This document shows, in pieces, positions 1 through 54,141 of a stretch of 54,141 nt of DNA (position 1 is the stretch's first letter; each line of letters opens with the position of its first letter). The stretch covers positions 1-54,141 of the forward strand of contig FLMG01000100.1 in assembly GCA_900088475.1 (NCBI GenBank), written 5' to 3'. The position numbers were made by a program, and so were the translations under genes. This stretch comes from Hyphochytrium catenoides (lineage: Eukaryota > Protista > Hyphochytriomycota). The notes beneath the pieces were generated by a model. The model ran no database searches, was not told where the DNA came from, and was given only the letters and a program-made list of their open reading frames with translations.

Positions 1-200
1 AGGCGGGCAAGCCTTTCGCACTCTCTCTCTACCGACTCGAACTTCCATTCGAACAGGACCGCGGTTACGTCCCTTTCAGCACTAGGGATAAGGGCCTCCA
101 CACCAATTCCCGGGATAAGTGAAGAAGAAGAGGAAAAGATGAGAAAGATAACGCTGCTAAAAAAAAAGAGCCCGAAGGTATTCTTTGCCTTAGAAACCAT
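1..200 (-). CDS. Secreted alpha-amylase (GH13, actinobacterial/animal-type), 5' part only; truncated by window edge
   Basis: Hand translation from ATG at 200 (minus): MVSKAKNTFGLFFFSSVIFLIFSSSSSLIPGIGVEALIPSAERDVTAVLFEWKFESVERECERLARL. A signal-peptide-like N-terminus precedes DVTAVLFEWKF.SV..EC, which matches the beta-1 FEW motif of Streptomyces-type amylases. The frame is open to base 1. Confidence 0.8.
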   Translation of the reverse strand, partial: MVSKAKNTFGLFFFSSVIFLIFSSSSSLIPGIGVEALIPSAERDVTAVLFEWKFESVERECERLAR

Positions 201-740
201 ATTTAACTATCTTCACAGTCCCGTGGTCTTCTCCAAACCACGACCAAGGAATGGCTGGTTTCTGAAGAAGAGAGAGTGATGCAAAAGAAGCACAAGAGCA
301 AATCAAGGAAAGCGACAGAGAGTCACGAGCTTGGCTAGAGAGAAGAGAAAACAAAATGGAAGAGAGAGAGGGGGAGAGAGCACAAGAGAGACAGATAACG
401 TATTCTCTTCCTTTCTCTCTTCACGACGTCCACTTTGATGATCAGCAACAGTATATGCTGCGCTATAGAATGGCACAAGAAGGCAACTTGCAACTACGCT
501 GCGGACAAGTCATGGGGTTGCAAAGGCAGCGAAAGGATAGAAAGAGAAAAGAGGAAGGGAGATCGAGAGAATAATGAAAGAGAAAGAGTCATACTACTAA
601 TAGAGTAGAAGACCACATAGGATGATGGAGAAGCTGAGAATGGTTCTCGCCTTTGACTTCAACGTGTCAGAAAAATGAGGTAAGATAGACGACATACGGT
701 TACTTCATGCCACGTGACAAGTTTGTGAAGGATGAATAGT

Positions 741-1593
741 AGCGACATTCTGCAAGCACTCCCAAATCGGATGGACGAGAATCGGACGGATGAACTTTTG
801 AGATTTTTAAAAATGGAGCCTGCAACGGCCACTGACGTCATTTCGTGTCACACCCATTTCATCCGATTTTCATCCGATTTCTCGTTCGTCCGGAAATTTG
901 CTAGTTCCGGATGAAATGGTGGGTATCCGTCCGATTTGCATACCCACCCCGACTAAGAAAGGCAAATCGGATGAACCTAAACGAGAGGCTTTGGCGCGAA
1001 AATCCTCCTTTCGCGCCAAAATATTGAGAATATTGCTTCTTTTATTCTGCTTTAATTGGTTACCTATTCCGTATATCGGCATATTGCGTAAGAATCAAAA
1101 ATTCTCTGAGAAAAATGTGGTTACGATCAGAAATCTTGGCTCGCCAACATAATGTTCTAAAGTCTAATACATTTGGCTATATACGTGCTACGATTTAGAA
1201 CAAATGGAAACCTCATACATAATAACTCACGCAAAAATATTTGACCCAGAGCGAGTCTGCTGACAACAAGCAGCTAAGGCCTTACATAACAATGTCTGCT
1301 CTGCAAAGTTCACGAATTCTCTAGCAAAGGGATGCGAGAAGTGCCTGCTACCATCTTCTCATCAGTTCCATCATCACTGAAACGTTTCCTTAGTTTTCGC
1401 TTATTTCACGCTATTTTCCAGAAATGTTTCATCAGGTTGATCTCGTCCATCCGGAGGAAAAGTGACGGCTTGCAGAACACTTTTTGCACTCAAATCGGAC
1501 GAAGTGGTCGGTCTCAAATCGGACGAAGTATCCAGAGGTTTCGTCCGTCCGATTCTCGTCCGTCCAGAATTTTGAGGCTTGCAGAAAGTCGCT
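741..1593. mobile_element. Non-autonomous TIR DNA transposon (MITE-like), ~850 bp
   Basis: Left end AGCGACATTCTGCAAGCACTCCCAAATCGGATGGACGAGAATCGGACGGATGAA matches the reverse complement of the right end (AGCGACTTTCTGCAAGCCTCAAAATTCTGGACGGACGAGAATCGGACGGACGAA) over ~55 bp. AGT flanks both sides (738-740, 1594-1596); TA is an alternative TSD. Subterminal AATCGGAYG motifs are repeated and there is no transposase ORF. Confidence 0.8.
990..1020. promoter_or_regulatory. Perfect 12-bp inverted repeat made of two E2F-like double sites
   Basis: TTTGGCGCGAAA-atcctcc-TTTCGCGCCAAA; each arm fits the TTTSSCGC consensus on both strands. Confidence 0.4.
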
Positions 1594-3726
1594 AGTGTGT
1601 ACAACAGAGGTAATACTGAGACGCTGTTGGACAGAGAGAGAGAGGAGAGAGATGCGGGATGGAGAGGATACCGGCCAGGTTCCTTTTCCTGATGACTAGA
1701 ACACAGTAGTCTCTGCCACGAGAGCAGTATTGAAGGTGAACAAACGGCTGTCGCCTCCATTCCATGTTTCGCCTTCTTTACCATATAGTTCTACCATCAG
1801 TTTTCTTTATCTCTTTCCTCTCCTTTTCCCGAATGTACTTCCCCTTCTCTCTCTTTTTGCTCCTTCTTCCTTCTCTTTTACGAGCTTCTTCCCCTTCCAT
1901 CTCCCTGTCAACATGCAGTGGTGAGAAAGGTGAGGAACGGAGGCTGAAAAGACAGTTGCAAGATACGGTTATTAGTTGTCCGATACTGCGCTGAGCTCAA
2001 GTTCGTTGCTAATGGCGGCACTGCTGATAACAGGGAATGGACGGAAGGGATCTAAGAGGCAGCGACTGCGAGTAGAAGGGGAGAGACTATTGATTGACTG
2101 AGAGAAGAAAAGGGGAGAGGAAGAGCCGTTTTTAGATGGAGAGTGTGTCTTTTACTAGAGCGAGAGACGGAGGAACGAATATTACTACTCTCCAGAAAAG
2201 GAAGCATTTAGTTCTACTTACTCTATTGTATAACCTAGAAGAGAGAAAATGACAAGAATGAGATGGAAGGACTGAATGAATAATAAGAGATGAAGAAAGA
2301 CCAGAAGAAGACGGACGAGCAAGCGAGTAGGACGAGAGGAGCACCAACACTCTCGCTATCTGTCTCTATCAACTATCAACATCGAACTAGAAGAGATCCA
2401 TCCCTCCGTGAAGAATCGTCTGTCTTAGACCCGCCTGTCTCTTTCCAGTACCGTCTTTATCCTCCTACTCGTACCGAAGCTGCAGTTAAGAAGATAGACG
2501 GAGCGCGAGGATAGGGTGGAGCAAAGAAGGAAAGTAGGAACGACTGGAAAAACACACACACCCAGCAGCTGTGTCTACCCTTCATCAAAATAGGAAGACG
2601 ATGGGGCGAAAGCTGCCGGATAGGCGCTGAGTTTTACAATTGTGTAATAAGGGCAGGAACTTGAGGAGATCCAAGATCAGGAATCAGTAGTGTAGGCTTA
2701 TTATTCGTTCCTTAGACCGTATGGTGACGGGCTAGAGTTGAGAGGGTAGGTCACTACAGTACTTTATTTCCCAATAGTTGAGGGGCCACTACTCTACTGC
2801 ATGTCTAATTTAGTTGACGGTAAGTAAGACGGCATAATAACAGCAAATAATGCAAAAAGGCCTACTACTAACTAGAACTACAACGAGATTAGACAACAAG
2901 CAAAAAAAGACTTGTAGTTCTACTGTTCTACTCTATTTTTCATGGGTTGAGGGTAAATATAGCTGTAAATACTGTAACACCACTCGTCGCCAGTGCTGCC
3001 TGTACTACTATCAGAGTAAATCCTCATTGAAGACGGAGTAGAATTATGTGCTTTCGATCTGTATATATTCCATCTCCTCTTCATCAAAACAGTATTGTAC
3101 TACTGTAGTCATCCTAGAGAATTGTTCGATTAAAGGTTGAACTCGGCATAGAAACTAAGAAGTAGTAGTAGCCCTCTTCTAAAAGTACTGGTCAAGGGTT
3201 GGCTATCTTGTAGTACCTCTCGTGTTAACCGCTCCGCCCTAACACATGTGGTCCTGTTTTACTATTCTCTCATCAACGAAACGGACACCCGAAATAAGAA
3301 GACCAATCTTTGCCGACCTTTGTTGTTGTTGCTCATGAGCATGAGGCCAGCGTCGGGGACCTCCCATCATGAAAAGAAGGAAGGCCAATACAGTTCGGAA
3401 AGACGGAGTCGGTCATTTCTTTATATCGCAAGTGGACATCGCTCACGAGCGATAGATAGCACCAAAGCGGACGATTAGAAGGACCGGAAGAGACGAGCCC
3501 GAAACGATAGAGACGGAGAGAGAGACCAAGAATTCAGGAGACGGAGATCTGTGGCCAACAGCAGCTCCTGGCAAGGAAGCCTCGATGAAACTCGCCTCCT
3601 GCTCCTATCGTTAAGAAAGAAGCACCGGCCTTTCTGCTTACCCTAAATGATTGCTTCAATTTTCTGTACTCTTCTTCTTGCTTCATTGGGGTCTAATGCG
3701 GATGATCGTTTTCCTGGCAAGCTGCC

Positions 3727-3734
3727 TATATAAA
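3727..3734 (+). promoter_or_regulatory. TATA box upstream of the secreted orphan gene
   Basis: TATATAAA ~160 bp upstream of ATG 3893. Confidence 0.4.
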
Positions 3735-3892
3735 TATTTGTTCTGTAGTCAGCAGCAGATGATCGTCTCAATTAGCCGCGCAGGTTTCTGAACGAGTAAC
3801 TCATTGTCACTTTCCAAGGACTCAAGTCACCAACCAACTGGCTTTTTGGGAGCTTCTAAGGGATCCAAGGCAGCAATAAGTTACACAACACA

Positions 3893-5014
3893 ATGAGGGT
3901 GCAGATCGATGGACAACCATCGGCAGTTGCTGCGGTGCTTTTGCTGCCCATTTTGGCTGCCATGATGGACAACGTCAGTGGGTTACCTCATTTCGGAGGG
4001 CAACAAAGTGATTACTCGGTGTCCTTGGCGGAAGAAGGATGGACAGAAGGAGCGTTGGCCGCGATGCCTAGCACCCCGGACGTTCTGGCACCCGCGGTCT
4101 CTACAGATCATGATAGTGGCCTGTCAGCGCGTGGACGGGCGCTGTATGCAGGAGTCGAAGCAGAGGTAGCAAAGAACATAGACAGCCGCCCTCCTACAAA
4201 GGAGACCGATGAAGGAATGCCCAACTTATCATCCCCCAGATATTCTAGTGGGAGTCTTCGTGGACTCTCTTCTCCCACTAGCAGTGAGCACTCTGTAGCG
4301 CATATCTGCTGGGAAGCTCGGCGAAACCGCAAATTCTTTGGCGCGAAGGATGACGATTGGCACGTGACACTTGGCGCCTGCAGGAGCAGCGACCTGCATA
4401 TGACAGACAATCCAAACTTGAAGAAGGAAGTAGGGATCCCTGCATGCATATACCCCTCCAAGGGTGGTACAGATCTAACCATGTCCGGTTATGTCGGGAC
4501 CACCTCCACAGACGAAGGACAACAAATTGAGGAGGTTAGAGCATCTCTTCGCTCCAGAGGTAATAGTCAGACGGGACCCACCAAAGTCGGCCCCTATATA
4601 GCCAAGAAGGCGTTATTCGGGGTAGGACTTGGCTTTATGACGGCATTTCCAGTCATTGGCTGGGCCGGTGGTGCTCTGGGTATAGCAGACTCACTCGGCG
4701 AAAATTGCATGCAGACCACAATTTGGAATCTCTCGCGAGAGGCTCTCCCTTGCTGGGACGGCTACAAACCGGAGTCTGGGGTTGACGCAATCAGAGAAAT
4801 TCTCATTAAAGTACATGAGGAGACTTACGGAAGGTCGCCAACTCCAGCCGAGCTCGTGCGGAATGATGAGTTCAGTCTTTTCATGGATGAGAAGCTGAAG
4901 CTCACTGTCTTCCCAACAATATGTCCCTATTCTTTAGTTCATGGCGGGGATCACCTCTTCCATCGCTCACAAGTTATGGACAAGAAGGACTGTCCTGATA
5001 TTCGTCCAGAATAG
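3893..5014 (+). CDS. Intronless putative secreted protein of unknown function (373 aa)
   Basis: Long ORF with a hydrophobic N-terminal segment (AVAAVLLLPILAAMM), a low-complexity pro-region, a 7-Cys C-terminal domain, an internal Gly-rich hydrophobic stretch and an upstream TATA box. Confidence 0.7.
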   Translation: MRVQIDGQPSAVAAVLLLPILAAMMDNVSGLPHFGGQQSDYSVSLAEEGWTEGALAAMPSTPDVLAPAVSTDHDSGLSARGRALYAGVEAEVAKNIDSRPPTKETDEGMPNLSSPRYSSGSLRGLSSPTSSEHSVAHICWEARRNRKFFGAKDDDWHVTLGACRSSDLHMTDNPNLKKEVGIPACIYPSKGGTDLTMSGYVGTTSTDEGQQIEEVRASLRSRGNSQTGPTKVGPYIAKKALFGVGLGFMTAFPVIGWAGGALGIADSLGENCMQTTIWNLSREALPCWDGYKPESGVDAIREILIKVHEETYGRSPTPAELVRNDEFSLFMDEKLKLTVFPTICPYSLVHGGDHLFHRSQVMDKKDCPDIRPE

Positions 5015-6717
5015 GGCAACGGATCATCAGCTAGAAAAGCATAGTCCGGTCGTATTTCTTTGTGGTCGTCTTTCGTTGTGATTGAGTAACTAATAAAGGC
5101 TCTATCTTCATGTCCGCTTGGCCTTCGCCTACAGGGCAAGTACCAAGGTTTCCTTTCGGCGAAGACCTTTTGTATGTTCGGCGTGCCGTAGAGTGAGAGG
5201 GCCAAGAAGGCGCCGGTCTCAAAATGAGTGATGATCAATCAACAAATACCGTCAGCCATGAACGTGCTGCTGAAGGACACGAGTGATCCACTGATGACGC
5301 TATAGTGCACATTTTGCTTGCAGCTACTTTCTTATCAGCTTGTGCAGGGCAGACAACCGCGAACAAGCGTCAATCATGGTTGACCCTCGCTCTGCCACAG
5401 GGCCCGCCAAGCAAAGAAAAAGCTCCATCTGATGTGCTTGGCAAGCAGCCACCTCGGTGTGTCGCTTACACTGCTAAACAGCCATCTGCTCTTCGGACCG
5501 ATCAAAGACGTGGGAAGTGACTTTTTCCACAGAAGGCGCATGCCTCGACACCGGACGCGGTTGATCCGGAAACACTATCAAAAAGCGGGTAAAGCAAAGC
5601 CACTGCCGGCCGGGAGAAAGAGTGATGAGAAGAAAGCACGTATTACTTGTTCCGTTTTAGGACACCCTTGCATTTGCTGGGTATTCGAAGGGCGGGCAGA
5701 GAGCGGTGGCATGGTTGAACACATAAAAGACAGACACCAAGGAAGCGGCCTATCAGGGCACTATAGAGACAAAAAAAGGTCCACGAAAGGAGCAGCTCGG
5801 TGAGGAATCGCTTTTTGCAAGTTCGGAGCTAGACGGTGGGACGGTACGGGAGAGAGGAAAGGTCTTCATGAGCAACCGAAGAAGGCTGGCCCGAGGTTGT
5901 AGAGAGGAAAAAGCGAGAGACGGGCCAAGACAAGGCTGCGTGGCCGGACATGCTTGAGCAGCTTGTCTAGACTCTGCTCAAGGTCTGCGCAACTCTTCTC
6001 CGTCGTTGGAATGCAGGGCTGAGAGATGGCTACATTTCTATTACCAGGCGGAAGGAGTTAGTCATAGACATCACCAAGTGATCATCATTCTGCACTGTCC
6101 GTCCTTCTATCCTCGTCAGCATGACAGCGTATGACGATCATCTTGCACTTTCCTTAGAATGCCGATCCTCCAGTCTTGGCCCTACAAAGTACTAGCATCA
6201 CAGCTCCTGCAGGACACTGCGTCAACTACTTTCCAGTGAGAATGACTGTTTCGGCCGGCCTCGAAGTGAGGATGATGAGTGGCGATGTGTCGTTGCTGCT
6301 GCCGCGAACCAAAGTATGAAGTGTCACTATGAGGGTCTCTTCACTCACTGCCAGATGCTGACATCAATTCTAACGTTCTTTTCCAATGAAAAGATCATAA
6401 GTCTAGCCCTTATTATAGTAAGATTCAACACTCCTGATCGCATCTGAAACATTCGCATTGGTTGGTGGGCACTTGAAGAAGATTGATGAAGCGGTTTTTT
6501 GGGTTCTGATGATGATCATCTCGATGTCCGCGGCATGGTGGCGGCCGCCACTTCACGCAGACTTCCAAGCAAGTTGTTAATGCTGGACGCTTGCCTCCGC
6601 TGTCTGAGAGAGACGCACGTGTAGTATGGCTATTGCTTCCCTTGGGAGCTAACATATCGGCGGATCATAACTGCTGAACCCTCAGACGAAGTCGAGTTTG
6701 CTCCCTCGAAGTTCAGG

Positions 6718-9700
6718 ATGGGGAAGGCAAAGAAGGCGCGCTCGAAGAGCTCTCGGACCAAGCCCGGTATGACGGCGGCGGTGATGTCGTCAACAGCTCA
6801 CGCTCCGCCTGGTGATCAGCAATCACAAGGTGTCCTTATTGGGGTAGGTGATCTGTTAGCTGGACAATCTTGCTTTCTCGTTTTGGAGCTCTGGAAATCT
6901 CTTATTGCTCTTACAGCTTGAGGCGGAGCAGCCCACGGTTCGAGAAGCCACCTGCATAGCGGTCGCATCAATGTTCGGAGAGCAGATGGACCTGCAACGG
7001 AAGAGGCTTTTGCAGCACCTTCTTCAGGCAGGCCTCGTAGAGAGGCTACTTCAAAGGCTTAAAGATACTCCGAGTATCAGAGTGAATGCTATGGGTGCCT
7101 TAAGGTAGCGGCTTGACCCCTGAGTGTCCGCTTGCTCGTTCACGAGTCTTATGAGAAAAGGCTGACTCTTACTTTGATCCCTTGGCCACGCTGCTTCTTC
7201 CTCTGTCTGGCACTAGGAATGTAAGCATCGCTGGCGGATTCGACATTTGCGAGGAGATGGTATCCAAGGGACTTGTCTCTACGACTTTAGAGATTCTCCA
7301 GCAAACTTTGGCGACTGAGGATTCTTGTTCTGTTTCTGCGTCTTCCCTCCTCGAGCAATCTCTGGCCGTACTTTCTCATCTAAGTGAGGCCAGCGATAGA
7401 GCGGTGCAGCAAATCACTCAGAGTGTGACTGGACTTCAGGCAGTCGTGAGCTGCCTTAACACACGTATTGTCCCTCCCGCAGCGCAGAGTGTAGCCGGTC
7501 AGCTGCTGAACGTTGCCAGTGATAATAACCCTCTCTTGGCAAAGCAGCTTGAAGTTCTTGTTCTGCCAGAGCTAAGCCATCAAGGGCCAATACGTAAGTC
7601 ACTGAAGAAGTCGAGGTTGCCCAAACTCCTCGAACTCCAGCCGGCACTGTGGAGGAAACTGCATAATCCTCTTGCCCTTACATCTTCAAGGAGAGCAGTG
7701 GATGACCTAATGTTCTGTTTGAAGTCTGACCTTAATTGTTGCACGGTCTAAACAGGGGCGATGGACCTTCTGTCAGCCCTGCTGACGAAATCGATAAACT
7801 TTCCAGAGGCTACCCTGTTCCAACGTCTGCAGCTCAGCGGTATTCTGGCTAACCTAGGGCTCTCACTAGACAAGGATAAACGCTTGACCGATGAGGTATT
7901 GGACTAGGCAGCATGTTAGTACTGAATGAGAGCTTACTTTGCAACCCCCCTTGGCCCCGCTCTCAGTGCCTATCGCGGGTTCTTCCAACCGTGCTAGAAG
8001 GGTTAGAGGTTGATGCAAGTGGTGTGCGAGAGATGGCGCTAAGAGTGTCAGAAGAGAAGAAAGAAATGAAAGGGCTTGCGGACGTTGTAAAGACGGACGT
8101 TACGTACGAGGACAATGATCAAGCTCAAAAAGAAGTGGACGATTTGAAGGCGGTAAGAGTTGATTCTAAAGTAACCAACAGTAATTGATGGCTAACCACT
8201 GAGGTAACATAGAGAGCGCTGAAGGCCCAGCAAGTTCAGGATCGGTGGTCACAGAGTGTCAACGTGCTTAAGCTAGCTCTAGAGGTGCTGACGAATATTT
8301 GCGCGGCTGCGGAAGCGGAGGAGGAATTGGTCGACTGGGAGACAGACGAAGAAGATGAAATGGCGGAAGGTAAGTCGCGAGTCATGTCCTCGTACAGGCG
8401 TCGTTCCTGACATAATAAATATGTAGCAAGTGATGTTGGGATTGGCACCGACTCGGTTGCCTCAGACTCACAGTTTAGTCAGGCACTTGAACGGTCTGGA
8501 ATCTTAAACCAGGTGCGCTAGAGCTTAAAAATGAGGGGCTCTCTTCGCAGACTAACTCTACCGTATCCCTGCTTCACCGTTTCTGCCCTAACATATGTAG
8601 CTGGGGGTTATACTGGATGCTCTTTATTATAGCTATGAAGCGGGAATGGATATGGACCTTCTTGAGGACCTCAAGCTGCTCCAGGCCCGCTGCTGCCAGT
8701 GCCTCACAAATCTTGTCCAGCACGTACCAGCGTCGGTCGGTTTACTGGCTTGTCACTGCCTCATTCCTCTTCAGTCAGTGTCTTTGCAAGTTGCGTATTT
8801 TGATGGTAGCAACGAGTTTAGGTCCCACTCTCCTTCTTTTTGCAAGCTCCCCTTTGATCAGTCAGCGTACAACTCTCATTGACCAATCAATCCTGTCGAG
8901 TGCCAACCTGGGAACTGAAAGTGGCTCGTGTCCGAATGCATAGGCGGTCCAAAATGCTCTCCCGGCTCTGTTCGCTTCTCTTCTTTCGAAGCTGAAGGTC
9001 TCTATTGAACAGCAAAACAGCGCTGAGAAGTCTTTAAACACCAATGTCAGCGTCCCTGAAGCGTTGACTGCTGCTATTTGGGCCATCCTTAGACGATCTC
9101 TTGTGGAAGGAATGCCTGTTCCGTTGGAGAAAGAGGAATTAACGGTCCTCACAAGTCTTCTCTCTGCACACTCTCCTTCCACATCTCATCTCAACCCAGA
9201 AGTGCGAGTGCACCTTGCTGGCTGTTTAGGCACACTGGGCCAGTTTCCGCATAACGAGGAGACGAATAAGGTGTGTATGCCGTTGTTGGTCAGATCACGA
9301 GTTATGAGAGGGTAGATGACTTGTGTTGACCTGCTCGAAGCGAAGCGGTGACGGATCAGGCTGCTGACTTAGGAGAGGGATGGCAGGCACGGGTGGTAGC
9401 TCAACGGTTGAAAGGACCCAGCGATGGAAGAGTTAGGAATGGCACAATCATTTTGACATGAGGCTAACCACCCGTCTTCAGCTTGTTGGGCAGGCATTAT
9501 TGAAGGCTTTGGATGATCCTGCTCTCCTTGTCCTCTCCGAAGTCCTGAACGCGATATTCGATGTATACGCAGGGGAAAATCATGATGACACCTTTAGGAC
9601 TCTCAGCTTCCCTAGCAAGCTGGAGGAAGTAGCTGCTGATCTCAAGACAAAGGTATAGATCCTCAAAGTCCCTTGTTCTCTGCCTTCAGTAACCCTAAGA

Positions 9701-9848
9701 CACTGATGCATCTCTCTCCCTCTTTGAATTCTTCCAGTTACGACGGGATGCACGTACTGCCGACCGTGAGGTGTTAGCTCAGGCGAAAGAAGCACGACTT
9801 AACCTCGTCAGGTTTATAAAGTACAAAGCACAGACAATGGGCCGCTAA
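6718..9848 (+). CDS. HEATR3: HEAT/ARM-repeat ribosomal protein import adaptor HEATR3/Syo1 (multi-exon)
   Basis: Basic N-terminus MGKAKKARSK; ARM-like exons (RVNAMGALR|NVSIAGGFDICEEMV); acidic loop DWETDEEDEM; C-terminal SEVLNAIFDVY and EARLNLVRFIKYK, typical of the family; stop TAA at 9846-9848. Confidence 0.8.
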
Positions 9849-10054
9849 GGACATAACAGTTTCTACATTGGTAGAGGCCCCTAGAGCGCGATGAAGACTG
9901 AGACGGGCTTGTATAGCTGGAAACAATTTATGTAGCAAAAGGAGGAGGGGGCAAGTCTATCGAGGCTATGTACAATATTCTGCCTTCCATGAGTCTCCGG
10001 CGCAAGCTCGAGGTGTGATCGCATTCAAAGAGTTCTCAGGAATGACAGAGGCGT

Positions 10055-13000
10055 CTAGCTAACGCCACCCTCTGTCAAAGCTTTAAGGTGCTCCGTGACA
10101 GAGGAGCAAAGTGCAGGAACGTCATATCCGCCCTCTAGGACGCTAATAATGGGAGCCGACGTTAGAGAGGCCGCTTCTACAAGTTTCTTGGTCGCCCAAT
10201 AGTAATCTTCTTCCAGTAAGTCCAACTTTCCAGAACCTAGTAGGTCGTGTGCATGGGCATCGAAGCCTAAATAAAGTGGGAATGCATTCTGTTAGTGAAG
10301 TCAAATCAATCAAAGGTTTGTGATCGGAGCAGTGAAAGAGAAAACTCGTGCAGTAGGTAAGCGCAGAGTTTACCGGCTGAGATGATGATGAGATCTGGTG
10401 CAAAACTCTGGAGAGGAGGAAGCAGCTTTTTGGAAAAGGAATCACGCCACTGGGGAGCCTTGGCCCCTGAGGGTAGGAAGACGTTCACAATGTAGTCGCT
10501 AAAGGCAGACGATCGGAGGCTCTTGCTCGAGGTCCACGGGAAGATGTCTTGGTACTGGATAGAACCAAAGAAGAGAGCCGGCGTCCCTGGATTGTACAAG
10601 AGCATCGCAAGAATTTGGGATGATGAATACACTTAGAACTTGCTTTCTCTCTTACTAGACTTAGAGCAACCCTGTTTCTTCCTTCTTTGGTTCTCCATCA
10701 CGTAACCTTCCACCCCGCCGCATAAACTCCCGAGCCCACCTAAGAACAACGTAATCGCAAGGTCAACTCACCTCTGGCGCTATGCAGATGGTATCGAATT
10801 ATCTCTTCTGTTCCATTTCCGTGGTGTAAGTCGATGTCAATGATAGCCACTGCGTAGGCATCGTAGGGTTAGAGGCATGATAGGAAGAATCTAGCAGTGG
10901 CAGGGTCAAGGAAGCCTGAGCAAACGTCCCAAGTGGACTGCCGCTTGGTCAGATGGAGCGGTCACTTGCTCTGAAGGACAGACGAGGTGTGGAGAGGGAT
11001 TAGCTTGTACCTCTTTTTGAATAGCGGGTAACTGCGTAGAGAGCGCCTATGGCTACATTGTTCAGCAAGCAAAATCCCTGCCCTGCCTTGATGTCTGCAC
11101 CCAGGGCACCTTTTGGTACTCCGGCACGTCCAGCATGGTGCCCAGGCGGGCGGATGCAGCAGAAAGAACGCTCAAAGGAAGCTCCTAGACAACAGCATTT
11201 GGCAAAGGAAAGTTGAGAGATAGACATGTCACTGAAGGGTGATAGGCACAAGGAAAGGTGACAGGAGTATGATAAACCTAAGCCTCTAGGTGAGTAGCTG
11301 CTGAACAAAAGGGAGATGCAGCCCGAGAACAAAGACCAATACCTGGTTTGAAGATCTCGTCCACGGCTTTACACACTGACCCTGCAGCTTTGAGGGCCGC
11401 GGGATAGGAACCCCCTCCAGGATTGCAGCTGACAAATGTATCGCCCTCCAGCACATCTTGCTCCTCTGCGTCAATTATGGTCAGCAAGCATAGCTGGTCA
11501 GTACTGAATAATCCAAAGCAAGGCGACCAAGAAAAAGATATAAACCTACTCTTCACCGCATTGCCAGTCTCGAAATGCACAGCTTCTGTTGACAGTGATT
11601 GTGTCATTTCCAGGACCTATGAAGCGCAACGCGTTCAGAAGATGTTTGAGGAGCCCAATATCAGGAAGCAATAGCAGAAAGACGACCCAGCGACGAAGGG
11701 AGGACGGTTGACCATGACCACAACGAGACATAGAGCAGAGCACATTATGGTGGTTGGCAGACCTTCAGGACGTAGGACGGTTCGTGAACTATCATAAGCA
11801 TTTCCAAGGGCACTCGAGGAATGTCCGAGAGCCAGCTCAGCCGAGATCGTAACTTAGACTGGAAAAGAGCCGACCATAGTCCTGTCAGCCGTCCTTGGGT
11901 TTCGACCACGCCCTGAGATAAGATCCAAGCGACAGTTGATTGTCAAGAACTATATAGACGACACGGGAGACGCTAACAAGCCCACCGAGATCAGAAAAAT
12001 CAAGGACTTAACAAACCAATCAACGGATTCTAGGCGAGTGTAGACTATAGTAGGTACCCGAGGCGTACAGTACCTTCGGGGTGGCATGGAAATAACAGTC
12101 GAGGTCCGTAAGCACAAGAACTCGATGACTTGAAGGTGTCTCTGGTGGTAGGGCAGAAAAGGGCTTCTCTTCTTGCTGCACTGTCGCTGCTTTCCTCTGT
12201 AAGCCCTCTCTTCTAGAGCTTCCTCTGGTGAAGTCCTTCTCTACCCTGTCATTGCTAGAAAAGGCAGGAATCACGGCGCCAGTCGCTCTCAGCGCAGCGG
12301 TCAGTCTCTCCACTTCCAACTGTAGCTGCTTGTTCGCTGCTAATAACTTAGCCTTCTCGGCTTCCACGCGCTGCAGTCCCAGACGGCATACTGTGTGATC
12401 AGCTCCTGTCTCATCCATGAAAGCACCGCCGGGACTCAGGTTTGGCTGTGTGAACCGCAATGGTAGGAAAGTAACAGATTAGCCACTTCGACAGTCTCAC
12501 AGCAAGCAGGGTTTAGGCGAAAGATGTCGCTGTACACGATGGCACACAAACCTTGGCATTTGCTGCGCAGAGGAGATTACTGATAGACGTTCGTCTTAGC
12601 GCAGAGTTGGGCCCAGCGCTTACGGCTGCTGCAGCGCTTATAGGTTGTGGATTAGGAGATTGCGCGTCCGGAGGCGGCGTGGCCCTGAAAAGATCCTGGC
12701 CGCCAACCAAGAGCGCACCAGCCGAGGGAGCTTTGGCCAGATTGCTATTGACCTTTCCTGTGCCTCCCAGCTTTCTTTTCTTTGGACGGTACACCTTCTG
12801 ACAGTCTAGGTAGATCGTCCTACAAAGGATAACATTTAAGACGCAAGCAATCGAGAGCGAGGTTAACATGTGAGGAGCTAGCCTCAACAAAGTTGGATTC
12901 AGATGTCTGTCGGGCTCAGATATCCAGAAGGCGCAAGCTAGCAGCGATGCAAGATGTGGCCAAAGTACGGCGAAGACAATCCTTTCCGAGAACAGGCAGT

Positions 13001-15060
13001 CCGGATAAGATATCATGCGCGTCCTCTGTACCTTCCCTGACAATAAAGTGACCCCGTCAAGTCAAAGAAGCCAAACTTGTTCTGTCCATAGCCCTTCGCC
13101 GATGCGAACTCGACAATCTGGAGAAGGCAGATTAATGGGACGCACAGTCCTAGAGCCCTCCCCTAAATCGCCTCTGCTACACATCTGCTGCTGCCAGGTT
13201 CTTCTTTATGGTCTCCCAAGCTCTATGATTCCTCATGCGTGCAATGCCCGTTCTCCTCCGTATCGCTCAACGTCTCTTTGTCCTATTGTTCTCTCCCTTA
13301 CGATTCCCGGTGCAGAGTCTAACTCATAGCCTCCATTCGCATGGCTCGCTTGCCACTCCTCACCTTGTCTTTACTTTGCTTCTTCCTTTTACCCGAGACC
13401 GGTTTTGGCGCGTCGTAGTACTCAAAGTCTAGGCGAAATTGCTCTTGGATACGGACAAAGTTCTTCTGCTTTGAGGTTAAAGATTGAGGGAAAGCCCATC
13501 GGTAGCCAGGTCAATGGTTCAACATTATCTCCTTTCCATCAAGGGACCTGAAGTATCGCACACCTTCACTTCTCCACCGTCTGGAGGGCTAAGAGGAGGC
13601 CCTTCCAGCTCAAAAAAGCCTTTCCATTCCCTTGATGGTGGTAGAGGTCCGTACCTAATGAAGAACCCGATGGTCAGCGTTGAAGGCAGAGACAGTATCA
13701 TGCATGCTTATAATCCAGAGTTGCTCTGGTGGCACCGCACTTGTTTGGTCACGGAAGACGAATGTGGGATAAAGAGAAGACGTAAAGAGCGCTGCCTTAC
13801 GTGTCCATGGCATTCTGGCATCGGCCGCAAAACCATTTGCCCTTGGGAACTGCCTGCAAGCCTATACACTGGCAGTGCGCCCCAGTGTCGCAGAGATCGC
13901 AGAAGATGAAGTTCTCTGGATCATCCTGCTTGCAAACTCCGCAGAGCTATAGCCAGCAAAGGGGATTCAGAATTGCGAACCGATGAGGAGGGATCATGAA
14001 TGATATGCAAACGCCAGAGCTCTCTGAAACTACTCATTTGGTAAGGATACGCCAAGGAGGAGCAAGCCATGAAGGGAAACAGAGGTCTAGGTATGGATCA
14101 CCTCATGGTACTTTTCTGAAGATGTGTTCAGAAGGTTCTTGTACGTAGGTCGATAGGAGAACTTGCTATCTTCAGAGAAGCCCTCTAGGTCTGAAGAGAT
14201 GTAACCCTCCCATATCCCATCCTGTCGCCAGAAGAAGAATGTCAGAGAGAAGAGGGTTGGAGCATACTTCTCGCACCTTGCAGAAGATAACCGCTGGGAG
14301 TCAACAATGCACAGTTAAAAGGAGAACCAAGAGCTTTGGCAGATTGGTGAGCAGGCAAGGCAAATTGGGAGAGAGGCGGGCTTACCTCTCCCTCACAGCT
14401 GATGTACTTGCCCTTCAAGAGGTAGATAACCTCCCTCAGTTCGCCCAAGGGCTCTGCCCCAGGAGAAGACGCAGCCGTCTGACCCGCTTCCTTCTCTTCC
14501 GCTGCCTGTCGCTGCTTCTTGGCCCCGGTAGAGCTTCTGCTTTGCCGCCCTTGCAGCCCAGCGGCCGGTGAAGGCGTTGTAGGCGACTGAAGAATAGCTT
14601 CTTCCTCATGAGGTTTCCCCTTGTCATCTACGCTGCCGGTTGCAAATCTGGAGACGGAAGAGGGCGATGGCGTTCGGCGGGTTCGTTTTGGCACTGCCAC
14701 CAAGTGCGGGATAGCAATGGTCACCATGGTGTGAAGATGGAGTTTGAGCATGAGGGACAGAGTCAGACAGAATAACAAATAAACGATGAAGCTAGAGTTC
14801 ACATAGCAGAGGGACCGAAGGTATAACAGGGGCGATAGACGTGGACAAGCAGCCGTATTAGCGAGAGGGAGAAGGAAGAGCGAAGCTGGATGGAACTGAC
14901 ATTGCCGCTTCTCAACTTTTGGTTGATCTAACTGGTCTGTCAGGCTGCCATTGACCCCTGCTTCTCCATCCTCCTCACTTGAGAGCTCCCGCTTCTTGCT
15001 TTGAACTTCTGCTACACCTCCCTGGTCGGCGGAAGCAGGGGCAAGCTCCTCACCACTCAT
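10055..15060 (-). CDS. Multidomain class II-like Zn-dependent histone deacetylase (multi-exon); linkage of the 5' exons is inferred
   Basis: Exons encode RPPGHHAG, GQGFCLLNNVAIGA, VAIIDIDLHHGNGT, SAG|FDAH and LEGGY, with stop TAG at 10055. Upstream same-strand exons encode a coiled coil, a PKKRKL NLS and a W/G/F-rich beta domain, up to ATG 15060. Confidence 0.85.
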
Positions 15061-15429
15061 TGCGAGCTAAGACGCTCTTCTCCTCCAGGTAGCTGTCGTA
15101 CTTTTTAGGCCAAGCTGAGAATGGAAGCAGAAAAGAACTGCGATGCCTGTTCGTTTCCTGAGACAGACTGCAAGGAGAGGCGAAGGAGAAGGAGCAACGA
15201 TGTTCACCAATGGCAAAGAGACCGAGAAGAGAAACTCTGGGGTGGCTGTTGTTGCAGTTGACGGCTGAGCAGCTGATTCGTGCAGTCACTGTCCAGCGGA
15301 AGCGATGTACAAGCCAGAGACGGCAGAGAGAGCAGCGAGACAGCTAAGGTGAGTGCCGCTATGGTGGTGGTGAAGTTGGCAACAAGAAGAGAGCGATAAA
15401 AGCTAAGAAGAGAGGTGACAGCGAAAGAG

Positions 15430-15700
15430 AGGGAATGAGAGAGAGAACGAAAGAGAGCGAAGGAGAGAGAGAGAAAGAGAGAGAGTGAGACACAGAGGAG
15501 AGAATGAGACAGAGAGAGAGAGAGAGAGAGAGAAGAAGAGAAGGAGAGAGAAGGAGAGGGAAGCGAGACAAGGAGAAGGTGGACAACAGACAGAGAGAGG
15601 ATGACAGACGAGGAAGAAGCCGACTGAGACAGAATGGCGACGGCAAGCCGTGACAAGAGAGACACAAAGAGAGGAGAGACAGACAAAGAGAACAAGAGGC
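15430..15700. repeat. GA/CT-rich microsatellite / low-complexity tract
   Basis: (GA)n runs with interruptions. Confidence 0.9.
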
Positions 15701-18700
15701 AGAAGAGGTAGACGGGCACCTGAATGCACGGAGAAGAAGAGGCAGCACGCAGAAGAGGTCAGAAGATGAGCAGCATTGCGCGTTGATGAGAAGAAGCGAA
15801 GGAAGTCAGAGGCTAGAAACTCACCAGCAGCGCAGCGCTTCTCTGCTAACTAATACTCACACAAACCGCACCACCCGCTCATGCCATCTTCTTGGTTGTA
15901 GGGAAAATAATGATAATTTTTGTTGTTCTTGTTATAATGTATGGACTGGCCCAGCACGAAAGCGCTTTCCTTATCAACACACCGCGAATGATGAAGATCA
16001 CCGCTCGTGCTAAGGAAGACGAAGGTCCAGCAACAGCAGCAACAGGACCGTGATAAGAACAGTGAGCTGCCTGCTGGGGAACCAAGGCGCCAATGCAAGC
16101 TGTGCGACAGCGGTGAGCAGGCAGAAAGCTGTGGAAGAGAACGAGGGGAACAACGAACATCAGAAAGAATAGACACCAATGACGATGGGGATGAAGAGAA
16201 GGCTACCAGCTTCGTGCCGCATGGAGCGAGAGAACCGTATGTTGTTGGAGGTGGAAGGAGTAAGTAGACTATGAGAAGAAAAAGAGAAGAAGGAGAAGGT
16301 CTTGGGCCTCACTGTCACTACTTTGTCTATAGAAAGAAAGAACGGAAGCAGCAGTTGCTTTCTGGCCGTGGTAATGCTCAAATAATACATAGAAGAAGAG
16401 ATGTGGTCGTCTTCTCCTCGCTTCGATGCTGACTGAAGTAGCAGAGCAGCACGCCAAGGAAGCCAAGATGAACCGCTACTTTCCTCATTTGTCCCCGCCA
16501 CTAATGAAAAGACGAAGTGCCAGCACCATGTAGACCTCCTCCCTGTCAGTGAAGAAGAAAATAGGGTAAATCTTCCTAGTATTATCATCAGCAGTGAGGA
16601 GAGAGGATAGAAGAAGAAAGAAGAGACACAATCGCTCGCTCCGGGTTACCTGCACTCATGCTGATTGCCGCTTGACTGCTCTGGTTCGTTCTGCGTGCCC
16701 TTCTCAGCTCTTCTGTCATTTTTCTCATCACTCTCCCGCCGCCGCTACCTACATGCAGTGCAACCATTAGCTGCCTGGAGACTTATGAGGAGGAGAAGCC
16801 ACGACTTCAACGAGCAGTACTCATCATTATGGCGCAACCACGAGGTTATTGTAGTCCTTCTCGCCTATCGTCTAGCTCGTTCTGGCCAAATCTGTCTAGC
16901 TGTTGTTGCCAACAATGACAGCCTGGGCTCGGCCCTAGGAAAAGCCTCAAGAAGTATTAATGTTCTATAATAATAGAGCTAACCTAAGATGCTTCTGCGG
17001 GCGGCTAGCAGTGTCCCACTTTCCTCTCTGTTGCGCGACAGCGCTGCGTAAAAAGAACCTGGGTGGGAGCACAAGCCGCTCTGTGATGAATGGCAAGGAG
17101 CATCATCATACATCCATCAACCTCGACATTAAGCTCACCAACATCAACAAGAAGTTATTATTAAATAGTATTGGTCACTCGGGCCACGCCGCCAGCACCG
17201 CCATCATCCAGCCAGAGGAGAGAATCATATTAGGCGGAGACGAGAGGCATTGGCAGGAGGACATTGAAGACAGGTGACGAAGCAGAGGAGGGTACAAGAG
17301 CATCCAACAACCAACCACAAGGACTAAAATGGGAGGAATGCCGCCCATCATCGTACTAAGAAGCAAGCGATAGAAGAGGCCGCTATGCGTCTTCCTGCCT
17401 ATCACCTAAAGCTATGGTGGTGGTGGGTCGTGAAGTCCACCGTGTACTGCTCCAGCGCCGCCGAAACAGTCCAGCGACATCATCTAGCAGGATAGCTGCG
17501 ACTCTGGTCTGGCAATAGCGACTCCAAACTGCTGAAAAAATAAAAGACGCGCTGTTGTTAACTCTCTTCCATACTACTAAGTCCACCATATAGATCTCTA
17601 TCAATCACTGAGCGGCGGTGCTGACACCGTGGACGAGCGGTCGTCACAACCGTGTTTAGTTTTTTAGTGGGCTGCTTGATTGGTCTCTTTCGCACATTAA
17701 CTATGACAAAAGAAGATGGCAGGATAGAGGGTTTTGTGACGCGCGGCCGCTTGGACGATGGGCAGAGAGCGTTTCCTCCTTTCTCTCTTCTCTGTTCTGC
17801 TCTAGCGATAGCGCCCGCCACTATTTATCTACAGCCAGAGAAAGTAACAATATTTGATTCTTTGTGAAGATGATTCCCCGGTCTCTAAATGGTCAAAGAA
17901 AGCCTCTCGTCATCCAACAACCCAGCCACGTGTGATCGCGCAGGGAGCTGCAACACTCGGCGGAGATGCCGCTGACAAAGCAAGAAGCTACTAGAATAGG
18001 GACGGAAGGCAACAAAAAGCGGGTTGGGTCCAAATACTGCCAAACATAGAAAGCTTGGTGCTTGTGTTTGTGGCTGTCCACCGATGGACTTAGCCGCCCA
18101 GCAGCAAAACCTCCTCGATGGCCATGAGAAGAAGGAGAAGGATGAGTAGAGTGGAATAACAAAGGGGCTCCCACATACACGGTCAGCAAGTAGTTGATCC
18201 TCGCAGTCTCACTTTTACGTTTGTCACCTTGCTTAGAAGAAGTAGCAGGGTGCGCAGGGCAACCGTCTCTCGATAGAGTGAGACTGAGGATATGAAACAA
18301 GCATCGTACGGCAACCCAGCCGCTATTGTCCCCGAATCATCATTGAAGCTCTGACACAATAGTGAGCATACATCACCGAATCTCCGCAATAACTACGTAG
18401 TCAATCCTTTCTTCGCTCATGATGGTGGGCCCATGTGTGGCACCTGCTGGCCCTTCCTGCTGGTGGCAAAGACGCCTCTCCTGAACACCATCTCCGCCAG
18501 TCTGCTTGCCAATGCGCTAAGCTGTGTTTGACGAGAGGGTGCGTCTCGTTTGTTGGAGGCACCGGTCGCTACCAGGAGAAGGGCTTTCTTTGATTTGCCG
18601 TGTTCGACTGAGCTCAATCCATCGTGAGCATTGCTTTCAAAAGTGGATGCGGCTTCAAGGAGTGTGTCTATACAAGCAGCGGCGTCTCAAGTGGCGGGCC

Positions 18701-19303
18701 TGACTCCTTACCCTAAATGGGACATGTATAAGGGCGATACAGTTTGATGAATCAGTAGCCTTTCCCACGCAGCTAGAGAACGAGGTTGAAGCTGGCCCTT
18801 CTTCCTATCTGCTACAGTCCGCTGCTCTTCTCTTAGTAGCATTTGCTTTGTGGATAATAAGGTGCATCAGCTCTTCCATTATTAGTGGACAAGGTCTTGG
18901 CCGTTGAGTGGCTGAAGTGACAAAGTGCTTCATTTCACGTAGTAAAATAAAGTCCTCATGCTCCGTTGTTCGACCCCAACCTTCCGACAACCGCTGCACA
19001 TATATTTGCTGCTCTTTGAGGCTCAACAGTGGGCACCAACGTTTTTCCTCTTTCTTATCTATCACTATAAATACTGGTGGTGATGAGGGCTGGCCAGGCC
19101 TCAAAGAGGGACTTTAGCACATGTGAGCGCACTGACTTTTAATAAAATCTCTTAATAGGCCGGCCAAATAGCCAAGAGCTTCTGGAAAATGTCTAGCGTT
19201 CGCGATAGTCGAGTGCACGCCAGTCCTTACCAACTTACCAAGGGTAAAACGTAAAAGGGAAGAGGATCATCAACAACCTACGTCCTCCCGGAAAGATGCT
19301 TGC

Positions 19304-20025
19304 CTACTTGGCAAAGGTGATCCCCTCTGCTGTTCTTCCCTGTGCAAACCACGGAACCAAGAGAGAGTTATGATGTGCGATGACTTGTGCAGCGGGAATC
19401 TTTGCCTTCGGTGAGTCCCAAGTACTATGGGCATCAGTAACCAGCGTCATTGCATAGCCACGACTGTGACCTGTGCGGCAGACCGTGTCCACGCAAACGT
19501 CCGTTTGAATCCCAACCACTACCAGGTTCTGCACCTTACGAGAGCGCAGGTGCTCCTCCAGATCAGTGTTCAGGAATGAGTCAGGCTCATTCTTTTCAAC
19601 GATCTTATCCTCTGCGTTCGTGGACGGCGCAATGGCAGGGTGAACTTCCCAGAGAGGCGAGCCTTTCCTTAAGGGCTGTCCCTCCTCATCTGGGTCGCAG
19701 TGTTTGACGTAAACCACATGTACACCAGCCTCTCTCGCCTTCTTCAGCACCAGCTGAATGTTGGTTATTAGGCGTTCTGGTTCGTGCACCTCTTCTCCAG
19801 GAATGAACATTCCATTCTGGACGTCCACAACCAGCAGGACCGTGTCTTTGGCACTGAAGGGCGGTAAGTCTGCTGTCTTAGCGTTGGAAGCTGTTGAGGC
19901 CACAGATAAGGATGCAGAGAAGAGAAGGTGAGCACTTTGAGACTGTCATCGCCTGCGAGAAAGGAGAGACTACTACTAGCACGCTGCCCCACTCCTTGGC
20001 GGCTGAAGATGCGCTACTTACCCAT
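19304..20025 (-). CDS. Isochorismatase-family cysteine hydrolase (4-nt first coding exon ATGG + exon 19890-19304)
   Basis: Catalytic triad motifs VVDVQ (Asp), VEKNEPDSF (Lys) and GIQTDVCVDT (Cys). The intron GTAAGT...CAG at 20021-19891 joins ATG-G to give MASNAKTADLPPF in frame. Confidence 0.92.
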
Positions 20026-20172
20026 CGATGTTCTGTTCGACTGGGCTCTCTCTCTCTAGTTCTAACTCTTGGCTCTTTGGACACCTGTCTCTTGTTGCTT
20101 TTAGCTGCGGCTTCTCTGGGAAGTTAGGAAGTGGTTTGACCTAGAACCTCAGCCAGCAGCAAACATGCGACG

Positions 20173-20180
20173 CTTATATA
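20173..20180 (-). promoter_or_regulatory. TATA box upstream of the isochorismatase gene
   Basis: TATATAAG on the minus strand ~150 bp upstream of ATG 20025. Confidence 0.4.
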
Positions 20181-20260
20181 GCAGGAGTACGGGTTATGGA
20201 GAGAAGAAGAGATAGCGAGAGTAGGAACTGAGGAAGAGATGTCTGACAGAGAGATGGCAT

Positions 20261-20425
20261 AGGGCAAGAAGAGGCCGACTTGAAAAGGACTCAACAGAAA
20301 AGAGGAGGGAAAGCGCAGGACGTAGAGCTGGCGGGAAGCCCAAGAAGATGTGACGATGGGCTAAGGAGTGGAGATGCACTAAGAGAAGGAAAGGAAGGGA
20401 AGAGAGGAGAGAGAGAGACAGAGAG

Positions 20426-20479
<54 letters not shown>

Positions 20480-20750
20480 GACAGAGAGAGAGAGAGAGAC
20501 AGAGAGACAGAGAGGGCAAGAAGAGGCCAACTCGAAAAAGACTCAACAGAAAAGAGGAGGGAAAGTGCAGGACGTAGAGATGGCGGGAAGCCGAAGAAGA
20601 TGTGACGATGGGGGCAAGAGGTGAAGACACACCAAGAGAGGGAAAGGAGGGAGAAGAGAGGAGAGAAGAGGAGAGAGAGAGAGAGGGGGAGAGAGAGAGA
20701 GAGAGAAAGAGAGAGAAGAGAGAGAGAGAGAGAGAAGAGAGGAGAGAGGG
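20261..20750. repeat. Tandem duplication of a ~100-bp unit (20261-20360, 20513-20612), each copy followed by a (GA)n microsatellite
   Basis: AGGGCAAGAAGAGGCC...GACTCAACAGAAAAGAGGAGGGAAAG.GCAGGACGTAGAG.TGGCGGGAAGCC.AAGAAGATGTGACGATGGG occurs twice. Confidence 0.9.
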
Positions 20751-21148
20751 TGGGACAATTAAAGTGTGATCAGTGTATCTCGCGACGAGACCTGTCTACT
20801 CGGACCCTTGCCGTACTGATATTTTAAAAGTTACGGGATGGTCCTGTGAAGAGGTGATGGCCCCTCTGCTTACCCTCCTGTCAGAAGTCAGAATCCCCTT
20901 GATGGTGGACTGACTTAATGCACTGCTGACGTCTCTCCTAGAACTACTTGCCGCTGATACATTCCAAGCGTACTCTCTCGGCCATCGCAGCTTCCAAAGA
21001 ACGCCGTACATACCGTCCGCACGGCACCCGCTCAGGTCATCACTGCTGCACCTGATGATCAACAATAGTCTGTTGGCCAAGACCTATCATCTAGCAAAGA
21101 CCAGACCCAGATAGGATGGTACACTAGCTCTGTCGCCAATGATCCTCT

Positions 21149-21362
21149 TTCAAGCGGCGGTGGTGGGAAGATGACACAATGATCCTTTTTCTCTTGCATC
21201 TGCACGACTTAGAGAGAGCAGCGGAGGCAGGCAAAAGCTTGACCGAAGAGAATAGCAGGAACAGCGATTATTAGGGAGCCCGAACAGCAATGATATCATT
21301 CAAGCGGCGGTGGTGGGGAGATGACACAATGATCCTTTTTCTCTTGCATCTGCACGACTTAG
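21149..21362. repeat. Direct repeat pair of ~64 bp, 150-bp period
   Basis: TTCAAGCGGCGGTGGTGGG(A/G)AGATGACACAATGATCCTTTTTCTCTTGCATCTGCACGACTTAG at 21149-21212 and 21299-21362. Confidence 0.9.
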
Positions 21363-22595
21363 CTAGAGGCAGTAGAAAGACAGTAGAAAGACATCCAATC
21401 ACTTCCTCCTTTGTCTCCCCTTCTTCTTCTTGGTTTCCTTGGACGAGGATCTATTGCGACCCTGCCTCAATCCTGGATAGTGGGAGCTCCTCTCATCAGC
21501 CTTGGCGTTGTGTTCTGTAAAGCTTCAACCCTTTGCGATCTGCGACGCAGAATCTATAGTCTCCTCCAAGCTCTTCTTCAAGCTTTCTATCCCATTTCTC
21601 TCTTAGTTCTTCTTCACCCATTTCTTCTTCCCCACCCGTAAACACACCTCTTCTATCGACCCTCGTTCTTCCGTTACCTGCTCCACCCTCCTTCTTCTGG
21701 TGCAATGTGACCTTGCCGCCTGAATCTTCAAAGTTCTGTTGGTCAGAATCTCCTTTCCTGTTGCTCCTGTGGTGTCTGTGAGCGAGCGCCCCTGCAATCC
21801 TGATGCCTGTAGACTGTACTGCTGTTGTTACGTCCATTGTGAGCACTGCCGATGTGACGGCTGTGACGGGAGGGCATTGAAGAAGGCTCTTAGTGAAAAG
21901 CATCGTAGCATCCTCAATACTTCGTGATGATGTAGGTTTGCAGTTGTCCGCCGAAGGTACAGCATGGCGGTGTATGGGCTCCATCAAGGCTCTTAGTGAA
22001 GACCGTCTTGGCACTCATGAGAATAGCTTCCGACAGCGTCAGCAATCAGCAAAAAGTTACACTGAGACCATTCGCTCTTTCTCTGTCGCAACCTATTATA
22101 CGGCGTAGTGCCATTAGAGGGACTGCCGAAGCCTCGACGCTGGCGGCTCTCCCCAAATATAGAGATAGCCCTCTTCACATCTCATCTCATCCAGCCAGAC
22201 CTGGTAACGTTTAGGACATTGGGCACTGCACGCAATATCATCAAGGTGGCAGGTGTCTCTTCATGCTACCCAGAGATTGCGATGTTGATAATTAGCAGGG
22301 AAACAGGTCAACTTCATCATTTGGCTCAGGCCTCACAGCTCTAACGCCAGACTCCTATTTATGGACAGTTTTACATAGCCAGAGCTGCGGGAAAGCTACA
22401 GATGACACTGACAAGACAATAAGACCAATCATCAGCAATAAATAAAAGCGAAGAAGGATACACTAATAATAGAGACGATAACAGGAAACTTAAAGACGCC
22501 AAACAGACATAAAAAATAGCGGAACAGGTAAAGTGCATGTTCTGCTCGAAAGGCGGCAGACTAATGGTTGACGACACACAGTCTGACGCTATTCT

Positions 22596-25500
22596 TCAGA
22601 GCTCGTGGTGGTTGACGAAGAGCTGGCAGTTCTCTCTGGACTCAGACGCCGAAGAATGTCTTCGCGAAGAGACATCAGTGGAAGATCATCCACATACTTC
22701 TGAACACCTTCCTCACATTTTTGTAAAGCTTCTAGGAGCTGTCGTGCATCATCATAAGTCGGAGCTTACCCCAGGAAGATAGGGACGAAAAGGACTAACT
22801 CAGTGTAAGATCAAGGATGCTGAAAGATATCGCAAAAGGAATCATGCAGCACGTAGAATGGACTAACCTGGTCTCGTTGGAGACTCTCAAAGGCGCACAG
22901 AGTAATAGCTCGAAGGTCTGACATCTTTGCCGGGGCACCTTCTTGCAAGCCCATCAACTCATAGATTACGACCTCGGGAGTAATAGGGACCAATGCCGGG
23001 CTCGCCGGTGTAGGACAGGGCGACGGAGACAGAGAAGACTTGGGAGGAAGGAAACCCACTGGACGAAGAAGGAATCTCTCTGGAGTGCCAAAGCCATTAT
23101 TGCAAGTCCCAACGAAAGGAAAGGAATACGAAGTCAACGATGTCCAAGGGCCAAGGTGGATACCGGATGCATGGGCAGAGAAGAGAGACGTCGTGTTAGC
23201 CCTCAAGTTCAGCTCAAGCCACAGCACCACTTGCAGCTTCCTACCTTTAGCCTTCTCGGCTGTGTGAGCGGTAACTAACCGCTGGGTGCCAAACTTCTTG
23301 TTTAGCTCTTCCAAGGTGTTGGCAACCTCTACGGGCTGACCTGTCACCCCAAACTGCGAGAAGACAGTAGCAACCAGAGATTGATATGTAAATTTGAAGG
23401 CGGGACGATGGAGGAAGAAAAGGTAAAGAGATAAAGCTCTACAAGCTGGTCCGAAGAATAAAGACAAGGACATCACAGGAGAGACAGCAGCGACATGATG
23501 GTTCACAGTACCTTCATCTTTACAGGGCTGCCAATGTTCCCGCTCAATACCTGACCAGTACTGATGCCGATGCGACTCCGAATCTTTGGAAGACCGTCTG
23601 CCTCCCACTTCGAGGATAAGTTCAGGAGAACGGCATGCATTCTAAGTGCGCAGTCGCAAGCCTGAATCTCATGATTGGGGACATCCTCAGGGCTGCAACG
23701 TAAATGAGGTTACATGCAGAATGAGGACTATTAACCTCAAAAGATGGAAGAAGAGTACCCAGCTCTCTACATCTCCAGCAACCCAGCCTCTTCCACCGAC
23801 GTGTTTAGAGGCCCATTGCTGCTTGTCATCTCCCTACCTCCCGAAAGTTTTTGGCAGAGATTCTTACCTATTCCAAACCGCCATGATGCCGTCCCCTATG
23901 AAATCCACGATAATTCCACCACTGTCCTCTATGAGTTGGACCATGGCGCTGAGATATTCGGACAGGAGAGAGACGAGGGCTGACAAAGAGAGGGACTCTG
24001 CAATGCCCGTAAAATTCTCAATGTCACAGAGTAGGACTGTCACAACCCGGCGGCTTATGTGCAGTTGGGAGGCCTGGCCAGCACCATGAGCGGGGGACGG
24101 AGAATGGGAAGCGAGATTAGCCAAGAATTCCGAGAGAGCATTGACTTCTAAGTAGTGGCGAATGATTCGCCAAGCAAATAAGAGAGATCTCGTAGGGCGA
24201 TGATGCTTACCTTCCGGTCTCCGGCGACAATCCTTCGGACCACTGATGCAGGTACAAACTTTGCAAAGAGTTCTATGCCTTCTCGAAGGCACAGATAAGA
24301 TTGGTACATGCGATGCACCTCTAGGAGTCGAGATCGAATTGGCGGCAAGGGGGTTCTGCAAGAAGGAATCACAGGCATAAGAGAGAGAGAGAGGAGCGGC
24401 TTTGAGCTCCTTCCTCGTTCTCACAGCAGAGTTGTTAAGAGAAGAGGGATGCCGATGAAGTATAAAAGCCAGTAAGGAAACAGCAAGGCCGTCTTCGTCC
24501 TCTCGTACAATCATTACAGCCAGCTAACAGGGGTCCCAGCAGAAGAAAGAGGTAAGCAAACGGCAAAGATAGATATACGGACCTTAGGTCCAAGGTTGCA
24601 ACCTTCTCCATATCCTTGGCCAGAATCTTCAACGGCTTAGAGACCGCGTATGATCCTTTCAGGGCTAGCAAAAGCGAGATGAAGACCCAGCCGCAGGCCA
24701 AACCAGCCACAACTGACGTGCCGTCACTAAGAGTCTCTCGAACGTCTACCGAAATAGATTCAGATGAGATGAGATGCAATGGTTGAGACAACTAGATCAG
24801 GTGCAGCATCTTGATCAAAGAGAAAGTATAGGTTGAAGAAAAATAGCGTGCCACCGCGGTGAGATGCCAAAATGGTAAAGGAAAGAGCTGCTGTAAGGAG
24901 GGCAAGAAAGATCGAGGAAGAAAGTAGCTTACCCCTAACAAGATTGTCAATGACGTTCATGGCTCTTAGGTTTGCTACCGCCGAGTCCTGAAGATATTCC
25001 TGCTGGGGTAAGGCAACCACCACCAACCAGTCGAGACTGGCCACCTCCACTACAATCAAGGGACACGAACCGCGACAGACAAAATGTGTCAACGACGGAT
25101 AAGAAAGGACGATGTAGACAAGACAAAGTGGAAATGATATGTATGGATGCTGCTACTAACAGCTGGGATAAAGAAGAGAGCGTGAAGAGATGAGCCAGCC
25201 TAGAATGGAGTTACCTTTGATCACTACCACCCGGACACAGTTCGTTCCTTCTACGGATGCTCTGGGCGTAGGAAGGTCACAGCCGGCACCACCCTCCGAA
25301 AAAGAAGAAGAACTAGTGTCGAACTGCATCTGAAGTGGACTTCGGAGGATGTTCTATAGGAAACAAGCAAACGCAGAGCATAGGAAATGGACAGAGGCAG
25401 AACGCAGCAAGAGGTGAGACCATAATATGAATGCATCATCTCTATTGCGTCCTCATCTCTTTGCCTTTGTGCCGCGGCTTGTGTCTTAGACAACATCATC

Positions 25501-28500
25501 TCCAAAACCTCTGGTAGTAGCAGTAGGATCACCATTTGCTTTCTTCTCTCACCATCAATCGATCTTACTTCCCAGCTACCTCCTTTTCCACTTTTCTACA
25601 AGTTTCTGATCTCTCTTAACTTTCCCTATGCAAGAAGGCCAGAAGCTCTCGTCAGCTGACCTGCCAGCCTCCAAACTTTTTAAAAAGAAAGAGGGAAGTG
25701 TTCCGCACGAGCATGTCCCCTGCATCAACCGCCAGAGGCATATCCGGAGCTATTGAAGCAGTACTATTCTGTGACGTAGTGCTAGTCATGAGCAACCTGC
25801 CCGAGACGGTTGTCAGGTTCGGCTTGTGGGGATCAAGGACAGTGGTCCTCTCGACAATAAAGATAACCCCTTCTCGCTGAAAAGGCATCTGTCCCCTGAT
25901 GAACTCTGCAATGGAGCTGAGACGCACATCAGCCAGCACGACGCCTAAGAACTCTTCCTTTAGCAATTGGTTATCTTTCCCTATCGACCTGCGGATGTAA
26001 GGAACTGGAACAGAACACCGAGCAATCGGTTAGTATGGATTCGGTCAATGCAAGCGGCTTCCAGCTCCTCAAAATTTGAAAGCAGGCCTGAATGACGATT
26101 GTGACGCAGGCCAGAGAGCGGCGCGATTTTTTAAACAGACCTACAAACTTGCTCGTGCGGACATTGATGAAGAGTAGGAGAACTATGACACTATGTTTAC
26201 CTCCATAGGAAATCCCCAGCTCGTTAACCGAGGCAAACCTATAAGGCGGCGACCATCGTGCTAATAAGGAGGCATCAACTCCCCGACCCCTCGTCCGCCA
26301 CGCTTCTCGCACAGAGGCATCTTCAGGGGGACGTAGAGGTTCAAAAGTTAGTGGATAGGATAGACGACGACACAGACTAGAGTTCAGAACGTTGAGGAGG
26401 AGAATATAGGGAGACTAGCAGATGCAATTCCATGGAACGAGTGTGAATACAACTGAAGCTGTCCATTGATGAGATGGCTGGCTGCACTTACACCAGGTCC
26501 TATTCAGAGCATTGTACTGGTTTCCAACAGCTAACTGCTCTGCAGGCATCGTGGAACACCGCCTCGAGATACCGTCTACCTGCATGATAATGGAGAACAG
26601 TAACCAAATTGATTCTCGGGCAAAGCAGGAGGACGACCATGTAGATGGAAAGGATAGAAGAGTCTAACAAGCCGTAAAGATCAAGCGCTTTAAACGAAAA
26701 TGATCTTCTTCTCTCGTAAAGTAGAGGCCAAGACATACGCAAGCTAGCCCTTGAGTTGGAGGGCGTTAGACGCCACTCATATCATCTTACTCTGCAGTAG
26801 TGCAAGCTCCAGGCCTGTGTCGGGCAGGTCCTCAAACCCACTCGATTGACATCGAATAGTTCATAGCCAGCTGCAGCATACTCGCCAATGGAGCAGGCCG
26901 TAGCACCATCTGACAATGAAAGAGCAGCGACAAGAGCAGCCATTGAGGAAAGATGAGCGCGCTGATAAGTAGACAATGAAAAGCACTCATAGAATTACCA
27001 GGTACCCCTTGCCATCGGGGAAGTCCAAAGGCGAACTGATCTGCATCCCGGTTCCCACCTTTTGGCACCCAGTCGCGAGCAGCTATCAAAGTCCCGTCTG
27101 TAGGCGAGGTATAACAGTAATGAAAGAGAGAAAACGAAAGAGTCAGGGATGATGTAAGCACCGTGAAAGGACGGTTGACAGTCTCCAAGTCAGAAGGAAG
27201 GAGGTCAAGAGAGGAGAGCGTGAAGAAAGGAAGTTGTGGCAGCAGCTACCATTGTCGTAGCCGAAAGCAATAAGCGAGACGTGTCTGGGCCCCCGTTGCT
27301 TCGCCTTGAGAAGGTTCTGCATGAACTTGTGGTCGAAGCGGTAGAAAGCGTCACCGGAAAGCTGGGACGAGTCTTCATAGATGGGCAGAGCAAAGTATTC
27401 CTGCCGCAGCACCTATAAAAGCGATGTCGGATAAGATCCATGAAACGAAGAATGAAAACCCGCACGAGGCTCCGTCTCCCCTTCCGTTCTCTTCTGCTGC
27501 TTACTCATAGGATATTCTTTGCGTCCCTGCCTCTTTGTTCAGGCGTCCCTGCCTCTTTGTTCAAGGTATTACCCGGTCCCAAATACTACGGTCTTTCTGC
27601 TCTTCTCACGTTGTGCTCACCTTTACAAGGGAATCTGCGGGTTCGGACGCCTGAGCTAAGAACGCAGAGATATTTCCTCGAAGGTTAGTAGCAAACTGGT
27701 CCTGAAGGGTGCCAAATGTCTGGTTGATGGTGTCCAGGACGACTCCCGTCAGCCGCTGCAAGTTGGCAGCATTATCGTTGTTATAGCTGAGGAAGAACCC
27801 GCGGGCACTCACAGTGAGGACACTGAGAGAAATGCCGACACTAGGGAGAAATGCATGTCAACAATATACTGGTGAAGCAGCCTTCGCCAAACAACGTTAA
27901 GAGAAGAGAGAGATCACAATAATACTAAGGCGCTTGAACAAAGCTCTGTGATGGCACCCAAAGCACGACAAGAGCAGGAAAAAGATAGCAAGTAGCATAG
28001 CTCTGAACTGAGCTGAGGCTCGCCATGCCATCCTTTCTTACCTGACCCATTCGTCTGTCATCCGATCGTTCCCAAGAGAAGAGGTTGGTTGACCCGGCAA
28101 GGGTGGAGAGAAAGAATAATAACGGAAGAACAAGTGGTAAGCCATAAGCCAGTTGTTTAAATAGAACGGAAGACAACGAGGGTATGGCAGAAGGAATGGA
28201 AAGGGCTGGATCGGCTGGGAAAGAAAGAGGACAACATCTTCATCATTCGGAGAGAAGAGGAAAGAAGGTGATGGGAATAAGGGACAACAGGATATAGAGA
28301 CAACCCAAGGACAAGAATAAGGAAAATAAAGCCCAGAGACATCGCGGTACTTACGAAAGACAAGCAGCAGAAACATCCCCAGCAGAGCGCTAATCCGCCA
28401 CCTCTCCCCACAGCAGTGTCGCTTGGACTTTCCCTCTTCTCTTCGTCCTGCCTCGAGGTGCTCGTTCCATTCATTGTTATCTCCATCAAAGTAGTAGGAC

Positions 28501-29321
28501 TTCTTGACAGGGCGGTCACCCACAAAGAGTCTGCTGGCCGAGGAGCGCCTAGAAAAACTGGGGCGGTGAAGGAAAGAGCCCACAGAGCTGAAGAGAGACG
28601 TGCTCTCCCCTTCTCGTTCACTCTTCTTGTCGTTGTCCCTCTCTCCTCCTCCTCGTCGTTCACCATTATTTGACCAGACAGCTAAGAAAGAGTCCCTGGG
28701 CGCCTCCTTAGAGCCTCGCCAGACCACGACATCAGAGAGAGAGAGAGAAGGCCGACTAGCAGTTAAGTCTTGCGAGTGAGAAGAACGGTGAGGTGTCGCT
28801 TCTAAGTGATAGGAAGGCGGTGCAGAGCCGCTAATGTTGCTCTTCTCCCTCTCTCCTCCTTCTAACTTCTTGCTGCTTCCTAAGAACTTTAAACCGGAAA
28901 GGGAAGAGAACGAAGAGAGTTTTCTTCTTTCCTTCTCCGTCACTTCCTCGACGTCTTCTAGGCACGATAGAGGCGAGGGCAGGATCTCCTGCAAGTATAT
29001 GGACCTTCTCCGAGGAGAAACGTCATGAGAGACAGAGTGGTGGTAAGAGTGCGAGCTAAGCCTGTAAGAGTCCTTAGAAGAAAGAGAAGTATAAGAGCCC
29101 TCTCTCTTTGAACCAGAAGACAGGCGTAACCGATCAAACTCTTGGACTTCATCGAAGCTGCTGCCCGTTGGGGTGGACGCTAGAGAGGGAGAGGATGGAA
29201 GAGAAGGTTTTAAAGAGTCATTTTGTCTCTCTTCTCTTCTCTTTTTTTCTCTTGTCTTCGGCCCTTCAAGAGCGGAAGGCGGGGTAGAGGGCGGGACAGC
29301 AGTCCCGGTCTCCCCTTCCAT
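22596..29321 (-). CDS. Receptor-type class III adenylate/guanylate cyclase-like protein (Ser-rich N-term, TM, Cache-like sensor, TM, HAMP, cyclase domain; multi-exon)
   Basis: Cyclase motifs VTVLLCDIENFT, VDFIGDGIMAVWN, RIGISTGQVLSGNIGS and FGVTGQPVEVANTLEELNK. HAMP-like SKPLKILAKDMEKVATLDL and FAKFVPASVVRRIV. Cache-like RWSPPY and FLGVVLADVRLSSIAEFI. Stop TGA at 22596; start uncertain. Confidence 0.85.
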
Positions 29322-29809
29322 CCCGAGCACGTGTGTGCCTATGTGATGGTAAGCCCACCACTTAGCAATTTGCGCATGCTCTTTCTTTTAACATTGTAGC
29401 GGCCATAGCTGAGTTGCCCCAGCAGCGCAACGCTGACCTGCCGCTGAGCACTGTTTGCACCATGCGTCCTCCTACTATCGCATCACTGCCGACGGCAGTC
29501 AACCAGCCTGACTGTTCTCCATCGAGTGCGCGCTTGAGCCACCAACGAGGCAAGTGAAGCGAGCTTTAGGAGACGGAGAGCATGAGCACAGGAGACAATG
29601 ACATCCAATAACCAGCCAGACAGTGAAGGAGGCGGTGGACCTTATAATAATATTATCGTAGAGGAGAGATGCAGATTTATAGAGGAAGAGCTTCCTCAAT
29701 CATCAGATGAGATGGCGAACATGGAGAGTAGGGGAAGGACGTTAGTCGGCGATGCTGGCAGAAATGTCGCTGTGTGGAGCGGCGGGAACTTCAGGTCAGA
29801 GAAGGACGA

Positions 29810-29811
29810 AA

Positions 29812-29842
<31 letters not shown>

Positions 29843-29945
29843 AAGAGAGAGAGAAAAAAGGAGAGGGAGAAGAGAGAGAAGAGAGAGAAAAGAGAAGAGG
29901 AGAGAGAGACGAGAGGAAGAGAGAGAGGAAACAGGATGGAGGTAG
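29810..29945. repeat. GA-rich microsatellite
   Basis: (GA)n/(GAAA) runs. Confidence 0.9.
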
Positions 29946-31577
29946 AAAGACAGGCATCAAGCAAGACAGAAAGTCAGAGAGATATTGTCTTACGGAAGCT
30001 GGTTATGGAAAAGGGGGCAGGAAGGAGGGCGGGCAGAGAGACAGAGTTAGAGAGAAGACACGGCCAGTTTTAGGAGAAGGAAGAGCCAGCAGGACAATTT
30101 CTGCCTTTATGAGAAGAGCCCCAGGCGGCACTTTATCAGGAGAGTATCGCAAGGAAGGCTGATTATGGTTGGGGGCCTCGGCTTAGGATAAGGGACGCAA
30201 TGCCCGAAAATAGGACGGGTGGGCCGGGTCGGACAGAGAGGAAGAGAAACTGTGGGCGTCGGAAACACACCAAAGGGCCACTTGGGACAGACGGCGAACA
30301 TCACTCCATCACCCTACATACAGCACATAACGACAACAACGAATCTTCATTGGCCAGAAGACCAAAAAGATCGTGGAAGATCTGCACAACACCGGCATAG
30401 TTCTTCTAAAGGATCATCAGACTTCCTTCTCTGCCCTTGTTTATTTAGCTCTGCCTCACCTCAATCATCACTACGTTTGCACTGAATACTATCATGCTGC
30501 AGCCATCTTCCTGCTTAACTTGCATTGCCATGGTTGAATCGGCAATGCTATCTACTTCACCATCACTAAGACACCTACTACTACCCACACAGACAAGGAC
30601 TACGATCATCATCAAGCGGTAGGGTAACAGCAAGCAGCCACAATAAGTGGGGGAGTAGACCACCGGTGGGATGTTCATCCTCCTCCTAGCAGCATTCCTT
30701 CTCGGGGAGATATCATTTCATGGGACATCATCCCAAGCTGGGCATGGTGGTATGCAACAAGTTCATTACCCTCTGCAGACGATGTCTGTTGTGGTAAGAC
30801 CCAACAAGAAGAAGGACTTGGTGGGAGACAACATGGAGTAAGTCCATTCTTGGGGTCTGTTTTGGTGATTAAGTCGCCCGTGGTGGGCAGAAATGCACCA
30901 TCATAATAGCAAAACGCTACATTATTTGCAAGCTGTTACTCATTATTTTAGTTGGCCTATTCCAAACTCACTCGTTCTCCAAAAAGATGGCCTGGTGGAT
31001 ATATCACCATGAGGCCCTGGTTTGGTCAGCGGCATCACGGCATTTCACTCGCTCAGGATATAGATTTGGTCCTCTCGACCTTCTCCTTCATCAGCCGTCT
31101 ATCTCATGCTGTATTGGTAGGTAATCTGAAGTCCTGCATAGACCTTGTCATCCTTACTTGGTACGCCGTACACAGCGGTCGAGTTGTCTCCCCGAACGTC
31201 ACCGCAAAAGAGGAAGGGGAACTGGCCTACACCCGTAGGCTTGTACCAACCTCCCTTCTTGTTCTGTAGGATGAAACAAACAACCATAGAGTACGTTAGG
31301 AGATAGAATAGTAAATCATCATGGACTCTGCCCTGGTTTGTACCTTCTTATACTGCTCCAGGAACTCCTTTAGCACTATCGGTAGGTAAGAGAGAGAAGT
31401 GAGAATCTAACGTCGAGGAAATATCTACGCAGCATCAAAGACAGTACAAGAGAGTACAAGAGAGACGACGGTAGATACGAGAGAACTGAGATTCTCCGGG
31501 GAAGGGGGGAATACCATGAGGAATAGTGAGGATTAGGTACTACGCGACTGCCAAAGGCAGTCTAAGAGAAGAGGTAT

Positions 31578-32605
31578 TCAATAAAAAGCAGATGAACCAC
31601 GACTAGGGAAAGAAGGAGGTATTAGGTCACCTTTATCGCCATTGTTTGAGCTCTTAACAAAGTCACTCCAGCCTTCAAAGGGTGCTATGCAGGTCACTCC
31701 TGTCTCTACTGCATGGAAACCGATATGTTGAAGGTCAGAGAGTTGCCCCTCCTCTCCAAATGCCCAAGTATCGTCCTGTGGATAGTTGGGGTCTAGGGCA
31801 ACGTGGCGAGGCTGTACAGACCAAGATGAAAGGTACATAAAGACATCACCATATACATGGTGTATGTTCAGAGTTAATCATGGAAGTAGGGGTTTGTCTC
31901 TCAAGCATTGGTCTCTTACCGTCTTTACAGCCTCCAGCAGTTGGCTGGTCACCTTGATCTCAAGGTGGCTCCTGGGATCACCTAAGGGTATGGGTAGCCC
32001 ATCAGTACTACTCATGGTAGTACTTTTTAAAAAAGGAATCTTAACAAGAAAGACGGCACCTCGATATCGCAAAGAAGAGGAATCAAAACGGTGGAAGAAT
32101 TAGCGGCAGAAGGCCGTCGTGGTCTCAAAAAGCCATTGAATGGGGAAAAGGCAGGAGAGATTCCTAGACCTGCATCTCGGTGTTTCTGAGTGAACTCTTT
32201 GCGCTTGTTAGGTTGAAGAAGATAGTATGGGTCGCCTACAATGAGCACTGGAGGTCCTCCTCTATGGGTGAAGCCTGGCTCAGACGTTGACATCTAGACG
32301 CCGTAAGAGTCAACAAAGCGGTCAGATCCCAAGGTAAAGTATGGAACTTCACCTTCCGGCCTGAAAATGTCTCTAACCTGTCGGTTGCTTTGTACTGTCT
32401 TTTCTGTAGCCATAATAGCCGGCAGCTGAGCGCTGCCCATGCCTTTAATGGTCTGGCCCGCAGCTCTATAACCCTTGCGGGCTAAGGAGGGCCCAAGATG
32501 TGTGAGAGCCAAAGCCATTCTGTCTGAGCTGATGATGAAAACTAAACTTAAACTAGATGAGATAATAGGACTATCTGCCTTATGCAATAAGGATACCCTA
32601 TCCAC
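31578..32605 (-). pseudogene. Decayed coding sequence of unknown family
   Basis: ORFs 32605-32294 and 32293-32027 abut in frame across one TAG. ORFs 32072-31878 and 31838-31578 are in frame across one TGA. A frameshift and a TAA lie near 32100. The composition is protein-like. Confidence 0.45.
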
Positions 32606-33989
32606 CGCAGAGAATTGCTGTCAGATTCTGGCACCACTCTGCAGGTGCTGCGAGAAGAGTTAAAAGTTGAGCGTGGCGGCAACACGTGTGACGGGCAATG
32701 GAAAAGTAAAACTGGCTACGAAGGTGGAGGAGGGCAGGCACCTGATAGGCCTTGAGAAAGATCGCACTCAAATAACCTTCCCTCACGTTTGAAGAGAATA
32801 CTTAGGGACACAGGATTAGACTAATAACTTAGGAAACGACATAGGACGACCGTGGTGTGAGTGACTCTGTGCGTCGTGATCTTTAGCTTCTTTTTTCAAG
32901 ACTCTGTTGTTAGTGCTCTCATAGCTCTACTGACTGTCTGCTAACAAGAATCAGGGTGTGCGGGGTTCTCCATCGTTCTTCCTCTTACGCAGGCGCTAGG
33001 TAGAAACTCAGCCTTCTTATTACCGACCTCGGAAGAACAGCAGACCACTCATAAAGAGCAGCAGCATGATGAGACCTCCTCCCTCCTCCTTGTGCTTGTA
33101 CACTCAGCAGACAGCCAAGAAAGAAGAACAAGGATAATATCTGGTGGTGGTCCTATGTGAGCTTATGTAGGTGAGGAGGAGGAGGAGGAGGGAGGCTGAG
33201 CCTTGATTATTGATGAAGATCATGAAGGGTCAACTCAAGATCTTTCTGAGGTGAGGTGGGCGGCGAAGAGAAGGACGATTGATGAGAGCTTATGTAACCA
33301 ACATCCCGGAACGTAAACAGAGATGTACAACTACAACAGGGGCCAGAAGATGTGCAGTAGGTCGATCTGTCTATTGACCAGTACAGTAGCGGCTAACGGC
33401 TAACATACAGCGCAGGAGGCTGGAGGGAAATCCGTTCCTAGATCATGACGATGACGAAGGACCTTTTCCAGTGCTACATGTACTGCCTTCCTCGGGCTTC
33501 ATCATGCTGTTGATACATTTACAGCTAGTGGACTCATATCCACATCATACTCCGTAGTAGAAGATTAGGGTCTGAGCTTGCTGCCCTGTAAGAAATGCCT
33601 TTTATATAAACTGACTGCTCCAACTTAAAGGTTGATGATAGAAGGAGACTGCAGCTTGTAGAAAGTGGAAGTAGCTGCTTGCTTGGAGGAGGGGTGGTCG
33701 CTTAGCAAGCGGGGGAAAAGTGGAACGACAGGACGAGAAACTAAGTGAGCCATCACCAAACCGCACAGCATTAGTTGAGCTATGAAGAATGAGAAAGGGT
33801 TGAAAACTAAGCGTTCACCCCTATATAAATAATAGTAGCCTGAATAGCCTAACCAACGCTGGTCCTCCTGCTGTTGTTGTTGAGTTGCATATAAATGGCG
33901 ACAGACGAAACCTCTTCTCCTTTAATGACTCAGGTAAACGCAGTGCCTATGACAAACATCACAATGCGTCCCCCTCCTCTGGCATATTA

Positions 33990-35193
33990 TCAAGCCGAGG
34001 AAAGGCTCTCACCCCTATAAAAGCGGAACGTTGAGCTTTCGAAATGCCGAGTAACTGGATTCCAGTCGCGCACCAAGTACGTTGCGCTATCATCTTTGAC
34101 TAGCAGGACTGTTGTTGTCCGGGTTCCATACGGCCCTTGAGGAGACAGAGTTTCGCCAAAAGGATCCACAAAGATTGAGGACAGGCATTGTTCCATGTGC
34201 TCGGGAAAGCCGGTAGTTGTTGGTAAATCCTTCCGGTCCCCAACTCGCTGGTTGTCGAGCATCACCTCTACCAAGTGGCTTAGAAGATAGGCTTCCACAG
34301 GGTCTTCCACAGAGTCTTCTCCCTGGTCCTGACCAAGGGAAAGATCTGAACCACCTTTACTACGTTCAAGTTCTGCTGCTGCGGAGAGCACTCTCTTAAA
34401 TGACGCCTCGAGCCTTAAGGTCTTCTTCCAACCACTATCTAGCGGACCATTTGAGACAACGTGAACGCCTTCTGATGGTAATATCTTTGTCTCAGCTTTC
34501 GGCCGGTTAGTTGCAAAGCCAAGATCTTTTCCATCCCAAACGAAGAGGTTGAAGCCGTCGAAGTTGTGAGTAATGTCTTCCTGGGCAAGGGTTGAAAGGA
34601 AGGAGTCACAGCCGCTCTCTTCAGAAGGTCGGCTGACAAACCTGCATGGCAGCAGCTGTACAAGAGTCAGTTATCTGAGAGCTATAAGAGCTGAGCTCCA
34701 TGGTAGTCTCACTCATGCTTCAATCTAAGATGCATGACGATGACCTTGTTCTGCCCAATGAATGAGACATGAAGACAGTGAACGGAAAGAAGGCACGTAC
34801 CCCTCTGCTCTGTGGCTTGCTTTTGGAGGCTGGAGGTATCAAGGGCCATTGCCTAAAGTTCAGAATCGCAGAAACACGAAAATCCTGAGGGTTGAAAGCC
34901 AGCCATGTCCCTCCACCTTGGGCGTCTATTGACGCAAAGACAGGCGTTGTCTGCTCTCTGCTGCTCGCCTGTCCCCTGAGGGGACCATCCTCCCTTCCTT
35001 TTTTGTCTTGCATATCATCCACCGAGGATGTTGCACTGCTTTGTTCATTGACGAGCGTTCCATCTTCCCGCAGCAATAGCTGGCGCACCTTCTGAGCTGG
35101 TCGCCCAAAGAATTCGTCACGGTTGTTGGCAAGAATGAGGCGATATCCTCGTGGCAACAGCTGACGGTGGGTACAAGCCGCTGTTATGCACAT
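33990..35193 (-). CDS. TANGO2: TANGO2 / NRDE-family protein (multi-exon)
   Basis: MC N-terminus, LILANNRDEFFGRPA, GGTWLAFN, SRG, SNG and YGTRTTTVLLV family motifs. Confidence 0.93.
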
Positions 35194-36187
35194 GACGTAA
35201 TAATGCTGGCTACGTGGTCAGGTTTGGCCAGGAAGAGTAATGCTGACAGTAGAACTACGGGACTTTCCGCCTCTATAATCTGTCAGGCTGCCTCGCAATA
35301 CTCCTCTGCCTCCAACTTGTGTCCAGTACCTTCTCTCAGGAGGCAGTGAGCGCGGCGATCGTCGAGGTCCCTCTGCTGCAGTCTCCAGCAGAGTATACAA
35401 GTCAATCATCATTCTAGTGCCTGATGAGCCTTGGATATGAGAAGAGCCTTGTGCTGAAGCCAGCGTCCCCATCCTCATCATAGCAGCGGCGGCTGCGGCT
35501 GCTGCCTGGTGAGCCTGGAACTTTGAAGGCAGTCATTTGATCAGATGCTGATCTTGTTCTTTTCCCTCTGTCTCCTCTATCACAGCAGAGGCCGCTAACC
35601 GTCGACGCCTTAATCTTCTTGCAAACGGATGGTGTACAGCTGTCTAACAACAACAACTCAGCGGGGAAAGGGGCACAACTTCAAAGGAGTTGAAGAGTCA
35701 TCAGAAGGCTTTGGGGCAGGATGTTGACATGAGGAGAAGATGATCAAGCAGCAGCAGCAGAGGTCAAACGCCACTGATGATGCTGGCGCCGCAGCCGGCT
35801 CCTTCCCCTTAGCGCTGATCGCCGCTTGAGCCAGAAAGGTGCTGCGGTCGTCTGTGCTCTCGTCGAGATGAAAGACGCCGTTCGTTAGCTGGGCGTGCGG
35901 CGGCATCATTTTTTCATCCCAATGGGAGAGGCGATCAAAGTACACCAGGTAGCATTAGTTGTCCTTCTCTTCAAACTTCTGCTATCAATCGACGTGGATA
36001 GGGGCTCAAGCAATGGGGACCGGAACAACGAAGGAGTCTGAGGTGGTTCTCAGCTGAGCAGACAGGACCACCATCCCTCCTTTTCTTCCATCAAACCAAG
36101 CAAATTACCGCTGCTACCCATCTCTATGATGTGGCCCTTGAAAGTTATTAGAGGCTCCACTTAGCTTTTCTTCCCTTTAGGAGCAGC

Positions 36188-38002
36188 ATGGGGCGGCAAA
36201 GCAGTCATACATTAGTGGGGATGACAAAGATGAGAGTCTCCAGCAGCCACCTGGCACTCAGTGGTTTTGTTAGCCCCAGGGCTGACGACTGCATACGCCA
36301 GATACCTTCCATCCTGGTAGCGAGAGCAAAGCTGCTCCTCCAGGTGTTACTCGGCTTGATACTTGTCAGCACCGTAATCTTCTTGGCCAAGACCCTCACA
36401 GGAGACATGCAGCTGATATCAGATCGCACTTCAATGAGATCAGCCACGATTCACAAAGACACATCTCCTGAGCCGCAGGTCCTCCCTCTGGTCCCGAAGG
36501 TTGCTTATATGATCACTGTTACTAAGTTTACTAGTCTTGACTATATGGACGGCGTCGCCGTGCTGGCTCACACTATCAGGGAAAGCAACAGGTAAGAAGT
36601 GATGCAACTTACAGACATCTCTTTGTTTGACTCTCAGTCTGACCAAGCCCACTGGGTAGCTCCTTCCCGTATGACCTGGTGGCCATGGTGCATCCGAATG
36701 CCTCTACTAGCGTGTCGTACCTGCAGAGACTAGGTTATAGGTTAGTGACCATCTCCCGAATGTGCTAGTGAAAGAGTGCTGCTCAGCCTGTAGCCTGTCG
36801 GTCTAGATATGAATCTCTATTTCTCTGCTTCGTGTCGGTTCCCTGAGCGCGTTTCTCTCGTCTTGTTCGATGCTGCCTCTGTGTCACATATTGTTAAATC
36901 ACCCTAGAAGCTCGACGGTAGCTCCGCACTCCCTGGTCCGCCATTGGCTTTCTTCGAACTGACCATCCGCTGCCCGTGGCCCCATTCTTCGAGTTGTCTC
37001 ATTGTGTTCAACAAACGAACTCCCAATCTAACTTCGCATCCTCAATGCCATTAACTCCTACTCTTCCGCCGGCCTCCCGGCAATCTAATAGGACAGTAAT
37101 AACGGACATCTTAGTAAGGGATCACGAGTTCAAGAGCCAAACGTACAGAGACACCGCCCAGAGGAGCGGCTGCTGCGGACTAGCAGAGTTTCTGAAGCTG
37201 GAGGGCTTCCGCTTGGTGGAATATAAGCGCGTCGTAGCTCTTGACACAGATTTGCTCCTTGCCTCTAATATCGACGACCTGTTAGCCCGCGACACGGGGT
37301 TGCTCTTTAGCTTTGACCGCCCCATGGGAAAGTTTGGCGACTACTATTGTGCGCAAGGAGGTTTCTTCGTCTTCCGTCCATCTTTAGAGATATATCAAAG
37401 GTTCAGAGAGTTGATCATGGAAGGAGACTTTCGAGATAGTACAGGGTGGAAAGGCATCGTGGGCTGGTGCTGGGGCGGCCAGACGATTCAAGGGCTCATG
37501 GCCTATGCTGCAGTCTCTTTCATGAAACATGAGGCGGAGGAGGTTGACTCCTGCGTTGTCAACTCGATGGGATTGGACAAGAATAAGAACGGAGATGACT
37601 GCGGAAGCTACGCGGCAGATAAGGTTCAAATCTTCCACTTCACCGCCTGCCCAAAGCCTTGGACATGTATATCCGAGGGTTCGGCCCTATGCCGGGAGAT
37701 GAGCAGACGATGGTTCAAGGCACGTGCGGAGGTGAGAACCACTATATCCTGGGCGCTTTCTCTCATAGTCTCTACCGACCTTTCGTCTAGAAGGCTGCTT
37801 TCTCTAATGCTTACCTCAAGCGAGTGCGTACCTATAACTCTACTAGTCCTTGTATATACTCTATTTACCCATTGTCGTCTCGTGATAGGTTGCTCGGAGC
37901 TTGGGCCTTAGTGCAGTGGAGCCGTGCGTAAACGACCGCTACACTCCTCTTTTTATGGAGATGCATCCAAGTGCAGATGTTGGAAGTCTGAGACTGAAGT
38001 AG
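36188..38002 (+). CDS. Glycosyltransferase family 8 (glycogenin-like), type II membrane protein (multi-exon)
   Basis: TM segment LLLQVLLGLILVSTVIFL; DGVAVLAHTI; YDLVAMVHP; GCCGLAEFLKL; DxD in VALDTD; GGFFVFRPS; TIQGL; HFTACPKPW; stop TAG at 38000-38002; start uncertain. Confidence 0.88.
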
Positions 38003-38163
38003 TTTTGTCTTCCTTACTTGTTTGTTCCTTAACAGCCATAAGAGTTAGCGGTCCCAAGGCGACCTCTGTTCCTTCTTTCTTTCTTTCCCTTTCTCCTATC
38101 TCGACATCAAATCTACGACACTTCATTTCTGCGACCCATGGCCTGTGACCAGCAATCGATTAC

Positions 38164-41049
38164 TCATTCACCAGATCTTACGGAACCTAATTTAGACGTC
38201 ATCGCTTGGTCTATCCACCTCTTAATGTAGCGTTTTTCGGTCTCTCTCGCAAGCACAACCGACTCCGGGTCGTCAGGATGCGAGAAGAAGAGGTCGAGAT
38301 GATGGGCTCCCTCTGGAATGACGACGCTGATCACTGATTCCGAGGGGGACTCTAACACACCCGCAGAGCTCCAGGGGTCAAGCAGTCCATTGGAAAAAAG
38401 GATGTTGCTCACTCCTCGGAAGAGTTTGTCACCTGGAAGAACGCAAAGTAGGTGTCAGGAGCATCTACTTTTACTAGGGAACGGGGAAATGGCATCCCCT
38501 GGAAGAAGTGGACAATACATCTCCGCATTAACAGAAGGAAGACTGCGCGAGACTTCTATGTAGACACAAGTCATTTAACATTAGCAGCAACTCTCTCTCT
38601 CTCACGTACCGTAGCTGACATGGATCCACTCCGGTCGTGGCTCTAAGTCAAACTGCTGTTTGCAGTGCTTTCTGATCTTCTCAATATCGTAGGCGCGGGG
38701 CCAGAACATGTCCGACTGACCGTTGGACGCGAAATATGACTCTTGAGGCAGCATCTCAGTGCAAAAGTGATAGTCCCAAACTCCTCCGTTTAAGTCTTCC
38801 TCTGACGGAAGAGAATAACACCCTGAAGTGCCCGAGGCATTGTTATAGACCCCCGCAGCGCGACCTGACGGGAAATTTAGTTGAAATGTAGCAAAAGACC
38901 ACAGGAGGAAAGGCAGTTGGGTCACAACTACTCAGCTGCGGTGGGTGGAGATGTTCAAAGCAGGGTACCCCAAAGATTGGGCTAGATCAAGGAGAGCAAG
39001 GTGGCACGAATGGGGAGCGTTAAGATAGATTAGGACGAGCGTCTTACTTAGAGCGTCAAGAAGTCGGTCCTGGTTGCCCTTCACTTTGACCGCTGATGCG
39101 TCGAAGTCAATGTCCAAATGGCTGCAGGCAGCTCGAACCGGCCATGCAGGCAGTTCTCCATTTCCCGATGTCATATAGCTCGAAGGATATGGGAAGTTGC
39201 CCATCGCCATGGAATCGAATGCGGTCATAATATATTCAGCTAGCCGGATGCCATCCTCCTCACTCTCAAGCGCCTCGCAAAGATGGAACAATTGGCGCAG
39301 AGATTTTCTTCCTAACAGAGTGCGAGCGCGGATTAGTTTCTTACGCACCGCCATGCCCCAGAAGGAGAAAGGTTCTACCTTCTTCCGTCTTTGCTCTTTC
39401 GAATATAATGGGCCAAGCGTTTCGCACATTTGGCGCACAGTGTGTCGCAGAGCCAGCCGCGGGACTGGCATCTCTTGTCACGACCTCCCAATACCTTGAG
39501 GATAAGAATGGGGATAATGAAGACAATCAGCAAGGGACCTGAGTCGACTGCAGACTAGAGTAGAGAGCCTAGAGACTCCAAGTAAGGGGCGGAAAGAGCC
39601 GTTGCGCGCTGTAAGTAAAACTAAACAACTTCGTTTGGCGCGGAGGAGGTTAAGAGGAAATGAACACTCGAAAAGCTTACGTGCTGGTGTCGAATGGAGG
39701 ACTGGCACCTTCGAAGGCCAGGAGAGGAGCGGACGCAGAGATGGCGCCAGCGACGGCTGCAGGATACTTCATACGGAACCATGCCGCTAACATGCCGCCA
39801 TACGATCCTAGACCGAAGGACGTTAGGGCTGCGACATACAGAACCAGGGAGAAGAAAACTGCTGCTTTATGGATAGACCATTAAGGACTCTGTGTGTAAG
39901 AAGCAGCAGCACCTTACCGCCAAAGACAATGACGGGACTAGTCTCAGCGTTTTTCTCCTTTTTGAACTGTGCGATAAGAGGGGAAGTGAGCGCATGCCAG
40001 CAATGGAGACCCTTTCGGGGAAGGTTAACTAACATGGTATAGAAGGTTCGCATAATCCGCCAGTGCCTGCTCATGAGTGAGATACTGCAGAGCTTCAGCA
40101 CTGAGGCTGGGAGGTCTAACGGGCTGACTGGATCCGTAGTAACGGTGTTCCGCAAAGAGTAAGAGCGCTCCAAACTCCTTGGCGTTTTCCCACATGAGGC
40201 CGGTGTTGTTAACATAGAGCGACACGTCGGCCTCATTTCCTGCATAGAAAAAGATCGGGCCTCTACCTCCTTCAATCTTTGCCCAGTATTTGTCATAGAC
40301 TACGTAGCGCTGAGATCGACAGCGGGAAACAGAGTGTTAAATCATTGGCAACCGAACAGGAAATATGGACTCTGGGCAGGAGTGAGATGAATAGTGGGAC
40401 ACGAGGAAAGAGAGAAAGAACTGGCGAGACCGAGAGAAATGTAGAGCAGATAGTCAAGGAATAGAAGAGAGATAGGAACCACGCACCTGTTCGAATGTTC
40501 GATTACCCTCATGATGGCTCTTCCAGTTAAAGTGATCAACTGGCTGGCTGAACCAGAGCTGAGAGCAGTTTGTGATTGACGGACGCTGCCCAAGTGGAAA
40601 TGGCACGTGTCTCTTGCCTTTGTTAGACAGCGTAGCTAGTGGCGCGTCCATGGTGAGAACGGTATGTAGAGGCTCGTCGCCTTTGATTGGCCTTGCGATA
40701 TCAGTGTAGATTGTGCCGCATGTAGCGATAGCCACGACAGCCAGAACCGCCAGGCCAGCCTTCAGAGGGGTCCGGAGGCCTGAAGGGCTCCTACCTGCAG
40801 CTGGGTCAAGTTGTTAGGCGATGGAGTATGGCCACAGTTAGAGGCGATGGGTGTACCAGGCTCGGCTAGATGTTCGCTCTCTTCGGACACTGTCGGGAGG
40901 CGATATGGGTCATAAGGTTGGATGCTTCTACTCCTATACACGTTGGTGCCATGCGATATGAAGGGCGTATCCTCATCTAGCCACGAATCAATCGGTTCAT
41001 AGCCCCTAAGCACCGATGTAATCACCTGCTGCCGTTGAGTGTCATACAT
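38164..41049 (-). CDS. PRCP: Serine peptidase S28, lysosomal Pro-X carboxypeptidase-like (multi-exon)
   Basis: [26 protein letters not shown]|[15 protein letters not shown] (catalytic Ser), NGLLDPW (Asp) and GAHHLDL (His); the 5' exon and start are uncertain. Confidence 0.92.
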
Positions 41050-41892
41050 TACCCTTGCTCAGAGTTTCCTTCGAGTATGATGACGGCGTTGAGCACCGCC
41101 TTTGGGGAGGTAGCGCGGGATGCAATAGCAAGCATAAACGCACAGCACCAAGCACGTCCCGTGTCCCTCAAGCTCCTGGTTGATCGCCGGTGTAAAGCAA
41201 TGCTCTCACCGACGCCGAGTCTTCACTGCGCTGACATCGGGCATGGCTATCGATGCTAAGATGAAGGCTGGAGCTGCTTTTTATCCCTGGCCGGGGAGCC
41301 GCCTCATCGACGTGTACGGGAGAGAGCACCAGCTGCGATCATTCTTAGAAGAGACATGACAAGAAAGATTTGGAAGGAACAGAACAATTGAAGAAGGCTG
41401 CATCCTCCATCACCGCATCCGAATTGCCGAGAATAACGAAATAAGCTCGATGCACTAGTTTCAGACGATATCTGGTTGCGAATCTCGGATCAGCCCTTGG
41501 CAGAGTGCTAGTTAAGTATGAGCCTAACCTTTCAATCAGAAATAACGGTTTGGATAAACTACATATGGACTTCAAGCGACAATGTTAGGGAGATCGGGAT
41601 TGCTACATACAGATTAACCCCTGGAGCTTGGTCCAGCTTTGGTTCGGTGACCGCCACTGAAACGATCATAAGAACACGCTGGCGGCGTGATGAGTCGCAG
41701 ATGTTGAACCCTCTGAAAAAGACGGACGACTGACTAGGGCCAAGATCGCTGGGAGGTGACGATTGACGATCGACGACGACAGGACAACTGCGAAGTCTGC
41801 AGTTGGCGTTGTCACCTTTGTGACTAGCGCCCTTCATAATCTTCTTACTCTTACAAATCCAGTAGAACTGCACTTGCAGCTTCGAAGGAGAT

Positions 41893-43409
41893 ATGGCGTC
41901 GGTTATTGAGGCTGCTGAGCAACGCACCCAGACCTATGTTGATAGGATCAAGAGGAGTCGAGGTAACCTGACCGCTCACATATCTGAATTTCTGTTTCAC
42001 GTGCTCACACCTTCTTCACAGCTAGTTGTGTGACGAAGACGGACGTCCCGAAAGACATCTTCCACTACACCACAAAGCACGTTGGAAAGGTGAAGGATCT
42101 TCATACACATTCGCCTTCTTGACGGTGCGAGAGCTCATGACCATATCCACTATCCACTGCTCAGGTCCGAGATATCTACTCTGGTCCTGAGAAGGTTCTC
42201 CTCATCTCAACGGACCGTCAAAGCGCCTTTGACCGCCATCTGGCTTCAATCCCATTCAAGGGTCAGGTCCTGAACTCCACCAGGTAACAAACCATCTCTT
42301 CCATGTCGGCCTACAATCACTAATCATCGATGCCGGTGGCAGTGCCTGGTGGTTTGAGCAGACCAAACATATAACCAAGAATCATGTCATCGCTGTGCCG
42401 CACCCATCTGTCACTGTGGGCAGGAAATGCACCATCTTTCCCGTCGAGTTCGTCATGAGAGGCTACCTCACTGGATCAACGAATACCTCTATTCTCACAC
42501 ATTACACTAAAGGTGAGCATACACGTCGGCAACTCCTCTTACTTTGCTAGATCTTTGATGACGGTCATATCATTCATTCCGCCTTTCTTCTGGCTGTCCC
42601 GAGGTATATAGTAATTGGTTGTCATGCTCCTTCTTCTCTTGCAGGTGCACGGAGCTACTGTGGCCACCAACTGCCTGATGGGTTAAAGAAAAGCCAAAAG
42701 CTCCCACAGAACCTTCTGACACCTACTACTAAGGATGATACTCACGACGAACGTAAGCCTTCTCTTTTTGACACAAGCTGCTTCGAGGACTTTGACCTTT
42801 GGACTCGCTGTACTAACCCCTGTAATCCTCTCTCTAGTCATTAGCGCTGAAGAAATAGTCGCCTCGGGACGTATGTCCAAGGAAGACTGGGAGGAATGTG
42901 CTCGTATATCACATGCGCTCTTCAGCTATGGACAAGAGGTCGCTGCCTCTCGGGGACTGATCTTGGTGGACACGAAGTAAATCTGACATGAGAGGTCTTC
43001 GATCGCGTTGAAAATGACCTGACACCTCGTATTCTCTCATTTTTTCCTTCCCTTTCCTAGGTATGAATTTGGGAAAGACAGTGACGGGAACATCCTACTG
43101 GTTGATGAGATTCACACGCCTGACAGCAGTAGATATTGGCTGGCTGGCACTTATGATGAGAAGTTTGCAAAGGGTGAAGCTCCAGATAACATCGACAAAG
43201 AGTTTCTCCGCCTGTGGTTCAAGGAGCATTGTGACCCCTACAAGGACGAAGTCCTCCCAGTTGCTCCTGAGAGCCTGGTGGTTGAGCTGTCTCGGCGCTA
43301 TATCCTACTCTACGAGTTGATAACAGGTCAGCTCTTCCCTTTCCCAGCCTCCGATGAGGTCGATGAGCACACCCGAATAGTGGAGAGCCTGAGAGCGTTG
43401 AGCCACTGA
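41893..43409 (+). CDS. purC: Phosphoribosylaminoimidazole-succinocarboxamide (SAICAR) synthetase (multi-exon)
   Basis: GK|VRDIY, TDRQSAFDR, IPFKGQVLN, PVEFVMRGYLTGS, TPTTK, LILVDTK|YEFG, DEIHTPDSSRYW and DKEFLRLW; ATG 41893, TGA 43407-43409. Confidence 0.96.
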
Positions 43410-44085
43410 GGCTGCTCTAGCAACACCAATATCTTTACCACCAAGCGAGCTGCCTATGCGGAGCAGCCTGGCCATCGTCCCGGTAGACTTGCCTATTAGG
43501 GATCGCCGACTCAACGTCTGTCATTTACATGGGTGAGCAGACAAGGAACGATAGGCCAATCACGACTAAAATAGGGCTGATATTATAACAAAAGAAGCAA
43601 AGCACCCTTTCCCATTGATATGCTACCTCTATGCTCATATATAAGGTCGCGGGACCTCGCAGAATATGAAGCGCACAGATTCATATACGACTATCTCTAG
43701 ACCATCTAACATACAAACGACTATCCGAGGTGAATCTGCCGTTACCGGCTCATCAGAACTGAATGCCCGCACCGACACCAGAAGAGAAGCTGTTCGTCAG
43801 CTTCCGCGCCGCCTGACCTCGCTCCGCTCTGCACGGAGATCTGCTGTCCTTCCAATCGCTGGCTCTGTCTGCTGCGCTGCTGCATGAAGATCATCAATGT
43901 CAAGGACAAAGAGCAGTGTACGACGACAGGGAGGTCTCAACGGTGCAGGAGGTGAGTTAAGCCGTCAGGGGTGAGCGTGGAGAGGAGCATGTAGCTGCTC
44001 ACTATGACTGCATGGTGGGCATAATTTGCTGAAAACTTTTCAGGAAGGCGTCGAGCTGTTCCGCAGCCCGCGGCACCAGAAGAAG

Positions 44086-47000
44086 ATGGCAGCGTCTTCA
44101 GAGGCATACGATCAGTTCCCAGAAGATGCCTTCACGGCGCTGGAGGAGGCACGAGGGACAGCTGATGAGGAGCTAAGCAGAACGGAGTTCTACAGTGCAG
44201 GCGGCAACTTTCTTCTCAGTCATCCGGAGCATTGGTGGTGCCGGTACCCCCAGCTAATGACGGAAATGACGCGGGTTTTGGAGTTTGTGAACCAGCAGCC
44301 GAGTATTGACAGTCTTTGGCGTCAGATGTCCTTGCAGCTTCTCGCCTGTACAGCTTGCATTGACCAGCTGCATCAGGGGATAGACACGCTGAAGGCGATG
44401 TTTGAAGAGACCTACACACCAGAGTCCTGCTCCGTCTTCTTTAGTCATTTGACAGAGCTTGAACATGCCCGGCTGGGTTCTGCACTGTACAAGATAGTTG
44501 AGCCATCGAGCAAGGAGAGTCTTCGCTTCCAGGAGTCTGCTCCAGCCTTAATGTCAGTACTGGAGCAGTCGGAGATCCCAGACGTCATTGGGGCTCGATT
44601 GCATATTGTCTATGAGTTACTTCGCTACCCGTTGGCTATGGAGAACATGTTCATTAGGGAGCTCTTCTGCGCTCTTCTGCTAGACCTTCAGGAAAAAGAC
44701 AGAGAGGATAGCAGCGGCAACAGTGCCTTTGAGATAGAATTCGGGGGAGGAGGGCCTCGCATTTGGCCAGGCGTCTATCTTCTTCTCATGAACCCGCATC
44801 CAGGCATCCGCTTCTGGTCCCAGTTGAATATGAAGCGACTAGGCCCATTAAGAAAGATAGACTTGGAAGGTGAAGACAATGTGCTTCTGCGCATTGTGGA
44901 GCAATGGATGAAACTCTTGGAGTTTGACCTCTTCGAGACCCGAGCGTCCCAAGGACCTGAAGCTCTCTCGCGAGGTCTTACCGTGGCCATCCCTACCCGA
45001 AGAGAGTTCTGGTCTTCTCTAAACTTTCTGATGATGCAGGCAGACGCACACGCTCTCTTGGTTCTCCTCGAGAAGTTTCCAGACCTCGTGGATATTATCT
45101 TCAACCATGTGATCAGCACGGGAATACCTTTAGCACTTCCCTCAGAGCCTAAGAGCGCTGCACCCGAGGAGAATGACTGCTCATCTGAAGGGGTGAAGCT
45201 CATTCTTCAGATCTGCCGCTGCTGCTGTATCACATTGGACACTCTGGACTATCGGGTGTGGACACAGACTTCTTTTTCTCCTCAGAGCATCGTCATGGGC
45301 ATCTTCAGGAGCTGCACTCTCACCAACCAGTTAGTTGCGAAGAGCTATTTAGAGGTCCTCTGCAGCCTCTACCGCAGCTTGGACATGTATCAAGCAGAAG
45401 AGGGCGAAGGAGAAGAGACCTTGGACGGGCTAGGCCCCAAGATCGTGAGCTTTCTCTGTGATCTCTGCACCAGGATTCCACCACCAGGCAGTCTTGTGCG
45501 CTCTGCCGCCACCCAGGTGCTAGTCAAGATTTTGACCAGTATGACAACCTCACCGGACGTGGGAAACTATCTCAGGCGGTTGCCGTTGGCCAATGTTGCC
45601 ATATGGGGCAAGTTTATCGCTTCCGTAGCATGTTCAAGGTAAGATTCTCGAATAGGCAGGGAAGAGATAGGAAAGCGGGCCGCCAGAGAAAATTGGCTGA
45701 AAGCGGGAGAATTAGAAGAGAGTGGGCTAAATAGAGGAGAGTGGGGGAGCAAACGGAGGGCAGCGTACCAAAGAAGAGACTCAGGGGGAGCTCTGAAATT
45801 GGAACTCACCCACCATATTAGAGAGATGGCGATGCCCTGGCCCTAACTTATAATCATACAACCATGTAGGCAGTTCCATCCATCAATTACTCAAGACACA
45901 GTGAAGCTAGTGTGCAACTTGATGGCTTTACACGCCAAGAACTTTCCGAGCTATCTCTCCTTACAAGCCAAAGCCATGGAAGAGGGCCAAAGCGTGCCTT
46001 CCACCGCATCTGATACGACCAACTGGCTTCTTCTCCCACTATATGAAGAGGTCTGTGAGGGCACAGATGTCGCCAACATCCCTGTCAAGTTACACGTTGC
46101 CCTCTTCGATGCCCTCAGCACTCTCTCTCAAGCCATCCATTCAGAAGAGCTATTTATTTGCGTTAACGCCTGTGGAGAGGCACCTGAAAACTCTCTTACA
46201 TCGTTTCATGCAGAGGCACTATCTGCAGTCCATCGATACCGAGGCTTAGTAGTGTCCTACCTTGCTCGAGTGAAAGATGGTATCGAACAATCACGATTGA
46301 AGACTCCTCTGTCCCTTCCTGCAGTCGTTCCTTCTCTTTTCCTCGTTCTATGTCTGCCTCTTGACAATCGTATCATGGCTCTGCTTCGGAACCTCTTGGT
46401 AAACATGGAGCTCAAGGGAACAGCTGTAGGAAGGAGCAGCTGGATGGAAGCTCTGCTTCTTCTTCTTCTCTCCGGCCCTCCGGGCAGCTGGCTGAGAGTT
46501 ATTACAAAGCTCTTAGAGTTTTTAGCCACAAACCCGCGATTAGAGGTGCTAGGGAGCCATGTAAGTACCCTTTCCTTGTTTCTTGAGCATCTGTTCTCTA
46601 CGTCGTACTTTCTGAGGGACGTACTACCCGCTGGCCATATGAAGGAGGAGCGGAAGGACAGTGGAGAAGGACAACAGAGTTCTGCCGACAAGTCAACCAA
46701 GCCGCTATTGGAACTCATTCAACAGTATCGTGCAGCAATCCGTTCTGCAATCTCTCCGCCCGGGCTTTCCACGTCCAACTTTGTTGAGAAGCAGGAAGAA
46801 GACGCAACATGTCCGGGAACTGGGGAGGAGCTTCTTTGTGCTTATGCGGAGCTCGTTGCTCGCGTTCTCCGCTTACCAGCAGATGGTAGGGTCCCCACGG
46901 CTGGTCTTTCATCCGTGCCTGTCGTCAGGGTGCTTGACAGTCTTCTGGCACTCCTGCGCGGGTCGCAAAGACCCAAATCGCAACCAGGCAAGACGTTCTG

Positions 47001-50000
47001 CTCCCTGTTTCATGACGAACCGACGCTATCGGCTTGGCTAGAAGTCATGATGCGCTGGAGTTATTGCCCGGCGCCCGAGATTCGGAGACGCTCTTTGGAC
47101 TTGGTTGTCCTTATTCTTGAGGTTAATAGAAGGAGAGAGAAGAGAGAAGGACGCACTACGAGACCTGGGGTGCGGACAACCTTCCCCTTATCTGTAAAGC
47201 ACCACCTGAAAGAGCTGATCGAGAGCCAGGAACTGGGAGCGGAATGGAAGATAAAGATTGGTCAATTGGTCCCTGAAGTGGCACCAGGAAATTTAGGAGC
47301 CGCGTGGCATGAGGGTCTGGCCGGACAAGGGGATGAGGACGTGATGCCGGTAGATATGCATGAGAAAGAAGACGAAGAGGACGAGGAACTTGACGTAGGA
47401 GAAGCCTCTGTTTCCTCCCCCGTGACGCCAGACGGGCACATCGTGGACTTGACACTGGAGGAGGACGGAAATTCGGCATCGCCAAAGGGGCTGCCTTCCC
47501 CTTCTGGAGCTCTTGGGGCTTCCAGACAGTCAGCGGTTATATCAGAAGTGGCCAGACGAGAGAGCCACCTAGCTGAGTCTGCTCCGGGACTTAACGTTGT
47601 TGGCATTGGTAGTGATGGGCCAGTTGACCCGATAGAAAAGATATGGAAAGAGCTGCAGGAGGACCAGCAAATCGCTGAATATAAAGCCAAGCACCGGATA
47701 GTGCTAGGATTGGAAAGGAAGGCTCAGCCCGCGGTGAGCTCCCCTTGCTTCCACTGTCTGACCCCTATTGCACTAGACTTTCGCTAGTATCCTCAGTAGC
47801 TGACGCTGGGTCTAAAATCTTCCCTTAACCTCAAGCTGCTGCCACCTGAACTTATTCTGTACAGTATAGCGTTGAGTCGCTTCTACTCGGCTATTCTCTT
47901 TGGCATCTCGAAGCCCATCTATGTCTCTTAGCTCCACTTTAATCGCCAGCTACTAACCGTTGTGCCTATCTCCTCAGAGACTGTCTCTGCCGTACCAAAA
48001 GGAGATTGCGGCTTCACTGGGCGGGCGGCCAGCTCCACAAGCGACGTCTGTGCAGACCAACAAGCCAGCAAGAGCTGGACCGGAGATTAGAAGCAGTAAA
48101 TACCGGCCCTTTGTCATTCCCCCTCCTACTACTTCGTCCTCGTCATCCGCCCCCGAGATCTCTGTTCGGGACTTTCACCGACAGATCATGGATTGGAAGG
48201 TCACAGATATTCAGCGTCCATTGCGTGACCTTCCGGAGCTCCATTCTGAGTTCAGGACGGCCGAAAGCTATGTCCAGGCTTGGCAGCCACTGCTCTTTGA
48301 AGAGGCTCGAGCGGTGTTGCTTAAAGGCTGGGAGGAGTGTGAGAGAGGAAGAACGCGGCCAGTCAGGGCGAAGCTGACCGACCTGTTGGGTGTAGAAGAG
48401 TTTGTCCTCTTGGACTTCTTTCTCTGTGAGTGACTACCATGCTCAGGCGGACTAGGTCCTACTGTTAACCTATTCTCTCCATTCCTTCGGCTCCCAGCTC
48501 ATCTTAGTTCTCCTAACTGGCAGCAGCAGCTGTCTCGTTTGTCGCTCATTCTGTCGTAACGACCCCGGCGGTGCTTTCTACCTCCCTTCCTCTCCGCCGT
48601 CACCCTGGCAGGACCGCGTCTCATGATCTTCAACTCGTAAAGCTCTTCTGGTGTCCTCTCCGCTCTCCCTTCCTTTTCGTTATCGCACTCTTTCGAAGAA
48701 AATTTATTGTTTATCAAGTATACTAACCTGCGTGTGACGTTGTGTCTCTAGTAAACGACGGTATGGTATCGGAGAGGGGTACCAAGGGCAGGAAAGACGG
48801 CGGATCGGCTATGCCGCTCTTCGGACACGATGTGATCCTCCTTCTCCCATTAGCGGCGGGACAACCGCCAAAGAAGCTGTCTCTGCCAGAGGTAACCCCC
48901 CAAAACAAGTCTAGTGGGCGCTTACCAGCCCCATGTCAAGCCTTCAATCTCTCCCTTTCACCTCTACCCTGCTTCTATTCGTGCTTATACTAAGTGCCGC
49001 CCTCTCTTTGTTGCCCTCTTCTCACAGCTTACGAGGTCCTCACACTTTCTGGGCATCGTTGATCGTGATGACAGCTTAGCGGTTGACATAGAGATTGCTA
49101 ATAGGAAAAAAAATAGAGATAACAAAGCCAACGGAGGAAAAGGAGAGAAAACTAAGCCGAGAGCGAGACATGACGATGGATCGGTTAGAATTCGAATCCT
49201 TCAGAGCGCTGTTGAGAGCCAAGACATTGACTTGGCCGCTAGGCAGCGACCAGGTAGCGGGGAGTGGCTGCTGGTTCGATTGGAGAGTATCGCCACAATA
49301 GGAAGAGAGTTTGTGGCTCTTCACTCTCTAGGAAAAGTCCCTGATCAGGTGCGCACCACAATTGTTCGCCCTCGCTCCGTAGTGTTACACTACCAGCTCG
49401 GGCTGCATACTGAGAACACCAAGATTCTTCTGAAGAAGTTGAGAAGTTTGACTACCGAAGGAGGGAGTGCTGCCAAGGTTAGGACGTCTATCTATTATTT
49501 TCCGTCTTGCTCTTCTTTTCGTTTAGGTGTTGTCGCAGAACATTGTGAACGTTATTAAGTCCTGCACCTTGGCTGCTCTCCTCCCTGCCAATCATACTGA
49601 ATATTGCGCAGGAGAAGAGCAAGCAGAGGAGTGATGAGAGAGAGAAACTCCGTGAGAAGACCAAGAATCGAGAGACGAAGAACGGCTCTTCAAGTTCTGA
49701 GGAACAGATCCTGCAAATTTTGGCTGATCTGAGAGAGATTCCTATGACTATCTCCATCCTCAAGGTACAGCTTGCTTCCCTTATCCTAGCTTGTCCTCAA
49801 GTTCTTCTCCGCTCATTCTGACTATACGTCGTTCCTGGGCTATTGCGTTCGGGCTTCCTGGGCTGTCGGGTGCATCTTATAGGAGACAGGAGCCGGCATC
49901 GCTATGACCAATCTGAAGAAGAGTAGCAAGCTCAAGGAAGTGCAGCGCTGCGCTGAGGAGTTAATTGCGAAATGGAAGCAAGTGCTCAACGAGGAGGAAG

Positions 50001-53000
50001 ATGGGGAAGGGAAGGACGGAGGAAAGAAGGAGTCACCAAAAGCGTCGTCTCTGGCGTCTCCCGCCGAGGTTCCTCAGAAGCTCTGGGATAAGCTCAAAGA
50101 TCACTTCAATGCCTCACAGATGAGGGCAGTTCATGCAGCCTGCAGCGGCCCCAAACAGAGGGCAAGTGGCTTCACGCTCCTACAGGGACCGCCAGGAACT
50201 GGTAGGAACATAATGACATTTGTAGAGAGAAGAGAAAGACACAGAGATTGGCTTGTATGTGACATCCTTCTCTGACTGACTGAGATCTGCAGGTAAGACA
50301 AAGACCATTCTAGGTATTCTCAGCGCTTTCCTGGGATCGGTAAAGTCGCCTGAGCAACCCACAGTTAGTCCAACGCCCGCGAAGAGGTAGGAGATGCTAT
50401 GCTACGCAGTTGCTCTCCGTTGCTCTCCGTGCTTTATAAACCTCCTAGTTATTCGTCTATTCCTGACATTTGCTTTGTTATGCTATTGGGTTTCCCTTCC
50501 TCTATACTTCATTCTTTCTATCGTTGCCTCTCCGGTCCGGCCTCGCTGAACCTATCCACGAACTCTCTATGACAGGATCGTACCTGGGGCGTCTCTTAAC
50601 GTGCCCACTTCCGGTTCTTCGGCCACCCATAGTGGCCGCAGCCTTTCAGCTTCCCCGTCATCCACAACATCGTCGTCCTTTAGCAGTAACCATCCGCGTA
50701 TTCTACTCTGCGCCCCGTCTAATGGCGCTGTAGATGAGTTGGTTCTCCGCATCTTACGAGATGGGCTCTACAATCGCACAGGAGCTAACTTCAAGCCCGT
50801 CCTTGTCCGTTTAGGGCACATTGGAGAAGATGCTCACGAGGTGGTACGAGGCTGTGCCTTGGAAGTCCTGGTAGAGAAGCAGTTGGGCAACCATCCGAGC
50901 CAGTCTCTCCTCTCAGCGGTAGAGAAAGAAGCTCAGGAGTTAAGGGAGAAACTGGACAGAATCGGTGCAGAAATCAGTAGAACTTCGGAATCTTTGTACA
51001 GCGGTAAAAGCTCAGCGCCCTCTCAAGAAGTTGAGGAAGGAGAAGAGGATGGAAGTGCAGATATGAAGGACAAGCTCAGTCTTCTTCACAGCCGTCAGGC
51101 GGCTCTCTCCACGGCCCTGTCACAATGCACTGCCAGGAAGAGAGACGCTATGAATCAACTCCGTGCTGCACGAGACCGTCTCCGACGGTCCACGCTCTCC
51201 TCCGCCTCTGTCATCTGTTCCACTCTCGCTACGTCTGGCGGAGACGTCCTCCACAACTATCCTCATCCTTTCCAGGCACTCATCATCGATGAGGCGGCGC
51301 AAGCGGTGGAGGTGTCTACCCTTATCCCTATGAGACTTAAAATCAAGCACGTTGTTCTGGTCGGAGATCCCCGACAGCTGCCTGCTACGGTTATTTCATC
51401 CATCAATAGCGAGAACAAATATGAGCGGTCTCTCTTTGAAAGATTAGAGAGCACTGGCCATCCTGTGACGATGCTGACAATGCAGTATCGCATGTGTCCT
51501 CGCATCAGAGAGTTCCCCTCCCAGCAGTTCTACGGGAACCTTCTCTGTGATGGGGAGAATGTCCAGAGCGCGGCGTACCAGAATCGACCATTCCATAAAA
51601 TCCTTCCTTTCTTTGATCAGTTCGTCTTTTTTAACGTAAAGGACGGCAGAGAGCTGAGGAGGATGGGAGGAGGTGGAGCTGAAGCAGGGCAGAGTACCAG
51701 TATCAGGAACGACGTAGAGGCAAACTTCGTTCTCTCTCTCTGCGACTTGCTCTTCTCGTCCTGTCCAGAAGTCCGCCGGCCCGGCCATGTGGGAGTCATT
51801 TCTCCTTATAAAGATCAAGTGTTAGCCCTCCGCCGCCGACTGAGAGAGACTCGCTTCCAGGGTCTGGAGGGGCAAAAACTCGTCGAAGTCAACACTGTGG
51901 ACGGATTCCAGGTAAGCAACGAGAACAAGACGTTAGCTGGATAAGACCTTCTTTATGCGCTTTAGCGCTCTTTGTCCTGTCAGTCTCTTGCAGGTGCTGC
52001 ATAGAAACGCGATGTGTCTTGATCCTTGCATTGGACGCTCTGTTCGCTCGATATGCATCGCTCTCTCTATCTTACTCTCTTTATCTTGCTGAGTAACTCT
52101 TTGCTGATCTAGGGCCGAGAGAAGGACATTATTATCTTTTCCTGCGTCCGCACTGAGACTCGCGGGTCTATCGGCTTCCTTGCTGATGTGCGGCGCTTAA
52201 ATGTGGCTATAACTCGTGCTCGGCACTCGCTTCTTTTGGTGGGCTCTGCCGCAGCCCTTTCTCAGCATCAGACCTGGAGCCTACTGCTCCGCCACGCCCT
52301 AGCAGCAGGAGAGGTCGTTGTCGTGACCGGAGACTCGGTACCTGGGGCTCAAAAGTTCTCGGGCAGCTATGAGGAGCTGACAGCAGGGGGAGGAAGGCAT
52401 AAAGAGAGAGATAAGAAGCGGGATGGGGGCGATCGAAGAGGGCCACATCTGTTTTCAGGGAGGACGGGTGAGGCACATAGTCAACCGCCCCATTTAAGGC
52501 ACCAACGGCCAGGAGAGAGACAGACTCCGGACCTCCAGGGACCTTTAGTAAACGGAAGAGGGAGGAGCCCTAGCCATTCCGGCAACAGGGAAGACGAGGA
52601 CAGAAGAAGATATAGGCCGGGAAGAGGAAGGAGCCGAAGTCCTACAAGGCCAGCGGGCTTTGAAGGGCAAGGTGGTAGAGGGAGAGAACAGGAGAGAGAA
52701 AGACCAGAGTCAGCAGGAGTTAGAGAGACAAGAAGTAGAAGAAGTCAGGAGAGAGGACGAGATCCTCAAGGAAGGTCGGCTGCACCAGGACACCGAGATT
52801 TGGGCAGGATGAAGAACTCGCTAGGCCCTGGAAAGCCCTATGATCCTCGGGATCCGCCTGCCAGGGAACAGGCCGAGAGATCGAGGCCGCGGCAGGTAGA
52901 GATCGGCCAGGTAGCAAGAGCAGATGGACGCCGGTGGTCCGGGGGTGAAAGAGGGAGAATGCTCTCAGGAAGAGGGACTGGACGGTCACCAAGCGCGCAG

Positions 53001-53417
53001 CTGACAAACACTGGAGAAGCAAGGCACCCAGGCCACCAAGGACGGGAGATTGCCACGTCTAGAGAACCGCCACGCGGTAGGGCCCTGGGTATGAGGTCAG
53101 CCCAGGCAGCTATACCTCGGCGGACTGCGGGCAGAGAAGGCACAGAAGACAAAAAAGATAGAGGCGGTCCTCTTGGCTCTTTGAGAAGACCGTTGTCAAG
53201 GGAGGAAAGAGACAAGGAACAGGAGCATCTCAGAAGAAAGAAGAGGAGAATGGAACTGGTCGGGGCCGGCGCTTCTCGTCAAGAAAAGGATGGAAGTGCA
53301 GGCGGCGACGTGCTGTCCTCAATCCTCTCAGGAATATCTGAGCTGCAGTCCTCTGAATCCAAGGCAAGGTCTGAGCTAGAGAGGAAAGGAGTATACCAGG
53401 GAGGGTCAGAGTGGTGA
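44086..53417 (+). CDS. SEN1: Sen1/senataxin-like SF1B (Upf1-like) RNA/DNA helicase with helical N-terminal domain, embedded TFIIS-N domain and R/G-rich tail (multi-exon)
   Basis: HWWC N-terminal motif; FRTAESYVQAWQPLLFEEARA; LQGPPGTG|KT; LLCAPSNGAVDE; IIDEAAQA; LVGDPRQLPATV; QYRM; TVDGFQ|GREKD; RRLNVAITRAR. Start uncertain (a possible upstream exon ends near 43950). Confidence 0.92.
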
Positions 53418-53430
53418 GAGAGAGACAGAG

Positions 53431-53470
<40 letters not shown>
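53415..53470. repeat. (GA)n microsatellite
   Basis: Near-perfect GA run directly after the Sen1 stop. Confidence 0.9.
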
Positions 53471-53473
<3 letters not shown>

Positions 53474-53852
53474 GAACTGTACATAGTGAGACAGAGATAG
53501 ATAGGTATCCAGATGGAGACCACAGGGTATCGGGCGAGATGACCCCATCTCATTTCTGCTTTCTCTCTCCTCCCACGACCAAACCAAAGATTCTTCTGTC
53601 TCCCCAACTCTTTTCTTTTTGTTTTTATGGAGATTAGCTGCTGTGAGAAGCACAGGAGGCCAATCGCTAGAGGTAACAGACAGAATAAATAGATAGATTG
53701 AAAGTGACACGTGGCTCTTTGAGGTTGAAAGCCAGAGGATTAGAAGATTAAGAGAGACAGAGGGAGAGAGAAAGTGTGACCTATGGAACTTTTAGACATT
53801 CTCTCCCAGCCCCTCGAGTATAGTAGGAGAGAGAGAAAGAAGAGAGACAGAG

Positions 53853-54013
53853 TCATGAAGAGGAAGGACTGAACGATAGATGTTTCCTGGTGTAGTCGAT
53901 AACCTCACTCTCTCTCACGAGATCATAGTCCTCAAGGATCCGCACCAAGCGATCCGCGGCCTCCAACCGCTCACGGAGGATTCGTGCTCGCCGCTTACTC
54001 ATCTCCTTGTCAC
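53853..54013 (-). CDS. Probable terminal exon of a gene extending beyond the right edge
   Basis: A CT-rich acceptor ...CTTTCAG precedes an open frame DKEMSKRRARILRERLEAADRLVRILEDYDLVRESEVIDYTRKHLSFSPSSS*. Confidence 0.5.
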
Positions 54014-54016
54014 CTG

Positions 54017-54141
54017 AAAGAGAGAGAGAGAGAGGAGAAAAATTAGCTCTCTTCTTGTTTGCCTTCTCTTGTCCCGCTGCTTCTTTTTACCTCTCTCTCT
54101 CTCTCGCGCGCGCGCTCTTTCTCTCTCTTTCTCTCTCTCTC
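54017..54141. repeat. GA/CT microsatellites (likely intronic)
   Basis: (GA)n and (CT)n runs. Confidence 0.8.

What the first reader, a model, noticed from the sequence alone, without database searches (positions are those of the whole stretch)
49700..49990. Sen1/senataxin helicase with an embedded TFIIS N-terminal (TND/LW) domain just before Walker A
Seen: two exons splice to LQILADLREIPMTISILK|ETGAGIAMTNLKKSSKLKEVQRCAEELIAKWKQVL. This closely follows the TFIIS-N/Elongin A/MED26/IWS1 consensus (L..L...PMT...L..T.IG..V..L.K......V...A..LI..WK..L). It lies between the beta-barrel/stalk region and the FNASQ...LQGPPGTGKT motifs. Known: TNDs bind TIM motifs in Pol II elongation factors (Spt6, IWS1, PAF1 complex), and yeast Sen1 and human SETX lack a TND. 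Inferred: this lineage recruits its termination/R-loop helicase to elongating Pol II directly through a TND-TIM interaction, an Nrd1/Nab3-independent route.
Basis: partly seen in the sequence, partly recalled or inferred. Interest (0 to 1): 0.75.

Follow-up and report, generated by a model that had tools for sequence, protein, structure and literature searches.

The report
Termination helicase with built-in docking domain
This protist's Sen1/senataxin helicase, the motor that makes RNA polymerase II stop, has a small protein-docking domain of the kind found in elongation factor TFIIS inserted just before its motor; water moulds and some golden-brown algae share this layout, no searched paper discusses it, and it hints at a different way of bringing the helicase to the polymerase.

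Summary
A 10-exon, GT-AG-spliced gene (44086-53417, + strand, 2,553 codons) encodes a Sen1/SETX orthologue with SEN1_N, AAA_11 and AAA_12 domains and intact helicase motifs. Exons 6 and 7 carry the quoted peptides. Exon 7 alone passes Pfam's threshold for PF08711 (TFIIS-N/Med26). A profile built only from relatives hits exactly these two exon pieces among 1,773 ORF pieces of the window, at abutting profile positions.

The domain is a roughly 150-residue insertion between the barrel/stalk motif and motif Q. Fungal, animal, plant, amoebozoan and apicomplexan Sen1 lack it.

It is not private to this lineage. About 45 oomycete Sen1 proteins have it and are auto-named "TFIIS N-terminal domain-containing protein". 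So do Spumella and several environmental eukaryotes; Phaeothamnion and Ectocarpus have degenerate versions. An orthologue's insert folds as a five-helix bundle matching human TFIIS TND (Z 13.2, 1.9 Å). The family profile hits TFIIS TNDs at E 4e-13.

No RNA run was listed, so splicing is inferred. I found no paper linking Sen1 with a TND. Recruitment to elongating Pol II through TND-TIM contacts is plausible but untested. Rating: a new variant of a known kind, of moderate interest.

The parts
44086..53417 (+). Whole Sen1/SETX-like gene. Ten exons: 44086-45638, 45870-47733, 47978-48425, 48752-48891, 49028-49477, 49612-49764, 49883-50201, 50293-50386, 50576-51911, 52113-53417. 2,553 codons plus stop.
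   Evidence: All nine introns are GT..AG and 91-326 nt long. Phases are consistent and no exon has an internal stop (with exon 9 corrected to end at 51911). The gene is co-linear with oomycete Sen1 proteins by tblastn.
44314..45123 (+). SEN1_N domain (PF12726) in exon 1
   Evidence: 54.4 bits against a cut-off of 24.7, E 9.5e-15
49304..49321 (+). Stalk motif REFVAL at the end of the 1B barrel region (exon 5)
   Evidence: Aligns with the (T)xxREYxAL motif of all Sen1 homologues. In K. phaffii Sen1 the Pfam SEN1_barrel ends at about this motif.
49409..49450 (+). Candidate helix alpha-1 of the TND (TENTKILLKKLRSL), at the end of exon 5. Inferred only.
   Evidence: An amphipathic pattern like alpha-1 of TFIIS and the oomycete inserts. 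Neither profile detected it.
49612..49764 (+). Exon 6: a charged loop followed by TND helices alpha-2 and alpha-3 (up to IPMTISILK)
   Evidence: The relatives-only HMM hits 49645-49764 at profile positions 19-50, E 8e-4. Aligned with the orthologues in A1 and A2.
49765..49882 (+). Phase-0 intron splitting the TND between alpha-3 and alpha-4
   Evidence: GTACAG...TTATAG, 118 nt, with an in-frame stop if retained
49883..49987 (+). First part of exon 7: TND helices alpha-4 and alpha-5, with the Leu/Trp signature LIAKWKQVL
   Evidence: PF08711 27.2 bits, above the cut-off of 20.6. Relatives-only HMM profile 52-87, E 4.7e-6. The best PDB matches by sequence are TFIIS N-terminal domains.
49988..50104 (+). 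Acidic/Lys/Ser-rich linker, then the helix preceding motif Q (PQKLWDKLKDH)
   Evidence: Aligns with the P..LW...YNxSQ block of all Sen1 homologues. The orthologue model is disordered in the linker.
50105..50201 (+). Motif Q (FNASQ) and the first part of Walker A (GPPGTG), at the end of exon 7
   Evidence: AAA_11 starts at exon-7 residue 74. Coordinates.
50293..50386 (+). Exon 8: completes Walker A (GKT) and adds the start of RecA1
   Evidence: Phase arithmetic and translation; tblastn to the orthologues
50576..51911 (+). Exon 9: helicase core with motifs II (DEAAQ), III (GDPRQLP) and the start of V (TVDGFQ)
   Evidence: AAA_11 182.9 bits and AAA_12 119 bits. Translation.
52113..53417 (+). Exon 10: end of AAA_12 (motifs V and VI, 52113-52250), then a roughly 375-residue Arg/Gly-rich disordered tail
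   Evidence: AAA_12 67.5 bits. The tail is 18% R and 15% G, with no Pfam hit.

Best explanation
The gene encodes the organism's Sen1/senataxin orthologue, an apparently catalytically intact SF1B 5'-3' helicase. A complete or near-complete TFIIS-type N-terminal domain (TND, a five-helix bundle) has been inserted into the surface linker that joins the 1B barrel/stalk to RecA1. The insert is tethered at its C-terminal side by a disordered acidic/Lys/Ser-rich linker. Those points are shown here. The following is inferred. As in TFIIS, IWS1, Elongin A, MED26 and PNUTS, the TND acts as a landing pad for short disordered TND-interacting motifs (TIMs). Because it resembles TFIIS's own TND most closely, its likely ligands are the TIMs that TFIIS reads, in IWS1, LEO1 and PAF1, or in SPT6. 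This would dock the termination helicase on the Pol II elongation complex and give stramenopiles a built-in recruitment device, in place of or beside the adaptor route (Nrd1-Nab3) that budding yeast uses. The insertion is old: oomycetes and ochrophytes share it and it has been kept under purifying selection.
For: Sen1 identity: SEN1_N, AAA_11 and AAA_12 hits; motifs Q, I, II, III, V and VI are readable; the gene is co-linear with oomycete Sen1; the helicase core groups with the TND-bearing oomycete and P0010 Sen1 set (support 96/95).

TND identity: PF08711 is above threshold on exon 7 alone. The two exon pieces are the only window hits to a relatives-only profile, and they fall at abutting positions. 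The family profile A2 hits TFIIS TNDs at E 4e-13, Elongin A at 4e-10, MED26 at 3e-9, PNUTS at 5e-6 and IWS1 at 7e-5. An AF2 model of the Saprolegnia orthologue insert has five helices at pLDDT 81-91. All of the top ~38 Foldseek hits are TND/LW domains. VIA-align gives Z 13.2, 1.9 Å over 80 of 81 residues to human TFIIS TND, and Z 13.1 to the yeast LW domain.

Insertion site: the stalk motif lies 40-80 residues from Walker A in most homologues, about 150 in oomycetes and about 204 here.

Conservation: the architecture is present in roughly 45 oomycete proteins, in Spumella, Phaeothamnion and Ectocarpus sp. 6, and in the environmental P0010, P0013 and P0022. TND identity between distant oomycetes is 32-41%, similar to SEN1_N and above the middle region.

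Integral to the protein: in P0013 and P0010 the TND and Walker A lie in one uninterrupted ORF.

Function of TNDs: they read TIMs, and the TFIIS TND binds IWS1, LEO1 and PAF1 (PMC9987994). The Lys-Lys at the end of alpha-4 aligns with the Arg-Lys of TFIIS.
Against: No RNA run was listed, so the splice junctions and inclusion of exon 6 are inferred. Exon 6 is 153 nt with phase 0 at both ends, so skipping it would stay in frame. Helix alpha-1 of the window's own TND was not detected by any profile. The structural match was obtained on an orthologue, not on the window's joined peptide. No TIM-bearing partner was identified. The TND is degenerate in Phaeothamnion (13.4 bits) and Ectocarpus (family HMM 10 bits), and divergent in a Saprolegnia paralogue in which Pfam finds no Med26 match though the family alignment and profile, which were built with it, include it. 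Another Saprolegnia paralogue lacks it. It is therefore dispensable in some contexts. The TFIIS TND has also been linked to nuclear targeting and pre-initiation complex formation, so elongation-complex docking is not the only precedent.
Confidence: 0.55

Rival explanations
1. The TND is a real domain but docks Sen1 to something other than the elongation complex. Candidates include a PP1/PNUTS-like termination phosphatase module, Mediator or pre-initiation factors, chromatin or DNA-repair proteins, or the nuclear import machinery.
For: TNDs bind many different partners. The TFIIS TND was linked to nuclear targeting and PIC assembly, and the PNUTS TND acts in a termination phosphatase complex. 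Unchecked scan notes report TFIIS-N fused to a Set1-type methyltransferase and to SPT2 in this genome, which suggests a broadly reused module.
Against: The family profile is closest to TFIIS's own TND, whose known ligands are elongation factors. Sen1 acts on transcribing Pol II.
Confidence: 0.2
2. The TND works inside the protein. It either binds a motif in Sen1's own disordered regions (autoinhibition or gating of the helicase) or simply braces the barrel/stalk against RecA1.
For: It sits next to the regulatory 1B barrel/stalk. The protein has long disordered segments, including a 375-residue Arg/Gly-rich tail.
Against: No FxGF or similar TIM-like motif was found in any exon. The tail is basic, not acidic as TIM linkers are. 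The orthologue model shows a disordered linker between the TND and RecA1, as expected of a tethered module rather than a brace.
Confidence: 0.1
3. The TND is a gene-model artefact or a decaying relic in this organism: the exons are skipped or non-functional in the mature mRNA.
For: There are no RNA data. Exon 6 could be skipped in frame. Alpha-1 is undetected. Some relatives have degenerate copies.
Against: Exon 7 also carries motif Q and half of Walker A, so it cannot be skipped. Both TND exon pieces are open, in phase, flanked by canonical splice sites, and match abutting parts of the profile. The PF08711 score is above the curated threshold. The domain is conserved across very distant relatives.
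Confidence: 0.05

Closest known systems
Yeast Sen1 / human senataxin (SETX), SF1B Upf1-like helicases (structures 5MZN, 8RAM)
   Same: SEN1_N domain, barrel/stalk motif, motif Q, Walker A, DEAAQ, motifs V and VI, and a long disordered C-terminal tail. Overall co-linearity.
   Different: Yeast and vertebrate proteins have 40-80 residues between the stalk motif and Walker A and no TND. Here about 204 residues, including a TND, are inserted. Pfam SEN1_barrel is not detected in the window.
TFIIS N-terminal domain (domain I / LW domain; 6ZUY, 7FAW, 1WJT)
   Same: Best sequence-profile and structural match: E 4e-13; Z 13.2, 1.9 Å, 31% identity for the orthologue model. Shares the Leu/Trp signature and basic residues at the end of alpha-4.
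   Different: It is embedded in the middle of a helicase rather than at the N-terminus of a cleavage-stimulating factor. In the window it is split by at least one intron and carries a roughly 35-residue charged loop before alpha-2.
Oomycete Sen1 orthologues auto-named 'TFIIS N-terminal domain-containing protein' (e.g. Aphanomyces invadans RHY32097.1 / A0A3R6VE27, Saprolegnia SDRG_03866, Phytophthora, Albugo F0WQJ9)
   Same: Identical architecture, SEN1_N + TND + AAA_11 + AAA_12, with the TND at the same insertion point.
   Different: Only about 37-39% identical in the helicase core. The window's insert is longer. These entries carry automatic names only; I found no paper discussing them.
PNUTS (PPP1R10)-PP1, a termination-linked factor carrying a TND
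   Same: A precedent for a Pol II termination component that uses a TND as its docking module.
   Different: PNUTS is a phosphatase-targeting subunit, not a helicase. Its TND is a weaker match (E 5e-6) than that of TFIIS.

Membership tests
Sen1/SETX helicase (SF1B, Upf1-like) | N-terminal SEN1_N domain (PF12726) | tested here: met
   54.4 bits against a cut-off of 24.7 on exon 1
Sen1/SETX helicase (SF1B, Upf1-like) | AAA_11 + AAA_12 core with motifs Q, I, II, III, V and VI intact | tested here: met
   AAA_11 182.9 bits; AAA_12 119 and 67.5 bits. FNASQ, GPPGTG|KT, DEAAQ, GDPRQLP, TVDGFQ|GREKD and RRLNVAITRAR are read.
Sen1/SETX helicase (SF1B, Upf1-like) | 1B beta-barrel and stalk preceding RecA1 | tested here: inconclusive
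   Pfam SEN1_barrel and the PDB sequence search found nothing in exons 3-5. The stalk motif REFVAL aligns with all homologues, and the region is co-linear with oomycete Sen1.
Sen1/SETX helicase (SF1B, Upf1-like) | Groups with Sen1 orthologues in a tree of helicase cores | tested here: met
   The window's exon 9 falls in a 96/95-supported set with oomycete Sen1 and P0010
Sen1/SETX helicase (SF1B, Upf1-like) | 5'-3' RNA/DNA:RNA unwinding and Pol II termination activity | not testable with these tools
   Needs biochemistry or genetics
TFIIS N-terminal domain (TND; PF08711 / PS51319) | Profile match above the curated threshold | tested here: met
   Exon 7 alone scores 27.2 bits against 20.6. The joined peptide was not scanned.
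TFIIS N-terminal domain (TND; PF08711 / PS51319) | Right-handed five-helix bundle | tested here: inconclusive
   Met for the orthologue P0036. For the window, alpha-2 to alpha-5 are placed by alignment and profile, but alpha-1 is only a candidate at 49409-49450, and the joined peptide could not be folded.
TFIIS N-terminal domain (TND; PF08711 / PS51319) | Conserved core including the Leu...Trp signature of alpha-5 | tested here: met
   LIAKWKQVL aligns with LIKSWKKLL of TFIIS. The Trp and the core Leu residues are nearly invariant in A2.
TFIIS N-terminal domain (TND; PF08711 / PS51319) | Basic patch and hydrophobic pockets that read TIMs | tested here: inconclusive
   The Lys-Lys at the end of alpha-4 aligns with the Arg-Lys of TFIIS, and the relatives keep K/R there. 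The pocket residues were not mapped on a ligand complex.
TFIIS N-terminal domain (TND; PF08711 / PS51319) | Binding of a TIM peptide | not testable with these tools
   No multimer prediction or binding assay was available, and partner genes lie outside the window

The most novel reading that the evidence does not exclude
Because the inserted domain resembles TFIIS's own TND most closely, stramenopile Sen1 may compete with TFIIS for the same TIM tethers on IWS1 and PAF1C. At a paused or backtracked Pol II, the choice between rescue (TFIIS) and removal (Sen1) would then be made by which TND occupies the tether. This would be an adaptor-free, Nrd1/Nab3-independent termination pathway conserved across oomycetes and ochrophytes.
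Probability: 0.15. Interest if true: 0.75.

Novelty: new variant of a known kind. Interest (0 to 1): 0.5.

Why it matters
How Sen1/senataxin finds transcribing Pol II is well worked out only in budding yeast, where it uses Nrd1-Nab3 and CTD contacts (my own knowledge, not checked here). Outside fungi the question is open. A TND hard-wired into the helicase, in a large and old eukaryotic group that includes major plant and fish pathogens and many algae, gives a concrete and testable recruitment hypothesis. It also adds an enzyme, a helicase, to the short list of TND-bearing proteins; the 2023 TND review never mentions the word helicase. Finally, it shows that the linker between stalk and RecA1 of Upf1-like helicases tolerates a whole inserted domain.

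Tried and rejected
1. RNA evidence. The look-up of sequencing runs listed no run for 47900-52200 (the first attempt found the machine busy), so read laying could not be used.

2. The big representative search with exon 7 found no close orthologue (best E 3e-7). Most hits covered only motif Q and Walker A, but it did yield the first TND-bearing relatives (P0010, P0013, P0014, P0022).

3. Exon 6 alone gives no Pfam Med26 hit, because it covers only about 17 profile positions.

4. Single-sequence PDB searches were weak. Exon 7 matched TFIIS at E 0.3 and exon 5 matched nothing relevant. The family profile was needed.

5. Foldseek E-values were only about 1e-2 for this small helical domain. VIA-align gave clearer Z scores.

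6. One Pfam call exceeded the residue limit and was resent with sub-ranges.

7. A regex scan for FxGF or TIM-like motifs within the Sen1 exons found nothing.

8. A single origin of the insertion could be neither shown nor excluded. The tree needs 2-3 changes of the TND label, and the ochrophyte TND clade sits in an unresolved polytomy.

9. I rejected the idea that brown algae lack the domain. The Ectocarpus fasciculatus protein first seen (P0031) is a TND-less paralogue. The long Ectocarpus sp. 6 protein (P0294) has a degenerate TND at the homologous place.

10. All window searches were made exon by exon, by reference.

11. The organism was not identified. Scan notes call it a protist or stramenopile, and the tree is consistent with a stramenopile outside the oomycetes.
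Full report
THE OBSERVATION

The peptide ending in IPMTISILK ends at 49764 and is followed by GTACAG. The peptide starting ETGAGIAMT begins at 49883 after TTATAG and runs through LIAKWKQVL to 49987. The intervening 118 nt form a phase-0 GT..AG intron, which contains an in-frame stop if retained.

Exon 7 on its own (108 residues, given by reference) scores 27.2 bits against Pfam PF08711 (Med26 / TFIIS helical bundle-like). This is above the curated cut-off of 20.6 and covers profile positions 18-51 of 52. The same exon then begins AAA_11. Exon 6 is too short a piece of the domain for Pfam.

To test both halves and the chance level, I built an HMM of the homologous insert from 31 relatives, leaving the window out. 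I searched it against all 1,773 stop-to-stop ORF pieces of the whole window on both strands. Only two pieces scored below E=1:
- the exon-7 piece (profile 52-87, E 4.7e-6);
- the exon-6 piece (profile 19-50, E 8e-4).

These are consecutive parts of one domain that meet at the predicted splice junction. The next hit has E 2.1.

THE GENE

Stop-to-stop frames, canonical splice sites and phase arithmetic give a 10-exon gene from the ATG at 44086 to the stop at 53415-53417. It has 2,553 codons and nine GT..AG introns of 91-326 nt, and no exon has an internal stop. Exon 9 ends at 51911, not 51912 as first typed.

Domain and motif content:
- Exon 1 carries SEN1_N (54.4 bits). Exons 7, 9 and 10 carry AAA_11 (182.9 bits) and AAA_12 (119 and 67.5 bits).
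- Motifs Q (FNASQ), I (GPPGTG|KT, split by an intron), II (DEAAQ), III (GDPRQLP), V (TVDGFQ|GREKD) and VI (RRLNVAITRAR) are all intact.
- The last ~375 residues are an Arg/Gly-rich tail with no Pfam family.

By tblastn, oomycete Sen1 proteins align co-linearly with exons 1, 2, 5, 7, 8, 9 and 10. This is the organism's Sen1/senataxin orthologue, and it looks catalytically competent.

WHERE THE DOMAIN SITS

All Sen1 homologues share a stalk motif, (T)xxREYxAL, at the end of the 1B barrel. In K. phaffii Sen1 the Pfam SEN1_barrel ends at about this motif, and AAA_11 starts 50 residues later. The motif is followed after 40-80 residues by P..LW...YNxSQ and Walker A.

In the window the motif is REFVAL at 49304-49321, and Walker A starts at 50186. 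That is about 204 residues later, counted over exons 5-7. The extra length is the TND plus linkers. A disordered acidic/Lys/Ser-rich stretch (49988 to about 50080) separates it from the helix before motif Q.

Pfam's SEN1_barrel itself was not detected in the window and a PDB sequence search of exon 5 found nothing relevant, so the barrel is inferred from co-linearity.

Helices alpha-2 and alpha-3 are in exon 6, and alpha-4 and alpha-5 are in exon 7. Alpha-1 was not detected by any profile. An amphipathic segment at the end of exon 5 (49409-49450) is my candidate, and it would be followed by a ~35-residue charged loop. This is inference.

IS IT REALLY A TND?

Alignment A2 holds the insert region of 31 relatives plus the two window exon pieces as separate rows. 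As a profile against all PDB sequences it hits:
- TFIIS N-terminal domains at E 4e-13 to 1e-12 (1WJT, 6ZV4, 7CNF, 6ZUY), over all five helices;
- Elongin A at 4e-10;
- MED26 at 3e-9;
- PNUTS at 5e-6;
- IWS1 at 7e-5;
- HRP2 at 4e-4.

With its C-terminal part the same profile hits yeast Sen1 (5MZN, 8RAM) at motif Q.

AlphaFold2 on the Saprolegnia diclina orthologue segment (P0036:1273-1446, with A2 as its alignment) gives five helices at residues 38-118 with block pLDDT of 81-91, followed by a disordered linker. All of the top ~38 Foldseek hits are TND/LW/IBD domains. VIA-align gives Z 13.2, rmsd 1.9 Å, 80 of 81 residues and 31% identity to human TFIIS TND, and Z 13.1 to the yeast LW domain.

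The tool warns that helical bundles reach Z of about 13 fairly easily. The weight therefore lies on the combination with the sequence-profile E-values and on the fact that the hits are almost exclusively TNDs.

That step is referred.

WHO ELSE HAS IT

The big representative search with exon 7 found no close orthologue, but it returned four proteins whose match extends into the TND. One is Aphanomyces invadans RHY32097.1, which carries SEN1_N + Med26 (44.6 bits) + AAA_11 + AAA_12, and which UniRef names 'TFIIS N-terminal domain-containing protein'.

Using it as a query, about 45 oomycete proteins show the same architecture in their precomputed Pfam lists. They come from Aphanomyces, Saprolegnia, Achlya, Thraustotheca, Phytophthora, Nothophytophthora, Plasmopara, Bremia, Peronospora, Hyaloperonospora, Peronosclerospora, Pythium, Globisporangium, Lagenidium and Albugo. 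One Plasmopara entry is even named 'putative transcription factor IIS, P-loop containing nucleoside triphosphate hydrolase'.

Outside oomycetes the insert is present in:
- the chrysophyte Spumella vulgaris (P0151, Med26 20.1 bits);
- Phaeothamnion confervicola (P0154, 13.4 bits, degenerate);
- the long Ectocarpus sp. 6 protein (P0294, family HMM 10 bits, with a readable L..L...ELL...G.G.A.K.LK...W pattern);
- environmental contigs (P0010, P0013, P0022).

In P0013 and P0010 the TND and Walker A lie in one uninterrupted ORF, so in those organisms no splicing choice can remove it.

In the homologues sampled here, the insert is absent from Sen1/SETX of fungi (including S. pombe and K. phaffii, and full-length S. 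cerevisiae Sen1 in 8RAM), vertebrates, plants, green and red algae, Cyanophora, amoebozoans, apicomplexans, Chromera, Plasmodiophora and Guillardia. It is also absent from a separate TND-less Sen1-like paralogue clade of ochrophytes: Ectocarpus fasciculatus P0031, Pedospumella and chrysophyte H1.

In a maximum-likelihood tree of helicase cores, the window's exon 9 lies in a 96/95-supported set with oomycete Sen1 and P0010. The ochrophyte TND trio is a 98/95 clade in an unresolved position. The TND label needs 2-3 changes, so one ancient gain with later losses is compatible with the tree but not shown.

Between Saprolegniales and Peronosporales/Albugo, the TND keeps 32-41% identity. That is similar to SEN1_N (22-45%) and above the middle region (23-30%), which indicates purifying selection.

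HOW IT PROBABLY WORKS

TNDs have no known catalytic activity. They read short disordered TIMs (an amphipathic helix plus an acidic linker, with or without FxGF) through two shallow hydrophobic pockets and a basic patch. The TFIIS TND binds TIMs of IWS1, LEO1 and PAF1 (PMC9987994). A T. brucei LW-Leo1 complex (7FAX) is among the structural hits.

The Sen1 insert is closest to TFIIS's own TND. It keeps the Leu/Trp core and basic residues at the end of alpha-4; the Lys-Lys aligns with the Arg-Lys of TFIIS. It hangs on a flexible linker.

The best-supported mechanism is therefore a built-in tether that docks the helicase on TIM-bearing elongation factors travelling with Pol II. This is inference: I identified no ligand. 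The rivals are a different partner, an intramolecular role, or a skipped or relic domain. They are listed with their tests in the rival explanations.

NOVELTY

The architecture is visible in public databases through automatic names. None of six full-text searches combining Sen1 or senataxin with TND, TFIIS or LW-domain terms, or with Phytophthora or stramenopiles, found a paper that connects the two. The 2023 TND review never mentions a helicase.

I rate it a new variant of a known kind: a Sen1 helicase with an accessory TND, conserved across stramenopiles. It is of moderate interest. The scan had noted this same stretch once before, and not on other DNA.

LIMITS

No RNA run was listed. The phyletic survey was limited by word-indexed searches and by fragmentary gene models.

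Noticed in passing
P0272 / P0303 (environmental JGI and Logan proteins; TND at residues 1208-1259 of 1261): A different Upf1/Sen1-like helicase carries a strong Med26/TFIIS-N match (40.5 bits) at its extreme C-terminus instead of before Walker A. This is either a second, independent helicase-TND combination or a read-through into a neighbouring exon or gene.
   Followed up: partly
P0298 + P0152 (Ectocarpus siliculosus CBN79686.1 and CBN79685.1) versus P0294 (Ectocarpus sp. 6, 3,127 aa): The E. siliculosus annotation splits the long Sen1 gene into two adjacent models, an N-terminal part and a helicase part. The merged Ectocarpus sp. 6 protein shows a degenerate TND about 200 residues before Walker A, near where the E. 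siliculosus models break.
   Followed up: partly
P0094 and P0085 (Saprolegnia SDRG_10664, SPRG_05631); P0031, P0304, P0188, P0169: Oomycetes and ochrophytes have extra Sen1-like paralogues. One Saprolegnia paralogue keeps a divergent TND in which Pfam finds no Med26 match, another has lost it, and ochrophytes have a well-supported TND-less clade.
   Followed up: partly
window 47951-47957 and 48720-48726: Two introns of the gene carry a perfect yeast-type branch-point TACTAAC about 20-25 nt upstream of the acceptor. A third has TACTAAG near 48987.
   Followed up: no
window 52293-53414: The C-terminal ~375 residues of the helicase are an Arg/Gly-rich (18% R, 15% G) tail with RS/RGG-like runs and no Pfam family. 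It may be an RNA-binding or condensate-forming region.
   Followed up: partly
window 43023-43406 (+): An exon just upstream of the Sen1 gene encodes the C-terminal part of a SAICAR synthetase (PF01259, 63 bits).
   Followed up: partly
window 53411-53500 and 54000-54141: (GA)n / (GAGAGA) microsatellite runs lie downstream of the gene. They translate as poly-(ER) or poly-(SL) in several frames.
   Followed up: no
same genome, other windows (scan notes s1-342059, s1-347955): First readers report TFIIS-N domains fused to a Set1-type methyltransferase and to an SPT2 histone chaperone in this genome. If true, this organism reuses the TND widely as a docking module. Not checked here.
   Followed up: no
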